In this document: one piece after another, positions 1 to 6,111 of the stretch
Position numbering within the stretch: position 1 is the first letter of the stretch
Layout: every line of letters begins with the position of its first letter
Virus record (IMG/VR): IMGVR_UViG_3300045988_009285
Reading direction: 5' to 3' (one strand)
Length of the DNA stretch: 6,111 nucleotides
Origin: a virus
The notes under the pieces: generated by a model
The model's database searches: none
What the model was told of the DNA's origin: nothing
The model's input: the letters and a program-made list of their open reading frames with translations, nothing else
Made by a program: the position numbers and the translations under genes

Positions 1-70
1 GTTTGAGCGTAAAGCAGCTAATTTTAACAAAGCTCTAGAAGCAGCCGAAGCAAAAATTGAAAAAATATGA
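1..70 (+). CDS. Partial CDS: the 3' end of the 43-aa basic ORF, a duplicate of 6023..6092 created by the terminal overlap
   Basis: Reading from nt 2 gives FERKAANFNKALEAAEAKIEKI then stop (TGA 68-70), identical to the C-terminus of ORF 5961..6092. Confidence 0.5.
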   Translation, partial: FERKAANFNKALEAAEAKIEKI

Positions 71-89
71 CGGATAGGGGAAAAAAAAC
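1..89. repeat. Terminal redundancy, copy 1 (identical to 6023..6111); a circularisation overlap, not a biological repeat
   Basis: A base-by-base comparison by eye at offset 6022 found no mismatch. The repeat boundaries cut through two ORFs. Confidence 0.95.
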
Positions 90-252
90 AGATGTGTTTG
101 TTATATTTGCGGTAGAATTCGTTAACGAAAATACAGGACAGGTGGTAACTCTAACTACCACATGTGGAAGCTACAGGGAGTTAGGGAAGTATCTAACAGA
201 AATGAACAAAAAGTCATGGAGAATGCTAAAAGCAACAAGGAAAGAAACTTAA
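67..252 (+). CDS. Hypothetical small protein, 61 aa
   Basis: The ATG at 67 overlaps the TGA of the preceding ORF (ATGA, 67-70), which suggests translational coupling. It is on the same strand as all the core genes. I recognised no motif. Confidence 0.5.
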   Translation: MTDRGKKTDVFVIFAVEFVNENTGQVVTLTTTCGSYRELGKYLTEMNKKSWRMLKATRKET

Positions 253-428
253 TTAAAATTATGATTGTAGCATGGATTATAGCAGCAACACTAGGGGGAT
301 GCGTGGTAAGTCTCAACATTCAGAAGAATAATCAAAACAGCACACAATCCGTATCGCAGGAAAACGAGGCGACTCAAAAAAATGATAGTACTAACTTTAA
401 AATGAATCTAAACAATGAAACAGAATGA
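216..428 (+). CDS. Putative small lipoprotein or signal-anchored membrane protein, 70 aa from Met216
   Basis: The product starts with a basic n-region (MENAKSNKERNLIK), then a hydrophobic stretch (IMIVAWIIAATL), then L-G-G-C (Cys29, lipobox-like). The remaining tail is hydrophilic and rich in N/Q/S/T/E. The longer ORF from 162 adds a non-signal-like extension. An alternative start at 261 would remove the basic n-region. Confidence 0.5.
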   Translation: MENAKSNKERNLIKIMIVAWIIAATLGGCVVSLNIQKNNQNSTQSVSQENEATQKNDSTNFKMNLNNETE

Positions 429-666
429 AATTGATACCAACGAAATCTACAAGGGAATTACAAGAGTCATAAAAACTAAAAAGCAAGACAAAGATGTATG
501 GTTTGCAGTAATCGGCAAAACAATTGTTTCACGTGGAACATTTAATACTAAAGAAGAATGTATAAAAGACCTGGAAAAAACTGATTATGAACAGATTTGT
601 AAGATTGCTATTGCTATTGCTACAGCTCTTAAGGATTATAAACCGGAAAAAGTAGAAAAAGTATGA
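415..666 (+). CDS. Hypothetical protein, 83 aa
   Basis: It overlaps the previous ORF by 14 nt, and its TGA (664-666) overlaps the VP1 ATG (663-665) as ATGA. It has a mixed charged and hydrophobic composition, with no motif I recognise. Confidence 0.6.
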   Translation: MKQNEIDTNEIYKGITRVIKTKKQDKDVWFAVIGKTIVSRGTFNTKEECIKDLEKTDYEQICKIAIAIATALKDYKPEKVEKV

Positions 667-2681
667 AAGTAAACATAGGAAAAAACACACTAGGTGACAA
701 CAATAAGATGTCCGTATCTCTAAGAGAATATGGACGCAGTACCCATGACCTGTCTTATGCGTGGAGGTCACCTATGGGAGTAGGTACACTTGTACCGTTT
801 ATGAAGCTACTGGCGTTACCAGGAGATACATTCGACATCGATTTGGACACAAAAGTGCTGACACATCCGACGGTAGGACCTCTATTCGGGCAATTCAAGA
901 TGCAATTGGACGTATTCACATGTCCATTAAGATTATACCAAGCTCAATTACATAATAATGCACTGAATATTGGGCTGGATATGAAGAAAGTGAAACTGCC
1001 TAAATTCGAAAACAACTTTCAGGTATTAAAAGATGACAAGGCACCGTTTAAAAAATCAAAAAAATCAGGAAAAGGAAGTCTGGCAGAATACCTGGGACTG
1101 AAGTATGAACCTATCAGAGATAAAGTCAACAATGTCAATGCAGTACCTTACTTTGCGTATTACGATGTGTTCAAAAACTTCTACGCCAATAAACAGGAAG
1201 ATTACTTCATGATAATGGGAGGAGGAGTCTTCGTAAGTAATGGAACGGTCACAACAAAGGATACAATACTATATAAAGTAGATAATGCAGGATTATATAT
1301 TAATAGGAAAAATGCTCAAGGAGAAATCGCTAATAAACCCATTCAATTCACAATGTCAAAAGAGTTATGGGAAGCATCAAAAAAAGAGAATACGGTAACA
1401 CTCTACTACGACGTAGATACTGAACCTGTAGGTATTAAGATTAATGGAATTAATTCGTATATCGAAAGTGAAACAGAATCTGGTAACGAAGTAACGGTTA
1501 ATTGCAGAAATAAAACAAAATTAGTATTCGCAGACAAAGAGTTAAGCACGGGAGTTCACACAGCAACAGGAAAGGCATGGACTTCATCACAAGGAGTATG
1601 GATACCATCATACACCAGCTCTTACAAACTTGAAGAAATTGACAACTTAAGGGAGTATATTCTAAAGCAAGGCAAAAAGGAAGTCCTAATAAAGTCTAAT
1701 TCTACGGATGAATGGATAGGAACATCATTCATTAAGGATGTACTGGTAGGGACGGCTAAAGCAGGAGAAAGTGAACCAAAAATCAAGATGCCAATTATTC
1801 AGATGGAGATGGGCGGACTATGCCTAAAGACGCTGCAAAGCGACATCTTTAACAACTGGGTAAACAAAGAGTGGGTAGACGGAGATAATGGAATAAAAGC
1901 AATTACTGACGTAGCAATAACTGACGGGAAACTGAACTTGGACAGCCTGAATATTGCACAGAAGGTATACAACATGCTAAACCGTATTGCAGTGTCAGGA
2001 GGAAGCTATAAGGACTGGATCGAGACGGTATATACTACAGACTATTATTTCAGAGCAGAAACACCTGTATACGAGGGTGGTATGTCTACAATAATTGACT
2101 TTGAAGCCGTAGTAAGTAACTCGGCAAGTACAGCAAGCGGTGTAGAAGAGCCATTGGGAAGCCTGGCAGGACGTGGATACAACGGGCAGAAAAAAGGCGG
2201 AAGGATTGAGATTAAAGTCAATGAACCTTGTTATATCATGGGTATTGCAAGCATTACGCCACTGGTAGACTACTCCCAGGGTAACGACTGGGACAACTGG
2301 CTGGAGACTATGGATGATTTACACAAGCCGCAGCTAGATGGTATCGGTTATCAGGATTTGATGGAAAACAAGATGCACGGACTGGCAAAACCGTCACTGG
2401 CAATAGGAAAGCAGCCTGCATGGCTGGACTACATGACCAACTTCAATAAGACATTCGCAGATTTCGCAGCAGGTGAACAGGAAAGCTATATGGTACTGAA
2501 CCGTATCTACAATGTGGATGACAAGGGAAATATCACAAATTCAACAACATATATCAATCCAAAAGACTACACATATATCTTTGCGACCAACACAGAGACC
2601 AACAGAGACTTCTGGGTACAGATTGGCTGCGGAGTAACCTCAAGACGAGTAATGAGCGCAGCTCAGATTCCATTAATGTAA
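663..2681 (+). CDS. VP1: Major capsid protein VP1 (Microviridae F-protein family), 672 aa
   Basis: The N-terminal block ...GTLVPFMKLLALPGDTFDIDLDTKV...GPLFGQFKMQLDVFTCPLRLY carries the LPGDTF signature typical of microvirus capsids. AVPYFAYYDVFKNFYANKQ matches the conserved (L)P(F)xAYxxIxNxxY block. LNIAQKVYNMLNRIAVSGGSYKDWIETVY matches the conserved R-A-x-x-Q-x-x-x-E-x-x-A-R-G-G-x-R-Y-like block. It is the largest ORF in the window. Met16 (nt 708) is a possible alternative start. Confidence 0.95.
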   Translation: MKVNIGKNTLGDNNKMSVSLREYGRSTHDLSYAWRSPMGVGTLVPFMKLLALPGDTFDIDLDTKVLTHPTVGPLFGQFKMQLDVFTCPLRLYQAQLHNNALNIGLDMKKVKLPKFENNFQVLKDDKAPFKKSKKSGKGSLAEYLGLKYEPIRDKVNNVNAVPYFAYYDVFKNFYANKQEDYFMIMGGGVFVSNGTVTTKDTILYKVDNAGLYINRKNAQGEIANKPIQFTMSKELWEASKKENTVTLYYDVDTEPVGIKINGINSYIESETESGNEVTVNCRNKTKLVFADKELSTGVHTATGKAWTSSQGVWIPSYTSSYKLEEIDNLREYILKQGKKEVLIKSNSTDEWIGTSFIKDVLVGTAKAGESEPKIKMPIIQMEMGGLCLKTLQSDIFNNWVNKEWVDGDNGIKAITDVAITDGKLNLDSLNIAQKVYNMLNRIAVSGGSYKDWIETVYTTDYYFRAETPVYEGGMSTIIDFEAVVSNSASTASGVEEPLGSLAGRGYNGQKKGGRIEIKVNEPCYIMGIASITPLVDYSQGNDWDNWLETMDDLHKPQLDGIGYQDLMENKMHGLAKPSLAIGKQPAWLDYMTNFNKTFADFAAGEQESYMVLNRIYNVDDKGNITNSTTYINPKDYTYIFATNTETNRDFWVQIGCGVTSRRVMSAAQIPLM

Positions 2682-2692
2682 TATATTAGAAT

Positions 2693-3025
2693 ATGGGAAA
2701 ACCAAGAATAATTAAGGAAAGCCATAACGTAGGATTCTACGAGATGGAGGCCTATGAAGGCAAAACAATAGAACAGAGATGTCGGGAAATGGTGGAAACA
2801 GGTGAACCAATCAAGGACACGTCACCGTTAATATACACGCCAAAAGAAAAGGGAGTAAGACCTGAATACAATGTACGAGCGGACAAGTGGGCTATTGCTC
2901 AGGAAGCAATGGACGCAGTGAACAAAGGAAGGATTGCCAAGGGACAACAACCTACTAATGTGAGCAATGGAGAAGAAACGCCTATGGGCGCGCCTGAACC
3001 AAATCAGGCTGGGCAGCCGAGCTGA
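2693..3025 (+). CDS. Hypothetical protein, 110 aa; possibly an internal scaffolding (VP3-like) protein
   Basis: This clean ORF starts 11 nt after the VP1 stop on the same strand. The segment KGVRPEYNVRADKWAIAQEAMDAV resembles, from memory only, a conserved (P-x-Y-D/N-I/V-R-x-D-x-x-x-x-A-x-E-A) block in small gokushovirus-type VP3-like proteins. The C-terminus is rich in Pro, Gln and Gly. The functional call is tentative. Confidence 0.65.
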   Translation: MGKPRIIKESHNVGFYEMEAYEGKTIEQRCREMVETGEPIKDTSPLIYTPKEKGVRPEYNVRADKWAIAQEAMDAVNKGRIAKGQQPTNVSNGEETPMGAPEPNQAGQPS

Positions 3026-3042
3026 CACTCGGGTTAAACAAC

Positions 3043-3064
3043 TGTGCGTACTTCGGTACGCACA
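3043..3064 (+). other. Perfect 9-bp stem-loop with a TTCG tetraloop (tgtgcgtac-ttcg-gtacgcaca)
   Basis: The inverted repeat is read directly from the sequence and lies 18 nt after the stop of ORF 2693..3025. A weaker 6-bp hairpin (cgcttt-tgaa-aaagcg) follows at 3093..3108. It could be a terminator or attenuator, an RNA-stability element, or an ssDNA structural element. Confidence 0.6.
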
Positions 3065-3123
3065 CAGCCATATATATCAAGTTATGTATAACCGCTTTTG
3101 AAAAAGCGCGAAAACGACACAAT

Positions 3124-4206
3124 ATGGGATTCTTAAATTTTTTAGACAAAGGAGGAGGCGGCCTGATTACAGGAATTGCCAACACAATAACAGGAGCTGT
3201 ACAGAACAAACAGGCACTGGCATGGCAGAAGGAACAGTGGCAGCAACAGATGCAGTACGGACGAGAGATGTGGGAGAAGCAGAACCAGGCAGAAAATGAC
3301 CGTATGGCGCTGCAAAACCAGTGGAACAAGGATGCAGCAGCACAGTCTCAACAGTATGCCAAAGAGATGTTTGACTACACGGGATACGAGAACCAGGTGA
3401 AGCAGATGAAAGCAGCAGGACTAAATCCGGCACTGATGAACGGTGGCGGAGGTTCAGCGGGACAAGCAAGTGCAGGAGCCGAAGTACAGCCAGCACAGGC
3501 ATTTCAGCCGATGGGAATACAGATGGCATTACAGGCACAGCAAGTAATGGCTAACACTCAGCTAGCTAATGCTCAGGCTCAGAAGACAAGAGCCGAGGCT
3601 ACGGCACAGAACATGCAGAACCTGGTAGGCAGTAGCATCGACCTGGCTCAGAAGATTGCCGAGATTGGCAGGACAAAGCAGGAGAAAAAGAACCTGGAAG
3701 TTACCTACGCCAAAACAAAGGAAGAGGTCGAGAAAGTTCAGGAAGAAGTCAATAACCTTATGCTACAGGGAGATATATTGAAAGAAAACAAAGAACTGCT
3801 TGAATTCCAGAACGGAGTGAACAAAATTATCAAGAATGGAATACACTTCGATAGCAAAGGTAAAGAGATAGATTGGGAGCAGTCAGTACTCATGAGATAT
3901 TTCGGGCCTCTCGGTAAGGAAATAGCACAATGGGATAAAGACGAGCAGCAGGCACTGTTCGACAAAGGTGTCCTGGAGCGCATGATGAAAGATATAGACG
4001 CCATTGCAACAGGAAAGACAAACGAATTCTCACTAGCGGGAATGAAGTTCGACTTAATGCAGAAACAGTGGGAAAGAGCAGACTTCGAGCTGGAGCAGGA
4101 CAAGGCAGCATCCAAGCTGCTTGATGAGATGACAGGCGAAGGAGAATATGCGAGACTGCTAGGTAAGGTCTTGAAGCTACTGTTAATAGACCGCAAAAGC
4201 AAGTAA
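3124..4206 (+). CDS. VP2: Minor capsid / DNA pilot protein VP2 (functional analogue of phiX H), 360 aa
   Basis: The N-terminus is glycine-rich (DKGGGGLITGIANTITG). The central motif QVKQMKAAGLNPALMNGGGGS matches the AAGLNP(M/A)L signature I associate with gokushovirus-type VP2. Long heptad-like helical regions rich in Q, A, E and K are consistent with a coiled-coil tube. The position between VP1 and VP4 also fits. Confidence 0.85.
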   Translation: MGFLNFLDKGGGGLITGIANTITGAVQNKQALAWQKEQWQQQMQYGREMWEKQNQAENDRMALQNQWNKDAAAQSQQYAKEMFDYTGYENQVKQMKAAGLNPALMNGGGGSAGQASAGAEVQPAQAFQPMGIQMALQAQQVMANTQLANAQAQKTRAEATAQNMQNLVGSSIDLAQKIAEIGRTKQEKKNLEVTYAKTKEEVEKVQEEVNNLMLQGDILKENKELLEFQNGVNKIIKNGIHFDSKGKEIDWEQSVLMRYFGPLGKEIAQWDKDEQQALFDKGVLERMMKDIDAIATGKTNEFSLAGMKFDLMQKQWERADFELEQDKAASKLLDEMTGEGEYARLLGKVLKLLLIDRKSK

Positions 4207-4281
4207 GTCGCGCGCGTACGTATATCGCACACGCACGGAATCAGCTTGACGGTCATATTATGGGCGTGACCCACAAGGGGT

Positions 4282-4344
4282 CGGGCTTTCCGCTGCAATT
4301 CCTCCTTCGCTTCGCTCTGTGCGGGATTTCCGCTGCAATCCCTC
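4282..4344 (+). repeat. Two copies of a 23-nt direct repeat, cgggNtttccgctgcaatNcctc (4282..4304 and 4322..4344), identical at 21 of 23 positions, period 40 nt
   Basis: Aligned by eye, with mismatches only at repeat positions 5 and 19. The repeat lies in the GC-rich VP2-VP4 intergenic region. The spacer contains the tandem cttcg-cttcg. Confidence 0.85.
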
Positions 4345-4409
4345 ACGCGCTATGCAGAATTCGCTACTATATGGCGCGCAATCGCCGCGCGGCTAGCATA
4401 CATAACAAC

Positions 4410-4465
4410 AAGAGGTCGGACCAACAGAAGATGGTAACATCATCGGAAGAAGGTTGCGACCTCTT
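4410..4465 (+). other. Compound stem-loop in three parts: an outer stem, a helix and an apical hairpin
   Basis: The outer 9-bp stem pairs aagaggtcg (4410-4418) with cgacctctt (4457-4465). After a 3-nt bulge there is a 4-bp helix (4422-4425 with 4453-4456). The apical hairpin is gatg-gtaa-catc (4430-4441). All pairings were read directly from the sequence. The structure ends about 50 nt upstream of the VP4 start. Confidence 0.6.
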
Positions 4466-4516
4466 ATTGCTATGTATGGATGTTATTTTAAAGTAAAACT
4501 TAAACAATTATATGGT

Positions 4517-5536
4517 ATGTGCCTGTATACTAAGTATTTATTAAACAAAAAGTATTTACCGACAAAGAAAAATGAATATAATCCGCCAACATGCAATGAC
4601 GAAAGATTGAGATATGTGCCGATAAAGTGCGGGAAGTGCATGGAGTGCCGAAAACAAAAGAAAAGAGAATGGTACGTGCGGCTGTCAGAAGAGTTGAAAC
4701 AGCACAAGGGAGCACTATTCGTGACTCTGACATTCAATGAAGATATGTATGAAGAGACGCGCAAGGCCGTGAAGGCAGGAAACCAGCCGACCTATGAAGA
4801 AGAGAATGACATGTGCCGTTATGCGATAAGACACTGGCTGGAACTGATACGCAAAAGAACGGGAAAGTCCGTCAAGCACTGGGTAATTACAGAGAAAGGT
4901 GAAGACTATAACCGCATACACATGCACGGTATAGTATGGTGCAAAAAAGAAGACGTAGACGCATGGCGTTACGGATATACCTATATAGGGGATTATGTCA
5001 ACGGCAAAACAATCAACTATATAACCAAGTATATGCTGAAAATCAACGAGATATGTCCTGAATTCGAGGGGAAAGTATTCTGCAGTAAAGGTATTGGCCG
5101 AAATTACGAAAAAAGCACAAATGCAAGGCGTAACAGATACCAGGGAGAACGTACTATCGAGACTTACAAGGCAGAGGACGGCCGAGAACTGCCAATGCCA
5201 AAGTACTACCACGACAAGATATACTCAGAAGAAGAGCGCGAAAAGTTATGGATTATCAAACAGGAAAGAGGATACAGATACATAGGAGGTGAAAAGTGCA
5301 GTACAGAAGACCTCGAAGAATGGGATAACTTAACAAGATATTATCAGAGACGGGGTGTAGAAGTATTCGGAGACAAGCCAGACGAATGGGAAAAAAATAA
5401 ACAGCGAAAGCGCCTGGAACGTATGCGTATAGCCAGACGTCGGATGCGCGAAGGTTCCGAAGTTCCCGGAGTTCTCTCCAGACCAGAAGGTAGGGAGCCT
5501 GCGGCTCCGATTATTAACAAGGCTACGCGCGGCTAG
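4517..5536 (+). CDS. VP4: Replication initiation protein VP4 (HUH rolling-circle endonuclease, phiX A-protein family), 339 aa from Met4517
   Basis: There is a Cys cluster, CGKCMECRKQKKREW. RCR motif I is FVTLTF (4718-4735). Motif II is the HUH sequence HMHGIVW (H-M-H at 4919-4927). Motif III, YITKY (5018-5032), has two Tyr residues spaced as in phiX A (YVAKY). An N-terminus of MCLYTK... matches the usual MC... start of microvirus VP4, so I prefer 4517 to the ORF-track start at 4454, which lies within and just downstream of the 3' arm of the upstream hairpin. Confidence 0.92.
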   Translation: MCLYTKYLLNKKYLPTKKNEYNPPTCNDERLRYVPIKCGKCMECRKQKKREWYVRLSEELKQHKGALFVTLTFNEDMYEETRKAVKAGNQPTYEEENDMCRYAIRHWLELIRKRTGKSVKHWVITEKGEDYNRIHMHGIVWCKKEDVDAWRYGYTYIGDYVNGKTINYITKYMLKINEICPEFEGKVFCSKGIGRNYEKSTNARRNRYQGERTIETYKAEDGRELPMPKYYHDKIYSEEEREKLWIIKQERGYRYIGGEKCSTEDLEEWDNLTRYYQRRGVEVFGDKPDEWEKNKQRKRLERMRIARRRMREGSEVPGVLSRPEGREPAAPIINKATRG

Positions 5537-5540
5537 CGCG

Positions 5541-5566
5541 CTGCCCGTGACAGCACTCACGGGCGG
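5541..5566 (+). terminator. GC-rich stem-loop immediately after the VP4 stop; candidate terminator or ssDNA structural element
   Basis: gcccgtga (5543-5550) pairs with tcacgggc (5557-5564) around the 6-nt loop cagcac. A T-G pair and a C-G pair extend the stem to 5541/5566. No T-tract follows, so it is not a canonical intrinsic terminator. Confidence 0.35.
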
Positions 5567-5611
5567 CCTTGGGCCAACTATGTGCAAGGCTCCAAGTATT
5601 CACCTTGTGGA

Positions 5612-5677
5612 TGTTGATAACCTGTTGATAACCTAGTAAAATCGGTTAATAAACCTGTTAATAACTTGTTGATAAAA
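5612..5677 (+). repeat. Iteron-like array A: five + strand copies of TGTT(G/A)ATAAC
   Basis: The first two copies form a perfect 11-nt tandem, tgttgataacc (5612-5622 and 5623-5633). The remaining copies are ggttaataaacc (5644-5655), tgttaataac (5656-5665) and tgttgataaaa (5667-5677). All were read directly. Confidence 0.85.
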
Positions 5678-5724
5678 TAAATGCTTATAATTTGGAATAT
5701 TGAAATGTTTTATTATAAGAAAAT

Positions 5725-5821
5725 GCTTATGAACAATGCAAATAATTTAACAGAAAGTTATGAACAAAGTTATGAACAGGATAAATGATTGAAAATAAAT
5801 GAATTAACATAGTTATGAACA
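5725..5821 (-). repeat. Iteron-like array B: four copies of (a/g)(g/c)TTATGAACA, whose reverse complement TGTTCATAAC is the array A motif with a C at the variable central base
   Basis: The copies are gcttatgaaca (5725-5735), a perfect 12-nt tandem aagttatgaaca (5755-5766 and 5767-5778), and agttatgaaca (5811-5821). On the minus strand they read TGTTCATAAC, so they face array A. Confidence 0.85.
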
Positions 5822-5905
5822 ATTTCAACAGGCTATTATCACTATAATAAGTTTTTATATATAAAAAAAGAAATAAATATATAATAATAGAATTTCTCAA
5901 AAAAT

Positions 5906-5935
5906 TTTGTGTTTTCAAAAAAATGCGTATATTTG
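5906..5935 (+). promoter_or_regulatory. Candidate Bacteroidota-type promoter: a -33 TTTG (5906-5909) and a -7 TAnnTTTG (tatatttg, 5928-5935)
   Basis: The -7 element matches the Bacteroides primary-sigma consensus TAnnTTTG exactly, with a TTTG 18 nt upstream. It sits 25 nt upstream of the ATG at 5961, which opens the long co-directional gene string. None of the gene starts has a Shine-Dalgarno sequence, as is typical of Bacteroidota. Confidence 0.5.
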
Positions 5936-5960
5936 TAATGTAATAAAAAAACAAAGAATT

Positions 5961-6092
5961 ATGAAGAATTATATGATTTATCTAGAAAGGAAAGACAGAC
6001 GTAGAACGTATAGGTACTTTAGGTTTGAGCGTAAAGCAGCTAATTTTAACAAAGCTCTAGAAGCAGCCGAAGCAAAAATTGAAAAAATATGA
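5961..6092 (+). CDS. Small, highly basic protein of 43 aa; candidate DNA-binding or packaging peptide (functional analogue of phiX J)
   Basis: The sequence is MKNYMIYLERKDRRRTYRYFRFERKAANFNKALEAAEAKIEKI. It has 13 Lys/Arg in 43 residues, 9 of them within residues 10-25. It is the first ORF after the candidate promoter, and its TGA overlaps the next ATG (ATGA at 6089-6092, equivalent to 67-70). The ORF-track start at 5907 lies upstream of the predicted promoter -7 box, so 5961 is preferred. Confidence 0.5.
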   Translation: MKNYMIYLERKDRRRTYRYFRFERKAANFNKALEAAEAKIEKI

Positions 6093-6111
6093 CGGATAGG
6101 GGAAAAAAAAC
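6023..6111. repeat. Terminal redundancy, copy 2 (identical to 1..89)
   Basis: Same as copy 1. It contains the 3' end of ORF 5961..6092 and the first 23 nt of the ORF that starts at 67 (equivalent to 6089). Confidence 0.95.

What the first reader, a model, noticed from the sequence alone, without database searches (positions are those of the whole stretch)
216..428. Tiny putative lipoprotein or signal-anchored protein in a microvirus: candidate lysis or superinfection-exclusion factor
From Met216 the 70-aa product has three parts. The n-region is basic (MENAKSNKERNLIK) and the core is hydrophobic (IMIVAWIIAATL). The sequence L-G-G-C (Cys29) then fits the lipobox pattern [LVI][ASTVIG][GAS]C reasonably well. 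The 42-residue mature part (CVVSLNIQKNNQNSTQSVSQENEATQKNDSTNFKMNLNNETE) is hydrophilic, rich in Asn, Gln, Ser and Thr, and probably disordered. Outside the phiX group, where the small membrane-anchored E protein blocks MraY, microviruses have no generally accepted lysis gene. Small phage lipoproteins elsewhere act as outer-membrane spanin subunits (Rz1 type) or as receptor-blocking exclusion factors (T5 Llp type). The gene is wedged between its neighbours, overlapping the upstream ORF by 37 nt in another frame and the downstream ORF by 14 nt. That arrangement recalls how phiX accommodates E.
Basis: inference. Interest (0 to 1): 0.7.

Follow-up and report, generated by a model that had tools for sequence, protein, structure and literature searches.

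The report
Conserved small lipoprotein of gut microviruses
A 70-residue gene in this 6-kb gut microvirus is real and strongly conserved, and it almost certainly makes a tiny sugar-tagged lipoprotein exported into the envelope of a Bacteroides-type host; it is the best candidate for how these phages break out of the cell without a cell-wall enzyme, but no function has been tested.

Summary
ORF 216-428 is a real gene. More than 1,200 homologues exist, and every one whose contig or source I saw comes from a microvirus-sized contig. Its dN/dS is 0.18 in frame, against 0.9 and 2.4 out of frame, and it is as conserved as the capsid and Rep proteins. The 70-aa form is the right one; the 88-aa extension is not conserved.

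The lipoprotein reading is well supported. The Cys is invariant, position -1 is always G, S or A, and the other lipobox positions vary.

Three things are new. The "disordered" mature peptide is the most constrained part (dN/dS 0.076). Its only invariant residues besides Cys29 are Q48 and D57-S58, and D57-S58-T59 is the Bacteroidota O-glycosylation sequon. The gene never co-occurs with the M15 peptidase plus small membrane-protein cassette found in related genomes, including the only cultured Bacteroides microvirus.

Host evidence points to Bacteroidota: a position-conserved promoter, no Shine-Dalgarno sequences, and a related prophage in a Bacteroidales genome.

The best reading is a periplasm-facing, glycosylated lipopeptide that acts as a single-gene lysis or egress factor (about 0.4). 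Receptor-blocking superinfection exclusion is the main rival (about 0.25). The protein belongs to no known family. The comparison with phiX174 E is not supported.

The parts
216..428 (+). Gene for the 70-aa prolipoprotein (stop codon included)
   Evidence: ORF. 921 and 1,298 homologues. dN/dS 0.18 in frame against 0.94 and 2.39 out of frame.
216..257 (+). Basic n-region of the signal peptide (M1-K14, net charge +2). Nucleotides 216-252 also encode the end of the upstream ORF.
   Evidence: Read from the sequence. dS is lower here (0.49) than in the mature part (2.27), as expected for dual coding.
258..293 (+). Hydrophobic h-region I15-L26 (IMIVAWIIAATL)
   Evidence: It lies within the only strongly hydrophobic 17-residue stretch (nt 258-308, IMIVAWIIAATLGGCVV) in any + strand frame of the window, apart from one in a 29-codon stop-to-stop fragment. 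AF2 models residues 2-38 as a helix. dN/dS 0.36.
291..302 (+). Lipobox L26-G27-G28-C29. Cys29 (nt 300-302) is the predicted lipidated first residue of the mature protein.
   Evidence: LGGC is invariant in close relatives, and both Cys codons are used. More distant relatives have LGSC, AGSC, LSSC, LTGC, VSAC, LAGC, VQSC, LQAC, GVSC and xEGC. Position -1 is G, S or A in 72 of 72 distinct sequences.
300..425 (+). Mature 42-residue peptide C29-E70
   Evidence: dN/dS 0.076 with saturated synonymous change (pS 0.71). pLDDT is below 50 from residue 44 onward. No acidic residue at +2 to +6 in any of 72 sequences, so there is no Bacteroidota surface-export signal (PMC5080379).
303..332 (+). Conserved segment just after the Cys (V30-N39, VVSLNIQKNN), with alternating hydrophobic and polar residues
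   Evidence: V30, S32, L33, N34, Q36 and N39 are invariant in close relatives. N34 is nearly invariant across the whole family. Variants TMSLSVSKNN and TNMLSIQKN occur in other subfamilies.
384..392 (+). D57-S58-T59: the Bacteroidota general O-glycosylation sequon D-[S/T]-[A/I/L/V/M/T]
   Evidence: D57 and S58 are two of only four invariant positions across the divergent family (five, counting the start Met). 229 of 231 full-length database members keep DST, DSA or DSI about 29 residues after the Cys, and the other two are frameshifted. 70 of 72 distinct sequences keep a sequon. The motif definition is from PMC12871550.
162..215 (+). In-frame upstream extension (the 88-aa version). It is not part of this gene; this stretch encodes part of the upstream ORF in another frame.
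   Evidence: Stops lie immediately upstream of the Met in L009, L012 and L014. Gene callers mostly report 66-72 aa.
67..252 (+). Upstream conserved 61-aa ORF (unknown function) that overlaps the lipoprotein gene by 37 nt
   Evidence: Present in 18 of 19 related genomes, dN/dS 0.21. A weak counterpart exists in the peptidase-type genome L022.
415..666 (+). Downstream conserved 83-aa ORF (unknown function) that overlaps the lipoprotein gene by 14 nt and the capsid gene by 4 nt
   Evidence: dN/dS 0.26. A homologue is also present in the peptidase-type genome L022 (E=9e-7), so it is not a partner specific to the lipoprotein.
5906..5935 (+). Bacteroides-type promoter consensus (TTTG-N19-TAnnTTTG), about 330 nt upstream of the gene on the circular map
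   Evidence: It is the only full match in the window and is not significant alone (78 of 200 shuffles). In 40 of 59 lipoprotein-bearing genomes a coding-strand match lies 300-1,000 nt upstream of the lipoprotein stop codon.
663..2681 (+). Major capsid protein gene, downstream in the same gene string
   Evidence: Pfam Phage_F and phrog_514. The order small ORF, lipoprotein, small ORF, capsid is kept even in relatives whose lipoprotein is only 31% identical.

Best explanation
The gene encodes a 70-aa prolipoprotein made by a Bacteroidota-infecting microvirus.

Step 1 (inferred from sequence and conservation): the basic n-region and 12-residue hydrophobic core send it through Sec. The host lipoprotein enzymes (Lgt, then signal peptidase II) lipidate Cys29 and cleave in front of it.

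Step 3 (inferred from the invariant D-S-T sequon and published rules): the host's general O-glycosylation system glycosylates Ser58.

Step 4 (the least certain step, inferred from gene content and distribution): the tethered, unfolded glycolipopeptide is the phage's single-gene lysis or egress factor. It would damage the envelope from the periplasmic side. It could block a periplasmic or lipid-linked step of wall synthesis, or it could switch on host autolytic or phospholipase activity, as the small colicin lysis lipoproteins do. In related genomes an M15 peptidase plus a small membrane protein would fill this role instead.

I put steps 1-3 at about 0.8 and the lysis role at about 0.4-0.45. 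The confidence given here (0.42) is for the whole statement, lysis role included.
For: Real and essential-looking gene:
- 921 and 1,298 homologues; every one whose contig or source I saw is from a microvirus-sized contig, and one 23-kb contig is a concatemer.
- No copy in 185,579 reference genomes.
- dN/dS 0.18.
- Mean identity 0.72, against 0.66 for capsid, 0.67 for Rep and 0.53 for the pilot protein.
- Each capsid clade carries its own subtype, so the gene is inherited vertically.
- Its position just upstream of the capsid gene string is kept down to 31% identity.

Lipoprotein:
- Cys invariant, position -1 always G, S or A, positions -2 and -3 variable.
- It passes the PROSITE PS51257 pattern and position rules.
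- Helix 2-38, with the rest unfolded.

Glycosylation and host:
- An invariant D-S-[T/I/A/V] sequon matches the published motif, which is nearly fully occupied in non-cytoplasmic proteins (PMC12871550).
- A position-conserved Bacteroides-type promoter.
- No Shine-Dalgarno sequences.
- A related prophage sits between lon and lipid A genes in a 104-kb Paludibacteraceae contig. It carries an analogous 67-aa lipoprotein (LTSC lipobox, D-T-A sequon) immediately upstream of its capsid gene.

Lysis:
- The genome has no peptidase, endolysin or holin.
- The signal region is the only hydrophobic segment in a + strand reading frame longer than 29 codons.
- Among 61 complete relatives, 47 have the lipoprotein and no peptidase, 5 have the M15 peptidase and no lipoprotein, none has both, and 9 have neither (Fisher p=3e-4; peptidase identified).
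- L022, L039 and L047 also carry a small membrane-protein ORF; in L022 and L047 it directly follows the peptidase gene (L039).
- The cultured B. fragilis microvirus phiHBP1 has the peptidase and no lipoprotein homologue.
- In L022 the counterparts of the two flanking ORFs abut each other with no lipoprotein gene between them.
- Small lipoproteins that lyse their producer are known: the colicin lysis proteins (PMC2896534).
Against: - No experiment exists for any family member.
- SignalP and LipoP could not be run.
- G, Q or E at position -2 is atypical for the classical lipobox.
- The lipobox pattern alone fires equally often on the non-coding strand.
- The exclusivity with the peptidase rests on only two to four independent peptidase lineages, so it is weak once phylogeny is considered.
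- Nine complete genomes have neither feature by my detection. Three of them (L023, L025, L046) carry an undetected lipoprotein-like ORF.
- About half of non-cytoplasmic Bacteroidota proteins carry a sequon somewhere, so a sequon is unremarkable in itself. Only its invariance is notable.
- No target or mechanism of envelope damage can be named.
- A core, well-conserved gene could also serve exclusion or another periplasmic function.
Confidence: 0.42

Rival explanations
1. Superinfection exclusion, or protection of progeny, by receptor inactivation (T5 Llp or Cor type). [quoted passage not shown] This changes the receptor's surface loops so that further virions neither adsorb to infected cells nor are wasted on debris.
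For: The architecture matches Llp, a small phage lipoprotein that faces the periplasm, binds the plug of FhuA and acts by reverse allostery (PMC9586334). There is no surface-export signal. The gene lies close to the capsid gene, as llp lies next to the T5 receptor-binding gene. A related lineage exists as a prophage that carries an analogous lipoprotein, and exclusion genes pay off in prophages. An unfolded peptide that folds on binding would explain strong conservation without a predicted fold.
Against: Exclusion genes are usually accessory and variable. This one is as conserved as the capsid and Rep proteins and is present in every close relative whose contig covers the region. The mature peptide is nearly identical across genomes whose capsids are only 76-84% identical. 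The gene never co-occurs with the peptidase cassette, which exclusion would not predict. It shows no similarity to any Llp, Cor or other exclusion family in Pfam, PHROGs or PADLOC. Llp has a folded domain with a Cys11-Cys58 disulphide; this protein has one Cys and no predicted fold. In the one cultured relative, susceptibility tracks capsule phase variation rather than a protein receptor.
Confidence: 0.25
2. An uncleaved signal-anchored (type II) membrane protein rather than a lipoprotein. The 21-residue stretch I15-I35 would span the inner membrane with the C-terminal tail in the periplasm. The protein would act there as a phiX174 E-like or MS2 L-like membrane-embedded lysis protein.
For: The hydrophobic stretch continues past the Cys (IMIVAWIIAATLGGCVVSLNI), and AF2 models one helix over residues 2-38. 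Known single-gene lysis proteins of small phages are membrane-embedded. G, Q or E at position -2 is unusual for a lipobox.
Against: A plain membrane helix has no reason to keep an invariant Cys preceded by G, S or A in 72 of 72 sequences while its neighbours vary. The residues after the Cys alternate hydrophobic and polar (S32, N34, Q36) and are replaced by GSTWRVSG in one subfamily, which is not membrane-like. Selection is strongest on the polar tail, not on the hydrophobic segment (dN/dS 0.076 against 0.36).
Confidence: 0.1
3. A periplasmic lipoprotein with some other role in infection that is neither lysis nor exclusion. Examples are remodelling of capsule or outer-membrane vesicle production, or interference with competing phages or host envelope stress systems.
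For: Export, the tether and the sequon say only where the protein acts. In Bacteroides, capsule and phase-variable surface structures govern phage susceptibility. No target can be inferred from the sequence.
Against: A 6-kb genome with about eight genes leaves little room for non-essential functions. This reading leaves the phage with no lysis gene at all. It does not explain why the gene never co-occurs with the peptidase cassette.
Confidence: 0.15
4. A chance ORF, or conservation that reflects a DNA or RNA element or the overlapping genes rather than a protein.
For: The ORF is short, its composition is low-complexity, it partly overlaps both neighbours, and the lipobox pattern is common by chance in these genomes.
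Against: Synonymous sites are saturated (pS 0.71) while replacement sites are held (pN 0.15) in the non-overlapped mature region. The other two frames show dN/dS of 0.94 and 2.39. The ORF is intact in all 18 related IMG/VR genomes retrieved with it and is recognisable at 31% identity in the same position.
Confidence: 0.01

Closest known systems
Colicin lysis proteins (bacteriocin release proteins, Kil/Cel; Pfam Lysis_col)
   Same: They are tiny prolipoproteins: 47 aa including a 19-aa signal, which leaves a mature part of about 28 aa. The mature peptide is polar, is lipidated and processed on the periplasmic side, and is sorted by Lol. Expression causes quasi-lysis and is lethal when high (PMC2896534). 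Like this gene, the lysis gene sits in one transcription unit with the product to be released.
   Different: No sequence relationship: no Pfam hit for the window protein or for any of 58 family members. Colicin lysis proteins are plasmid genes of Enterobacteria, not phage genes of Bacteroidota. They have no glycosylation sequon and act through outer-membrane phospholipase A, for which no counterpart is shown here.
T5 Llp and the Cor lipoproteins of T1/phi80-like phages (superinfection exclusion)
   Same: They are small phage-encoded lipoproteins that face the periplasm from the outer membrane, and they are encoded near the receptor-binding gene (PMC9586334).
   Different: No sequence similarity. 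Llp is a folded domain with a disulphide, whereas this peptide has one Cys and no predicted fold. Llp and Cor are accessory genes, whereas this is a core gene of its clade.
Rz1-type outer-membrane spanin subunits
   Same: They are small phage lipoproteins, about 40 aa when mature, whose genes overlap a neighbour.
   Different: This mature peptide has no proline and no second Cys. No inner-membrane spanin partner exists, because neither neighbour has a transmembrane segment. The neighbours also occur in genomes that lack the lipoprotein. The genome has no endolysin or holin for a spanin to follow.
phiX174 protein E and other single-gene lysis proteins of small phages
   Same: It would be the one small membrane-targeted protein of a very small lytic phage that has no wall-degrading enzyme.
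   Different: E is an uncleaved membrane protein that acts on MraY from within the inner membrane, and its gene lies wholly inside gene D (my own knowledge; Roux et al. 2012, PMC3394797, report that E inhibits cell-wall synthesis). This gene has its own coding space with short terminal overlaps, a cleavable lipoprotein signal and a periplasmic effector part. There is no sequence similarity.
Entericidin B (small bacteriolytic lipoprotein of E. coli)
   Same: It is a lipoprotein of about 48 aa annotated as a toxin (NCBIfam NF007487). An analogous lipoprotein in the related prophage L024 gives a sub-threshold match to it over the signal peptide (E=0.015).
   Different: The match is far below the family cut-off (15 bits against 94) and covers only the signal region. 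The window protein itself gives no match.

Membership tests
Bacterial lipoproteins (signal peptidase II substrates; PROSITE PS51257 rule) | Positively charged n-region, uncharged h-region, and lipobox [LVI..][ASTG..][GAS]-C with the Cys at residue 15-35 | tested here: met
   K5, K8, R10 and K14; a 12-residue core; LGGC with Cys29. It passes my implementation of the pattern and position rules. The same rule fires as often on the non-coding strand, so the pattern alone is weak evidence.
Bacterial lipoproteins (signal peptidase II substrates; PROSITE PS51257 rule) | Evolutionary retention of the Cys and of a small residue at -1 | tested here: met
   Cys invariant and position -1 G, S or A in 72 of 72 distinct family sequences, with 22 different lipobox tetrapeptides.
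Bacterial lipoproteins (signal peptidase II substrates; PROSITE PS51257 rule) | Diacylglyceryl modification and globomycin-sensitive cleavage | not testable with these tools
   This needs labelling or mass spectrometry. SignalP 6 and LipoP were not available.
Bacteroidota general O-glycoproteins | D-[S/T]-[A/I/L/V/M/T] sequon in a non-cytoplasmic, soluble segment | tested here: met
   D57-S58-T59 lies in the exported part. 229 of 231 database members and 70 of 72 distinct sequences keep DST, DSI, DSA, DSV or DTI. The motif is as defined in PMC12871550.
Bacteroidota general O-glycoproteins | Glycan actually attached | not testable with these tools
   This needs glycoproteomics in a Bacteroidota host.
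Bacteroidota surface-exposed lipoproteins | Lipoprotein export signal: acidic residues at about +3 to +6 after the Cys (K-(D/E)2, SDDDD) | tested here: not met
   None of 72 sequences has D or E at +2 to +6. The signal definition is from PMC5080379.
Colicin lysis proteins (Pfam Lysis_col) | Sequence membership in the family | tested here: not met
   No Pfam hit at E<=0.1 for the window protein, and none at E<=0.01 for 58 family members.
Colicin lysis proteins (Pfam Lysis_col) | Expression causes quasi-lysis that depends on lipid modification | not testable with these tools
   Experimental.
Spanins (Rz1-type outer-membrane subunit, or unimolecular spanin) | Partner inner-membrane spanin gene that overlaps or lies adjacent, or a C-terminal transmembrane domain in the same protein | tested here: not met
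   Apart from the signal region, the only hydrophobic segment on the + strand lies in a 29-codon stop-to-stop fragment, so neither neighbouring ORF and no part of the C-terminus has one. The downstream neighbour is also present in a genome that lacks the lipoprotein.
Spanins (Rz1-type outer-membrane subunit, or unimolecular spanin) | Proline-rich mature part with a periplasmic Cys; endolysin and holin in the genome | tested here: not met
   No Pro and no second Cys in the 42 mature residues. No endolysin or holin family in any ORF.
Llp/Cor superinfection-exclusion lipoproteins | Sequence or fold relationship to Llp or Cor | tested here: not met
   The only PHROG matches are weak ones to families of unknown function. 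There are no significant Pfam or PADLOC hits and no PDB sequence match. The model has no folded domain, so a fold search would be meaningless.
Llp/Cor superinfection-exclusion lipoproteins | Blocks adsorption by binding the phage receptor | not testable with these tools
   The host strain and receptor are unknown.
phiX174 E-type lysis proteins | Uncleaved N-terminal transmembrane domain; gene embedded in another gene | tested here: not met
   The overlaps are only 37 and 14 nt. The conserved small-residue-then-Cys motif points to cleavage. Selection is concentrated on the polar tail.

The most novel reading that the evidence does not exclude
The protein is a new type of single-gene lysis factor: a periplasmic glycolipopeptide whose invariant D-S-T sequon is the active site of the mechanism. 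By engaging, and perhaps jamming, the still-unidentified oligosaccharyltransferase of the Bacteroidota general O-glycosylation pathway, it would trap undecaprenyl-phosphate-linked glycans. That would starve cell-wall synthesis of its lipid carrier and so hit the same lipid-linked precursor pathway as the known small-phage lysis proteins (E on MraY, LysM on MurJ), but from the periplasmic side. If true, it would also give a handle for finding the missing transferase.
Probability: 0.06. Interest if true: 0.9.

Novelty: new variant of a known kind. Interest (0 to 1): 0.68.

Why it matters
Microviruses are among the commonest phages of the human gut. Lysis is understood only for the phiX174 group, and some other lineages carry a borrowed M15 peptidase.

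This work defines a large family of small lipoproteins that is restricted to microviruses and has never been named. In GenBank its members are "hypothetical protein" or not annotated at all. The family is a core gene of many Bacteroidota-type microvirus clades and fills the gene slot of lineages that lack the peptidase.

That turns "how do these phages get out?" into a one-gene experiment. If the protein is a lysis factor, it would be the first lipoprotein-type single-gene lysis protein of a phage, a route to a new envelope target in Bacteroides, and possibly the first phage protein that depends on the host's O-glycosylation system. If it is an exclusion factor, it would point to the receptor of these uncultured phages.

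The sequon together with the conserved promoter also gives a sequence-only way to assign such microviruses to Bacteroidota hosts.

Tried and rejected
- **Near-identical DNA and tblastn of the protein against GenBank phages:** no match. A sister subfamily matches records where it is "hypothetical" or unannotated. A third subfamily has no match.
- **Protein-pattern scan of 185,579 reference genomes:** no true hit. No prophage of this exact clade was found, so there is no direct host link.
- **The 23-kb contig carrying a homologue:** it is a head-to-tail concatemer, not a prophage.
- **AF2 with a 58-sequence alignment:** only the signal helix is confident, so I ran no fold search.
- **Pfam, PHROGs, NCBIfam, PADLOC and PDB sequence searches:** only sub-threshold hits to signal or transmembrane regions such as FliL, DUF3531, "smalltalk" and entericidin B. 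The JGI names FliL, Lpp and LolB on some homologues are most likely artefacts of the same kind; the FliL match was reproduced at sub-threshold scores.
- **A second lysis candidate, the 78-aa ORF at 4260-4496 with a mildly hydrophobic stretch:** rejected. The ORF is absent or in other frames in relatives, and the region is a GC-rich non-coding spacer with indels that are not multiples of three.
- **Neighbouring ORFs as spanin-like partners:** rejected.
- **Lipobox pattern as stand-alone evidence:** rejected after the reverse-strand control.
- **Promoter match in the window alone:** not significant. Only its conserved position across genomes counts.
- **Literature searches for a microvirus lipoprotein or lipobox:** nothing relevant.
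Full report
**What the window is.** The 6,111 bases are a complete microvirus genome with an 89-nt terminal repeat, which makes a 6,022-nt circle at 41% G+C. All genes are on the + strand:
- a 61-aa ORF (67-252);
- the 70-aa ORF of the finding (216-428);
- an 83-aa ORF (415-666);
- the major capsid protein (663-2681; Pfam Phage_F, phrog_514);
- a 110-aa ORF;
- the DNA pilot protein (3124-4206);
- the replication initiator.

The capsid is less than 50% identical to anything in GenBank phages, and 5 of the 299 matching records carry Parabacteroides in the organism name. No peptidase, endolysin or holin is detectable.

The ORF is clearly not a chance one. A protein search returned 921 homologues, nearly all 66-72 aa long, and a profile search returned 1,298. 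In 19 genomes (the window plus 18 IMG/VR relatives), dN/dS is 0.18 in this frame and 0.94 and 2.39 in the other two.

The 88-aa form is wrong. In several relatives a stop codon lies immediately upstream of the Met.

One caution came out of a control. A PROSITE-type lipobox rule fires as often on the non-coding strand of these A+T-rich genomes (37 hits) as on the coding strand (40 hits). The pattern alone therefore proves nothing, and the case rests on conservation.

**The gene is a core gene of a large clade.** Across eight genomes that have all seven genes, its mean amino-acid identity is 0.72. That is higher than capsid (0.66), Rep (0.67) and pilot (0.53), and its dN is the second lowest in the genome.
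- An exhaustive profile search of 1.8 billion cluster representatives found relatives down to about 31% identity.
- The two distant relatives I looked up lie in the same place: small ORF, lipoprotein, small ORF, and (where the contig reaches far enough) a capsid gene of about 670 aa.
- A capsid-based scan of IMG/VR brought in 62 further genomes with capsids 40-48% identical.
- A family HMM found the lipoprotein in most of them, in recognisable subfamilies...VQSC|TMSLSVSKNN...VDST.ININPKNY...GVSC|TNMLSIQKN...ADSTSINLFNK...LQAC|TMSMSIAKNN...VDSTK, and a more distant ...EGC|GSTWRVSGNTVNVNNKC.NDSI.HHNDTI.
- Each capsid clade has its own subtype, so the gene has been inherited vertically with the capsid.

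The family appears restricted to microviruses. Every homologue whose contig or source I saw sits on a contig of about 8.6 kb or less; the single 23-kb contig is a concatemer. None was found in 185,579 reference genomes. In GenBank, subfamily members are "hypothetical protein" or unannotated.

**Lipoprotein reading.** Across 72 distinct family sequences the Cys is always present and is always preceded by G, S or A. Position -3 is usually L, V, I, F, M or A. There are 22 different lipobox tetrapeptides, including LGGC, LGSC, LSSC, LTGC, VSAC, LAGC, VQSC and LQAC.

A plain transmembrane helix would not show that pattern. It is the pattern expected for recognition by signal peptidase II. G, Q or E at position -2 is unusual for the classical box and is a point against.

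AF2, run with a 58-sequence alignment, gives a confident helix over the signal region. It gives pLDDT below 50 for residues 44-70, so the tail has no fold of its own. SignalP and LipoP could not be run.

**Constraint on the mature peptide.** That agrees with the model, but this region is the most constrained part of the protein: dN/dS is 0.076 with saturated synonymous sites, against 0.36 for the hydrophobic core.

Across the divergent family the only invariant positions are Cys29, Gln48, Asp57 and Ser58. Asn34 and Thr59 are nearly invariant.

D57-S58-T59 is exactly the sequon of the Bacteroidota general O-glycosylation system, D-[S/T]-[A/I/L/V/M/T]. According to a 2025 review, that system acts only on non-cytoplasmic proteins, occupies the sequon almost fully, and glycosylates engineered sequons (PMC12871550).
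- 229 of 231 full-length database members keep DST, DSA or DSI about 29 residues after the Cys. The two exceptions are frameshifted.
- In the other subfamilies the third position varies only among T, I, A, V and L.
- No family member has an acidic residue at +2 to +6. The Bacteroidota signal for export of lipoproteins to the cell surface is therefore absent (PMC5080379), and the peptide should stay on the periplasmic side.

**Host.** Four independent lines point to Bacteroidota.
1. The sequon, as above.
2. No gene has a Shine-Dalgarno sequence; the leaders are A-rich.
3. A full Bacteroides-type promoter consensus (TTTG-N19-TAnnTTTG; the consensus is from my own knowledge of Bayley et al. 2000) lies at 5906-5935. 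It is not significant alone. However, in 40 of 59 lipoprotein-bearing genomes a coding-strand match lies 300-1,000 nt upstream of the lipoprotein stop codon, where about 7 would be expected from random placement.
4. A capsid relative (36% identity) is integrated in a 104-kb Paludibacteraceae contig between lon, an aminotransferase gene and a lipid A acyltransferase gene. That prophage has an analogous 67-aa lipoprotein (lipobox LTSC, sequon D-T-A) immediately upstream of its capsid gene.

The promoter position also places the lipoprotein in the gene string that leads into the capsid gene.

**What it most likely does.** The phage needs a way out of the cell, and the genome has no wall-degrading enzyme. 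Apart from a 29-codon stop-to-stop fragment, the lipoprotein signal is the only strongly hydrophobic segment in any + strand frame. The one other ORF with a mildly hydrophobic stretch (4260-4496) is not conserved and lies in a structured non-coding spacer.

Among the capsid relatives, six genomes carry an M15 peptidase (Pfam PF08291). Three of them (L022, L039, L047) also carry a small membrane-protein ORF, which directly follows the peptidase gene in L022 and L047 (L039). None of the six has the lipoprotein.

Among 61 complete genomes the counts are 47 with the lipoprotein only, 5 with the peptidase only, 0 with both and 9 with neither (Fisher p=3e-4). The peptidase genomes form only two to four lineages, so the phylogenetically independent evidence is thin.

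The only cultured Bacteroides microvirus, phiHBP1, has the peptidase and no lipoprotein homologue. In the peptidase-type genome L022 the counterparts of the two flanking ORFs abut each other with nothing between them. That fits exchange of one lysis solution for another, and it shows that the neighbours are not lipoprotein-specific partners.

Small lipoproteins that lyse their producer exist. The colicin lysis proteins are 47-aa precursors that are lipidated, sorted by Lol, and lethal when over-expressed (PMC2896534).

I therefore favour a tethered, glycosylated periplasmic lipopeptide that acts as a single-gene lysis or egress factor. I put about 0.8 on the lipoprotein, periplasm and sequon part, and about 0.4-0.45 on the lysis role. 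How it would damage the envelope is unknown.

**Rivals.** The main rival is receptor-blocking superinfection exclusion of the T5 Llp type (about 0.25). Llp is a periplasm-facing lipoprotein that binds the plug of FhuA and closes surface loops (PMC9586334). The architecture and the gene's position near the capsid gene fit this reading. The gene's core status, its near-invariance across diverged capsids, the lack of a folded domain and its complementarity with the peptidase cassette fit less well.

The other rivals are an uncleaved signal-anchor (about 0.1) and some other periplasmic role (about 0.15). A chance ORF is excluded.

**Comparison with known families.** The protein belongs to no described family in Pfam, NCBIfam, PHROGs, PADLOC or the PDB.
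- It works most like a colicin lysis protein or like Llp, but it is a member of neither family.
- It fails the spanin tests: no partner, no proline, no second Cys, no endolysin.
- It fails the phiX174 E tests: it is not embedded in another gene, and the motif points to cleavage.

Short terminal overlaps are ordinary in compact phage genomes.

**Verdict.** The function remains open, with lysis ahead of exclusion. What is new is a large, unnamed, microvirus-restricted family of small lipoproteins with an invariant host glycosylation sequon. This is a new variant of the known kind "small phage or plasmid lipoprotein effector".

Noticed in passing
window 1-89 and 6023-6111: There is an exact 89-nt terminal direct repeat, so the window is a circular genome of 6,022 nt that has been cut and over-read. 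The listed 61-aa ORF at 5907-6092 runs into the repeat.
   Followed up: yes
window 5906-5935 (+): A full Bacteroides-type promoter consensus TTTGTGTTTTCAAAAAAATGCGTATATTTG lies in the Rep-to-small-genes spacer. In 40 of 59 related genomes a match sits in the same relative position. It is useful as a sequence-only host marker.
   Followed up: yes
window 4207-4516: The pilot-to-Rep spacer is G+C-rich and full of inverted repeats such as GGCGCGCAATCGCCGCGCGGC, with blocks conserved across relatives and indels that are not multiples of three. The 78-aa ORF at 4260-4496 is not conserved. The spacer could hold the replication origin or a Xer/dif-like integration site.
   Followed up: partly
window 4454-4517: Rep probably starts at ATG 4517 (MCLYTKY...), which matches the conserved MCLYP start of relatives. 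The listed TTG at 4454 and the ATG at 4472 are less likely, because the sequence upstream of 4517 is not conserved in frame.
   Followed up: partly
L022 2759-3243; L039; L047 468-999; L048; L056; L072: Related microviruses carry an M15 peptidase. L022, L039 and L047 (plus L045, where no peptidase was detected) also have a conserved 30-48-aa membrane-protein ORF (for example MEFPMGEVTAAVIAIVSYIMGLFTKNKKVDK); in L022 and L047 it directly follows the peptidase gene. This may be a holin-like partner that has not been described for microviruses.
   Followed up: partly
L023 (contig binned as Faecalimonas) and L024 (Paludibacteraceae, 104 kb): The two loci share a near-identical prophage-flanking sequence: the same 65-aa reverse-frame ORF appears at L023 241-438 and L024 3862-4059. 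L023 therefore looks like a fragment of the same Bacteroidales integration that was mis-binned into a Firmicutes MAG.
   Followed up: partly
L090 (JGI 3300005315, 23,483-bp contig): This contig is a head-to-tail concatemer of nearly four copies of a 6-kb microvirus genome. It is an assembly or amplification artefact, not a prophage.
   Followed up: yes
L063 730-933 (VQSC subfamily): The signal-peptide part gives a near-threshold match (20.7 bits against a cut-off of 24.7, E=2.6e-4) to the 29-residue NCBIfam model for the "smalltalk protein". That name is used for a B. thetaiotaomicron gene, BT_RS08645. The meaning is unknown.
   Followed up: partly
window 67-252 and 415-666: The two small flanking ORFs are conserved families of unknown function (dN/dS 0.21 and 0.26). 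The upstream one has a V-N-x-x-T-G-[QE]-[VI] motif that recurs in L022, L023 and L024. The downstream one has D-x-W-F-x-V-x-G-x-x-I-V-S...F-x-T-K-E.
   Followed up: partly
L025 (scaffold in an Acinetobacter lwoffii assembly, 5,673 bp): This is a complete-looking microvirus contig inside an Acinetobacter genome assembly, with a capsid 47% identical in the best-matching segment. It carries a 56-aa ORF with ...MEQGC and a D-S-I sequon upstream of the capsid gene. It is probably a contaminant contig rather than evidence for an Acinetobacter host.
   Followed up: no

Follow-up and report, generated by a model that had tools for sequence, protein, structure and literature searches.

A two-armed array of DnaA-box-like repeats, conserved downstream of the replication initiator gene in a clade of gut microviruses

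The window studied here is the whole 6,111-nt stretch of the IMG/VR virus record IMGVR_UViG_3300045988_009285. Since its positions 1-89 recur at 6023-6111, we infer that it represents a single circular genome of 6,022 nt. This genome is that of a microvirus, with all its genes oriented on the plus strand. Its major capsid protein is less than 50% identical to any GenBank phage protein, the relatives found there being all uncultured faecal viruses, and no near match was found among GenBank phages. Metagenomes yielded 6,157 protein relatives, every one on a contig of about 6 kb; one contig of 23 kb is a concatemer. No prophage copy was found, Rep and VP1 being absent from all 120 genome loci listed in the scan described below. 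The genes, together with one non-coding element, are arranged as follows:

67-252, plus strand: orf67, small, clade-specific
162-428, plus strand: orf162, small, clade-specific
415-666, plus strand: orf415, small, clade-specific
663-2681, plus strand: major capsid protein (VP1), Phage_F family
3034-3123: conserved non-coding hairpin element, between a 110-aa ORF and the pilot gene
3124-4206, plus strand: pilot protein
4454-5536, plus strand: Rep (VP4), replication initiator; the ORF opens at 4454 and its stop is at 5536, while relatives align from M22, the ATG at 4517

The largest A+T-rich non-coding stretch of the genome occupies 5537-5960. Its G+C content goes down to 19-25% and it includes repeats, which begin 76 nt 3′ of the Rep stop codon. 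A first-pass annotation of the sequence had singled out the segment 5612-5677, reading tgttgataacc tgttgataacc tagtaaaatcggttaataaacc tgttaataac ttgttgataaaa, as five direct copies of a 10-11-nt unit. The five-fold repetition is confirmed. TGTTRATAA is present on the plus strand at 5612, 5623, 5656 and 5667, and a degenerate fifth copy at 5644-5652 (ggttaataaac) matches TGTTNATAA at 8 of 9 positions. The perfect 11-nt tandem (tgttgataacc twice) is likewise present, 5612-5622 being identical to 5623-5633. Dinucleotide shuffling of 5612-5677 gives an expectation of 0.02 copies of TGTTRATAA, with two copies or more in 0.01% of 20,000 shuffles. For the whole window the expectation is 0.18, and five copies were reached in 0 of 200 shuffles. 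An additional TGTTRATAA lies on the minus strand at 5511, within Rep.

The size of the unit and the extent of the array, on the other hand, had to be revised. The conserved unit is nine bases long and leaves its middle base free: TGTTNATAA, reading TTATNAACA on the other strand and (A)(G)TTATNAACA(R) in its extended form. Further 3′, within 5727-5821, four exact copies stand in the opposite orientation (TTATGAACA on the plus strand, at 5727, 5758, 5770 and 5813); the array has two arms and eight strict boxes, and the five reported copies form its left arm. Eight strict boxes are found in 5597-5860 against 0.095 expected. The whole array, 5612-5830 or about 220 bp, is made of eight strict and three degenerate 9-bp boxes, the strict ones being four on one strand and four on the other, and a 51-nt spacer separates the arms. 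The array and its right flank comprise:

5612..5620, minus strand: box b1, TTATCAACA (TGTTGATAA on the plus strand), conserved in the 18-genome alignment
5623..5631, minus strand: box b2, TTATCAACA, 11 bp past b1, conserved in the alignment
5644..5652, minus strand: degenerate box bx, TTATTAACC, within the invariant AAAATCGGTTAATAAAC; TTATTAACCGA in 13-14 of the 18 genomes
5656..5664, minus strand: box b3, TTATTAACA, middle base T or C among relatives
5667..5675, minus strand: box b4, TTATCAACA
5687..5697: conserved motif in the spacer that separates the arms, reading ATAATTTGGAA here and AAAATTTGGAA in relatives
5727..5735, plus strand: box b5, TTATGAACA, 60 bp past b4
5758..5766, plus strand: box b6, TTATGAACA
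5770..5778, plus strand: box b7, TTATGAACA, 12 bp past b6
5802..5809, plus strand: degenerate box by, AATTAACA, from the alignment
5813..5821, plus strand: box b8, TTATGAACA
5823..5830, plus strand: degenerate box bz, TTTCAACA, abutting b8; a pair of box and degenerate box is also seen in the dnaA-linked origin L248
5831..5839, plus strand: GGCTAT(T/C)AT after the last box, near-invariant; a possible G/C cluster and first DnaA-trios (CTA TTA), by resemblance only
5840..5905: very A+T-rich stretch, about 19% G+C, poorly conserved; candidate unwinding region
5906..5935, plus strand: promoter-like site of Bacteroidota type, TTTG-N18-TATATTTG, 26 nt before the ATG at 5961, conserved in most genomes with the module

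Boxes of both orientations occur, at intervals of 11 bp, 12 bp or multiples of about 10.5 bp. At a helical repeat of 10.5 bp all 11 boxes fall on one face of the DNA (R = 0.78), with P = 0.009 when the period is fixed and 0.06 when it is scanned. Such a phase fits protein assembly on duplex DNA.

The first-pass annotation had proposed to align the region across relatives. Rep relatives were collected from 48 viral contigs, and the boxes are present in all of the twelve closest (Rep 56-94% identical). Pattern scans and GenBank brought further genomes with the module (L094, L118, L128, L145, L352, L357), and a sister group with Rep at about 47% identity carries it as well (MT135366, MG945660, L297, L314, L321, L329, L334, L337). 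Altogether, at least 18 microvirus genomes, with Rep 47-94% and VP1 42-84% identical, possess the eight-box module with unchanged spacing; start-to-start distances of 11, 33, 11, 60, 31, 12 and 43 are identical wherever the module is complete. Units and spacing are thus both conserved. In the alignment of 18 distinct modules, which provides 106 box instances, each of the eight specified positions is at least 98% invariant, and the fifth may be any base (C 39, G 49, T 13, A 5); AG precedes and a purine follows most boxes. Conservation is stronger in the module than in either flank, the Rep C-terminus to the left and the first gene to the right, which are both mosaic.

The boxes are absent from 36 Rep relatives (Rep 23-58% identical, mostly 44-51%), in which a k-mer search found no alternative repeated motif; these genomes bear a conserved G+C-rich block instead. 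As these relatives evidently replicate, the module is evidently not universally required. Host phylum was considered as the cause of its presence or absence and rejected: Shine-Dalgarno sites are few in both groups, and TTTG..TAnnTTTG is found in many members of both.

Conserved, non-coding and placed just past Rep, the array would suit ordered sites for a sequence-specific DNA-binding protein, and to this extent the proposal of an iteron array holds. It had also been proposed that the repeats resemble the phiX174 origin. Taken together, these ideas would make the boxes iterons of the phage Rep (VP4), marking an intergenic plus-strand origin related to that of phiX174, a reading that we regard as very improbable. 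The site does lie directly 3′ of Rep, and HUH Reps of other ssDNA replicons use iterons. Both viruses are Microviridae with A+T-rich DNA, and a few short literal matches exist, namely TTAATAAC (5658-5665) and TAACTTG (5662-5668). However, these matches do not exceed chance. The best ungapped match of the phiX 30-mer (CAACTTGATATTAATAACACTATAGACCAC) in the genome is 18/30, the shuffle mean being 18.1 and 77% of shuffles doing equally well or better. Its first 18 nt reach 13/18 against 12.75 in shuffles, and within the A+T-rich region the 30-mer scores 18 against 16.8, with 20% of shuffles as good. Moreover, relatives do not keep the bases that match. The A of TTAATAAC falls on the free position of a box, where 10 of 18 genomes have A and 8 have G, and at the C of AACTTG the base is C, G or A. 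The phiX-matching bases are by-products of boxes b3 and b4. The phiX174 site is also a single copy inside gene A, whereas the array described here is iterated and intergenic. Homology with the phiX174 origin was rejected on these grounds.

The boxes do not co-vary with Rep either. They remain identical over Rep identities of 47-100% and are missing from genomes at 44-51%; being constant down to 47% and absent at equal Rep similarity, they are unlikely to be Rep-specific iterons. Between the arms there is no conserved stem-loop with a nick motif: the 51-nt spacer holds one conserved motif (AAAATTTGGAA) and no conserved hairpin, and the consensus fold of the module lacks covariation. In addition, the box 9-mer is widespread outside microviruses, and the element at 3034-3123 is far more widely conserved than the array.

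What, then, could bind these boxes? Eight of the nine positions of TTATNAACA agree with the DnaA-box consensus TTATNCACA, and both leave the fifth base free. The stringent E. coli consensus demands C at position 6; all eight boxes have A there and so depart from TTATNCACA as E. coli uses it. In a scan of 185,579 species genomes, we looked for runs of three TTATSAACA with gaps of 0-30 nt in between. Such triple clusters occur at no fewer than 120 loci in many phyla, where about 0.5 would be expected by chance under uniform composition. Bacteroidota account for 31 of the 120 matches listed. In 18 of these 120, dnaA (Bac_DnaA plus Bac_DnaA_C in Pfam) lies within about 1 kb, against some 0.3 expected; the dnaA-linked clusters among the matches listed belong to Oscillospiraceae, Lachnospiraceae, Clostridium, Bacilli, Poribacteria, Fibrobacterota and others. 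They are built of TTATCAACA and TTATGAACA, often plus TTATCCACA, with CTACTACTA repeats and A+T-rich DNA next to them, and are recognisable as typical origins. One of them even holds TGTTGATAAccTGTTGATAAc, which is identical to window positions 5612-5632. The box type of the module is one used in chromosomal origins beside dnaA.

The variant and the canonical box can also be tied to each other, because they interchange at b4 in sister microviruses and abut in Prevotellaceae. The b4 homologue is TGTGAATAA, that is the canonical TTATTCACA, in MG945660, L297, L314, L329 and L334, and stays TGTTGATAA in L321, L337 and the clade of the window. In a Prevotellaceae intergenic region of 26% G+C, boxes of TTATNAACA type adjoin canonical ones, and on other phage contigs canonical and variant boxes are interleaved. 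The 9-mer is common in bacterial origins and in unrelated phages alike. Among Bacteroidales chromosomal clusters, none could be demonstrated to be oriC: they are scattered beside unrelated genes. A shared chromosomal locus of this kind was rejected, the neighbours (bactofilin, shikimate kinase, ABC-F protein, fimbrillins, NadA and others) being mutually unrelated. Some of these clusters lie upstream of tRNA promoters. Our literature search found no paper on a Bacteroidota DnaA-box consensus and none on microvirus DnaA boxes; a primer sequence places TGTTGATAAC about 240 bp upstream of the P. gingivalis dnaA (PMC4222909).

On balance, and with modest confidence, we therefore favour an oriC-like array that would bind host DnaA on the replicative form, an assignment drawn from sequence comparison. 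With the replicative form as its double-stranded substrate, host DnaA would first occupy the strict boxes and then spread across the weaker sites that are in phase, giving two opposed oligomers as at a chromosomal origin. Since the right arm ends in a box, a degenerate box, GG and CTA TTA followed by DNA of 19% G+C, DnaA would most likely help to open the phage duplex or to load replication proteins onto it. The module could thus be a replication enhancer or a mini-oriC working alongside the rolling-circle Rep. In full, the right arm ends with TTATGAACA-a-TTTCAACA-GG-CTA TTA TCA CTA, then about 65 nt at 19% G+C, and the G+C content of 5801-6000 is also 19%. This succession of box, degenerate box, G/C cluster and CTA repeats resembles the ends of dnaA-linked origins, and we take it as a resemblance only: just the first one or two triplets after the last box are conserved, and the trio-like sequence is weak, with no clear run.

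The likeness to bacterial oriC arrays extends to several features: a 9-mer with a free fifth base, boxes 11-12 bp apart, two opposed arms, a single helical face and an adjoining A+T-rich stretch. The dnaA-side arrays of Clostridia, Bacilli, Poribacteria and others use the identical TTATSAACA. The differences are no less clear. The microvirus array belongs to an ssDNA phage of 6 kb with an HUH rolling-circle Rep of its own, the boxes of the array have A and not C at position 6, and no clear trio run follows them. Helicase loading and bidirectional replication are features of oriC, to which the array is likened by its sequence and layout.

DnaA-box arrays carried by phages have a precedent, given that the injection-stop (iss) region of T5-like phages lists the same variant boxes. 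This conserved non-coding set comprises eight DnaA boxes in inverted groups, including the variants TTATCAACA and TTATTAACA, often 3 bp apart; replication does not start from this region, and what it does is still hypothetical (bioRxiv 10.1101/866236). T5 differs in that it is a large phage with dsDNA, infects Enterobacteria and has canonical sequence in about half of its boxes, and the proposed arrest of injection at the membrane has no microvirus counterpart. As far as the literature searched shows, DnaA-box clusters are known in phages and plasmids, and one on a rolling-circle ssDNA microvirus has not been described.

Accessory elements are familiar from other ssDNA phages. The origin of the filamentous phage f1 includes an A+T-rich domain B, an enhancer bound by host IHF. 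As may be the case here, a host protein acts on an A+T-rich accessory element beside rolling-circle initiator genes or sites, and the element would be dispensable in some lineages. In f1, nevertheless, the protein is IHF and not DnaA, no 9-mer array exists, and the nick site is adjacent and known. IHF itself was considered for the microvirus array and rejected by inspection: its consensus WATCAANNNNTTR fits the 11-bp tandem (minus strand) and not the plus-strand TTATGAACA boxes.

A sub-variant of DnaA binding would place the protein on single-stranded DNA. Masai, Nomura and Arai reportedly described in 1990 a DnaA-dependent ‘A site’ serving an ABC primosome on plasmids such as R6K; we know of no description of such a site in any natural ssDNA phage. 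There, a duplex DnaA box on an ssDNA hairpin could prime the complementary strand. The arms of the microvirus array can pair box to box, and by folding back they might let DnaA nucleate a primosome for complementary-strand synthesis. This possibility would account for the equal number of boxes in each orientation. The predicted ssDNA fold of 5505-5960 is strong (z = -5.2) and nests b4:b5, b3:by, bx:b8 and b2:bz, with mismatches at the base that DnaA does not read. We nonetheless consider it improbable to a high degree. The strong z-score of the single sequence is attributable to the inverted boxes and to G+C hairpins at 5526-5564, whereas for the consensus fold, built from 18 sequences, the covariation term is -0.07 and only 1 of 39 pairs has a compensatory change. 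The spacing of one arm (11/33/11) does not mirror that of the other (31/12/43). In two of the four box pairs purine faces purine at the free position, and it is to duplex DNA that the shared helical phase belongs. The plasmid site, besides, is one hairpin with one box, compared with eleven boxes over 220 nt, unmirrored and without covariation; and the hairpin element at 3034-3123 could itself be a complementary-strand origin. A conserved ssDNA or RNA structure of the module was rejected, its consensus fold showing no covariation, and Rfam gave no match in the window or in six relatives.

The boxes might also be operators for a phage-encoded protein, that of orf67 or orf415, regulating transcription or replication. 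The three small genes orf67, orf162 and orf415 are present in 15-16 of 17 genomes with the module as compared with 0-2 of 36 without it. Weak homologues of all three, in syntenic positions, are present in MT135366, the most distant genome with the module, and the module stands upstream of the promoter that would drive them. This co-occurrence is, however, confounded by shared ancestry. The small ORF proteins belong to no Pfam or PHROG family, and AlphaFold models of the orf67 and orf415 proteins (pLDDT 73 and 75) display neither helix-turn-helix nor ribbon-helix-helix. No significant structural match to a DNA-binding fold was found for them in the PDB, the best hit being no better than E = 0.25. 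While these two proteins are confined to microvirus-sized contigs, arrays of the 9-mer with the same free position occur beside dnaA and in phages devoid of them, and we judge this explanation unlikely. A 43-aa basic protein, suggested earlier as a binding partner to assay, was rejected in this role, as just one other module genome has one.

We give about the same low credence to a host factor other than DnaA, such as a Bacteroidota promoter-upstream activator or a nucleoid protein, for which the module would be an enhancer or silencer of the promoter at 5906-5935. The distribution of box runs elsewhere speaks for it. Of 128 box runs on viral contigs other than those of microviruses, 38 have TAnnTTTG 15-60 nt further on, the distances peaking sharply at 38-40 nt. 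It follows 6 of 38 runs at Bacteroidota genome loci, compared with 3 and 1 in control distance bins, and clusters there occur upstream of tRNA promoters and beside unrelated genes. Many large phage contigs show a box pair fixed 38-40 nt upstream of the TAnnTTTG promoter element, a distance that suits a transcription factor as well as DnaA. Yet the microvirus promoter is some 250 nt from the left arm, with none at 15-150 nt. The association with dnaA across phyla and the interchange of AACA and CACA point to DnaA, which is a transcription factor itself, so that promoter-linked pairs are compatible with it.

Returning to DnaA, the promoter-like site bears on the host as well. We take TTTG-N18-TATATTTG to be the consensus for the Bacteroidota primary sigma factor. 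A Shine-Dalgarno-like sequence precedes 1 of 61 ORFs in the module genomes, and this near absence, combined with the promoter-like motif, makes a Bacteroidota host likely.

Whether this gut microvirus clade carries a working miniature chromosomal origin, at which DnaA would open the replicative form or prime the folded single strand, is a proposal that we put forward tentatively. If true, the replication of a rolling-circle ssDNA phage would be coupled to the initiation machinery of its host and to the state of the cell cycle. The array would then be the first cis-acting replication signal defined for these microviruses, predicting dependence on DnaA, or its titration by hundreds of copies of the replicative form. 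It would also offer a sequence-based clue to the host, with TTATNAACA as a naturally used form of the DnaA box, perhaps that of Bacteroidota. Microviruses are among the most abundant phages of the animal gut, and this clade has thousands of relatives in public data; cis-acting replication signals outside phiX174 and G4 are essentially unmapped.

With the homology to the phiX origin removed, the search for the Rep nick site is redirected to 3034-3123. No other non-coding element is conserved so widely across the group, and it is a better candidate than the box repeats for an origin, or for a replication signal that enzymes of phage or host recognise. Its core, TATCAAGT...CGCTTT...AAAGCGCGAAAA, is found in 34 of 49 genomes, those without the module included. 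The only exact 9-mer match of the genome to the phiX174 nick-site core is located here: ATATCAAGT reads on the opposite strand ACTTGATAT (3074-3082), identical at 9/9 positions, with a chance expectation of 0.04 per window. ACTTGATAT is present in 24 of 48 Rep relatives, always on the strand opposite the genes; as the phiX site sits on the coding-sense strand, the match may be a coincidence. The element consists of a first hairpin, GTGCGTAC-ttcg-GTACGCAC, then ATATATATCAAGTTATG, and of a second one, CGCTTTT-gaaa-AAAGCG, then CGAAAAC, in whose stem the seventh pair co-varies (UA 11, GC 8, CG 3).

Among all non-coding elements of this virus group, the most widely conserved is a two-hairpin element retained in 34 of the 49 genomes, genomes that lack the box module being among them.

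3034-3123, two-hairpin non-coding element, with hairpins at 3044-3063 and 3092-3108 around ATATATATCAAGTTATG
3074-3082, minus strand, ACTTGATAT, identical at all nine positions to the phiX174 nick-site core

One stem pair of the element co-varies. The match to the phiX174 nick-site core differs from the window's genes in its orientation, as it is carried by the opposite strand. We regard this element as a candidate replication origin.

Two G+C-rich regions of the window, on either side of the gene for the replication initiator Rep (VP4), have a narrower distribution. The first extends from the pilot gene to the probable Rep start at 4517, and the second separates Rep from the first box of the module.

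4207-4516, G+C-rich stretch of 310 nt, reaching 57% G+C
4282-4311 and 4322-4351, 30-nt direct repeat within this stretch
4397-4418 and 4457-4478, 22-nt inverted repeat in the same region, 91% complementary
5520-5611, G+C-rich block with two strong hairpins
about 5526-5541, hairpin 1 of this block, with the Rep stop codon inside it
5543-5564, hairpin 2 of this block, GCCCGTGA-CAGCAC-TCACGGGC

Conservation of the 4207-4516 stretch is confined to the module-bearing clade, and the 78-aa ORF annotated within it (4260-4496) is possibly no genuine gene. The block at 5520-5611 is found in only part of the module-bearing genomes (L001, L002, L007, L009, L012 and a few more) and its presence is independent of Rep similarity; it looks like a mosaic insertion. 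Relatives without the box module (L014, L015, L017, L018, L020, L021, L025, L036 and L046) carry directly 3′ of Rep a block of some 250 nt of conserved, G+C-rich non-coding DNA, exemplified by L021 at about 5230-5420, which contains GTGTATAACGGGAGG followed by GGTGTGCGGCTCYGCCGATAYYAAGGTRCTAGACGYTAAGG. This block looks structured; it matched no Rfam family and displayed no blastn similarity to the window.

Three small ORFs that occur on no contigs other than those of microviruses are likewise restricted to module-bearing genomes.

67-666, overlapping ORFs of 61 aa, 88 aa (membrane-like) and 83 aa

None of the three could be assigned to a family. AlphaFold modelling yielded two folds, beta-beta-alpha-beta and alpha-beta-beta...alpha-alpha, and no significant structural neighbour was found for either.

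Some public contigs of this clade are concatemers, L283 (JGI Ga0074315_1001455, 23,483 nt) and L010/L155 (8,618 nt) consisting of head-to-tail copies of the roughly 6-kb genome. They are not prophages; such concatemeric contigs are open to misreading as integrated copies.

Read on the viral (+) strand, nearly all boxes at 5612-5821, whatever their orientation, have a purine as their free middle base (position 5), that is, C/T in minus-strand boxes and G/A in plus-strand boxes. Pairing of the two arms would oppose purine to purine at these positions. This bias may merely reflect the purine-rich composition of the strand.

Boxes also occur in large viral contigs of 10-400 kb unrelated to microviruses (among L050-L162). 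Each of these genomes has many copies of a box pair, TGTTGATAACTTTGTTGATAAC, that precedes a TAnnTTTG promoter element at a fixed distance of 38-40 nt; the 413-kb IMGVR_UViG_3300031994_000001 carries this promoter-linked pair at at least eight sites. In other contigs (L084, L114, L122 and L136), TTATCAACA boxes are interspersed with canonical TTATCCACA and TTATACACA boxes. The E. coli nrd genes are classical DnaA-regulated genes. A triple TTATSAACA cluster was observed in a Bacteroidales MAG (L250, 215-255), about 100 nt past the 3′ end of a gene for the large subunit of ribonucleotide reductase, but here the position is downstream of the gene and not upstream.

Follow-up and report, generated by a model that had tools for sequence, protein, structure and literature searches.

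What are two facing arrays of short repeats doing in the sole long non-coding stretch of a small phage genome? The window (the whole 6,111-nt stretch of DNA that was analyzed) is an apparently complete microvirus genome, and the repeats, referred to here as the box module, lie downstream of the rolling-circle rep gene, between it and the main promoter, adjoining the DNA that is richest in AT in the genome. On entering the non-coding stretch the GC content falls from ∼45% to 19 to 25%, and 200-nt segments across 5701-6000 are at 19% GC, the genome minimum. The features discussed below are listed with their coordinates and strands; L-numbers are labels of scanned loci, and A and B denote the left and right arrays.

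663-2681, plus strand: Phage_F-type major capsid gene
3124-4206, plus strand: DNA pilot gene
4454-5536, plus strand: rolling-circle Rep gene
5511-5519, plus strand: outlying box TTATTAACA, within the 3' end of rep
5527-5564, plus strand: pair of GC-rich hairpins at the stop codon of rep; compared with L003/L010, the window has compensatory changes in them
5612-5620, minus strand: box A1, TTATCAACA, the least conserved, with a full TTATNAACA box in 9/16 relatives
5623-5631, minus strand: box A2, TTATCAACA, 11 nt from A1; TTATCAACA in 15/16 relatives
5636-5652, minus strand: conserved unit AAAATCGG plus box A3 (TTATTAACC, 5644-5652)
5656-5664, minus strand: box A4, TTATTAACA, 12 nt from A3; position 5 is T or C among relatives
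5667-5675, minus strand: box A5, TTATCAACA, 11 nt from A4; canonical TTATTCACA in L287, L298, L310, and L317
5676-5726: inter-array spacer, variable apart from AAAATTTGGAA (5688-5698), which is conserved in the main subgroup
5727-5735, plus strand: box B1, TTATGAACA; missing from the divergent subgroup, and in L001 degenerate, as is A5
5758-5778, plus strand: tandem boxes B2 and B3, TTATGAACA-AAG-TTATGAACA, with a 12-nt period
5801-5809, plus strand: degenerate box B3.5, GAATTAACA, in which TAACA is invariant
5813-5821, plus strand: box B4, TTATGAACA
5822-5839, plus strand: degenerate box B5, ATTTCAACA, overlapping the invariant CAACAGGCTATTAT
5840-5905: most AT-rich stretch of the genome (∼19% GC), on the outward flank of array B
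5906-5935, plus strand: Bacteroidota-type promoter (TTTG, 18 nt, TATATTTG), directed into the gene block

The phage host is likely a member of the Bacteroidota, because the promoter at 5906-5935 is of the canonical Bacteroidota type and the capsid relatives, all of them <60% identical to the window capsid, are animal-gut microviruses that include five "Parabacteroides phage" records. The -7 box TATATTTG of this promoter is kept in the relatives that reach that far, and the box module is also found in human-gut metagenome contigs and in one porcine microvirus. The hairpins at the rep stop codon are present only in part of the clade, and the module does not need them. BLAST searches with the window and with the module, for near and for distant matches, found only two matching microvirus records among the GenBank phages, both unannotated, and the module region is without annotation in GenBank records; the same two queries match no plasmid in PLSDB. 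Rfam scans of 5400-6111, and of the element that a sister clade has in this place, returned nothing beyond a sub-threshold chance match to psRNA6, far below the gathering score.

Two opposed arrays of a single motif

The left array reads TGTTNATAA on the plus strand, with exact sites at 5612, 5623, 5656, and 5667, and the right array reads TTATNAACA, its exact TGTTNATAA sites being on the minus strand at 5727, 5758, 5770, and 5813. The preliminary description had taken the second repeat family to be the first one inverted, and this is correct, both reading TTATNAACA on the other strand. Its count of nine sites in 5612-5821, five on the plus strand and four on the minus strand, stands in part: eight sites are exact, four per strand, and the fifth plus-strand site, GGTTAATAAA (5644-5653; also given as GGTTAATAA), is degenerate with two mismatches, yet it is conserved in relatives. 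Against the 10-mer TGTTNATAAC, six of the eight sites match fully and the other two have a single mismatch each. The perfect 12-nt tandem (two copies of aagttatgaaca at 5755-5778) and the aatgcttat repeat (5680-5688 and 5722-5730) are present as described, and the inter-array spacer, earlier put at ∼47 nt, measures ∼50 nt.

The sites are enriched beyond composition-matched shuffles. The whole window contains 10 of them, a count not attained in any of 200 dinucleotide shuffles, versus 0.44 expected; in 5580-5880 (24% GC) there are 8 versus 0.09 expected under a first-order Markov model of the same region, with a maximum of 3 in 20,000 Markov simulations. Box spacings are 11, 21, 12, and 11 nt in the left array and 31, 12, and 43 nt in the right, such that neighboring boxes are either 11 to 12 nt apart (2- to 3-bp gaps) or separated by multiples of about one helical turn. 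The arrays are opposed (five sites on one strand, four on the opposite one), an arrangement that is kept in relatives. Other kinds of signal considered for the same DNA were dropped: a Bacteroidota promoter between the arrays (TA-N3-TTTG, 5686-5694) has non-canonical spacing and is absent in the divergent subgroup, and two candidates within the module, an IHF consensus and a TTAA-N7-TTAA of the CtrA type, are off by one in spacing, as judged by eye.

Conservation of the module in related phages

Rep homologues were taken from IMG/VR (48 loci). The four-plus-four architecture with the same spacings is kept at Rep identities of 56 to 94% and in GenBank record MT135366; in L014-L049, the 36 relatives with more distant Rep proteins, neither this cluster nor one made of relaxed DnaA boxes is present. 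A second scan added further module-bearing microviruses, whose proteins are 46 to 52% (Rep), 43 to 58% (capsid), and 28 to 34% (pilot) identical to those of the window, and the module thus persists down to 46% Rep identity. Its DNA is 78 to 94% identical across phages whose capsid, pilot, and Rep proteins are just 49%, 30%, and 56% identical; these are the protein identities between the window and L010, and the non-coding module DNA of that pair is 87% identical. Because the module DNA is far better conserved than the phage proteins, the module appears to be either under strong constraint or exchanged between phages.

In an alignment of 16 modules, boxes A2 to A5 and B1 to B4 are almost entirely invariant at eight of their nine positions, with a few exceptions, each in a single sequence and mostly in L001, and position 5 varies in every box; in box B2 it is G, T, A, or C among relatives. 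Mean column entropy is 0.19 in the boxes versus 0.55 between them, and within A2 to A5 and B1 to B4 it is 0.34 to 1.37 at position 5 and mostly 0 at the other eight positions, a few of which reach 0.34 to 0.54. The preliminary description had read the central base of the two families as a purine-purine mismatch; that this base varies is right, but the pairing meaning given to it does not hold, the base being the unconstrained position 5 of the box and following the G>C, A>T skew of the plus strand. Larger changes are also seen: the ∼21-nt unit formed by AAAATCGG and A3 is duplicated in L050, L305, L316, and L318, and the inter-array spacer (5676-5726) is replaced in the divergent subgroup.

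The motif is probably a variant DnaA box

The repeat motif TTATNAACA differs from the DnaA-box consensus TTATNCACA only at position 6, where it has A instead of C; the free base is at position 5 in both. All eight TTATNAACA boxes match TTATNCACA at 8/9 positions, and A3 (TTATTAACC) departs from it at position 9 as well. No window box matches the stringent consensus, all having A at position 6, and the Bacteroidota preference is taken from genomic context. We predict with good confidence that the motif is a DnaA box, and the substitutions seen in its relatives are consistent with this. In divergent module-bearing microviruses box A5 is TGTGAATAA, i.e., the canonical TTATTCACA, at the homologous position of the alignment, and their arrays also contain TTATGCACA (L287). 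In unrelated phage contigs, TTATCAACA and TTATCCACA swap at one position (L069 versus L062) and interleave (L085 and L138).

Bacterial genomes scanned for the exact 21-mer pattern TTATNAACAAAGTTATNAACA contain it at 120 loci or more. By estimate, chance would yield <1 match in the viral collection and, in the bacterial collection, which is larger, only a handful, and the pattern is abundant well beyond chance in both. Among the 120 bacterial matches listed, 51 loci bear Bacteroidota names and 11 have a dnaA gene (five were examined, all of them Pfam-confirmed); in 10 of the 120 listed the TTATNAACA-AAG-TTATNAACA tandem lies within ∼370 nt of the dnaA 5' end, and <0.1 such cases are expected, by estimate, for a random genomic position. 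The dnaA-adjacent clusters, with 10 to 14 boxes, combine A-type and C-type boxes (L199, L238, and L188), and a chromosomal contig of Rikenella (Bacteroidota) has 11 TTATTAACA boxes with 12-nt pairs and an adjoining AT-rich run. These matches show TTATNAACA pairs to be a widespread dialect of predicted DnaA boxes, present at dnaA-linked origins of several phyla and also upstream of many promoters of large phages, the promoters being of the Bacteroidota type.

Variants of this kind have precedents. TTATCAACA and TTATTAACA are counted as non-consensus DnaA boxes in the injection-stop region (iss) of phage T5, where eight boxes, paired 3 bp apart, lie within inverted repeats (10.1101/866236). A two-box EMSA oligonucleotide, 2Box3D, used in a study of DnaA binding to a Thermoanaerobacter origin, places TGTTGATAA 3 bp from TGTGGATAA (PMC1888806). 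As a type of element, clusters of DnaA boxes are already known; no report linking them to the Microviridae was found, and the literature search gave nothing specific on DnaA boxes in Microviridae or in Bacteroidota origins.

The tandem of the large phages was also compared with nearby promoter elements. Among the 105 non-microvirus phage sites in the matches listed, a reverse Bacteroidota -7 box is beside the tandem on its 5' side at 42 sites and on the other side at 12, and the distance from tandem to reverse -7 box has a sharp peak at 46 to 48 nt (26 of these 105). One 413-kb phage contig has at least eight sites combining the tandem with a -7 box.

Origin-like architecture and a proposed role

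With eight to nine candidate boxes and two degenerate ones, 5612-5830 is laid out like the DnaA-oligomerization region of a chromosome origin. The earlier suggestion that the arrays are, in double-stranded form, a convergent platform for an oligomerizing protein fits this layout well, the candidate DnaA-box variants being arranged as in oriC and the protein most likely being host DnaA. In Escherichia coli oriC the unwinding element flanks the TGTGGATAA-oriented half on its outer side, beside box R1, and the AT-rich tract at 5840-5905, a candidate unwinding region, has the matching orientation relative to array B (minus-strand reading). DnaA-trios are at least three NAN repeats following a short GC spacer (PMC8287927). 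The sequence TAG TGA TAA TAG CC is present on the minus strand before B5, of which only the proximal TAG is conserved, and the test discriminates poorly in AT-rich DNA.

Next to array B is a candidate Rep nick site at 5826-5839, where CAACAG[GC][CA]TAT[TC]AT (CAACAGGCTATTAT in the window) is invariant in the clade. Its region matches the phiX174 viral-strand origin, CAACTTG/ATATTAATAAC (a sequence verified in NC_001422), at 15/25 positions, a likeness that was noticed post hoc; the L005 type reads CAACAGGATATCAT, and CAACnnGATAT is common to it and phiX174. The phiX/pC194-type nick motif CTTGATA is absent from the plus strand. Two further candidates were rejected, AACTTG in array A as a phiX-like nick site, the C of which varies among relatives, and GATATTA inside rep (5337), which is not conserved across the clade.

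Under the proposed role, host DnaA would cooperatively fill both arrays on the double-stranded replicative form, and the DnaA oligomer would act on the adjoining DNA outward of array B (5826-5839 and 5840-5905). It would melt the DNA at 5826-5905 and/or recruit the host helicase and primase, and this would give the Rep nuclease access to a single-stranded nick site or, alternatively, start DNA synthesis that is impossible for Rep alone. Help with replication at the origin through host DnaA has, judging from these sequence features, slightly less than an even chance of being what the module does, and the box identity and the helper role jointly must be given somewhat less again. As an account of the locus as a whole it is the best explanation, with a probability of roughly 0.55, a figure that is a compromise between those for identity and role and not their product.

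The position of the module in the genome also bears on its function. The microviruses of the sister clade replicate without any cluster of DnaA boxes, and the module is therefore not a general requirement of the family. In the same place, ∼170 to 190 nt after the rep stop codon, they have a ∼150-nt GC-rich element with a conserved CGATATCAAGGTGCTAG, stems in which compensatory changes can be seen by eye, and a fold that scores z = -2.84. Because two different elements occupy one position, the comparison suggests that they are alternative solutions to one cis-acting, origin-type function; intergenic elements of this kind in ssDNA phages usually have an origin function.

A bolder version, in which the module is a portable miniature oriC, is improbable. 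Host DnaA alone would fire one round of theta replication of the double-stranded form in each host cycle, giving a plasmid-like episome with no integrase. If this were true, the phage would have a carrier or lysogeny-like form of persistence and switch to Rep-driven rolling-circle replication for virions, and the high conservation of the module would reflect exchange among divergent microviruses.

Alternative explanations

The preliminary description also proposed that array A folds back on array B in the packaged ssDNA, which could make the module a complementary-strand origin. In a version of this that involves DnaA, an A/B hairpin on the packaged strand would rebuild double-stranded DnaA boxes, and DnaA would assemble a primosome there, as it is said to do on ssDNA at the 'A site' hairpin of the ABC primosome described by Masai and Arai. 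Such origins are usual at this kind of intergenic position in ssDNA phages, the mismatch of the A/B hairpin falls at the unread position 5, and consensus pairing is possible in 16/16 relatives. The predicted plus-strand fold, with a long A/B hairpin, beats shuffles in the window (z = -2.58) and in L010 (z = -2.71), and in L001 both innermost partners, A5 and B1, have become degenerate, and one G:C pair is compensated to A:T. However, inverted copies of a single motif must be complementary, and the pairing potential of the arrays follows from this. Pairable cells make up 97.1% of the consensus structure versus 97.0% in the shuffled control, an equality that arises because the alignment columns hardly vary, and a compensatory change is found in just 1/37 pairs. 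Only close relatives have a fold that outperforms shuffles; in divergent modules z weakens to -1.09 (L298) and -0.43 (L001), no better than shuffles, with the boxes still present. Units gained or changed in one arm are not matched in the other, as in the extra 12-nt unit in array B of L001, which has no counterpart in array A, the A-unit duplications of L050, L305, L316, and L318, and the conversion of A5 to a C-type box in four phages, in which array B has no matching change. The arrays are not mirror images (11, 21, 12, and 11 versus 31, 12, and 43), and a hairpin has no need of phased direct repeats in each arm. With no covariation, uncompensated unit changes, and a fold that is not conserved, the fold-back loses its footing: what is conserved is a predicted protein-binding motif and not a structure, the data call for no ssDNA role, and we regard a complementary-strand origin as quite unlikely.

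The boxes could instead bind DnaA without starting synthesis, either tuning one or more promoters to DnaA-ATP or titrating DnaA; in the latter case the high-copy replicative form would draw DnaA from the host origin, much as the datA locus of E. coli titrates DnaA away from the origin. The cluster is upstream of a conserved promoter (5906-5935), and its boxes are all non-consensus and closely spaced, which in E. coli is the signature of sites filled by ATP-DnaA only; moreover, the large-phage tandem is at a fixed distance upstream of promoters, which points to a transcriptional use that could apply here. However, the last box is ∼85 nt upstream of the -33 element versus ∼15 nt in the large phages, inspection of the sequence finds neither array flanked by a promoter in the large-phage register, and an operator or sink needs no opposed arrays, conserved spacing, AT-rich tract, or origin-like sequence. 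A regulatory or titrating function is thus a doubtful, though serious, candidate. A role as iterons, in the style of plasmids and CRESS-DNA viruses, that are bound by Rep or by a small DNA-binding protein of the phage is very improbable. It would suit phased direct repeats that adjoin a candidate nick site just downstream of rep, but the motif is unchanged across Rep identities of 46 to 94%, and sister phages with Rep proteins about as distant (44 to 51% identical to that of the window) are without such repeats. The small ORFs beside the module are not conserved across the clade, and the very same tandem turns up commonly elsewhere, both in large phages unrelated to these and in the chromosomes of bacteria from many phyla, where dnaA is often its neighbor.

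Bacteroidota microvirus proviruses and dif-flanked gokushovirus prophages are known, and the module had been considered as a dif mimic, an attachment site for host Xer recombinases that is used for integration. Its sole sequence support is TTATG, which also opens dif half-sites. As judged by the dif inner core ATAA-N6-TTATG, the module contains no 11-6-11 inverted site: the core has no exact match there, and its two one-mismatch matches arise from the boxes themselves. None of the 120 bacterial matches listed is a microvirus prophage, neither these nor the metagenome matches listed show a prophage junction at the element, and the chance that the module is a dif mimic seems negligible. The sole long contigs seen to join phage to host DNA are three from metagenomes (L340, L343, and L375), in which host genes are joined inside phage genes at three different points, and one of these goes from 59% GC to 31% GC across the junction. 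Because DNA of 59% and 31% GC is joined and the breaks fall inside phage genes at three points, these contigs look like assembly chimeras and were treated as such.

Comparison with known systems

The closest likeness of the proposed DnaA-binding module is to bacterial oriC, which in E. coli reportedly has two opposed DnaA-box arrays with low-affinity sites 2 bp apart, as attributed to Rozgaja et al. in 2011 and the Katayama laboratory. Both have asymmetric TTATNCACA-type 9-mers with 2- to 3-bp gaps and a period of 11 to 12 nt, the top strand reading TGTNNATAA on the left and TTATNNACA on the right, and an AT-rich outer flank in the correct orientation, and the same box pair occurs at dnaA-linked bacterial origins. 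Unlike oriC, the module is in a 6.1-kb ssDNA phage with its own rolling-circle Rep, all of its boxes are the position-6 A variant, and it has no convincing DnaA-trios or 13-mers.

In pSC101, P1 oriR, RK2, and pKYM, host DnaA is recruited beside the site of the element's own initiator and aids melting or helicase loading, and at the ABC-primosome A site a DnaA box within a hairpin primes synthesis on ssDNA. The module resembles the plasmid and rolling-circle origins in having host DnaA (here predicted) beside the site of an element-encoded initiator, but the boxes of the plasmid and A-site elements number one to five, are usually canonical, and do not form opposed phased arrays. To our knowledge, none of these elements is a microvirus. 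Complementary-strand origins, such as the phiX174 PriA assembly site, the G4 primase hairpins, and the M13 minus origin, have a conserved secondary structure; like them the module is a non-coding intergenic element of an ssDNA phage, and unlike them it conserves a repeated, predicted protein-binding motif and not a structure. The T5 iss is also a non-coding phage region with eight DnaA or variant boxes, including TTATCAACA and TTATTAACA, that are conserved across divergent phages and paired 3 bp apart in an inverted-repeat arrangement. T5, however, is a 120-kb double-stranded DNA phage, about half of the iss boxes are canonical, and the role proposed for them is not in replication but in halting DNA injection at the membrane (10.1101/866236).

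A conserved module of candidate DnaA boxes in one microvirus clade leads to the hypothesis that these phages depend on, or sense, the host replication initiator. In the gut of humans and animals, microviruses rank among the most abundant phages, and in textbook microvirus replication (phiX174 and G4) DnaA is, as far as we know, not involved. The module offers several handles on this hypothesis, as it is conserved above every phage protein gene, lies beside a candidate nick site, and replaces a structured element of the sister clade. It may be relevant to the viral origin, to host range through the DnaA-box dialect, and to possible episomal persistence of these phages.

Elements flanking the box arrays

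The two facing arrays of DnaA-box variants (A1-A5 and B1-B5) downstream of rep are accompanied by the following features of the window (coordinates on the + strand).

5527-5564, two GC-rich hairpins, one on either side of the rep stop codon
5636-5652, ~21-nt unit AAAATCGGTTAATAA, made up of box A3 and a conserved prefix, AAAATCGG
5826-5839, CAACAGGCTATTAT, candidate Rep nick site adjoining box B4/B5
5906-5935, promoter of the canonical Bacteroidota type (TTTG, 18 nt, TATATTTG)

The candidate nick site is invariant, its counterpart in some relatives reads CAACAGGATATCAT, and its proposed role is suggested by similarity to the phiX174 origin, CAACTTG|ATATTAATAAC. The promoter is probably the main one of the gene block, and its -7 box, TATATTTG, is kept in relatives whose sequences reach this far; its type hints at the host phylum.

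Compared with the relatives L003 and L010, the hairpins at the rep end show compensatory changes, GCGCG/CGCGC to GCGAG/CTCGC and CCCGTGA/TCACGGG to CTCGGGA/TCCCGAG; no T-run follows them, and they are missing in about half of the clade. In a divergent subgroup of module-bearing phages (L287, L298, L310, L317, and L001), rep ends at the upstream edge of the module in an intrinsic-terminator-type hairpin, GGCGGTTAATAACCGC, with a T-run after it; the box-like loop of this hairpin, GTTAATAAC, stands in place of box A1.

Within the module, the A3 unit is doubled in four relatives (L050, L305, L316, and L318), and the prefix of this unit matches the boxes in its degree of conservation. The 8,618-nt contig L157, which is longer than one genome, carries two non-identical module copies (~2450-2720 and ~8350-8618) spaced about one genome length apart; it probably represents a concatemer put together by the assembly from two strains occurring together.

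A structured element in the sister clade

Sister-clade microviruses (L014-L037) are without DnaA boxes and have a conserved, GC-rich structured element ~170-190 nt past rep that includes CGATATCAAGGTGCTAG (e.g., L024:1790-1965). By eye, compensation is seen in several of its stems (as in GTGCACC/GGTGTGC versus GTGTTCC/GGAATGC), its DNA fold has a z score of -2.84, and it has no matches in Rfam; it may be an ssDNA or viral-strand origin of those phages.

Related sequences in other phages and in bacteria

Three human-gut metagenome contigs (L340, L343, and L375) join phage genes to host genes, with junctions at residue 57 of Rep, at residue 48 of the capsid protein, and, in one case, 235 nt ahead of the capsid gene. 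They are probably chimeric assemblies and not prophages, given that the breaks are internal to phage genes and that the L340 junction separates DNA of 59% GC from DNA of 31% GC.

The tandem GTTATNAACA-AA-GTTATNAACA is frequent in large phage contigs (L051-L164, among the IMG/VR matches listed); examples from the 413-kb contig IMGVR_UViG_3300031994_000001 are L065, L067, L071, L079, L098, L107, L128, and L164. In 26 of the 105 sites listed, the tandem stands exactly 46-48 nt from a reverse Bacteroidota -7 box (CAAAnnTA), and this constant spacing indicates that the box pair has a set place upstream of many phage promoters, with several such promoters in each genome.

Among the bacterial matches listed, some origin-like chromosomal clusters, of 8-13 boxes, are exclusively of the A type, with A for C at position 6 of the DnaA-box consensus. 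They occur in a Rikenella microfusus contig (L200; 11 boxes, TTATTAACA, with one TTATTCACA among them), in Rickettsiales (L268 and L227; TTATTAACA), and in Desulfamplus (L252; TTATGAACA); TTATNAACA may be the main DnaA-box dialect in some lineages.
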